A DNA stretch of 31,404 nucleotides, from contig JBHLSH010000046.1 of the NCBI GenBank assembly GCA_048881705.1, positions 1 to 31,404 of the forward strand. The letters run 5' to 3'. Source of the DNA: Candidatus Heimdallarchaeota archaeon. Its GTDB lineage: Archaea; Asgardarchaeota; Heimdallarchaeia; Hodarchaeales; Hodarchaeaceae. Under the pieces are notes generated by a model. That model was not told the origin of the DNA, did not search any database, and was given only the letters and a program-made list of their open reading frames with translations. Positions 1-31,404 of the stretch are shown here, one piece after another. A program made the position numbers and the translations under genes. Numbering within the stretch: position 1 is the stretch's first letter; each line of letters starts with the position of its first letter.

Positions 1-1187
1 ACAGATTCAAAGAAATCCGCGTACCCAAGGTCAACTATTCTTACTGCTTGATCTTTCTCAACGTCATAAAAATTGATTAGATGAGATATCTGATTTTCCT
101 TATCTTCATCGATGAAAGTGATTTTGTCTAACTCCTGTTCGACTTGAAAATCGCTTCCGACTTCCTCCGAAACTGACAACCTAGAAGAGGGCACGTCTCC
201 AATTAAAGGTTCGCGATGATCTTCCATAGCTTCTTGAATTTTTCCTGTAACTTGGACTTGGTCAATTCCCTCTGGTTTCACTGCCTTTTTCATTAGATGC
301 TGTAGTCTATTTAGAACTACATCATCTGCACCCTTTGGTTTCTCAAGCTTGGTTGCATCTCTCATCAGATTTTGAAGCTTAGATAATACTTCTGATTTGC
401 CTACCGCCTTATGCCCAGGCAGAGACGCGGGAGATGATTGTCGTATTACTGTGGCATCAAAGGGAGTTAATGGAAGCTCGTCCTGAGGGGTTCCTCCCAA
501 ATGAGCTCGTTCAACAGCTTCAACTTCTTTCCTAATAACCATGCTCTCTTTCACATATTCTTCGATCGGCCCAATCTTTTCATGATCAACAAACTCGCTT
601 TCAGCCAGTTCTGTTGCCGAGAGCTCAAAAATACGCCCAAAACTCCGAATTACAGTCTCAGGTTTATAAATAGTTGTTCGAAAGAAGGGTAAATTACCGG
701 CCTTGTATTCCAGTTGAAATTGTTCCTTTAACTGAGAATGTATACTTTCATAATTAGGAAGATTCCGAACTAGATCGTTCTTATGGAGAAAAACGAAGAT
801 GTTCGCTTTGGGTGAAAATTCCTCCAATCGTTCCAAACAACCGCAAAAATACTGGATCGCGCTATTCCGTGAGGTTTTATTCGCTACATCAATAAGAAAA
901 ATAAACGATCTTACAGAACTGAAAACAAATGGGCTGAAATTGTTTAAAAATCGTTTTAAAAAGATTTTTTGACCACCCAGATCAACAATTGTCACGGGAG
1001 TATTTTTAATGTTCATTGTCATGCGTTCATAGTTGATTGTGGCACCTAAACTGTCCACATCTGCCGTAGATTGTTTTAGAAAGAATATTCGTTTGACTGC
1101 AGTCTTGCCAGCCTCACTTAGTCCAGCTAACAAGATCTTGTATCCTAATCGAGCACTGATATCGGCATGAGACACCCAGTCTGACAT
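1..1187 (-). CDS. Rag/Gtr1-like small GTPase with long C-terminal extension; 3' end runs off the window (not in ORF track)
   Basis: Manual translation from ATG at 1187 is open for 395 codons to the window edge: MSDWVSHADISARLGYKILLAGLSEAGKT (G1), ATINYER (G2), DLGGQ (G3), FLHKND (G4), FRTTIY (G5-like). About 210 aa of extension follow, ending ...LINFYDVEKDQAVRIVDLGYADFFES. Confidence 0.9.
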   Translation of the reverse strand, partial: MSDWVSHADISARLGYKILLAGLSEAGKTAVKRIFFLKQSTADVDSLGATINYERMTMNIKNTPVTIVDLGGQKIFLKRFLNNFSPFVFSSVRSFIFLIDVANKTSRNSAIQYFCGCLERLEEFSPKANIFVFLHKNDLVRNLPNYESIHSQLKEQFQLEYKAGNLPFFRTTIYKPETVIRSFGRIFELSATELAESEFVDHEKIGPIEEYVKESMVIRKEVEAVERAHLGGTPQDELPLTPFDATVIRQSSPASLPGHKAVGKSEVLSKLQNLMRDATKLEKPKGADDVVLNRLQHLMKKAVKPEGIDQVQVTGKIQEAMEDHREPLIGDVPSSRLSVSEEVGSDFQVEQELDKITFIDEDKENQISHLINFYDVEKDQAVRIVDLGYADFFES

Positions 1188-1245
1188 AATCTATTGATCC
1201 TGAGACGTTATCCTTCAGAGCAAGGAGAGCGGCCTTTTGAGAACC

Positions 1246-1252
1246 TTTTATA
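1246..1252 (+). promoter_or_regulatory. Candidate archaeal TATA box (GAACC-TTTTATA) in the divergent intergenic region between two Rag-like GTPase genes
   Basis: TTTTATA preceded by a purine-rich stretch. It also reads TATAAAAG on the minus strand, about 60 nt upstream of the ATG at 1187. Motif match only. Confidence 0.3.
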
Positions 1253-1379
1253 CCGTGATACACCCACATTATTTGGTAATATAAATGCTCTGAAATTCTT
1301 AAAACACGGGGTTAGGAAGAATGTGAAACGTTCTATAATCTTATTGAGATAGCGTTATAAAGCAGACATAGTTTGAATT

Positions 1380-2321
1380 TTGCTGGATCACTCAAGAAAG
1401 AGGAGATTACCATTGAAAACTGCCCCTCTACCACAAAAAGTTTTATTCATGGGATTAGGCGCATCAGGTAAGAGTAGTATACGGTCCGTTGTTTTTGAGG
1501 GAAAAACTCCGGATGAGGTGATGGACTATCATGCTACGATTAATTATACCCGTTCAACGAAAAGCGTTGTAGATTCGGCCTTTCAAATTTTTGATTGTGG
1601 CGGGCAGGAGAGCTTTATTTCCGTTTTTGTTGGGGAACAGGCGGAATTCATATTCTCCGATGTTCAAATTCTGGTTTGGGTAGTAGATGTAAGTAATTTT
1701 GATCAGGTTTCCACTTCAAAGTTCTATTTTGACCATGCGATGAATAGACTCGGTGAATTTTCCCATGAAGCGATTGCTTTTTGTCTTTTCCATAAAGCAG
1801 ACCTTTTATTGCCTCAGATGCAGGATGAAGTGATTAACACGCTGAAAGAATTCTTTATCCCCCCAAAAGACTGCGAAATAGAGATTAAGTACTATCAAAC
1901 CTCAATTTTCGATAATTCCGTACACCAAGCTGTCGGAGATTTAATTCAAACCCTCGTAATAAAGAATACAAAAGGGAAAGACGTGTCTCAGACGATACAA
2001 GAATTCATTGAAATGAATAAGGAATTGTCAGGAATCACTGTTTACACTGAAGACGGTCTTCCCGTATTCGAAGAAGGCCCGATGGCAGACAGGATTATTA
2101 TTCCTGCCAATCTTTGGCTTTCGAACTACGATCGAATCAGCAACGAATTTCCGTCCAACCAAACCCTGAAAACAACATTAGAAACCAATGAATATATGTT
2201 TGTGTTTCAAAAGATTAAATCTGAACTAATGCTTTCTGGGATCGCTCGGAAGGTCTCACCACTTCAATATATCTTAGTAAAAATGGAGAAACTAGCCGAT
2301 TTGATCAATGACTTGCTTTGA
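1380..2321 (+). CDS. RagA/Gtr1-like GTPase with C-terminal roadblock/longin-like domain
   Basis: KVLFMGLGASGKSSIRSVVF (G1), ATINY, IFDCGGQESF (G3), IFSDVQILVWVVDV, FCLFHKADL (G4) and YQTSIFD (G5) closely parallel eukaryotic RagA motifs. The last ~115 aa have a roadblock-like pattern (LSGITVYTEDGLPVF...YMFVFQKI...LSGIA). The TTG start is uncertain. Confidence 0.9.
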   Translation: MLDHSRKRRLPLKTAPLPQKVLFMGLGASGKSSIRSVVFEGKTPDEVMDYHATINYTRSTKSVVDSAFQIFDCGGQESFISVFVGEQAEFIFSDVQILVWVVDVSNFDQVSTSKFYFDHAMNRLGEFSHEAIAFCLFHKADLLLPQMQDEVINTLKEFFIPPKDCEIEIKYYQTSIFDNSVHQAVGDLIQTLVIKNTKGKDVSQTIQEFIEMNKELSGITVYTEDGLPVFEEGPMADRIIIPANLWLSNYDRISNEFPSNQTLKTTLETNEYMFVFQKIKSELMLSGIARKVSPLQYILVKMEKLADLINDLL

Positions 2322-2329
2322 TTTTTTTT
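2322..2329 (+). terminator. Oligo-T (T8) archaeal-type terminator candidate
   Basis: T8 run directly after the TGA stop at 2319-2321, between convergent genes. Confidence 0.45.
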
Positions 2330-2354
2330 ATTAGAATCAATGGGATCATCCGTT

Positions 2355-4472
2355 TTAAGGCTTTTTTCCGTTTTCGATGGGTTCCATACTGAGATCAGTT
2401 TGAAGAGAGGCTTTTATCCCTTTCGTTATTCTTCTAACAATCATAGATTGGCTTGGTAATGCGTATCCACATAGAGGGCACCGTTCCTGCCTTGTTAGCT
2501 CTTCAACAGAGCTGAAATCAAGATTACAGGCCGAACAGGTAAATGGGAATGCTTGTACCACGTCTGAACAGTTTGGACATCCAGTACGACCAACATTCTG
2601 TAAATCCACGTAATCAGAGATACAGATGTACCTCTTACATTCATGGCACTGAAAATAGCGTGGTTCTGCAATTTCGGTTAAACAAACCTGACAGGTTACA
2701 TTTTTTGGAGGGAGAGGGGAGAGGAGAAGCATTTGCGAACGGATGACGAGGCTTTTATTTGCAAAGATTTCCTTCTCGATTGTTGCTTTGGCAAATTTCG
2801 GGATTTCCAGTGGTTTTTTTTCAATAGTATCGGCCAGTTGTTCGATTGGGATGGCCTTACCGCGTTTTAAGTCCGATATCCAAGTTGCAGATCCAATAGA
2901 AAGGCTTCCACGCAGCGATTTTCCAACGGCAGAAAGTTTCTTCCCTATTCGCGGCATATAGCGTATAACCGTGTAACCTACGCCCAAAAGTATACTCAAG
3001 GCCACGAGTGAAGTTAGGATCTGAATTGGTGGATTAGATGCCATATCATTAGGGTTTGTTCCCCAAAGGATTTCGATATTGTCGTTCCATCCGTCATCAT
3101 CGCTGTCCGGATCATGTGGATTAGTTGAAGATTGAAATTCCTGAAGATTGGTCAGTCCATCATTATCGGGATCATCATTTGAGTCCTGCAGACTCCCATT
3201 TAGACCATTCTCATATTCATAGCCGTCAGGCAGGAGATCCGAATCGCTATCTGTTCTAGAAGGAGATGTACCGAATTGATATTCTAGGAAATTAGGTAAT
3301 TGATCATTGTCTGGATCTTCCATTCTGTCTAATGGATCTCCTGGGAATAGCCCATTTGCCTGTTCCCACAGATTAGGCATTCCGTCTGAATCCAGATCAG
3401 TAATATTCCACAATCTTACAGTACTATCAGCTGATGCCGATGCAAGAACATTGCCTGTCGGGTTAAAAGAAATGCTCAAAACGGATGATTCGTGTCCAGT
3501 TAGATTTCCAATCAGCTCACCTTTTGACAGAGAAGGAGCGGGATACGTGTCCCAAAACAAGAGACTCCGATCACTCCCTCCTGATGCCAAAAGCATGCCA
3601 TCTGGACTGAAATCTACGGTTCTAACCCAATCTGTATGGGAGGTTAAGTTTAGGACGAGCTCCCCTGTATCCACGTCGTTCAGATGAACACCGTGGTCAA
3701 AAGAACCGGATGCCAGTACTGATTCCTGGGGGTGAAAAACAATGCTTGTCACGCTATCTGAATGATCCTCAATCGTATGAACTGGCTTTTGATTCGAAAT
3801 ATTCCACAAAATGACTGAACTGTCGTATGATCCGGAGGCAAGGAGATCCGATGAACCGAAAGCAACAGTTCTGACTGAATCAGTATGTCCAGTGATGTTT
3901 GCAATGGTTTCTCCTGATTGAATGTCCCAAATCTTGATGTTATTATCGCTTGAGCCCGAAGCTAAAAGAGTTCCCTCAGAATTGAACGAAAGGCTCCATA
4001 CTGAAGCTGTGTGGCCGGTAAGATTTCCTATAATTTGACCCGAGGAGACGTTCCATAGCAATATTGACCGATCAAATGAACCAGAAGCCAGTAATTCCCC
4101 TGAAGGATTAAATGCCAGGCAATAGACTGAGGACGTGTGGCCTATTAGGTTGTGGACAAGTGATCCTGTACTCGTATTCCAAAGTTTAACTGTGTTATCA
4201 GCAGACCCAGAAGCAATCATCTTTCCATCTGGGTGGAAATCAACGCTCCAAATTGCCGAAGAATGGCCGGGCAGAGTACGAATCAATTTGGAATTGGGAT
4301 CGATGATCACGAGGGGAGCAACCTTTCCTTCCCTCCCAATTTTTCCTCCTCCGAAACTAGAATCTGTTAAAGTGACCGTATTACCATTAATTATTATATC
4401 TGGAGCAATTAAGGTAATCATAATACCGAAACAAATCATTGGGACTAAAAACTCCCTTTTCCGCACTTTCAC
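2355..4472 (-). CDS. Single-pass membrane protein: signal peptide, 7 WD40 repeats, 5 DxDxDG (thrombospondin type 3-like) repeats, TM helix, winged-helix-like segment, RING-like and zinc-ribbon Cys motifs
   Basis: Hydrophobic N-terminus (FLVPMICFGIMITLIA). Seven GH...SGSxD..xLWN/D repeats. DLDSDG, DPDNDQ, DSDSDL, DPDNDG and DSDDDG motifs. TM helix IQILTSLVALSILLGVGYTVI. C-terminal CQVC..CHEC..C..D..CPNC plus CSAC..CPLC. Confidence 0.9.
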   Translation of the reverse strand: MKVRKREFLVPMICFGIMITLIAPDIIINGNTVTLTDSSFGGGKIGREGKVAPLVIIDPNSKLIRTLPGHSSAIWSVDFHPDGKMIASGSADNTVKLWNTSTGSLVHNLIGHTSSVYCLAFNPSGELLASGSFDRSILLWNVSSGQIIGNLTGHTASVWSLSFNSEGTLLASGSSDNNIKIWDIQSGETIANITGHTDSVRTVAFGSSDLLASGSYDSSVILWNISNQKPVHTIEDHSDSVTSIVFHPQESVLASGSFDHGVHLNDVDTGELVLNLTSHTDWVRTVDFSPDGMLLASGGSDRSLLFWDTYPAPSLSKGELIGNLTGHESSVLSISFNPTGNVLASASADSTVRLWNITDLDSDGMPNLWEQANGLFPGDPLDRMEDPDNDQLPNFLEYQFGTSPSRTDSDSDLLPDGYEYENGLNGSLQDSNDDPDNDGLTNLQEFQSSTNPHDPDSDDDGWNDNIEILWGTNPNDMASNPPIQILTSLVALSILLGVGYTVIRYMPRIGKKLSAVGKSLRGSLSIGSATWISDLKRGKAIPIEQLADTIEKKPLEIPKFAKATIEKEIFANKSLVIRSQMLLLSPLPPKNVTCQVCLTEIAEPRYFQCHECKRYICISDYVDLQNVGRTGCPNCSDVVQAFPFTCSACNLDFSSVEELTRQERCPLCGYALPSQSMIVRRITKGIKASLQTDLSMEPIENGKKP

Positions 4473-4720
4473 ACCTAATCACCGCCCTTGGTTTCCTGAA
4501 AAAACCCTGATCTTACATAGACCAAAGTACATGTTTTCTTAATCAATGTGACTACCCTCTGACCTCCAATTCGAATATTAGTGTCCTCGACCAACAAATT
4601 GAGGAGCTCATAGGATCGTCCCTCGCATATATTGAAGAATAAATACTCTAGGAACTAGCTGAAAACCACTTCCTGAGGACTCTTACCCCTTTATAGATCT
4701 AAACTACTAATTCTATCGTT

Positions 4721-4726
4721 AAAAAA
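4721..4726 (-). terminator. Oligo-T (T6) terminator candidate after Rab-like gene
   Basis: A6 on the plus strand (T6 on minus), 5 nt downstream of the stop at 4732. Confidence 0.35.
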
Positions 4727-4731
4727 CTCGT

Positions 4732-5430
4732 TCAATTTTTGGAATATCTGACAGAGCGCTCTATCATACGTTTCTGACTGGTTTTCCTATCTCGTTTAAC
4801 ATTCTCTTGATGAATATAATTTGAAATTATCTCTCGTGCAAGAAAGAGAAAAGCGTCATCTACATTAATGTTTTCCTTAGCAGATGTTTCTATATACTTC
4901 ACGGAAAACCCAAACTTGCGTTTAGTGAACTTAGTTACTTCTTCAGCATAGGTTTTCCCATGTTTTGAGGCAACCTGTGATGGAAACGCAGGACTCTCAC
5001 GCAAATCGACTTTGGCCCCAACGATTATGAATGGTTTCTTCCCATGTCCATTCAAGGACCAAAAGGCCTTTATCCATTCCACCAGATTCTGATAGGATTC
5101 TGGATTGGTAATATCGAAGAAACACAGAGCCCCCATCGCCCCACGGTAATAGAGATCCCGTACTGCCTTAAACCGGGGCTGTCCTGCTAAATCCCAGATT
5201 TGGAATTTCAATTGGTAGGATCGTTTCGATTCAGAATGATAGACCGACATCTCTTTTGAGGCAAAATCGGCACCGATGGTCATAAGGTACTCTGTTTTGA
5301 ATCCTTCGCCCAGCCACGCCCTCCGTAGAGCAGTCTTTCCGACTCCACCGTCACCTATAAGTACGATTTTTGCTCGAAGCTTTGTATCTGCCATTAATTG
5401 TGCGCGAATCGAAGAGGTATCCTTTTGCAC
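4732..5430 (-). CDS. Rab-like small GTPase (Ras superfamily)
   Basis: GDGGVGKT (G1), TIGADF (G2/RabF1), KFQIWDLAGQ (RabF2/G3), RFKAV and YYRGA (RabF3/4), GAKVD (G4 variant), ETSAK (G5). No C-terminal cysteine. Confidence 0.93.
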   Translation of the reverse strand: MQKDTSSIRAQLMADTKLRAKIVLIGDGGVGKTALRRAWLGEGFKTEYLMTIGADFASKEMSVYHSESKRSYQLKFQIWDLAGQPRFKAVRDLYYRGAMGALCFFDITNPESYQNLVEWIKAFWSLNGHGKKPFIIVGAKVDLRESPAFPSQVASKHGKTYAEEVTKFTKRKFGFSVKYIETSAKENINVDDAFLFLAREIISNYIHQENVKRDRKTSQKRMIERSVRYSKN

Positions 5431-5934
5431 CTTTTTTTCCCGACTTTACTGTTTATTGTCCCGACCTCGTGGCTTTACGATGTAACCATAAATTATCAGG
5501 ATCTTCAATAACCTTTGTTACATCTCCTAGTGAGGGGTATAACCTAAGAGTCCATGCACGTCTAAGGCCTTTTTAAACCCTTCGATACAAAGAAGTGCTT
5601 ATAGATTCCGAATTTGACCCCCCAATCACGTCCAAGTAGAACAACTCTCTAGTCCATGATTAATGATAGGAAATGGATCTATATCAGGGAAATGGAAATT
5701 ATCTCATTTTGAATCAGTTTGATCACGCATTTTTAGCGGACTTGGAGAAAAGATCCTCTCAGACGGTCTTTGACAAATCTCGGGATGAACAGAGAATTCT
5801 TCTATTAAGCAGCCAAAATCTAATCCATGGAATCAATGCCTGCGGTAAGTAATCTCAATTTGTATTGGAATCCATTTTAGATTAACACGGAAATTCCAGG
5901 AAAATTTTCAAAATCGATGAAGATAGCGAAAATG

Positions 5935-6126
5935 TTATATGTTGTAAAATAGGCTTTCCCGGTTCCTTAAATCATGTATGGTGGTGGCACTCTTCGTTCT
6001 ATTCATCTTTTTCCTATATTTTGCATTGGTTTCTCCACATAGCTCCCTAGGCGCAAATTCAATAGAATTTTTGTTTTTTCTTATTAGGAATGCATTAATT
6101 TGGCCTTTAATCTCTTTTCCAGCCAT
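5935..6126 (-). CDS. Small basic hypothetical protein (63 aa), doubtful
   Basis: ATG-initiated ORF in an otherwise empty ~900 bp gap and co-oriented with its neighbours. No recognisable motif. Confidence 0.25.
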   Translation of the reverse strand: MAGKEIKGQINAFLIRKNKNSIEFAPRELCGETNAKYRKKMNRTKSATTIHDLRNRESLFYNI

Positions 6127-6329
6127 ATTTTACCACATTAACTGGTCACGGTTCATTTTATAGAGAACCAAAATTTGATCGTTTCTTTTTGGTTTTAATC
6201 TTTTGTCTTCTATTTCCTTTCTATTATCTAAAAAATTTAAGGAAAAAAAAGCATTGGGTCCGTGTGTTGCAATCTTACTGATAATAACGATCAGCATGTC
6301 TCTTAAAACTCATATATTCTCTTCTTAGG

Positions 6330-7289
6330 TTATATCGGTTTCCGGATGCTTTTTATCTCAAAAGCACGAAGTGCTATCTGTTCGGGACTGGGAGAATATT
6401 GCTTTCGTTCGACTGCGTATGAGGCCAGAGCTGAGCCAACTTTCGCTGCTTCTTCGATAGGCTTCTTCATTGCGACCCCAAAGATCACTCCCGCTCTAAA
6501 GGCGGATTCCCAGCCGGTTAACCGTCTGATTTCATCGGCAGGACCCTCAGTGATTTTGATAATTGCTTCATCTGAATGTACGACGATTTTGGTTCTATCA
6601 GTTATCGAAATAACATATTTTAGGGTATTAAACTGAGGTAAAATTTCCGTTCGTGATTTACCTAGTCGATTCTCGATTATCTGCAATTCTTCTTCACTGC
6701 AAATTAACAATGCGATTCTCTTGAAGATTGGTTCAAGTTTCCACCTAGTCAATTCGCTAATATTTCCATCAGGGGAATAGATTAGAGGGAGAGAACTATT
6801 ATACCTCGTTAACTCGGTTACAAACTTTATATCTGCTTCAGCCTTTCCAGTTGCAATAAAACCCGCGGAATATCCTTTCAATTCTTGAGTCGAGATTTTT
6901 TCTTTAAGCTGGTGTTCGGCAAAGAAACGATAGGTATTTTGTTGGTTGACCACTAATGAACGGCCATTTTCATCCGTTAACACATAGCTGCATGCGGTCT
7001 CTTTCTCAGAATCCGCAAAAATCCTTAGATCAATACCTAGCCCCTCCATATGAGGCCGAAAATGCCAATCAAAATTCTTTCCTACTTGAGAAATTACAGT
7101 AGGCGGCACGCCAAGACTAACCAATCCATACGCGACATGATAAATCATCCCATCAAAGGATCGTATCGCATCTCGAGATTCAACCCTCTTAACTACCCTT
7201 TCATTCCTGGCTAGCCCATCAAGGCTATCAGTAATAACAAAATCCAATTTTTCGGCTAGACGGCCGACCAGGATTACCTTTGTCTTCAA
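6330..7289 (-). CDS. PfkB/ribokinase-family protein with degenerate catalytic motif
   Basis: Family features: VAYGLVSLG..VISQVGKNF, ETACSYVLTD.NG, LIYSP, CSEEE and IEEAAKVGSALASYAVE. The canonical DxTGAGDAFxAG reads RLTGWESAFRAG. Confidence 0.8.
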   Translation of the reverse strand: MKTKVILVGRLAEKLDFVITDSLDGLARNERVVKRVESRDAIRSFDGMIYHVAYGLVSLGVPPTVISQVGKNFDWHFRPHMEGLGIDLRIFADSEKETACSYVLTDENGRSLVVNQQNTYRFFAEHQLKEKISTQELKGYSAGFIATGKAEADIKFVTELTRYNSSLPLIYSPDGNISELTRWKLEPIFKRIALLICSEEELQIIENRLGKSRTEILPQFNTLKYVISITDRTKIVVHSDEAIIKITEGPADEIRRLTGWESAFRAGVIFGVAMKKPIEEAAKVGSALASYAVERKQYSPSPEQIALRAFEIKSIRKPI

Positions 7290-7529
7290 GCAAGAATCAC
7301 CTTACTCCAAATAAATTAAGGGGCTGATTTGAACAACTACGCAAGATTTTCATCCGTGAAACCTAATACCACCCTATTTGTGATTATTGAATTTTTAAAC
7401 ACTAGGATAATCAACAGATTTGTTGAATTCTTCCTATAGATAGGTTTCGAATTGGAATGAGTTGTAATTGGGAATTTTGTGAAGGTTTGAATCTAGAAGA
7501 AGAAAGATTAAAGAACTAGGATTTCTACT

Positions 7530-8456
7530 TTGGACATAGGTCTGAAAATGAAAGTACGAGAACCAATTAGGGCTGGGAGTTGGTACGTGGGATATAAAGA
7601 AGGATTGATCAAAGAGTTGGAGAGTATGTATCTACATTCTGTTGGCCCAGGTAGGAGACCGCCGTCATTAGAAGAAAGAAGAGACAAAAAAGAGATCCTA
7701 GGACTAATTTCACCTCACGCAGGATATGCTTGTTCCGCCCCAACGGCCGCCCACGGATTCTTGTCTCTAGCGGAGGATCGGAGAGATATTGATACGGTCA
7801 TCTTGCTAGGAAACAAGCACACAGGCCTTGGCCCCGAGGTTTCTGTGGCTTCCCATGACGCTTGGAACACACCCCTAGGAGAGGTTACTTTGAACAAATC
7901 TCTTCTTTCGAGGGTAGTAAATAATAAGAGTCGCTTGGACAAAGAATTAGCGAAGCACATAGATTTTGATGAGGCTGCTCATCGGGAAGAGCATTCCATT
8001 GAACTGCAGATACCTTTCCTTCAAGATATTTTTGAAAGTTTCAGAATTGCTCCAATTGCAATCGGTCGTATTCCATTCAGTTTTGCTCAAGCTTTGGGCC
8101 AGTACTTGGCTGAAATCATAAGAACTGAAAAACTGGAAAATACGACCGTAGCAATCGCGAGTTCTGATATGACGCATGGTAACTACTTCCCATCCTTAAA
8201 TCATGAACAGGTTTCCTCACTTGACAAATTAGCCATTAAGCCTCTGGTGAATCGGAATCCAAGTTCTTTAGAGGAAATTGTTAAGAAGAATAATATCTCT
8301 ATGTGTGGATTAGGTCCAGTCATGGTTTTACTGTCTTGTACGGAAAGTCTTGGAGCTAAATCTGCAAAAGTCTTGAATTATGCCACAAGCGGAATGACGT
8401 GTGGGTCTATGAGTTCCGTCGTTGGATATTTATCCATGATTATTACCAAGGAATGA
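7530..8456 (+). CDS. amrB: MEMO1-family protein (AmmeMemoRadiSam system protein B)
   Basis: RxPxxAGSWY, SPHAGY, EEHSIELQIPFLQ, ASSDMTH, SMCGLGP and VVGYLS motifs. The real start may be the ATG at 7548. Confidence 0.93.
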   Translation: MDIGLKMKVREPIRAGSWYVGYKEGLIKELESMYLHSVGPGRRPPSLEERRDKKEILGLISPHAGYACSAPTAAHGFLSLAEDRRDIDTVILLGNKHTGLGPEVSVASHDAWNTPLGEVTLNKSLLSRVVNNKSRLDKELAKHIDFDEAAHREEHSIELQIPFLQDIFESFRIAPIAIGRIPFSFAQALGQYLAEIIRTEKLENTTVAIASSDMTHGNYFPSLNHEQVSSLDKLAIKPLVNRNPSSLEEIVKKNNISMCGLGPVMVLLSCTESLGAKSAKVLNYATSGMTCGSMSSVVGYLSMIITKE

Positions 8457-8541
8457 TTTTCTGAACATCAATACATATTCGCATCTGAACTGTCCCTTTT
8501 ACCCCTAATCGAATTCCACTAAGTCATATCTTCAAATAAAA

Positions 8542-9069
8542 TCAATCTTTTGGTTTTGTTCTGATTGTGCGAAAGTGAACACCCTTTTTAATCCCATATT
8601 TTTTCAATATCTCTTTGTTCTCTACCTTGAACTTAAAGTCTCCGGTATCCTTCCTTAGATATCCAACATAGATTTCACGGTTGTCTTTATCAAACCATAA
8701 ATGCAAAAAATTTGCAAATTGAAGGTCATCAGAGGGCTTAAGCTTAAAGTCCCCAAGTTTATTTCCTTCATCCGTAATTCGCAGTGAATATTCGGGAGGT
8801 GGTGGGCCCTGCGGCTTGGAGGACGATAAATCGGTTCTCTCTGATATTCCCCTTAATTTCTGCTCTTCAGTATCAAGGTATGCAACAGCGAGTCTAGTTG
8901 CTTCTTTTATAGCCTCTTCTCGGTGGGATGGGTCTTTAACCTCTAGTTCATATTCGATAAAGATCTCCTCTGGCTCAAACTGTCGTACCTGAATTTTTCG
9001 ACTTCGTCCAATCCTTTTTGGGGTCACGCGCCACTTTTCATCCATTTTTCGAAATCCTCGTTTTTCCAC
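8542..9069 (-). CDS. Hypothetical protein (175 aa, apparently two small domains joined by a Pro/Ser linker)
   Basis: Uninterrupted ORF with protein-like charged composition that fills the gap between MEMO1 and the FrhB-like gene. Linker SSSKPQGPPPP. Confidence 0.75.
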   Translation of the reverse strand: MEKRGFRKMDEKWRVTPKRIGRSRKIQVRQFEPEEIFIEYELEVKDPSHREEAIKEATRLAVAYLDTEEQKLRGISERTDLSSSKPQGPPPPEYSLRITDEGNKLGDFKLKPSDDLQFANFLHLWFDKDNREIYVGYLRKDTGDFKFKVENKEILKKYGIKKGVHFRTIRTKPKD

Positions 9070-9322
9070 GAAACTACTAATCTATTTCTCGACGGACCTT
9101 TTAAGACTTAAGGTGTTTCGTACAATAATTATTTGAGTCTTATGCCCAGACATCATATCAGGTAGTTGATACATTCGAGAAATGACACCAAATGCAGTGA
9201 AATGTTTATTTCGAATAATATGATGGGAAACATCCTGTGAACTTGTTTTTTTTCGATATTCATTCTATCTATCCACACAAACACGTGAATTTGGCCGTTT
9301 AGGTCTCGTATTTTAACCATTG

Positions 9323-9340
9323 AAAACCGATATTTTATAT
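9323..9340 (+). promoter_or_regulatory. Candidate BRE + TATA box for the FrhB-like gene
   Basis: AAAACCGATA-TTTTATAT (TATA at 9333-9340) lies about 32 nt upstream of the in-frame ATG at 9372. It overlaps the track's ATG at 9339, which suggests 9372 is the true start. Confidence 0.4.
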
Positions 9341-10850
9341 GCACACAGAGAAACGGTCGTTCAGAACCAAGATGACTCAGATTCAAGATAATTCCGCATC
9401 ATCACCAAGCTATCGTCTCGCAACACGGCGTCTTAAAGGAAAAAAGGCCAAATTCGCCACATTAAAGAAGCAAGTGATCGAAACTGGCCTTTGTACAACA
9501 TGTGGGGCCTGTATTGCATCTTGTGAAGAGCATGCCTTGTCAATGGTGAATGATCGCCCCCGTTTAACTGGAAAGTGTACGGTATGTGGAGTATGCTTTC
9601 ATCAATGCCCAAAGACTGTTACAACAACTCCACAATTGATAGGAAATTTCATTGATGCGTTTAAAGCTCGCTCATTGTTACCAGAAGCCAAGCAAAAGGG
9701 GCAGGACGGGGGCGTTGTTACGAGTCTCTTGCTCTATCTTATCCGAGAGAATATGATAGATGGGGCGGTAACGACCATTAAAGATCCCGCTGTGCCTTGG
9801 AAACCCAAACCGATCATAGCTCAGAATGAGGAAGATGTCCTATCCTCAGCAGGATCAATATATAGCCAGTCTCAAGCAGTGGGGAAATTGTTGGATGCAA
9901 TTCGATCAGGAATGCACAGTGTGGCATTTGTTGGCTGTCCGTGTAATATCGATGCAGTTACCAAGATGCAAGATTCTCCCTACGGGCTAGTCCGATTGTT
10001 CATGCGAAGCTCTGTTTTGAAGATCGGACTATTCTGCATGGATGCTTTTTCTTACGATCGGTTGAAACACTTCCTAGAGGTGGAAAACAAGATGCCTATG
10101 GAAGATATAAGGAAAATGACCATTTCGAAAGGTAAATTCCATTTCATTCCCAAGGAAGGAGCTGGTGACGTAATAAGTTACTCGGTACATGAGCTAGACC
10201 GCCTCAGAAGTTCATCATGTTGGTACTGCGTGGATTTATCCGCAGAAAATGCAGACATAGCTGTGGGCTCTGTGGGAGCTCCTGACGGTTCTAATGCAGT
10301 TATAGTAAGAACTGGTTTAGGAATGGAAATACTTCAAGATGCAGCTGCCCTTGGCTACATTGAACTGGAACCACTCAAAAATTTTAATCCTATCTTAAAC
10401 CTGGCAAATAAGAAGAAGATCCAGCTCTACAACGCGACTCGACGCCGATCATACGCTTTTGATACCCCTGTTACCATTCCTAGAAAACCCACAGAGGTTC
10501 AAGCTGCCGCATTACTCAGTGATAAGGAACGGAAGTTGAGACGACGAATTGTCCGAGTCACCAAAGTGGCCTTGTCAGAAAATAAACGGAATCTAAGAGT
10601 TTCTCTGGAGAATCGTGGTGGAAAAGTTCTTGAACATGTCCAGGTAAAAATCAATCTTCTAGCGGGTGGTCTCTTTGAACCACATTCGTGGGAAAGAGAA
10701 GTTCGAGAATGGTTCCCTGCAGAGGCTCTAGATTTCGAGGTACCTAGATTAGGAGAAGAAAGTACCTATTCTATTTCGATTTTCGATGGCCTTGGAGAGA
10801 TGGTAACAAAAGAAGTCTCAATCGCAGATTTATTAGCGGAAAGAGGCTAA
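9339..10850 (+). CDS. Coenzyme F420 hydrogenase/dehydrogenase beta-subunit family protein (FrhB/FpoF-like) with N-terminal 2x[4Fe-4S] ferredoxin and extra C-terminal domain
   Basis: CTTCGACIASC and CTVCGVCFHQCP ferredoxin motifs, plus GQDGGVVTSLL, AFVGCPC, IGLFCMDAF and SCWYCVDLSAENADIAVGSVG. Likely start at 9372. Confidence 0.9.
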   Translation: MHTEKRSFRTKMTQIQDNSASSPSYRLATRRLKGKKAKFATLKKQVIETGLCTTCGACIASCEEHALSMVNDRPRLTGKCTVCGVCFHQCPKTVTTTPQLIGNFIDAFKARSLLPEAKQKGQDGGVVTSLLLYLIRENMIDGAVTTIKDPAVPWKPKPIIAQNEEDVLSSAGSIYSQSQAVGKLLDAIRSGMHSVAFVGCPCNIDAVTKMQDSPYGLVRLFMRSSVLKIGLFCMDAFSYDRLKHFLEVENKMPMEDIRKMTISKGKFHFIPKEGAGDVISYSVHELDRLRSSSCWYCVDLSAENADIAVGSVGAPDGSNAVIVRTGLGMEILQDAAALGYIELEPLKNFNPILNLANKKKIQLYNATRRRSYAFDTPVTIPRKPTEVQAAALLSDKERKLRRRIVRVTKVALSENKRNLRVSLENRGGKVLEHVQVKINLLAGGLFEPHSWEREVREWFPAEALDFEVPRLGEESTYSISIFDGLGEMVTKEVSIADLLAERG

Positions 10851-11023
10851 TCTCGAACAAAAGAAAACGAAAAAGTTAGTATTACCTTTATATTGCCTTC
10901 TAAGGGTTATCTAGGTGCTGTTTCAGAAGGGCATTCCCTTTCTTCTGAATGAGTAAAAAAAACGTTACATATTAGAACCAATTATTTAATCGTCCGTTAT
11001 CATTAAACCTGGACGATCTTTCA

Positions 11024-12448
11024 GTGCTACGCCGTTCAATTTCAGATATATCTAAGTACACAAAAGGAACATTGGAATTCTTTGGCCAACCTATTACCTA
11101 TATCCTGCGCCAGCAACAATTCCTCCTTCTACTTGCGGTAGCGGTGACGGAAAGCGCATTCTCATCGTCTGCAATAACTCTGAACTTCTACTTTATAACC
11201 CTGCTTAAAAACGGACAATCAACGAGTTTTGAATTTCCTGTTGTTTTAACGATTTATTATTTGGTATCTCTATCGACATCTTCGTATTTTGGTTCGCTTT
11301 CAGATAGCCTAGGACGCCGTCGTTTGCTCATAATTGGAACAGCAGCGGCTGCGATCTCTTTTGTTCCTTTTCCGCTACTGTTTGTAAATTATGCAGATTC
11401 TCAATGGAATTTTATAATCTTGGCATTATCTCATGGCCTAAAGGGATTGGCCGCAGCCATGATGGCAGGTCCAGTCCTGGCCATGTTTGCAGACATTGCA
11501 CCAGCAAAGAATCACGGAGAAACCATGGGTAAATTCTATTTGGCGAAATCAGCGGGAGCAGCAAGCGGATTTTTATTAGGCAGCTTTGCGTGGGGATTGT
11601 TTGGTGAAAACGCCTTTTTTTTCTTCTTGATTATTATGCTAGCTGCGACGGCTCTGTATCTATTCCGATTTAAAGAACCTCGTCAAACTGAAAAAAAACG
11701 TATGGGAGATGCCATCGCAGAATCTGGCGGAATCAATCCATTCACAACGGTTCTTCAAAGCTTGCAAAACAAACAATTTCAGAAGTTCGCCATAGCGTGG
11801 CTGGCATATTCTACGCTGACAGGAGCCGCAACAAACTATCTTCTTCCCGCGGTACTCCTTGAAGGCTATATTGATTATTCATCTGAACTGGGGGTCTTGT
11901 TTCTTGTAGGGGCTGGAATCATGGGGCTCACGCAACCAACAATAGGCCGATTGTCTGACCGAATTGGACGGAAGCCATTCCTGGTTTTAGGTGTGGTTGG
12001 AATGAGTTTGTTGGTAGTTATGCTCTCAGCAGTTCTCCAGCTACCTCCCCAGGAAGTTATCGATATTGTTTATCATCCAATTGATATATTCACAACAAAA
12101 TCTCTGGAGTTTGTTCCAGGATTCCCGATTGGGATCCCTCCCCCCATTATTATTCTGTCCCTGGTGGTATTTCTTCTCAGCGCGTCCTGTTTTGCATCCA
12201 GCTCTTTAGGGCTGATCACAGATGTAACTGAAGAAGGGGCTAGAGGTCGTGAAATGGGTCTAACTCAAGCGATCACCTCTTCAGGATCAATCCTAGGTAC
12301 GGTTGTAGGAGGTGTATTTTGGGGTTTTCAGGGGATCCTAGGTGTTCTCACATTCTGTTTTGGACTGAGCATGATTGCTGTAATTATCATCATGTTATTC
12401 TTATACGAAACCAGTGGATTCTATCATTTTGCCCATAAATTAATGTAG
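11024..12448 (+). CDS. Major facilitator superfamily transporter
   Basis: About 12 hydrophobic segments. MFS motif A occurs in both halves (GSLSDSLGRR, GRLSDRIGRK), with RGREMG in the C-terminal half. GTG start. Confidence 0.92.
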   Translation: MLRRSISDISKYTKGTLEFFGQPITYILRQQQFLLLLAVAVTESAFSSSAITLNFYFITLLKNGQSTSFEFPVVLTIYYLVSLSTSSYFGSLSDSLGRRRLLIIGTAAAAISFVPFPLLFVNYADSQWNFIILALSHGLKGLAAAMMAGPVLAMFADIAPAKNHGETMGKFYLAKSAGAASGFLLGSFAWGLFGENAFFFFLIIMLAATALYLFRFKEPRQTEKKRMGDAIAESGGINPFTTVLQSLQNKQFQKFAIAWLAYSTLTGAATNYLLPAVLLEGYIDYSSELGVLFLVGAGIMGLTQPTIGRLSDRIGRKPFLVLGVVGMSLLVVMLSAVLQLPPQEVIDIVYHPIDIFTTKSLEFVPGFPIGIPPPIIILSLVVFLLSASCFASSSLGLITDVTEEGARGREMGLTQAITSSGSILGTVVGGVFWGFQGILGVLTFCFGLSMIAVIIIMLFLYETSGFYHFAHKLM

Positions 12449-12725
12449 AAAGGCCGGTATCTCACGAAGTTATTTAGGACCAGAATTCTATGAACAAGTA
12501 AGAAGATATTGAATTTTGTTATCAAAAGAGATTTAAAAACAGAGGATGTTGCCAAAAAACTGGAGATGAGAACGTCTTGGACTGGAATTCGTCGCTAGTG
12601 GACATCCACCAGCTCTTTTCTTTAGGTTAAACTTCATCTCCAAATGCTTTCTTGCCCTAACGAAGCTTGTTGTCACTTCATTCTCTGGAAGGAGTCGTCA
12701 CCAATGAATCAGGAGTTAAAAATTT

Positions 12726-13865
12726 ATGGATAGGCCTAGTAACGAAGACTTCGTTGTCACCCCTTGGGATGTTCGAGGACGTGTTGATTATGATAAACTC
12801 GTTCAGCAGTTCGGAACAGAACTCATTGATGAAGCATTGTTGGCTCGTTTCAAGAAACATGTACGGGGTGATCTCCATTTCATGCTCCGAAGAGCGATTT
12901 TCTTCACCCACCGCGATATGAACTGGATCTTCGACGAATATGAAAAAGGAAATGAATTTTATCTCTACACAGGAAGAGGACCTAGCGAATATTGTCATTT
13001 AGGTCATTTAGTGCCTTGGGTTTTCACCAAATGGTTGCAAGACCAGTTTGATGTAAAATTGATCTTTCAACTGACTGACGATGAGAAGTTCTTATTCAAT
13101 AATAAGCTTGATATGAACCAGACATACGAATACGCACTGGATAATGCTTTGGACGTCATAGCTCTAGGATTCGATCCCCGTAAAACTGAAATTTTGATCG
13201 ATACAGATAATGCAAAGACCTTTTATAAGGCAGCATTACCCATTTCTAAGAGAATAACTTTTTCGACCGTTAAAGCATCATTTGGATTTGATAACTCCAT
13301 GAATATTGGATCGATCTTTTATACGAGCATCCAAGCTGTTCCAGCTTTTCTTGAAAGCCTTCGTCAAGGAAAAAATGTTCCTTGTCTAATTCCTCATGCC
13401 ATAGACCAGGATCCTCATTTCCGACTCGCAAGAGATGTTTTGCCCAGACTGGGGTTTTACAAACCAGCCAATATCCAATGCAAGTTTATACCTCCATTAG
13501 GAGGAACTGACGGTAAAATGTCAGCATCGGACCCAAATTCGACAGTCTATGTCACTGATGATCCTGACACGGTACGAACGAAGATTACTAAGTACGCTTT
13601 CTCAGGGGGTCAAGTCAGTATAAAGGAACACCGTGAAAAGGGCGGAGACCCTGACATTGATGTAAGTTTCCAGTGGTTGAGGATCTTCTTTGAACCGGAC
13701 GACAAGAAGCTTCAAGAACTCGAAGATGATTATCGTAATGGAGACCTCCTTACCGGCGAACTAAAAGAGTACCTAATTCAGAAAATAAACACCTTCCTCG
13801 AGCGCCATCGTTCCGAACGGGCAAAAGCGAAAGACAAGCTAGATGAATTTTTAATTTCTGATTGA
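12726..13865 (+). CDS. trpS: Tryptophanyl-tRNA synthetase, archaeal/eukaryotic type
   Basis: VTPW, YLYTGRGPS..CHLGH (HIGH), AIDQDPHFR, KMSAS (KMSKS-equivalent) and TGELK. AGGAG Shine-Dalgarno-like site upstream. Confidence 0.97.
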   Translation: MDRPSNEDFVVTPWDVRGRVDYDKLVQQFGTELIDEALLARFKKHVRGDLHFMLRRAIFFTHRDMNWIFDEYEKGNEFYLYTGRGPSEYCHLGHLVPWVFTKWLQDQFDVKLIFQLTDDEKFLFNNKLDMNQTYEYALDNALDVIALGFDPRKTEILIDTDNAKTFYKAALPISKRITFSTVKASFGFDNSMNIGSIFYTSIQAVPAFLESLRQGKNVPCLIPHAIDQDPHFRLARDVLPRLGFYKPANIQCKFIPPLGGTDGKMSASDPNSTVYVTDDPDTVRTKITKYAFSGGQVSIKEHREKGGDPDIDVSFQWLRIFFEPDDKKLQELEDDYRNGDLLTGELKEYLIQKINTFLERHRSERAKAKDKLDEFLISD

Positions 13866-13875
13866 TCGGGGTTTG

Positions 13876-13882
13876 TTTTTTT
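13876..13882 (+). terminator. Oligo-T terminator candidate after trpS
   Basis: GTTTG-TTTTTTT about 10 nt after the stop codon. Confidence 0.4.
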
Positions 13883-14049
13883 ATTCCAATAGTTCTTAGG
13901 GTATTTTCTGGCAAAATATCCTAATCTGATCCAGTTCTTCTCATTTACGTGCCCTAGCCATGAACATCTAGATCCGATTTGTGCATAAAGTACCCTGATG
14001 AGAGTAGCTTGCCCTGCATGACCGATTGATTCTTGATCAGTGAAATCTC

Positions 14050-14331
14050 TCAATTTGGCACGATATTTAGTAAACTACTGATGATTAATAGAATCCCAAC
14101 TATCAAAACTCCAATCCAGGCTAATAGCTTGATAACATTGTCTCCTAAGCTTACTGGAATATATGGCGTGAAGAAAGGGATGTTTTTTACCGCTATCAAG
14201 ATCATTGCAACGGCCAAAAAGACTTTGGCTCCCAAAATCAGCAAGGATAGGAGATTGTCTTGTGAACCAGGAACCATAAAGAGGGCTGCTGCCAAGAGGA
14301 TTATGTAGTATATCGATTCTTTTTCTTCCAA
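14050..14331 (-). CDS. Small membrane protein (about 3 TM helices), function unknown
   Basis: 93 aa with three hydrophobic segments, an ATG start and a polar N-terminus (MEEKES). Confidence 0.7.
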   Translation of the reverse strand: MEEKESIYYIILLAAALFMVPGSQDNLLSLLILGAKVFLAVAMILIAVKNIPFFTPYIPVSLGDNVIKLLAWIGVLIVGILLIISSLLNIVPN

Positions 14332-14417
14332 ATGCTTACACCAAACGGTAGATTAATTCCTGTCTTTTCAAGTGATTTTGTTCGTTCCAAGCGGGCTGGG
14401 TATTTAAAAGACACATA

Positions 14418-14756
14418 TCAGTAATAATCTTTAATTTTAAAGCCCTTACGCATTTTTTTGTCCAGTAGATTACGATAGCGCAAGGGATCGTCGTCACTGC
14501 CGTGTTTTTGCGAAACTCGTTTAGGCTCACTATTTTTCTTCTTTTCCAAACATATACCGGTATCGATTTCAAGGGCAGGCGGTCGAAAACCGCATACTGC
14601 AAATTTACATTTATATCCGATGCATTCATCCCCCTCCACCATTTCACATTGAATTATCTTTCGGTTGCTTCTCCAAGCTATTTTCATAAATCTTTCTGAA
14701 CACCGAAAGAAACGACAACCAGTCTCGCATAAAATGCCTTCACGGCTGAATTGCAT
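14418..14756 (-). CDS. Cysteine-rich small protein, putative metal-binding
   Basis: Eight Cys in the pattern CxxxCxFFRC...C....DECxGxxCxFAxC......DxGxC. This resembles an uncharacterised archaeal family as I recall it (not database-verified). Confidence 0.75.
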   Translation of the reverse strand: MQFSREGILCETGCRFFRCSERFMKIAWRSNRKIIQCEMVEGDECIGYKCKFAVCGFRPPALEIDTGICLEKKKNSEPKRVSQKHGSDDDPLRYRNLLDKKMRKGFKIKDYY

Positions 14757-14982
14757 TGAGATTCACTTCCAGCATCGTAAATGATCATTTTATTAGGGAA
14801 GATTCAGAGATGGAAGTATCAACCTCGATTCTCGAATGAAAACACCAGGCACTCGGAAACGTGAGCTTTATTAAGGCTTTGTATCACACATCGCATGGTC
14901 TGAAAGCTTATTTGATTCTAATCGAATAACTCCCCTCTTTGACTATATACGACCCAAAAACAATGAATTACGTTTTGCCAGG

Positions 14983-15996
14983 GTGATAAGCGTGTCACAC
15001 TATTTGAAACAATTGAAAACTAGCGCAAGTCGTAAGATTATTCTTTTGGGGCTTTCCCAAGCAGGTAAAACATCAATTCGGGATGTTGTGTTTGGGGGGA
15101 AAAACCCAGAAGAAACACAGAACTACTCAGCTACCTTGAACTACGAGCGACAAATTGAGCAGGTGGCCGATGAACCTGTTACGGTGATGGATCTGGGAGG
15201 CCAAGAGGTTTTTCTTAAACGATTTTTGAGTAGCATGAGCTCTTTTATATTTAGTAACGTTGCTGTGTTGGTTTTTATCTGTGACATCAGTACTCCAGAT
15301 AAATTTCCCGCAAGCTTAAAGGCCTTCGTTGAAGGGGTATCTAGATTAGAAGAAATGTCAGACGTACAGCCCGCAGTGTACATTTTACTCCATAAAACGG
15401 ATCTACTTCCCGATCTAACACAAAGAGCAGAAAGAATGGAGTTCTTGATGGAAATGTTTCAAGACGCTGTAGTTACGAAGAATATTACGTTTCTCCAGAC
15501 CTCAATTTACGATAACTCAATTCATGAAGCATTTAAACGAATTACTGCTGAAGCAAGTGAAATTATTCCAGAAGCAGAGGAGATTGAAGAAGAGGCAGAT
15601 TTAGAAGCGATACAACGCCGCCTTAGGCTACGCCCTATCCAGCAAGTGTTACACACGGTCAAGTTCATGAATCGCTTGGATGAAGTACTCTTAATCTCCT
15701 CGGAAGATCCAGAATTTCTTGTTCAGGGATCGGATGCCCAATTAGAAGAAATTCGTCGACTCCTAGAGATTATGGAAAAAGCTAACGAAAAAACTCTGAA
15801 AGCTGGCTCGAATACGGAGTTAAAACGAGTTGGAAACGCCATGGTATTTAAGTTTAAGGTGAAACCTCACTATTTACTCCTCCTTCTTGGTACTGACCAA
15901 AAATCAATGCTCGAAACTAGATCTTTAGTGGATATTGAAGAAACTGTCAAGCTGGTATCCAATCAACTGGAAGGTATGCTCCAACCTGTGGCATAA
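14983..15996 (+). CDS. Rag/Gtr-like GTPase with C-terminal roadblock/longin-like domain
   Basis: GLSQAGKT (G1), ATLNYER, DLGGQ (G3), LHKTD (G4) and QTSIYD (G5). An acidic linker EAEEIEEEADLE precedes the C-terminal alpha/beta domain. GTG start. Confidence 0.9.
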   Translation: MISVSHYLKQLKTSASRKIILLGLSQAGKTSIRDVVFGGKNPEETQNYSATLNYERQIEQVADEPVTVMDLGGQEVFLKRFLSSMSSFIFSNVAVLVFICDISTPDKFPASLKAFVEGVSRLEEMSDVQPAVYILLHKTDLLPDLTQRAERMEFLMEMFQDAVVTKNITFLQTSIYDNSIHEAFKRITAEASEIIPEAEEIEEEADLEAIQRRLRLRPIQQVLHTVKFMNRLDEVLLISSEDPEFLVQGSDAQLEEIRRLLEIMEKANEKTLKAGSNTELKRVGNAMVFKFKVKPHYLLLLLGTDQKSMLETRSLVDIEETVKLVSNQLEGMLQPVA

Positions 15997-16094
15997 ACAT
16001 CTTCGTTGGATTTCAAATACAAGAAGCACTCTGGTTGGGGTATAATCTTGCATAAAATCCTCATTGACGCTTTATCGAGCTTAAATACGCTTCT

Positions 16095-17039
16095 ATGTAC
16101 AACGGGGGCATAAAATTGAAAAGAAATTTAATCGCGGTCGCTGGTTTATCTCACTCAGGGAAGGATCTCCTCTTTAACCAATTGATGAAATTAGGAAAAA
16201 CTGAACCCGACCTTGGAATAAGAGAGAATGTTTACTACTATGATCTAATAACAACTTCTGCTAGAAAGAGGGATGAAGACTCATATGTTAACGCCATTCT
16301 TCCCACGCTAGAGCATAAAGTTTTAATGAAAACAGGTGCACTAATTTACATTCATGACATAACCTACCAGAGGCTGGATGACACAGCCGCGGATTTTCAA
16401 GAGATAACAAAAAATATCACAGATAAAGGAAACCATGATTTTCAGGTACTGTTAATCCTAAACCGAGGCCATCTTATAACAAATGAAGCAGAACGGCAGA
16501 AACTTAAAGATGCCCTATTACGTCAGTTACACAATATTTATCCGAAAGAAATCTCAACGTACATCGTTAGTCTTAAGGGAACTGATGAACAGCGGATAAC
16601 GAATCTCGTTTTTACCCAGATCATCCGAAAGACCAATGAAAAGAAAGGCTTGATTGACATCGAAGACAAGATCAAACTTGATGATAAAAAGTTCCGTAAG
16701 ATAATTAACGAGAAAATGGAAGGCCTTGGATTTTCTGGTGCCTACATATTGTCACGTAACAATTACAAGCTCTTGGCTGCCGCAGGAAAAACGCCTTCTT
16801 GGGAAGAAAATGTAGGCCCTCAAATAGTTCGTTTCCTTGCGGCCAATGAAGTGTTCGAATTTCCTCCGGAGCCAAAAATTAACATCCAACGAATGGAAGA
16901 TTTCTTAAATATTTCGATCATACTTCCACCTGACCGAATTCTGGTGCTTATTGGTAAACTGTCTCGGTTTAAACTAGGTACAATGTCCTATCCAGAAGCA
17001 GAAAAGGTATGTATGGAATTCGTGGAAGCGCTTCAATGA
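16095..17039 (+). CDS. Degenerate small-GTPase-fold protein with C-terminal roadblock-like domain
   Basis: IAVAGLSHSGKD (G1 with D at the S/T position). No DxxG motif. LILNRGH stands at the G4 position, and ALIYIHD matches the beta-4 strand. The C-terminal GFSGAYILSR..KLLAAAG...RILVLIG segment is roadblock-like. The start may be the TTG at 16116. Confidence 0.75.
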   Translation: MYNGGIKLKRNLIAVAGLSHSGKDLLFNQLMKLGKTEPDLGIRENVYYYDLITTSARKRDEDSYVNAILPTLEHKVLMKTGALIYIHDITYQRLDDTAADFQEITKNITDKGNHDFQVLLILNRGHLITNEAERQKLKDALLRQLHNIYPKEISTYIVSLKGTDEQRITNLVFTQIIRKTNEKKGLIDIEDKIKLDDKKFRKIINEKMEGLGFSGAYILSRNNYKLLAAAGKTPSWEENVGPQIVRFLAANEVFEFPPEPKINIQRMEDFLNISIILPPDRILVLIGKLSRFKLGTMSYPEAEKVCMEFVEALQ

Positions 17040-17057
17040 AGCCAGGAGACAACAAGA

Positions 17058-17858
17058 ATGATTAAAGGACTAGTAGTCACAACGATGACAGACATGGGGC
17101 CATTTCCTCTTTTGAACTTATCTGAGCTGCCAGAAGACACAACCGTAAAGTTATCAGTAATAGGCATGACGATCCTTTCCATGGGAGCCGGGACAGTTGC
17201 GGAGAAACAACACTATCGTCTTCACGGTTCGATCCCCGTTCCGGACACACCGACCTTGGAAGCTCTTGCCATGTCCTTCACTGTTATCCCTACTGATACA
17301 AAGGATATTCGGATCGACCAACACGGAAGGGAGTCCACTATCTGGCTATTATTTGATTCAAAAATGCGTGACGAAATTTTTCAGCGACATAGCACAATAG
17401 AAGCAACCCTGAAAACAGAGGCAGTAGGAATCCGTGAAGAAAACGTTTTATCAAATCCTACGATTATGAACCGTGTTTTAAGTCGCATTCAGGATGTATC
17501 TCAGAGTACAGAGATTATAGAACCTGTTCCTCATGAAAAAGAACCATTATATCTGCCAGGTAAGGGGGGACTCGAATTTTTTCATGTAAATAATCAGGGA
17601 GAGTTATTAGAACTACCGATTGACGGAAATTTAACCCAATATCCCATCTTGATCATTTGTAACCTCGTAATCAAACGTATAATCTTGTTGAAGATGACTG
17701 AAGATGTCTCTCAACGACAGTTCTTTCTTGCAAGCAAACATGCATCTAACTTAAACTCGTCTCGATTCAAGAATTCAATGGAGATCAGAGATGTTCAAGA
17801 TCCTTTGGAGCGAGAGATGATCCTGGAGAAGCTTGGGGTAATCTTAGAGACTGTCTAG
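17058..17858 (+). CDS. Two-domain protein: putative N-terminal longin/uDENN-like domain plus C-terminal gelsolin-like domain
   Basis: N-terminus IKGLVVTTMTDMGPFP...HGSIPVP...ALAMSF...WLLFD. C-terminus FFHVNNQGELLEL..ILIICNLVIKRIILLK...SQRQFFLASKHASNLN. AGGAG site upstream. The CDS is solid; the domain calls are pattern recognition. Confidence 0.7.
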   Translation: MIKGLVVTTMTDMGPFPLLNLSELPEDTTVKLSVIGMTILSMGAGTVAEKQHYRLHGSIPVPDTPTLEALAMSFTVIPTDTKDIRIDQHGRESTIWLLFDSKMRDEIFQRHSTIEATLKTEAVGIREENVLSNPTIMNRVLSRIQDVSQSTEIIEPVPHEKEPLYLPGKGGLEFFHVNNQGELLELPIDGNLTQYPILIICNLVIKRIILLKMTEDVSQRQFFLASKHASNLNSSRFKNSMEIRDVQDPLEREMILEKLGVILETV

Positions 17859-17893
17859 TAATTTCAAGAACAATTAGCAGTGAGTGCGAACAA

Positions 17894-18823
17894 ATGTCTT
17901 ATCTTACAAGGAAAAAGTCTTCCAAAGTCCTTATCTTAGGTTTGGCGGAAAGCGGTAAATCGACCATAATTCGGGTTGTGACTGAAGGCAAAATTCCATC
18001 CAAAGATGAACCTTATCACGCGACCATAGATTATGAAAGAAAACAAAAGACTATTGCTGGTACAGAACTTACAATATTTGATTTAGGGGGCCAAACTGCG
18101 TTCCTGGATCGATTCACAGGTGAGCTTTCCGAATTTATCTTTAGCGGAGTTAAGGCTCTCGTATTCGTGGTTGACTCCATCAAAATTCCAGATATTTCCA
18201 GAGCTAAATATTATTTGGATTTATCTATAAAGAAACTTTCTGAATATAGTCCCTCTGCATCCGTCTTTCTTTTCCAACATAAATCAGATCTAGTCCCAAA
18301 GCATCTGAAAGGGGAAGTTCGGAAAACAATATCTGATTATCTTTCTGCAGGGATAAAACAATCAGTACGTTATTACGAAACTTCTGTTTTTTCAGACACA
18401 ATTTTTCGCGCAATGGGTGATGTTTACTCAGAGGCTTCGGGCGCCCGCAAAACGTTAAGACCATTATTAGAGACTTTTATTCATCACAACGATGCAGACA
18501 TGGCCCAGATATTTACCAAGGAAGGGGCACCCCTGACACGGGTAGAAAATGTATCTCGGTTTGATCACATATCCCTTTCGGAAGTAAAACAGTTTTTCGA
18601 TGCGGTAGCCCAGCGCCTATCTAATTCTGAAACCCAAAGTTCCAATTCCATCTTATTAGAAGCGGATCGCCATGTTTTCGTCATTCGATTTTTAGAGAAT
18701 TCCTTGGCCCTGTTTTTTGGATTTCCGAAAGAGAGATTGAAAGAGAAAAACGAGCCTATCGCATCCCTATACAATAAAGTATTGGCGTTTTCATCGCAGT
18801 TAAAGTCGATTACAGAGGGTTGA
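17894..18823 (+). CDS. Rag/Gtr-like GTPase with C-terminal roadblock/longin-like domain
   Basis: GLAESGKS (G1), ATIDYER, IFDLGGQ (G3), QHKSD (G4) and YETSVF (G5). C-terminal ADMAQIFTKEGAPL...HVFVIRF..ALFFGF. Confidence 0.9.
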   Translation: MSYLTRKKSSKVLILGLAESGKSTIIRVVTEGKIPSKDEPYHATIDYERKQKTIAGTELTIFDLGGQTAFLDRFTGELSEFIFSGVKALVFVVDSIKIPDISRAKYYLDLSIKKLSEYSPSASVFLFQHKSDLVPKHLKGEVRKTISDYLSAGIKQSVRYYETSVFSDTIFRAMGDVYSEASGARKTLRPLLETFIHHNDADMAQIFTKEGAPLTRVENVSRFDHISLSEVKQFFDAVAQRLSNSETQSSNSILLEADRHVFVIRFLENSLALFFGFPKERLKEKNEPIASLYNKVLAFSSQLKSITEG

Positions 18824-18885
18824 ATTGGACTAGATCTTCTTTATGTTCTCGTTAACTAGTCATTTTAAGTATGTCATAGGAAATT

Positions 18886-20103
18886 ATGACAGATTCTCTC
18901 TTTTGGAATAAGACTATGTTTAACAATTCAATGAATCATTGGATATTCTCACAAATCGATGGCCTGGTTTCTCAGTATTTTACCGTAACCTCAGTGAGTT
19001 ATAGAGCTCTAGGTCCGCAAAACCAGCCTTTTCCAGTCCAAGCTATACCCTCATACGAAGTCCTTCGCAGAAGTGACCTATCCGCAAACATGGAAGCTGT
19101 CAGCTCACAACTTCAGAAAATAGGCTACGTTCCCATCCTACGTTCTCATCCAACCGAGAAATCCCGTGGAGTTCTCTATATTTTTCCTCACTCTGATAGC
19201 CGGGTTACGAAGGGACAAAATTGGAGGACTCCTTTAATCCTGTTCGTTTTGACAATTTTATCAGTGTTTTTTGTGGGTCTAATGCTCTGGAACTTTCTCC
19301 GTCAGGTTAACCCCAATTCAGGGCCCATCGAAACTGGCTTATTCTACACGGTAGGATTAATCGGCATTGTGGGAATCCATGAACTAGGACATATGGTTGC
19401 ATCTCGTCTGCACGGAATTAAGGCTAGCTTCCCCTACTTTCTCCCTATCCCATTTGGCTACGGGACTTTCGGAGCTTTCATTACCCAAAAAACTCCGACA
19501 AAATCTCGTAATGATTTGTTTGATGTGGGTTTAGCGGGGCCACTTTTTGGTTTCGTACCCGCGCTAATCTTCTCAATATTAGGTTTGCTTCTATCAACTG
19601 TGGTTCCATTAACAGAGGTACCAATTCAGCTTCTGGAGGATCCACTAGCAGTTGATTTCAGGCTATTTAGCGATTCTCGCTTTCGAATTCTCTTATTTGA
19701 ATTATTGGCCTTTTTAATTCTTCCAGTTTCGCAAAACGGAGTAGAAATCTTTCTGAACCCCTTAGCGATTGCAGGATATATAGGTTTTCTTCTAACTGGC
19801 CTGAATCTTATCCCAATCGGGCAGTTGGATGGAGGCCATGTCGCACGAGCCCTTTTTGATGAACGTCACCATAAAACCTTGACATATATATCTGCAGGAT
19901 TTATGGTCATACTGGGATTCTGGTTTTTTGCTCTCCTTATTATCATGTTTTATTCACAAACGGGGCATGCTGGTCCACTTGATGATGTTTCTAAGGTTAG
20001 TTTAGGCCGCAAAGTTATAGCGATTCTATCGATAGGTTTAGCTATCCTTTGTCTACCTATTCCTTCAGAGCTTTTTCAGATAGTGTTCCCCTTCTTAGGT
20101 TAG
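18886..20103 (+). CDS. Site-2 protease (peptidase M50) intramembrane zinc metalloprotease
   Basis: IHELGH (HExxH), GTFGAFI, DVGLAGPLFG and NLIPIGQLDGGH, with multiple TM segments and a soluble N-terminal domain. Confidence 0.95.
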   Translation: MTDSLFWNKTMFNNSMNHWIFSQIDGLVSQYFTVTSVSYRALGPQNQPFPVQAIPSYEVLRRSDLSANMEAVSSQLQKIGYVPILRSHPTEKSRGVLYIFPHSDSRVTKGQNWRTPLILFVLTILSVFFVGLMLWNFLRQVNPNSGPIETGLFYTVGLIGIVGIHELGHMVASRLHGIKASFPYFLPIPFGYGTFGAFITQKTPTKSRNDLFDVGLAGPLFGFVPALIFSILGLLLSTVVPLTEVPIQLLEDPLAVDFRLFSDSRFRILLFELLAFLILPVSQNGVEIFLNPLAIAGYIGFLLTGLNLIPIGQLDGGHVARALFDERHHKTLTYISAGFMVILGFWFFALLIIMFYSQTGHAGPLDDVSKVSLGRKVIAILSIGLAILCLPIPSELFQIVFPFLG

Positions 20104-20145
20104 GAGGATTTTTCGCCTAGAGGCTACCTTACAGAGTATTCAGGT

Positions 20146-21939
20146 CTATTCAAGGGTGTAGTAGTACTCCCCTAATTCTTTTTGCCGTTTATCCATCTTA
20201 GAACCCTCCTTATTGATTCTCGCGCGCCCAGTCTCAGGATCTCGGCGAAATGTTATTCCCAAGTGTTTTAAGAATCGATTCATACCCACTCTTTTGGACA
20301 TCGGAGCAATCATTTCTCCATAAGACCCAGGTTTTCCCTCAAAAATCATGACACGATCAGCAGTAAAATCCGCCAGTTGAATATCGTGCTCTATTGTCAT
20401 TACTGAACAGGTAGGATCCCGTTTCGTTTGATTTCGAATCACAGAAGCGATTTTTGTTCTTTCTAATGCATCTAAAAATGCAGATGGTTCATCTAGGATA
20501 TATAACTTTGCATCTCGGGCAAGACATGCAGCAATAAATACCCGTTGCGTTTCTCCCCCTGATAACTCTCTCATTTTCCTTTCCATAAAGTGATTGATAC
20601 CCAATGGATCGAGCAGCTGCAATTTCCAGCTTTTAGTATTGAGAAACTTTCCCGTAACTTCCTGAAGAAATCTTTGTACGGTGACATCAAATTCCTTTGT
20701 GATCTGTTGCGGTTTATAGCTAATAGTTGCTGCCATCTCGATGTCATGATGCGGAATCTTACCGGCCAGCAAATTAGCAAACGTGGTTTTTCCTAATCCA
20801 TTCTCTCCGAGGATAACTAGTATCTCGCCCTGATAAATATTTCCGGGGGTAACATCCAACGAGAACCCGTTTAGCTTGATTTGTGCTTCGGGCCAATCTA
20901 GTTTCATCCGATCCTTCCAAAGTCGCTCTTTAACGGATCTTTTAAAGGTAATAACACGTCGACGAAAATGAATGTTTTCTTCCCGAAGCCACCCCGTTAA
21001 GAACGAATTCAGCCCTTTTTTTACAGATAATGCCCTGGAAATCACCCCATAGACATGCGGTGAGCCCCAACAAATATTTATATGGTCGGACCAGTAGTCC
21101 AAAACGGAGATATCGTGTTCAACAACAGCAATGGCTCTAGAGTCATTGAGTTTGGTCTTAAGAGCGCGAACTAGTTTTAGCCGTTGTTGGATATCGAGAT
21201 ATGTTGCAGGTTCATCCAGAAGATAGACATCCGCGGGTTGAAGCAGGGTTAAAGCAATCGCAATGCGTTGAAGCTCACCTCCACTTGCAACGGAGCTAGA
21301 TTTGTCAAGAATAGGGCGGAGTTGAAGCAAATCTATGATCTTTTTATCCTCAATGGGAAGATTACTCATTAAGGAACGGAGTGTTTCATTTTTATCTTTG
21401 AGGAAGGTTAAATCCTGTTTTTTGAACGCAACGGTCACTTCACCCGAATTTACCTTTTCCAGAAAACGCGACATTCCAGGGATTCGTAGGGTGGTGAGAA
21501 ATTCTTGATATGCATCTGAAGTGAATTTCCCCCCGTTGGGCTGCAATTTTCCAGCAAGTATGTCAAGGAGTGTTGACTTGCCTACACCATTCTCCCCTAT
21601 GATTCCAATTATGTTGTTAAGATTTAGAGCGGGCAATCCGAAAAGACGAAATTGAGATTCGCGGTATTGGTGTGTAGGTACCCATGTATCCATTTCACCC
21701 GGAATGTTCACCGATTTAATCGCTCTAACATAGCAGGCATTGACGCAAATTCCGCAATTAATACAGGTCTTCGGATCTATTGTAGGAATGGCTGACTTTT
21801 TTCGTAATTTGATGGCTCTAGGAACAATAATAGGTTTACTTTTCTTTCCAGTCATGTTTACGGGGCATAAATTGATGCAACGGTAATTACAGGGCCCTGG
21901 TGCACATATGTCCCGAAAAACGACCGTAACTTGCTCCAT
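20146..21939 (-). CDS. rli: ABCE1/RLI ribosome recycling ATPase
   Basis: N-terminal Fe-S Cys motifs (CAPGPCNYRCINLCPVN, CINCGICVNAC). Two NBDs (GENGVGKST/SGGELQ/LLDEP/EHD and GENGLGKTT/LSGGETQ/LDEP/EHD). Conserved C-terminus TFRRDPETGRARINK...GEYYY. Confidence 0.95.
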   Translation of the reverse strand: MEQVTVVFRDICAPGPCNYRCINLCPVNMTGKKSKPIIVPRAIKLRKKSAIPTIDPKTCINCGICVNACYVRAIKSVNIPGEMDTWVPTHQYRESQFRLFGLPALNLNNIIGIIGENGVGKSTLLDILAGKLQPNGGKFTSDAYQEFLTTLRIPGMSRFLEKVNSGEVTVAFKKQDLTFLKDKNETLRSLMSNLPIEDKKIIDLLQLRPILDKSSSVASGGELQRIAIALTLLQPADVYLLDEPATYLDIQQRLKLVRALKTKLNDSRAIAVVEHDISVLDYWSDHINICWGSPHVYGVISRALSVKKGLNSFLTGWLREENIHFRRRVITFKRSVKERLWKDRMKLDWPEAQIKLNGFSLDVTPGNIYQGEILVILGENGLGKTTFANLLAGKIPHHDIEMAATISYKPQQITKEFDVTVQRFLQEVTGKFLNTKSWKLQLLDPLGINHFMERKMRELSGGETQRVFIAACLARDAKLYILDEPSAFLDALERTKIASVIRNQTKRDPTCSVMTIEHDIQLADFTADRVMIFEGKPGSYGEMIAPMSKRVGMNRFLKHLGITFRRDPETGRARINKEGSKMDKRQKELGEYYYTLE

Positions 21940-22161
21940 TGCCGATAACCTTTATTAACGGAAGAAAAATCCAAATTTTGTTTCAAATTTTCTACAAGAA
22001 AGTGATTATATTTATGAACGTACTGAGGTTCGAAGAAAAAACCAATCTTATGAATTTAGAGTCTTATACACAGGTGCAAATGGAAATTATAAGAAAGCTA
22101 TTGAAAACTCCTCGAAATCATATAGATAAAACTTTAGTCTGCTTCGGAGAACAGAAATCGC

Positions 22162-22674
22162 TTGGAACCTATCTCACATCTCGAATGGACATTGGGAATC
22201 AGTCTGATTGTTCTCGGAACTTTGGGGGAACCTCTAGGTGGATTGGAGCTTTTGATCTTAGGTGTTGGATCTGTTTTTCCTGATTTGTTTGATTTATTGC
22301 TATCTTCGGGAAATCGTTTTTCAAAGGTTCATCGAGAGTTTTCCCACACCGTTTATTTTGTTTCAGGATTGTTGCTTATCTCCATTCCCTTTCGTCTTCC
22401 TCGTTTTTTATTGCTGGGCTCTATTCTTCATATCTTGGAAGACATCCTGGCTGGTAGAACTCCCGTTTACCTTTTCTCACCCATAACTCATAGAGGAGGA
22501 ATATGCGTTGTAAGTAAGGAACAATCTATCAAGATTGGCGGATGGGTCAGAGATATCCTGAAAGGTGCCTATATCGGATCTGAGAATATAGGGGATGAAC
22601 TTTCTTGGTTCTGGCTTCAAACAATAATTGGTACCTGGATCCTCATTCTGGGGATCTTGGTCTACTTCGGGTGA
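22162..22674 (+). CDS. Membrane-bound metal-dependent hydrolase (YdjM-like)
   Basis: SH...GSVFPDLFD...HREFSH...HILED motif set in a hydrophobic protein. TTG start. Confidence 0.8.
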   Translation: MEPISHLEWTLGISLIVLGTLGEPLGGLELLILGVGSVFPDLFDLLLSSGNRFSKVHREFSHTVYFVSGLLLISIPFRLPRFLLLGSILHILEDILAGRTPVYLFSPITHRGGICVVSKEQSIKIGGWVRDILKGAYIGSENIGDELSWFWLQTIIGTWILILGILVYFG

Positions 22675-22677
22675 GCC

Positions 22678-23208
22678 ATGCTGGAGGCATTGAAACATAC
22701 GGAATGGACCTTTGGCTTGTTCTTCTTTTGGTTTGCATTCCTTAATGTTCCAAGTGTGACGTTTGAACAGATCGTCATAATATTGATTGGAAGCCAATTG
22801 CCGGACTATCTAGAAATTCTGTTGGTTAACCTCAAAATTCCGCGTCCCGTCGCTCGCAAAGCGACGCATGATTATCTTTTCATCCTCGGATTATGGATTC
22901 TTTTTCCTTACTCCGCTTTTCCTGAGATCAACTTGTTGGTGAATGCTCTGGCAACACATTATCTCATAGATTTGTTCTCGGGATTAGAACCCATCTATTT
23001 AGCAGGATTTATCTTTGGGGAGAGGACTGCAGCAATTTATGTAACCGCTGCGCATCGAGTATCTATTGGCAGGCGTATTGAGGTCTGGGGATCGAACTAT
23101 CTTATCACGGATGTGGAGAGGCCCACGCCAGAGCTAGCATGGTTTTGGATTATGCAATTATCAGGGACCATCTTTTGTGGACTTGGTATCGTGGCCTTTC
23201 TTCTTTAA
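22678..23208 (+). CDS. Tandem paralog of YdjM-like membrane hydrolase with altered motifs
   Basis: KH...GSQLPDYLE...ARKATH...HYLID. Shares C-terminal ELxWFW with the upstream gene and lies 3 bp after it. Confidence 0.75.
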   Translation: MLEALKHTEWTFGLFFFWFAFLNVPSVTFEQIVIILIGSQLPDYLEILLVNLKIPRPVARKATHDYLFILGLWILFPYSAFPEINLLVNALATHYLIDLFSGLEPIYLAGFIFGERTAAIYVTAAHRVSIGRRIEVWGSNYLITDVERPTPELAWFWIMQLSGTIFCGLGIVAFLL

Positions 23209-23507
23209 TCATGGTTTTTGAAAATAAGTGATCACACATCTTAGGTTTCGCATCACTATTCCCGCTTTGTACCAATACTACCTTTATGTCAAGTTTGAAA
23301 TCAAATATAACCAGAAAGTGATGGTCTTGTACTTAAATGCTACCATTTATGAGTGGCTAACGATTGGTGGATTACCATTGGCTTCCCAAGGAACTTTTGA
23401 TGCACAGAAATTAAGTTTTATAAGGAATTGAGTGTATTTATTTTCTGATAATATATGAAATGAGTAGGTTTTTTCCTATGTGAACTATCGGTTCGAAGTC
23501 GAAAAAT

Positions 23508-26375
23508 ATGACACAACCACTGTTCAAAAGGTTACTTGACCATCTTATCTTGGTATATGAGCTAGTTCTAAGTAATAAGCGGCTCTTTCTTCCAACCATG
23601 GTTGGTTTAATCATTGCCCTCACTATCGTCTCAAATTCTAGCGTTCTAATCGAATCCTATTCTTCAGAGATTTTTGAAGAAATGCTCGATCGCGATAATT
23701 CTGAGGGAGATATTCGTATTGAAGGTAGACCAGGTTATAGGGGATCATCTCTATCGTTAGTAGAGCCACTAACAAATTACGATTCCTATAATGCTCATAT
23801 AGAAATGGCAATCGGGTTAGCCGGATATTCCGATTATGTGATAGAAACCCGTTGGTATACCCGTTTAGAACATCGTGTGATTTCATATAATTCAGGCAAA
23901 GAATCATTCAGGTATTCCGAGATCTTAGTCTCGTCTGAAACCGATTTTTACTTGGAAACAGCTAAAATTTTGAATTTCACTGAAAAGGGTCGGCTACCCA
24001 GCTCTTCAGACGAAATCGTGCTAATAAAACCAATGATTGAAGATCCTTACCAAGGTGGGTTTTGGAAGAATTACACTTTATCCAGAGAGGTAATGATCTC
24101 GATAGGATACGGGGAAGCAATATTTAACAAAACAGTTACAATAGTCGGGATTTTGGAGTATGATATTTCACAGCAAGCTGAAACAACAACGAACCTATTA
24201 ACCAAGTACTTTGGAGATCTGTGGGGAGACTATCGTTTCCTTTCAACAATCCCCTTGTTTACTGACATAATGACAGAGTATGAGGCAAGGACTGATGTAA
24301 ATGACTATTACAGCACGGTCGTGGGTGAACTCGATTTAGACCATACTGTACTTAATCCTTATGACGTCACAGGGGAATTAAACAAATTAAAACGCTTTTT
24401 AAACCAATTAGATAGATCATTTGGAGAAGTTTTCTTTGAAAACTTTGTATATTCCGAGCTCCTGTGGAACCTCCAAAGTCTCCAAGGTACAATTTTGATG
24501 CTAATTGTCGTACTTATCCTTGTCAGCCTCCCTGTAATTGCGATCGCATTGTACCTGGTAATTTATTCGTTTGGTTTGGTTCGAAGGCAATACCAACATC
24601 AAATCGGAATCATAAAAACACGTGGCGGAACTTCTCTCCAGATATTCTATCTTCTTTTGGCTGAGATCGTTATATCAACAGCTATCGCAACTGGATTTGG
24701 ATTCATCGCAAGCCTGGGTTTAGCCAACCTGGTTCTGCGGTCTTCCGACTTCCTGCAATTTGAAGGAAATCCAGTCCCAGTGAGAGCCACAATTTCGATA
24801 GTCCAAAACCTAATCTACTGGGGGATTCTGTTTGCTGCGCTTCTCAACCTCGCAAGAATAATCAGGTTAAGTAGACAAGATATTATCGAAACTCAAATTC
24901 CAATGGAAAAACGTGATCCTTTATGGAAACGGCGTTATTTAGACGTAAGCATGTTTTTGATAGGAACTGGGACATGGATATTGATTATGTCTGTGATACA
25001 GGCATCGATTTCGGGTGAAGAGATCGGCCCCCTGTTTATTGCCATATCACCGCTGCTAGCCCTCCTGATGATTCCGGCTCCTTTCTTTATGTTCTTTGGT
25101 ACTATCATGGTTATCGCTCGGGTTTTTCCTCCTTTGATGGGTAAGATTTCGGATATTATTTGGCGCATGAACGGTGGAATAATTGCCTTCTCAATACGGA
25201 ATATCGTCCGACACAAGCAAGCAGCAAACAGGGCCGTATTACTTGTGACCCTAGCTCTATCTTTTTCGATCCTATCGTCCTCTCTAATTTTTTCCATGGA
25301 TGAATCAGCCAAATTACGCTTTTATTATAATGAGGGGGCAGATATAACAATGTCCTATCAAAATACGTACAACCGATCACTTTCATTGGCAGTTCAGAAA
25401 AATGTATCCCATATAACAGGTTTTTCTACAGTTTTAAAAGCAGGTTACCAAAGATTTGGGAGTCTATACGAACGGTATGAGTTCGTATTTGTCGACCCTC
25501 ATACCTATGCTAAGGCGGCGTTTATCCACCCTAGTTTTCGTTTCAGCAGCCCTCTAAACGTTTTTATGGATGAATTGGCTGATAACCGAACAATTCTGCT
25601 GCATGAAAGAAACTTGGATTCCGCAGGAACATCGATCGGTGAAGATTTTCCGATTCGGTTCACAAATTCATCAACTACGGAAATTATATCCCTCAAAGTT
25701 GGAGGAACGTTTGAATACTGGCCTTCTCTCTATCCACAACCCTGGAACGACCCCTCGGAACATTATTGGATTATTGGAAGTGTCGGATTATTCAACAGCC
25801 TGAATGATTCGAATTACCTCTCCAACATTGACGTAAAAGATCTGGCAAAGATTGATTCAGACACAAACCTAGAATCGACAATACGGCAAATCACGAATAT
25901 AACCAAGATAACACCAACTGCTCCTGGACTGCTGTTCAAGGATTATAAGTCCAATTTTGGAAGGAAGTTTTCTATATCTGTCCTTAACACTGATCTCATT
26001 GTATGTATGGTAGTTGCAGCTGTTGGAATTGTCATGTTTGCCTTCTTTACCTACATAGAACGTGGAAAGGAAGTTGGTGTTGAACGGGCCCTTGGCATGA
26101 CCCAAATTCAAACTGCACAGTCATTTCTGGTTGAAGCAATTATGATTCTCGCCTTTGGCGCAACAATCGGTACCATTTCTGGAATGTATTTTGTCTCCAT
26201 GTTTCTTATTGTAACTCAGCTCGGTCAAACTATCCCGCCATCGGTTGTTGCATATCCAATCCCAGTGATTCTGGGAATCCTTATCGGAATTTTGATAGCT
26301 GCAGGTATCGGAACTGTTATCCCTGCTTATTTATCAACAAAAAAGGACATATCCCGAGTTCTAAAGGTTGATTAG
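23508..26375 (+). CDS. ABC transporter permease, MacB/FtsX family (duplicated architecture)
   Basis: Two large extracytoplasmic domains and two FtsX-like modules (RRQYQHQIGIIKTRGG and ERGKEVGVERALGM). Typical C-terminus IPAYLSTKKDISRVLK. Confidence 0.9.
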   Translation: MTQPLFKRLLDHLILVYELVLSNKRLFLPTMVGLIIALTIVSNSSVLIESYSSEIFEEMLDRDNSEGDIRIEGRPGYRGSSLSLVEPLTNYDSYNAHIEMAIGLAGYSDYVIETRWYTRLEHRVISYNSGKESFRYSEILVSSETDFYLETAKILNFTEKGRLPSSSDEIVLIKPMIEDPYQGGFWKNYTLSREVMISIGYGEAIFNKTVTIVGILEYDISQQAETTTNLLTKYFGDLWGDYRFLSTIPLFTDIMTEYEARTDVNDYYSTVVGELDLDHTVLNPYDVTGELNKLKRFLNQLDRSFGEVFFENFVYSELLWNLQSLQGTILMLIVVLILVSLPVIAIALYLVIYSFGLVRRQYQHQIGIIKTRGGTSLQIFYLLLAEIVISTAIATGFGFIASLGLANLVLRSSDFLQFEGNPVPVRATISIVQNLIYWGILFAALLNLARIIRLSRQDIIETQIPMEKRDPLWKRRYLDVSMFLIGTGTWILIMSVIQASISGEEIGPLFIAISPLLALLMIPAPFFMFFGTIMVIARVFPPLMGKISDIIWRMNGGIIAFSIRNIVRHKQAANRAVLLVTLALSFSILSSSLIFSMDESAKLRFYYNEGADITMSYQNTYNRSLSLAVQKNVSHITGFSTVLKAGYQRFGSLYERYEFVFVDPHTYAKAAFIHPSFRFSSPLNVFMDELADNRTILLHERNLDSAGTSIGEDFPIRFTNSSTTEIISLKVGGTFEYWPSLYPQPWNDPSEHYWIIGSVGLFNSLNDSNYLSNIDVKDLAKIDSDTNLESTIRQITNITKITPTAPGLLFKDYKSNFGRKFSISVLNTDLIVCMVVAAVGIVMFAFFTYIERGKEVGVERALGMTQIQTAQSFLVEAIMILAFGATIGTISGMYFVSMFLIVTQLGQTIPPSVVAYPIPVILGILIGILIAAGIGTVIPAYLSTKKDISRVLKVD

Positions 26376-27249
26376 TGTGACTTTCCTAGAATGTAAAGAT
26401 TTAATCAAACTTTATTCGGATGAGACGAATAAGATCCAGGTTCCAGCGTTACGGGGAGTTGAACTTAGCGTAAATGAGGGAGATTTAGTCTCAATTATCG
26501 GTCCGTCAGGATCAGGGAAATCAACCCTTTTGAATCTCATCGGAGGAGTTGACAAGCCCTCTTCTGGTGAGGTAATTCTTAATGGTAGAGCAATTAACAA
26601 AATGAAGAAGAAAGAATTGACTCTGTATCGAAGACAGGAAGTAGGGTTTCTTTATCAATTACCTGAGCGGAATCTTGTTTGGAATTTGACGGCACTACGC
26701 AACGTGATGTTGCCAATGAAGATTGGAGGAAAATATGCACACCAAGATCAATTAAAACGAGCCAAAAAACTTTTGGAAGCAGTTGGGCTTGAAAAAAGAA
26801 TGGATAATAGACCATCTCAGCTATCAGGAGGTGAGGCTCAAAGAGCTGGAGTCGCGGTGGCATTAGCCAATGATCCCAGTATTCTACTAGCTGATGAACC
26901 AACGGGTGAGTTAGATAGCGTTACAACTTTCAAGATCATTGATTATTTTAAAAAATTGAATTTGGAGCTTGATAAAACGATTCTTGTCGTCACTCACGAT
27001 AATCGTTTTGCGAATATGACTAGTAAGGCAATGCGGATTCTCGATGGACGAATTGTGGGATTGCACCGTGCCATAGATCCATCATCCTCGTTTAATCAGC
27101 GTGAAGAAGTAATCTATGTGGATAATCATGGCAATCTCAGACTTCCATTCCCGATTCTCCAAAAAACGGGAATTAAAAACCATGTCAAAGTAGAAATCAA
27201 AGACGGATTTGCGACAATCATCCCTGTCAGAGGTGATTTATCTGATTAG
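26368..27249 (+). CDS. ABC transporter ATP-binding protein (LolD/MacB-type) with C-terminal AbrB-like domain
   Basis: [28 protein letters not shown] and VTHD. C-terminal VDNHGNLRLPFPILQKTGIKNHVKVEIKDG. The start may be the GTG at 26377. Confidence 0.92.
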   Translation: MISVTFLECKDLIKLYSDETNKIQVPALRGVELSVNEGDLVSIIGPSGSGKSTLLNLIGGVDKPSSGEVILNGRAINKMKKKELTLYRRQEVGFLYQLPERNLVWNLTALRNVMLPMKIGGKYAHQDQLKRAKKLLEAVGLEKRMDNRPSQLSGGEAQRAGVAVALANDPSILLADEPTGELDSVTTFKIIDYFKKLNLELDKTILVVTHDNRFANMTSKAMRILDGRIVGLHRAIDPSSSFNQREEVIYVDNHGNLRLPFPILQKTGIKNHVKVEIKDGFATIIPVRGDLSD

Positions 27250-27952
27250 CAAATCGGACAGCTCAGAACATCCTGTTATTGAATTGAAAGCAGTCAGTCA
27301 ACGCTATGTTGTCGGACAACATACAATTGACGCTTTAAATAATGTTACGATGAGAGTGCACCATAACGAGTTTATTATGGTTATGGGACCGTCAGGATCG
27401 GGAAAATCAACCTTGATTAACGTTTTGGCAGGGTTAGAGAGCCCTTCTGCGGGAGTTGTCCAAATTGATGCAGAGGATTTGGCCACTCTTAGTGACAAAG
27501 AGAAAGCAATGCTTCGACGACATAAGCTCGGGTTTATATTCCAATTCTTTAATCTGCACCCAGTGCTAAGTGCTCAAGAAAACATAGAGCTCCCCATGTT
27601 GATAGCAGGGATTAAACGGAGGCAACGGGAAGTTCGAGCGATAGAGCTGCTTGAATTGGTAAAATTGATAGGTCGGAAGGATCATTTTCCGCATGAACTT
27701 TCTGGGGGAGAAAAACAAAGGGTTGGCATTGCTAGAGCCCTTGCAAACGATCCGGAAATCATTCTGGCGGACGAGCCAACAGGAGACTTGGATTCGGTAG
27801 CTGGTCAAGAAATAATCCATCTCCTTCTACAATTGAATAGAAAGCATAAAAAGACAGTTATATGTGTGACTCACGACGAAGAGATTTTAGAATCGGGAAT
27901 GCGCTTGGTTAAAATGGAGGATGGCCGTATTGTCGATGATGCGTATCTCTAA
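27209..27952 (+). CDS. ABC transporter ATP-binding protein (LolD/MacB-type)
   Basis: [28 protein letters not shown] and VTHD. The true start is probably at or after the GTG at 27233. Confidence 0.93.
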
Positions 27953-28080
27953 ATACGAAATTAGGACCTTTTTATGTGTATAAAAGTTCATAGCTCAGAT
28001 TTTTCTTTTGAGGTTTGAGAAAGATTAGGTTTTTCAAAGCGTAAACTGCGGTTCCCTCAGAAAGAATCAAACATCGATTT

Positions 28081-30024
28081 TTGGAGATTTCCCCCTTGCG
28101 TTTAACGGAGATTTTTTCATTTTCACTACTACTACTCATTTTCTCCACAGGTTGGATGATCAGTACATCGCTTTCTGCAACCTATGTCCATGTTTCTCAG
28201 AACGAGGATTTATCATCCTGGAATTCCTTGGAATCTAAAAAATCCGTATCGCCCACGAATTCGATTAGATCACATTTCGATGAAGAAGAGGCTTCAAAGG
28301 ATTCTCGCAGCTCAGTAGACAGGGTAAATGAACCATTAGCGACCACAAGAACGTTCTGGGTAAGAGATGTGTCCTCCTCAGGTACTAATTTCTATATTAT
28401 AAACGCCACTCTTTATAAAGTGGGGACTAATGCTCTTTACTATTCAAACCTAACTTTGACTCAGTTACCCATGTCAATCATCAACAATATGAACGATTCG
28501 TTTGAGACGGTAATCTACCCGGAACTAACATCTTTCTTTGGTGCACCATCAGACGTTGATACCAATAACAAGATAATCATTCTGATTTTCGACATCATTG
28601 ACGGTTCAGGCGGAGGGGGAAGTTACGTGGCCGGATTCTTCGATCCACACCATCAACAAATCGGGCCAAAATCAAATAATGCGGAGATTCTCCATATTGA
28701 TGGAGTCGAAGGCAAAACCAATCTTCAATCGGGCAATTTCGATGTTATCGCGCATGAATTTCAACATCTTATTCACTATTTCAAAGATAACGACGAGGAC
28801 GTTTGGCTGGATGAAGGCGCTTCCATGTTCTCCGAATACCTTATAGGATTAAATCCATTTGCTAATTTAAATCCCTACAAAGGTGGAACATATGGATTTC
28901 AATCAAATCCAGACATATCATTGACCCATTGGTACTATGATGATTTCAATCGAGTACTAGGGAATTACGGGGCCTCCTTTGCGTTTTTCCTCTATCTGTC
29001 TGAGCATTACGGAGGAGCCCCAATCATTAAGGAGATTGTTCAAAGAACGATGAATGGTACAAAAAGCATAGAGGATGCACTTGTAAATAAGGGGTATTCT
29101 GTGAATTTCAGAGAGGTTTTCCGGAATTGGACCATTGCTAACTTAATAGATAATACCAGCTTGGGAAATGGAGCGTATGGATACACTGATATTGATCTCT
29201 CAATGAGAATTGATGGCCCCTTTATTTCTACCATGCCAATTCAAAGAACTGAAAATGCCGTTCCCTTCTGGGGAACACATTACCTCCAATTTAGCCACGA
29301 TCCTAACATACCATTTGAACTCGAATTTCAGGGGATAGACGATGCTGGATATTTAGTAACCGCTGTTGTAAAGAATTCCAGCGCGCCTGACTCAGCAACA
29401 GCAATAATTCCTGTTGCTATTGCTTCTGATGGCACGGGAAGCTTTCATGCTGGTGATTTCAATTTATCATCGGACACTTACACGTTTATCGTTAGTTCCT
29501 TCACAAAACCAGGAACACCAGATCACGATAACGAAAATCCTGCTCCAGGCCAAGGGTATTGGTATATGGTGAATCCTGAAGGAATTTTCATAAGTCTGGG
29601 TAATTATGACCTTTTTATTCAAGATGGGAGATTAAACCTCTGGAATGTCACTGTATCCGATAGTAACGGGTATGAATGGTCAGATGCAGACGGAAGAACA
29701 TTTGAAATAGTAAATTCTACTGGAATTTCAACAGGGATTAAAGGAAACCTTACCTACAACACTGCGGAGGGATTTTGGGAGGCTTTAAATATCGATGTAA
29801 CAGATCTGACGGCAGGGGACTATAAAATTAAGTATCACTTCTATAATGATACTTCTAGCGGAATTGGCTATTCAGAAATCTTTACGATAGGTGGAAATAC
29901 ATCCTCGGCAGGATCCACGACAACAACGGCTGTAATCGGCATTCCTGCTCCTAGCTTTCTGATAGCATTAGGAATATTGGCCTTAGCTGTTCGGATTTTG
30001 TCTGCAAGACGGAAGAACGAGTAA
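28081..30024 (+). CDS. Secreted, C-terminally anchored HExxH zinc metallopeptidase (M30/M6-like)
   Basis: Hydrophobic signal region, YVAGFF, AHEFQHLIH and WLDEGAS. Many NxS/T sequons. Ends with an S/T-rich linker, a hydrophobic helix and a basic tail (RRKNE). Confidence 0.88.
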   Translation: MEISPLRLTEIFSFSLLLLIFSTGWMISTSLSATYVHVSQNEDLSSWNSLESKKSVSPTNSIRSHFDEEEASKDSRSSVDRVNEPLATTRTFWVRDVSSSGTNFYIINATLYKVGTNALYYSNLTLTQLPMSIINNMNDSFETVIYPELTSFFGAPSDVDTNNKIIILIFDIIDGSGGGGSYVAGFFDPHHQQIGPKSNNAEILHIDGVEGKTNLQSGNFDVIAHEFQHLIHYFKDNDEDVWLDEGASMFSEYLIGLNPFANLNPYKGGTYGFQSNPDISLTHWYYDDFNRVLGNYGASFAFFLYLSEHYGGAPIIKEIVQRTMNGTKSIEDALVNKGYSVNFREVFRNWTIANLIDNTSLGNGAYGYTDIDLSMRIDGPFISTMPIQRTENAVPFWGTHYLQFSHDPNIPFELEFQGIDDAGYLVTAVVKNSSAPDSATAIIPVAIASDGTGSFHAGDFNLSSDTYTFIVSSFTKPGTPDHDNENPAPGQGYWYMVNPEGIFISLGNYDLFIQDGRLNLWNVTVSDSNGYEWSDADGRTFEIVNSTGISTGIKGNLTYNTAEGFWEALNIDVTDLTAGDYKIKYHFYNDTSSGIGYSEIFTIGGNTSSAGSTTTTAVIGIPAPSFLIALGILALAVRILSARRKNE

Positions 30025-30036
30025 GATATTCCATTT

Positions 30037-31206
30037 CTATCTTAACTGGGAAATGGGCATCAGTCTTTCATTTACAAAAGATTCTAGTTCCCTTTTTTTC
30101 TCCTTTATTTGAGAAATAACATCTGATGAATGTTCATGAAAAACGCTAAGGACAACTCTAGACCTTTTAGCGGTTTTTTCAAGTTCCCACCTCCCAATTA
30201 TCATGTTGTTTAACCATATCGAAGGCCTTATCTCCCCACTTGTATTTGGCCCAGTGGAAACTGTCGGTTCGGGCTTTTCAGGCCAAAAACTTTTGGCGGA
30301 TCGAGGAAACACTTTTTCCTGGTCACCCTCTAAGATGTACCATGAACGATCATGGTAAGCTTTGGGGAAATGATCTTCGTAAGGCAGGAAATTAACCACA
30401 GGTTTCTCCGGCGTATCTACAGAGGATGCTGCCTCATTATCGTTTTGTGCGATATAGTATGGCTTTCTGGCTATATCTACTCTCGAAATCACCGATTCAA
30501 GGTTTTTAATATGATGTTGAACGCGAGATTTGGATAATGGTAACCACCACGCAATATCAGCCTCGGAAACCGGTCCAAAGACCCCTATATACCTTTCGAT
30601 AATCCTTTCTTCTGCTTCATTAGAAGTGAATTTGTTCAAACCCACCATTGGCACCCAAGTCTTCATAAGAGCGTATGATGTAAGATTACTCTTCGCATGA
30701 TTCGCCGAAGCACGAATAAGCAATCCTTTGGCCATAGCTAGCTTTACTATCCAACTAGTTTCCTGAGATAATTGGGGAAGTAGTTTTCGTAACTGCCTTA
30801 ATGCTAAAGGACCATCTGCGACTAGTTCCAAAATGCTGGTTATCCGTTCCTCAATCTCTTCCTCTGTAAAATCACGTAAAGGGGGAACCCTATATCCTCT
30901 TTTAATAAGATAGGGAGCGGTCGCGTTATGAATTAACGCCAAGTTGTCAGTATGGATGACAAAATTTGTCCCTCTGAAGGCATTAATCCTAACCAGACGA
31001 TCTCCCTTATTGAGTGATTCGAAGATTTCATCGGGCGAATAATCTCCTCTTCGAGCAAAAACAGAAAGGTATGGAGTCCAATAATCAGTTGAATGGAGGC
31101 CTAAGTGATATTTGGTGATCTCATAGAAATCGGGCGCCTCATTGAGGTACAAAAATTGTTTTTTGAGTTGGTTGACCCTAAATAGATTACGCTGTTCCTC
31201 AGACAC
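30037..31206 (-). CDS. AlkZ/YcaQ-like winged-helix DNA glycosylase family protein
   Basis: LGLHSTD..TPYLSVFAR, RINAFRGT, RYIGVFGPVS..DIAWW, FLPYED and IWLN..IIGRW match the family pattern. GTG start. Confidence 0.8.
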   Translation of the reverse strand: MSEEQRNLFRVNQLKKQFLYLNEAPDFYEITKYHLGLHSTDYWTPYLSVFARRGDYSPDEIFESLNKGDRLVRINAFRGTNFVIHTDNLALIHNATAPYLIKRGYRVPPLRDFTEEEIEERITSILELVADGPLALRQLRKLLPQLSQETSWIVKLAMAKGLLIRASANHAKSNLTSYALMKTWVPMVGLNKFTSNEAEERIIERYIGVFGPVSEADIAWWLPLSKSRVQHHIKNLESVISRVDIARKPYYIAQNDNEAASSVDTPEKPVVNFLPYEDHFPKAYHDRSWYILEGDQEKVFPRSAKSFWPEKPEPTVSTGPNTSGEIRPSIWLNNMIIGRWELEKTAKRSRVVLSVFHEHSSDVISQIKEKKRELESFVNERLMPISQLR

Positions 31207-31227
31207 CTAATCAGACCAATCCTAGTG

Positions 31228-31404
31228 TCAAGAAACTTCAACTTGAATGACTATGGCAGCGGCGGAGTCCCCTGCCGAACATCCTGCAAATAGTCCATAC
31301 CCTCCTTTTTTCATTACCAGTTCCTCTATCAGTTCAATTGTTAATCTCATACCTGTTGGGCCTTGGGGATGTCCCCAAACCAAGGAGGAACCGTAGTTAT
31401 TAAC
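31228..31404 (-). CDS. Thiolase-family protein, C-terminal 58 aa (5' end outside window; not in ORF track)
   Basis: Manual translation: VNNYGSSLVWGHPQGPTGMRLTIELIEEL...GGYGLFAGCSAGDSAAAIVIQVEVS*. This contains the thiolase NxxG, GHP and C-terminal catalytic-Cys region. Confidence 0.85.
   Translation of the reverse strand, partial: VNNYGSSLVWGHPQGPTGMRLTIELIEELVMKKGGYGLFAGCSAGDSAAAIVIQVEVS

Follow-up and report, generated by a model that had tools for sequence, protein, structure and literature searches.

The window, a stretch of 31,404 nucleotides (positions 1 to 31,404 of contig JBHLSH010000046.1) from a Candidatus Heimdallarchaeota archaeon, contains at 2355..4472 an intact gene for a receptor-like protein of 705 amino acids. 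According to the list of open reading frames and the translation, the gene lies on the minus strand, a point left unstated in the first-pass annotation, and runs from a GTG start to a stop codon. The database gene call (P0002) is 694 residues long and starts at M12. In an orthologue of 82% identity the N-terminal MK.RKREF is retained and residue 12 is a Leu, evidence in favour of the longer frame from GTG over the M12 call. Eight full-length orthologues with identities of 42-82% were found. The gene product is, by prediction, a bitopic protein at the cell surface of this Asgard archaeon, in which an N-terminal signal or anchor is followed by a seven-bladed WD40 propeller, an acidic TSP3-like stalk, a transmembrane helix, a winged helix, a RING-variant finger and a zinc ribbon. 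An architecture of WD40 repeats, calcium-type repeats, a transmembrane helix and a Cys-rich tail had been proposed from the letters of the DNA, and all of these parts are recovered by Pfam, motif and hydropathy scans. A search of the literature found no account of a WD40-TM-RING-like architecture or of the three-zinc module in its tail, which falls short of proof that none exists.

The propeller occupies approximately residues 60-357 (3402..4295, minus strand) and is predicted to be extracellular. Pfam WD40 (PF00400) recognises seven stretches with 255.5 bits, exactly the number of repeats counted beforehand, and the WDR3-type propeller model Beta-prop_WDR3_1st matches with E=1.5e-107. The stalk that follows (aa 359-470, 3063..3398, minus strand) is TSP3-like and probably binds calcium, as suggested by five acidic DxDxD motifs that a motif scan places at residues 359, 386, 408, 434 and 454. 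The five repeats announced earlier are thus present, but the glycine at the sixth position of the proposed DxDxDG pattern occurs in only some of them. The TSP3_bac model (PF18884) scores 14.5 bits on the repeats, below its cut-off of 25, and the TSP3 regions of CglD/MtsD in NCBIfam match the stalk with E-values from 2e-6 to 9e-4, well short of their cut-offs. The orthologues have more copies of the acidic repeat than the query, and the paralogous receptor P0032 matches TSP3_bac with E=5e-12 at the equivalent juxtamembrane site.

The hydropathy scan reveals two hydrophobic segments, at aa 8-28 and aa 483-503. The first follows the basic n-region KVRKRE and forms with it an N-terminal signal peptide or membrane anchor (aa 1-28, 4389..4472, minus strand), a segment that is found again in orthologues and in paralogous receptors. 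The only plausible A-site in this segment has a Pro directly after it. The second segment, with a hydropathy maximum of 2.2, is the single transmembrane helix (2964..3026, minus strand) and is followed, in agreement with the initial reading, by a basic cluster of R504, R508, K511 and K512. The N-terminal flank carries a charge of about +4 and the flank behind the transmembrane helix is basic, while acidic or neutral flanks face the middle segment. The paralogues repeat the layout of N-terminal hydrophobic segment, ectodomain, transmembrane helix and tail, and their ectodomains are typical surface modules including the NosD beta-helix, LRR, NHL, LVIVD, SBBP with TSP3 and DUF11. Based on hydropathy, the positive-inside rule and the ectodomain types of the paralogous receptors, the propeller is probably located outside and the tail in the cytoplasm.

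The first-pass annotation had argued for a glycosylated extracellular sensor from nine N-x-S/T sequons said to lie, without exception, N-terminal to the transmembrane helix. There are 12 such sequons, nine before the helix and three in the tail (N572, N591 and N634), the last of which is invariant as a residue of the CPNCS zinc knuckle. N141, N150, N323 and N356 are conserved sequons. Compared with composition-matched shuffles (mean 7.2; fraction with at least nine, 0.28), the nine sequons of the ectodomain show no enrichment. Their number is about that expected from composition and the argument for glycosylation therefore does not hold, sequon enrichment being ruled out as evidence by the shuffle test. 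WD40 propellers are overwhelmingly intracellular, and the lack of sequon enrichment is likewise in keeping with a reversed topology or with no membrane span at all, in which the WD40 domain would be cytoplasmic and the hydrophobic segments buried or peripheral. This arrangement is very improbable, as it is at odds with two strong hydrophobic segments that have positive-inside charge on their outer flanks, with acidic TSP3-like calcium-type repeats that are typical of extracellular proteins, with the clearly extracellular modules found at the same position in family members and with the Cys-rich zinc domains, which require a reducing cytoplasm.

On the other side of the transmembrane helix, the stretch originally described as helix-turn-helix-like falls within a confidently predicted winged-helix domain, tentatively of the PCI/UFL1-like type (aa 529-586, 2715..2888, minus strand; order a1-b1-a2-a3-b2-b3; AF2 pLDDT 95-98). 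VIA yields weak matches to ScpB, NiaR, Rpn12-PCI and the winged helices of UFL1/DDRGK1 with Z 2.6-3.2. Pfam PCI has no match on the query winged helix and matches its aligned counterpart in the soluble C72 paralogue of 588 residues (E=4e-5) and in other family members. The winged helix alone aligns weakly with that of soluble paralogues (hhalign prob 8.6%), and a winged-helix-only profile found nothing meaningful among the sequences of solved structures.

The winged helix is followed by a C4C4-type RING-variant cross-brace domain (aa 592-637, 2562..2699, minus strand) and a third zinc site, a ribbon identified by conservation and in the model (aa 643-672, 2457..2546, minus strand). The Cys spacing noted at first is exact, with C594-x2-C597-x11-C609-x2-C612-x4-C617-x2-D620-x11-C632-x2-C635 in the finger and C646-x2-C649-x15-C665-x2-C668 in the ribbon. 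All eight finger ligands are invariant across the eight orthologues. In an alignment of 67 modules from 62 proteins the ligand columns of the finger are 85-100% Cys, with substitutions to Asp or His at position 597 (Cys, Asp or His in 65 of 67) and to His or Asp at position 620 (His in 27, Cys in 22 and Asp in 18), and the ribbon cysteines are conserved in 66-67 of the 67 modules. As position 620 holds no residue other than His, Cys or Asp, Asp620 is a true ligand, so that the tail, judged by its conservation, binds three zinc ions through 12 ligands. The ligand set had been called atypical for its lack of His and its Asp at position 6; the Asp is indeed there, but it is one of three residues allowed by the family. 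A histidine that is not conserved, H610, is present within the finger, where none had been recorded. Ligands 4 and 5 are separated by four residues, which resembles C4C4 variants rather than the spacing of 2-3.

AF2 models of the tail and of the module alone have pLDDT values of 91.5 and 89.1, respectively. The choice between a cross-brace RING and serial ribbons, which had been referred to structure prediction, falls in these models to a RING/ZZ-type cross-brace for the first eight ligands, with the last four alone forming a predicted ribbon that displays beta-hairpins and a sub-threshold Pfam DZR match (22.5 bits versus 27.3). The zinc sites are predicted to pair 594/597 with 617/620, 609/612 with 632/635 and 646/649 with 665/668. 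In Foldseek searches with the finger (aa 589-645), RING1B is matched with prob 0.99-1.00 at 2.0-2.4 Å over 44-58 residues, and RING1B, TRIM21 and c-Cbl together superpose at 2.0-3.6 Å over 44-58 residues with prob 0.95-1.00. The p62 ZZ domain, Listerin and the TRAF6 RING with its zinc finger are further structural neighbours, and nearly all of the top 50 VIA matches are RING, ZZ or U-box domains, all of these structural scores being weak (Foldseek E at least 2.5e-3, Z at most 4.7). A family profile run against the sequences of solved structures matches the RING-type zinc domain of CesA (E=2e-6) and also the p44 C4C4 RING, RING1B, RNF4 and CNOT4. On the query itself the Pfam RING models zf-RING_2 (17.4 bits versus 27.3) and zf-C3HC4 (13.4 versus 21) stay below threshold, and zf-UDP gives a sub-threshold match in five of the 62 tails. 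An ESM Atlas feature search with the tail scored 0.75, too low to be useful, with structural rows that name RING families at TM < 0.5.

An alternative for the first eight ligands is a ZZ-type reader, whose target, as for N-degron, SUMO or histone-tail readers, would be a short peptide or the N-terminus of a partner in the cytoplasm and not an E2. The ZZ domains of Nbr1 (Z 4.7, 2.2 Å, 47 residues), p62, KCMF1, ADA2, HERC2, BIG and PRT1 score level with the RINGs, Pfam ZZ_ADA2 matches weakly, and the aromatic-x-C before ligand 3 is reminiscent of the ZZ consensus, as is the four-residue spacing of ligands 4 and 5. However, the last ligands of ZZ domains are H-x3-H or H-x-H, whereas ligands 7 and 8 of the query form an invariant and RING-like C-P-x-C knuckle, and the profile matches among sequences of solved structures are RINGs instead of ZZ domains, making a ZZ reader improbable.

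A RING-type finger is also suggested by residues which presumably correspond to E2 contacts, at positions 596, 624 and 633, mapped from c-Cbl and the RING consensus and not from a complex structure. Position 596, within C-x-hydrophobic-C, is Leu, Ile, Val or Met in 61 of the 67 modules; position 624, four residues after ligand 6, is Leu or Ile in 47; and position 633, within C-P-x-C, is Pro in 46. Column identity in the family is otherwise only about 23-35%. In place of the linchpin Arg/Lys behind ligand 8, position 636 has Ser, Asp, Gly or Asn, with Lys in 3 of the 67 modules. The linchpin is also absent from some active RINGs.

The three-zinc module has no Pfam family and sits behind many kinds of ectodomain, including WD40, NHL, LVIVD, beta-helix and LRR; those family members that have names all come from Asgard MAGs. 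The unit of winged helix and RING is homologous, as judged by profile comparison, to the C-terminal winged helix and RING of soluble paralogues (hhalign prob 97.6%, E=3.9e-12, in a non-circular comparison). At all five loci examined the soluble paralogues are encoded beside JAB, UQ_con, Ub-like and ThiF genes, and four of the five loci also carry Band_7 and EAP30 (ESCRT-II). Four of these loci are syntenic and hence not independent, and one of the clusters lies in the genome of the query itself. The linkage to ubiquitin genes is limited to the paralogous soluble subfamily; near the query gene and near the membrane orthologues examined there is no ubiquitin-system gene. The genome as a whole does encode the ubiquitin, E1 and E2 for which a search had been advised. 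Profile searches identified four UQ_con E2s, three Ub-like genes that each adjoin a ThiF E1, five ThiF loci in total, three clusters of Ub, E1 and E2 on C15, C57 and C72, and several RING matches. One of the E2s, encoded on C15, is UbcH5-like with HxN, the catalytic Cys and a WSPA loop, and the Ub-like protein of C72 has a free GG at its end.

These relationships bear on two other explanations of the tail. The first is that the protein is a membrane-tethered regulator whose tail is cut free within the membrane, for instance by the M50 site-2 protease that the window encodes at 18886-20103, 14 kb from the gene, and then binds nucleic acid, which would suit the weak likeness of the winged helix to the DNA-binding winged helices of NiaR, PurR and ScpB. 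Against this, the winged helices of the paralogues group by sequence with PCI/UFL1-type protein-interaction ones, the module also occurs in soluble proteins of ubiquitin clusters, and the M50 gene belongs to a separate string of Rag-GTPase genes and is not near the orthologues at the two Hodarchaeales-type loci examined; a released nucleic acid-binding tail is thus quite improbable. The second is that the three-zinc finger is a non-catalytic scaffold for interaction or oligomerisation, as in CesA, p44 and GATOR2/SEA, that clusters the receptor or docks a partner and engages no E2. The absence of the linchpin residue, top profile matches to CesA and the p44 C4C4 RING and not to known ligases, the presence of structural RINGs of SEA and GATOR2 among the fold matches and the lack of Ub genes adjoining the membrane forms all point in this direction. 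A scaffold nonetheless appears somewhat unlikely, as the soluble paralogues hold the E3 slot of Ub/E1/E2/JAB clusters at five of five loci and the three hydrophobic E2-contact positions are conserved in a family that has diverged to such low column identity.

The best explanation for the protein as a whole, which we advance tentatively, is a membrane-anchored E3 or E2-docking receptor with an outward propeller and a RING-type finger inside. The relatives of the finger sit in ubiquitin gene clusters, hence the query may be a transmembrane ubiquitin ligase. The propeller and stalk would be exposed on the outside and recognise a ligand from beyond the cell or from its envelope, the finger would recruit a charged E2 from one of the three ubiquitin-like systems of the genome, and the winged helix may serve as a protein-protein adaptor. 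As a membrane-anchored E3 or an E2-docking subunit, the protein might mark itself or membrane proteins nearby for delivery to the ESCRT or proteasome machinery. The proposal of the first-pass annotation, a ligand-sensing membrane E3 or zinc-finger receptor, therefore retains the layout, the cross-brace finger and the ubiquitin system, gains the link to the paralogues and loses the argument from sequons. Of the three outcomes named there as speaking against it (zinc ribbons without a RING, a genome devoid of a ubiquitin system and a cytoplasmic propeller) none was observed as far as they could be tested.

In eukaryotes, surface receptors are controlled by ubiquitylation and ESCRT sorting, and genes for ubiquitin, E1, E2 and ESCRT are present in Asgard archaea. 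To our knowledge, neither membrane targets nor membrane-bound ligases of the Asgard ubiquitin system have been described. The family provides concrete candidates for such ligases, with a receptor-like build and a cytoplasmic module that is homologous to proteins of ubiquitin-ESCRT clusters. A more far-reaching and rather doubtful idea is that Asgard receptors with interchangeable ectodomains and a shared ligase module of winged helix, RING and ribbon couple outside events to ubiquitylation and ESCRT sorting of membrane proteins. If this were true, the receptor family would represent a precursor, already present in prokaryotes, of the ubiquitylation and down-regulation of receptors in eukaryotes. 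Whether receptor ubiquitylation predated eukaryotes becomes testable with the defined tail, four E2s and three Ub-like proteins of one genome. New here are a conserved three-zinc module outside the Pfam families and the explanation of a seemingly aberrant Asp as an allowed metal ligand.

Among known systems, the GATOR2/SEA proteins (WDR24, WDR59 and Mios; Sea2-4) likewise combine a WD40 propeller with a C-terminal RING-type zinc domain and act on Rag GTPases, and their RINGs are among the weak fold matches of the finger. The query gene is flanked by Rag-like and Ras-like GTPase genes, a neighbourhood that is shared with the syntenic 82%-identical relative and absent at the two more distant orthologue loci examined; the GTPases are not conserved partners. 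GATOR2/SEA proteins are soluble and contain an alpha-solenoid, whereas the query has no solenoid and a transmembrane helix between propeller and RING. A GATOR2/SEA-type subunit is ruled out by these differences and by the restriction of the GTPase neighbourhood to the closest relative. In TRAF6, RNF125 and RAG1 a RING is directly followed by a small zinc finger, as in the query, and they are among the top Foldseek matches over 81-115 columns; with a two-domain RMSD of 10-14 Å only the RING superposes, and their contexts are unrelated to that of the query. The CNOT4 RING, the C-terminal RING of TFIIH p44/Ssl1 and the zinc domain of CesA (zf-UDP, PDB 1weo/8vi0) share with the query both the cross-brace fold and the spacing of eight ligands (C-x2-C, about 11, C-x2-C, 4, C-x2-C, about 11, C-x2-C). 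The query differs from them in its Asp at ligand 6 (His, Cys or Asp in the family), the third zinc ribbon fused behind the finger and the winged helix and transmembrane helix in front of it. Within this set we know of CNOT4 alone as a proven E3, CesA and p44 not being known ligases.

In overall layout the query resembles the single-pass ectodomain-TM-RING ligases RNF43/ZNRF3, Goliath/GRAIL and plant RMR, with an outer ectodomain that binds ligand and an inner RING-type finger (for an example see PMC12552968). RNF43/ZNRF3, Goliath/GRAIL and RMR possess a PA ectodomain and a RING-H2 with His ligands, without an extra ribbon or winged helix, whereas the query has no PA domain and no conserved His, and no sequence relationship between the two was detected. 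The comparison with RNF43/ZNRF3 made in the first-pass annotation is accordingly apt for the layout but not for the type of ectodomain or finger, and describes an analogy of design only. Closer in gene content are the Asgard UFL1-like E3s and RING E3s of ubiquitin-ESCRT clusters, the UFL1-like proteins being identified, in the available portions of these reports, by the UFL1 signature IPR018611 (Hatano et al. 2022, PMC9192718; bioRxiv 10.1101/2023.07.25.550441; Liu et al., preprint 10.1101/2020.10.19.343400). Neither the three-zinc module nor a receptor-type fusion is mentioned in the same portions. The soluble paralogues of the tail carry PCI/UFL1-type winged helices and are encoded in the same clusters of JAB, E2, Ub, E1 and EAP30 genes as these E3s, whereas the query, with its large ectodomain, is membrane-bound and encoded away from any ubiquitin cluster.

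The receptor gene that the first-pass annotation proposed at 2355-4472 of the window is a single intact open reading frame on the minus strand, which starts with GTG and encodes a protein of 705 amino acids. The receptor architecture of this protein and the RING-superfamily fold of its cytoplasmic tail are well supported, and the literature searched yielded no description of this receptor-type family, nor of its three-zinc module. Eight full-length orthologues sharing 42-82% identity are present in public Asgard MAGs, which their submitters labelled Thorarchaeota or Hodarchaeales/Hodarchaeota, and within the sampled phylum six of the seven other genomes in its GTDB genus contain a full-length match. 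The public gene call begins at M12 and yields 694 aa, but the longer start is more likely, because in the 82%-identical orthologue the MK.RKREF beginning is retained and residue 12 is Leu.

Pfam assigns seven WD40 repeats (approximately aa 60-357), followed by five DxDxD motifs at aa 359-470 and a hydrophobic helix (aa 483-503) with four basic residues after it, all in agreement with the initial reading of seven propeller repeats, five calcium-type repeats and one TM helix. The DxDxD repeats show a likeness to bacterial TSP3 Ca-binding repeats which is sub-threshold only. The N-terminus consists of KVRKRE and a 20-residue hydrophobic stretch, in which the only plausible cleavage site has Pro directly after it, so that this segment is possibly an uncleaved anchor. 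The charges are distributed as the positive-inside rule predicts for an N-in, loop-out, C-in protein, and the propeller is probably located outside the cell whether the N-terminal segment is cleaved or not. Other proteins that carry this tail lend independent support to this location: they share the plan of N-terminal hydrophobic segment, ectodomain, TM helix and tail, and their ectodomains (NosD-like beta-helix, LRR, NHL, LVIVD, DUF11, and SBBP propellers that carry TSP3 repeats) are standard surface types. The argument from glycosylation is weak. Nine sequons, all N-terminal to the TM helix, had been taken to fit a glycosylated ectodomain, whereas 12 are counted here, and three of these belong to the cytoplasmic tail. 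The N/S/T-rich composition of the ectodomain accounts for its nine (shuffle mean 7.2, p about 0.28), and those at N141, N150 and N356 are kept in all eight orthologues yet overlap WD40 consensus positions.

The receptor gene is surrounded by GTPase genes. A divergent Gtr1/RagA-like pair (window 3-1187, minus strand, and 1380-2321, plus strand) lies immediately downstream; the same pair, with a second gene of 739 aa, recurs in a syntenic relative (L019). A Ras-family small GTPase (4732-5430, minus strand; Pfam Ras E=2e-41) is co-directional and 260 nt upstream, a position that only the 82%-identical relative keeps. Two further Gtr1/RagA-like GTPases, two ORFs without a Pfam match and an M50 site-2 protease occupy 14983-20103 on the plus strand, followed on the minus strand by an ordinary housekeeping gene (20146-21939), ABCE1/Rli1-like with two Fer4 motifs and two ABC domains. 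Rag and Ras GTPases as partners of the receptor, and with them a GATOR2-like reading, were rejected because, although the syntenic 82%-identical relative shares this neighbourhood, two more distant orthologue loci lack it.

The tail begins with a winged helix of a1-b1-a2-a3-b2-b3 topology (aa 529-586) in a confident AF2 model, which was built on a 62-sequence alignment (pLDDT 91.5); a helix-turn-helix-like stretch noticed earlier falls inside it. The beta-beta-alpha core of a RING (aa 592-637) and a zinc ribbon (aa 643-672) follow, with exactly the Cys spacing first described. An exhaustive HMMER search located the module in 58 representative clusters, and 67 full-length modules in 62 proteins supplied the ligand statistics. 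Residues in the column of D620 are limited to His (27), Cys (22) and Asp (18); 65 of the 67 modules have one of these three at ligand 2, and the other ligand columns are 85-100% Cys. This column-restricted pattern identifies 12 putative ligands and hence three predicted Zn sites; Asp620 is a predicted metal ligand, and what had been regarded as atypical at ligand 6 follows the rule of the family. Pfam and NCBIfam gave no model at threshold for the module, only sub-threshold DZR, zf-UDP and Prok-RING. Four metagenomic proteins of 864-1236 aa (P0036, P0031, P0027 and P0037) carry two or three modules in tandem, most with several predicted TM helices, and P0031 clusters with proteins of MAGs labelled Promethearchaeota, Hodarchaeota and Hermodarchaeota. 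ORFs at eleven further loci in the genome of the window, on C92, C1, C43, C48 (twice), C137, C8, C133, C136, C52 and, as a second copy, C72, match the module profile over its initial ~50 positions alone, the RING part (E=1e-10 to 1e-6), and this genome seems to encode an expanded set of the C4C4-type finger, separate from its zf-RING_2 matches.

The genome also encodes a ubiquitin system, as the earlier proposal of a transmembrane E3 ligase would need, with four UQ_con E2s, one of which is UbcH5-like (HxN, catalytic Cys, WSPA loop), and three Ub-like genes each adjoining a ThiF E1. Its second-best match to the module is a soluble 588-aa protein that combines a PCI-type winged helix with a full module and a RING-only copy, and is encoded in a ubiquitin-ESCRT-type cluster on contig C72 (L033:2755-12393). 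The order is EAP30/Vps36-like (ESCRT-II-like), Band_7, the 588-aa protein, a 131-aa ORF, ThiF E1, Ub-like, a 263-aa ORF, a TPR protein and UQ_con E2; the genes from the 588-aa protein to the 263-aa ORF are co-directional, and the Ub-like protein ends in a free di-glycine (IKGG). The module protein occupies the place expected of an E3. Four more proteins of the soluble subfamily, found in independent metagenomes and 28-47% identical to the C72 protein, all adjoin JAB, UQ_con and ThiF, three of them also Ub-like-sized ORFs, Band_7 and EAP30; the association with ubiquitin-system genes thus holds at five of five loci, four of which have a common gene order and therefore do not count as independent. 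Profile-profile comparison of eight membrane tails with seven soluble proteins, two sets without a sequence in common, gave 97.6% probability (E=3.9e-12) and pairs the winged helix and RING of the receptor with the C-terminal PCI-type winged helix and RING of the soluble proteins. Other soluble module proteins have UFL1-like tandem winged helices. Hatano et al. (PMC9192718) used this UFL1-like signature, IPR018611, to count the "E3" of Asgard Ub-ESCRT clusters. One UFL1-like module gene, on contig C134 of another genome (G070), adjoins a gene (L038:507-2897) whose 796-aa product combines CARDB, TRAP-beta, DUF11 and adaptin-C2-like Ig domains and is possibly a trafficking-type surface protein. 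At the membrane-form loci inspected, no ubiquitin genes lie nearby.

Three hydrophobic contact positions for E2, known from classical RINGs and mapped from the c-Cbl/BRCA1 RING consensus, are conserved. The hydrophobic position of C-x-h-C is kept in 61 of the 67 modules, Leu or Ile four residues past ligand 6 in 47, and the Pro of C-P-x-C in 46. These conserved residues, together with the gene context of the paralogues, are the grounds for tentatively predicting that the tail is a ubiquitin ligase, a reading given slightly less than an even chance. Counting against it, the linchpin Arg/Lys that should follow ligand 8 is missing, with Lys there in only 3 of the 67 modules, and the nearest relatives are not known as ligases; the main rival, a non-catalytic Zn scaffold, is given a somewhat lower chance.

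Fold comparisons bear on the type of finger. A model of the module alone (pLDDT 89.1) matches RING1B (prob 0.99-1.00, 2.0-2.4 Å over 44-58 residues) and further TRIM21, c-Cbl, RNF4, Listerin, Slx1, Nse1 and the p44 RING, as well as the RING and ZnF units of TRAF6, RNF125 and RAG1, with scores that are low in absolute terms (E at least 2.5e-3, Z at most 4.7), in keeping with a core of ~55 residues. The structural check suggested at the outset thus returned RING- and ZZ-type neighbours, with aa 643-672 on its own a ribbon, and a cross-brace treble-clef pair is the well-supported fold class in these models. ZZ domains (Nbr1, p62, KCMF1 and others) rank equal to RINGs, so that structure leaves the two unsettled, while the sequence favours a RING. 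The family profile matches the C4C4 RING-type Zn domain of the plant cellulose synthase CesA (E=2e-6), then the C4C4 RING of TFIIH p44, RING1B, RNF4, TRIM proteins and CNOT4, and ligands 7 and 8 form a C-P-x-C knuckle, invariant among the orthologues, where ZZ domains have a His pair.

Follow-up and report, generated by a model that had tools for sequence, protein, structure and literature searches.

A single ATG-initiated open reading frame, located exactly at positions 17,058-17,858 (+ strand, stop codon included) of the window, that is, the 31,404 nucleotides of Candidatus Heimdallarchaeota contig JBHLSH010000046.1 analysed here, was found to encode a 266-amino-acid protein in which a longin domain is followed by a gelsolin-fold domain (hereafter LonGel). 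In the most likely reading, LonGel regulates the Rag-like GTPases whose genes lie next to its own and, from its fold and motifs, is probably their GTPase-activating protein (GAP). To the complete reading, a dedicated regulator of the adjacent Rag-like GTPases with the GAP mechanism proposed below, we assign a probability of roughly 55%. Gene order and natural gene fusions tie LonGel to the Rag-like GTPases, while a GP motif and an essentially invariant arginine in the longin domain favour GAP activity over a GEF or scaffold function.

A word-indexed search retrieved 69 homologues of LonGel with 48-96% identity, all of them unnamed proteins from assemblies labelled as Heimdall-, Hod- or other Asgard archaea (Hodarchaeales/Heimdallarchaeia). 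The alignment of 36 LonGel sequences (A1) showed a mean column identity of 68% and a start codon position common to the sequences, and base composition was even across the window. The existence of homologues, the conservation in A1 and the shared start indicate that the gene is real and under selection. Searches of Pfam (E-value up to 1) and NCBIfam with the LonGel protein gave no match, and phmmer and the A1 profile retrieved only noise from the PDB sequences. The AF2 model built on A1 (mean pLDDT 82.7) revealed two domains. Residues 2-149 follow the longin order of strand-strand-helix-strand-strand-strand-helices, and residues 172-265 form four strands, a long helix, a strand and a final helix. 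The domains are connected by a Pro/Glu-rich linker of variable length (aa 153-168; 17,514-17,561, +), with pLDDT values below 50 at residues 156-168. Identity to the window protein within A1 was 69% in the N-terminal domain, 22% in the linker and 50% in the C-terminal domain. The two-domain layout with a linker, which the initial annotation had read from the letters of the sequence, agrees with this model (domains at aa 1-150 and 172-265, low-confidence stretch at 156-168). The motifs that it had quoted all occur in the protein and are conserved in A1: GP.P at residues 14-17, G.IP.P at residues 57-62 and, in the C-terminal part, a strand-strand-helix pattern that closes with LN.

Genomic context analyses revealed that LonGel lies in a co-directional gene run, with gaps of 98, 18, 35, and 62 nt, that comprises three Rag-architecture genes and LonGel, and then an M50 protease gene; no second longin gene was found in this cluster. 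RagL1 (14,983-15,996, +) is a Rag/Gtr-type GTPase with a C-terminal extension (Pfam Gtr1_RagA, 2.3e-34), whose best PDB sequence matches are Gtr1 (1e-18) and RagA, then Gtr2/RagC. RagL3 (17,894-18,823, +), which starts 35 nt downstream of LonGel, is also of the Rag/Gtr type (Gtr1_RagA, 2.1e-31), and its best solved relatives are RagA (PDB 4.5e-15), Gtr1, and then Gtr2/RagC. Both proteins keep the GxxxxGKT/S, DLGGQ and HKxD motifs, present in RagL1 as the conserved sequences GLSQAGKT, DLGGQ and HKTD. In RagL2 (16,095-17,039, +), the corresponding motifs are non-canonical (GLSHSGKD, HDI.YQ and NRGH) and invariant in 21 orthologues. The AF2 model of RagL2 contains a P-loop domain and a roadblock domain, and exhaustive structural comparison (VIA) matched it to LokiRagM (Z 14.5), the G domain of RagD (Z 14.2) and the roadblock domain of RagC (Z 12.3). 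RagL2 is thus a Rag-architecture protein and likely a pseudo-GTPase.

All 20 loci compared, which come from different species-representative genomes, keep the order RagL1-RagL2-LonGel-RagL3; two of them are cut at the contig end before or inside RagL1. Identities across the loci, leaving out one near-identical relative, were approximately 75-80% for RagL1, 44-50% for RagL2, 56-67% for LonGel, and 74-80% for RagL3; the M50 gene was found 0.7-2.4 kb further on wherever the contig reaches that far. When 83 genomes of the class were surveyed, full-length LonGel was present in 20 of the 22 genomes of one genus, and the completeness of the two genomes that lack it is 83 and 88%. Other families of the class encode proteins of 256-270 amino acids with the same N-terminal domain and a weakly detected C-terminal domain (E-value about 1e-4). 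In two other Heimdallarchaeia families, a LonGel-like gene lies directly downstream of two genes for Arf/Rag-like GTPases of 320-336 amino acids (Pfam Arf, 1e-44 to 1e-17, with a weak Gtr1_RagA match), and in one of these two families it is followed by a Ras-like gene. Several divergent LonGel-like paralogues were located in unrelated contexts, away from GTPase genes, which counts against the GAP explanation.

Natural fusions were also found. Protein P0075 (597 aa; NCBI MFX1533204.1) joins LonGel to a Gtr1_RagA GTPase, while P0108 and P0183 (548 and 551 aa, respectively) combine a different type of longin, with a weak Fuz_longin_1 match, with the same gelsolin-type domain and a Gtr1_RagA GTPase. 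The latter fusions are recorded under two NCBI accessions and also occur in JGI data, on two contigs of up to 92 kb, and the unfused form of this paralogue family is also labelled Hodarchaeales. The C-terminal domain of the P0108/P0183 family had no match outside the genus among 400 Asgard genomes, and metagenome scans with P0112 and P0070 as queries found no relatives.

The exhaustive VIA comparison of the LonGel AF2 model with 48,161 PDB representatives gave matches that split cleanly by domain, one set covering residues 1-155 and the other residues 169-264. The longin domain (aa 1-152; 17,058-17,513, +) matched the longin domain of the Loki Roadblock-Longin protein (8yqg) with Z 13.1 over 140 aligned residues (rmsd 3.4; Foldseek E-value 4e-5). 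It also matched Lst4 (Z 11.2-12.1), C9orf72-SMCR8 (7o2w_A, Z 11.5), the FLCN chains 6ulg_L and 6nzd_H (Z 10.3-10.8, the higher value for 6nzd_H) and NPRL chains (Z 9.8-9.9; 8fw5_C, 9.8), and each of these eukaryotic matches spanned 120-138 residues of the domain. The longins of TRAPP, adaptor sigma/mu and SNARE proteins scored Z 7-8.6. Foldseek, with its top 1000 chains re-compared, led to the same domain assignments. Based on the predicted structure, the N-terminal domain is of the longin/uDENN type, specifically of the FLCN/NPRL2/SMCR8 kind, as the initial annotation had suggested in more general terms. Atlas structural neighbours, taken as leads only, include a Heimdall cluster with Pfam Folliculin in 23% of its members as well as eukaryotic C9orf72 and NPR2 clusters. 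Since a profile of the N-terminal domain alone found no solved longin among the PDB sequences, the link to the GAP longins is one of fold and motifs.

The catalytic arginines of FLCN, NPRL2, and SMCR8 are R164, R78, and R147, respectively. Conservation in LonGel was scored in 64 divergent representatives, each from a different cluster at 50% identity. The GP motif G14-P15 (17,097-17,102, +), which opens strand 2 of the model (residues 14-20) and is near-invariant in A1, was found in 63 of the 64 sequences at both positions. G57 and D83 were present in all 64, R85 in 62, G90 in 61 and R91 in 55. The last four residues form the D83-x-R85 ... G90-R91 loop (17,304-17,330, +), placed by the model between the strands at residues 64-77 and 91-100 (strands 4 and 5). 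By its position in the sequence and its conservation, R85 is a candidate arginine finger, with a presumed catalytic role. The GP motif is reported to be a specific feature of the GAP-active longins SMCR8, C9orf72, FLCN, and NPRL2 and to be absent from non-GAP longins, and the same study noted a GP motif and an arginine finger in heimdallarchaeial longins (PMC12290439); the position of G14-P15 matches the motif described there. In the active FLCN complex, loop 10-16 of FLCN contacts RagC (PMC9473554). Because the LonGel model aligns to FLCN from residue 2, its D12-P17 loop falls at the position of this FLCN loop.

In the proposed mechanism, the longin domain of LonGel would bind RagL1 and/or RagL3 on the face that holds the nucleotide pocket, with the D12-P17 loop placed where FLCN loop 10-16 contacts RagC and R85 acting as the arginine finger, so that LonGel would be a GTPase-activating protein. 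LonGel may function as a homodimer similar to the dimer in the Loki longin crystal. Its gelsolin-fold domain, carried on the flexible linker, would serve as an adaptor by way of the conserved L-N..R-F-K segment that ends the long helix, and could have as its partner actin, the GTPase (as Sec23 does) or some other protein.

Several observations argue against the GAP explanation. Eukaryotic longin GAPs form heterodimers in which the other longin subunit is non-catalytic, and they contain DENN or CTD domains; neither such a partner nor such a domain was found here. The Pfam models Folliculin (PF11704), NPR2 (PF06218), NPR3, and C9orf72-like (PF15019) did not match LonGel at E-values up to 1, and none of the Folliculin, NPR2, NPR3, C9orf72 or Gelsolin models matched any of 65 divergent relatives at E-values up to 0.1. 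In addition, the usual role of a longin or roadblock platform is that of a GEF or a scaffold (PMC10933270). This last observation, together with the position of LonGel outside the FLCN, NPR2, and C9orf72 Pfam families by sequence, would equally suit a non-catalytic platform, GEF-like, GDI-like or purely a scaffold, that holds or localises a Rag-like dimer without stimulating hydrolysis, and the non-canonical G motifs of RagL2 suggest structural rather than enzymatic roles within the module. We consider such a platform improbable: the GP motif that is reported absent from non-GAP longins (PMC12290439) occurs in all but one of the 64 members, an essentially invariant arginine lies on a loop presumed to be adjacent, and the closest eukaryotic structural matches are longins of GAP complexes (Z 10-12) and not those of TRAPP or adaptor sigma/mu (7-8.6). 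Longin/roadblock platforms that offer parallels to a non-catalytic arrangement are Ragulator, MglB, Mon1-Ccz1, and TRAPP.

The C-terminal domain (aa 169-266; 17,562-17,855, +) was matched by VIA to Thorarchaeota ProGel (7c2f) over residues 169-264, with Z 12.1 and rmsd 2.2 over 87 of 88 residues. Domains of gelsolin, adseverin, villin, and fragmin followed with Z values of approximately 10 (more than 40 gelsolin-family entries), and the gelsolin-like domain of Sec23A (2nup_A, residues 613-723) scored Z 8.3 over 90 residues. At the sequence level, Pfam Gelsolin (PF00626) did not match LonGel; a search of the whole genome with this model identified two canonical gelsolin genes elsewhere, and the C-terminal domain of LonGel was not among the matches. 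A narrow, close-family profile of the domain also reached a probability of only 3.5% against 31 Pfam-positive Asgard gelsolin domains. An exhaustive profile search of 1.84 billion representatives retrieved many divergent proteins of 240-290 amino acids with the same N-terminal domain, whose tails show the same C-domain pattern and often keep the gelsolin Asp. The broad profile of the C-terminal domain scored 85.5% by hhalign against the same 31 domains (P 5.7e-6, 72-79 columns), while reversed and 30 column-shuffled controls gave at most 0.4%. Furthermore, a HMMER profile built from the full-length sequences of 65 divergent relatives (A3) had ProGel as its top match among the PDB sequences (7c2f_B, chain residues 4-92, E-value 3e-4), the next match having an E-value of 0.08 or worse. 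Because these intermediates raised the hhalign probability from 3.5 to 85.5% and A3 independently matched ProGel, it is concluded that the C-terminal domain truly belongs to the gelsolin/ProGel superfamily, as a divergent member. The earlier suggestion of a gelsolin-like domain is thus confirmed, with single-domain Asgard ProGel as the closest relative by both structure and sequence profile. The possibility that this part of LonGel is a second longin or a roadblock domain was rejected, since all of its structural matches were gelsolin-family proteins or Sec23 and hhalign of the C-terminal against the N-terminal domain gave 1.9%.

Residues of the C-terminal domain were placed in the gelsolin register with the hhalign and A3-ProGel alignments and compared with human gelsolin G1, in which the residues of the Ca2+ sites and the apolar residue inserted into the actin cleft (Ile103) have assigned roles. 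The DWG motif is absent in the LonGel family, where Asp is replaced by an invariant N202, Trp by Leu, and Gly by Lys; the more divergent relatives keep the Asp. The initial annotation was therefore correct in remarking that the usual gelsolin aromatic motif is diverged here. The Glu of the type-2 Ca2+ site corresponds to Q221 (Leu in most orthologues) and the Asp of the type-1 site to an invariant N233, and hence neither set of Ca2+-site residues is present; the equivalent of Ile103 is K227 (Arg or Thr in orthologues). On the surface, conservation is highest in the L-N..R-F-K motif (L232-N233 ... R236-F237-K238) at the end of the long helix. The D248-P249-x-E-R motif at the start of the last helix is also among the best-kept features in A1 and in divergent relatives. 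The basic residues K238, R244, R252, and K258 are conserved across paralogues, and R244 is also present in ProGel.

These results bear on the coupling of GTPase state to actin remodelling that the initial annotation had proposed. For its GTPase half, the conserved gene order and the natural fusions give strong support to a link with the flanking GTPases, whereas the evidence for an actin-remodelling output is limited to the homology of the C-terminal domain. According to this explanation, the longin domain would read or set the state of the Rag-like GTPases and the gelsolin domain would bind actin monomers or filaments like ProGel, relaying the GTPase state to the cytoskeleton. From homology, actin coupling is possible. 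The C-terminal domain is homologous to a ProGel crystallised on actin and is related to the Pfam-positive Asgard gelsolins, and L232-N233 ... R236-F237-K238 align with a region of gelsolin, the last part of the long helix and the loop after it, that faces actin in G1. On the other hand, the DWG, Ca2+-site and Ile103-equivalent residues are replaced, the Pfam Gelsolin model recovers canonical gelsolins elsewhere in the genome and misses this domain, and no actin-related gene was found in any neighbourhood examined. ProGel itself, which also lacks Ca2+ sites, binds rabbit actin very weakly (Kd of about 337 uM) and yet decorates actin filaments in cells (PMC7444086, where the DWG motif is named); for this reason, the residue losses in LonGel weaken an actin role without excluding it. 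Taken together, the actin-coupling explanation is regarded as doubtful.

The same domain could instead contact the GTPase, and not actin, and position or supply catalytic residues, which would make LonGel a two-pronged GAP. The gelsolin-like domain of Sec23 contacts Sar1 and supplies a key catalytic residue (PMC11914678), and the structural match to this domain, the four basic residues that persist across paralogues, and the paralogue family, which has another type of longin but retains both the C-terminal domain and the fusion to a Rag GTPase, are all in line with such a role. The match to Sec23 is nevertheless weaker than those to actin-binding gelsolins (Z 8.3 against 10-12), R244 may be structural given that it is shared with ProGel, and the length and flexibility of the linker fit an independently acting adaptor better than a second catalytic lobe held in place. 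A Sec23-style contribution to catalysis is therefore judged unlikely.

The preferred reading, a longin GAP acting on the adjacent Rag-like GTPases, can be compared with known systems. The catalytic longin subunits FLCN (with FNIP), NPRL2 (in GATOR1), and SMCR8 (with C9orf72) have the same longin strand order as LonGel, and share with it the GP motif at the start of strand 2 and a conserved Arg, which in LonGel is on a loop presumed to lie nearby. Rag GTPases are the targets of FLCN and NPRL2, and Rag/Gtr-family proteins are what LonGel has as neighbours and fusion partners. In contrast to FLCN and SMCR8, which carry DENN domains, and to NPRL2, with its TINI/CTD, LonGel has a gelsolin-fold domain after the longin; it is also only 266 amino acids long, falls outside their Pfam families and is not accompanied by a second longin subunit in its cluster. 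The heimdallarchaeial "Folliculin/SMCR8-type" longins described in Traffic in 2025 (PMC12290439) come from the same lineage and resemble LonGel in the GP motif, the candidate Arg and the proposed GAP role. That study leaves open the choice between ArfR and Rag/Gtr partners, while the operon and fusions of LonGel point to partners of the Rag/Gtr type. A gelsolin domain is not mentioned in that study (0 occurrences of the term).

The C-terminal domain of LonGel resembles ProGel (7c2f), 1DGelX, and 2DGel in consisting of a single gelsolin/cofilin core of about 90 amino acids, and it shares with ProGel the lack of Ca2+ sites. ProGel and 2DGel keep the DWG motif that LonGel has lost. In 1DGelX the gelsolin domain comes first and is followed by a coiled-coil domain X, whereas in LonGel it is C-terminal to the longin. 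Sec23/Sec24 of COPII also contain the gelsolin fold, and Sec23 regulates a GTPase of the Arf/Rag superfamily, as LonGel is predicted to do; Sec23 differs in having four other domains and no longin domain. Asgard Sec23-like proteins are reported to lack the gelsolin-like domain (PMC11914678).

FLCN-like (PMC12290439) and NPRL2-like longins and gelsolins (PMC7444086) have already been described in Asgard archaea, and gelsolin domains have been reported in many other Asgard proteins. No description of a longin-gelsolin protein or of a LonGel-type Rag operon was found in the literature searched. Asgard GTPase genes are stated to be rarely, or generally not, in operons with longin or roadblock genes (Tran et al.; PMC10933270), and the LonGel-Rag cluster is an exception to this statement. 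Because such operons are rare, matching a GTPase to its regulator is difficult, and the LonGel locus offers a regulator-target pair that can be tested. A further and speculative reading, to which we give little credence, is that LonGel represents an archaeal forerunner of the eukaryotic Rag-GAP arm, a one-polypeptide proto-FLCN/NPRL2 on a Rag-like dimer, whose gelsolin domain would either tie Rag signalling to actin or reflect a use of the gelsolin fold on GTPases that preceded Sec23. The host archaeon is closely related to eukaryotes, and the pair formed by LonGel and its Rag-like GTPases bears on a eukaryote-like nutrient switch. The partner of the gelsolin domain, whether actin or the GTPase, bears on how signalling, the cytoskeleton and coat GAPs became linked. 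If the GAP prediction is true, the logic of Rag GTPases combined with a longin GAP, as used in mTORC1 nutrient sensing, would predate eukaryotes.

The gene RagL2 (16095-17039, + strand), which precedes LonGel, the gene of the longin and gelsolin-fold protein, encodes a P-loop domain plus a roadblock domain, i.e., the Rag architecture. Its G motifs are non-canonical yet invariant (GLSHSGKD, HDI.YQ, and NRGH), and the likely reading is a pseudo-GTPase or, alternatively, a protein whose nucleotide chemistry is altered. RagL2 is also the least conserved member of the Rag-LonGel cluster (44-50% identity). An additional head-to-head pair of Gtr1/RagA-family genes is located at 3-1187 (- strand; Pfam 7e-30) and 1380-2318 (+ strand; Pfam 1.4e-36), and thus the 31-kb window holds five Rag-architecture genes. 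Downstream of the third Rag-architecture gene of the cluster, RagL3, at a distance of 62 nt, lies a gene for a membrane protease of the M50 (site-2 protease) family (18886-20103, + strand). Its synteny is kept in related loci with a long enough contig, but the link to the Rag-LonGel module is loose, since the spacing there is 0.7-2.4 kb.

In Ca. Hodarchaeum mangrovi FT_5_011, the LonGel orthologue (L019:3455-4246, also G119:C98) carries a single in-frame TAA stop after residue 92. This stop is either an error in the sequencing or the mark of a gene that recently became a pseudogene. A complete Asgard Rag-LonGel cluster was present on a 55-kb contig labeled 'Bacteroides sp. SM23_62_1' (L004, LJUQ01000002.1), which is probably mis-binned. 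Several other Rag-LonGel loci bear Thor-, Hermod- or Prometh-archaeota labels, and the loci so labeled look like they belong to one genus.

Further paralogues of the longin with the GP motif (Gly-Pro at the start of strand 2, G14-P15 in LonGel) were found in the genome and genus to which the window belongs (G000:C12:37571-38002, G000:C4:63600-64022; L087, L088). Some have 349 aa and a different C-terminal part, while others have 245-254 aa and adjoin an iron-containing alcohol dehydrogenase gene. Another paralogue family (P0102, P0109, P0112, P0113, P0157, P0164, P0166, and P0141; 230-300 aa, labeled Hodarchaeales) combines the same gelsolin-type domain with a different longin, which lacks the GP motif, contains an LGGLSSFTTEE motif and weakly matches Fuz_longin_1. 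In one lineage, members of this family are fused to a Rag GTPase (P0108/P0183). A search of 400 Asgard species genomes did not find this family, and its hosts therefore lie outside that set.

In two other Heimdallarchaeia families, two Arf/Rag-like GTPase genes (320-336 aa) are followed by a divergent LonGel-like gene (L079:3800-7433, L080, L083:5704-8488, and L084), directly after which, in one of the two families, lies a 175-aa Ras-like gene. This arrangement suggests that GTPase-GTPase-LonGel is an older module.
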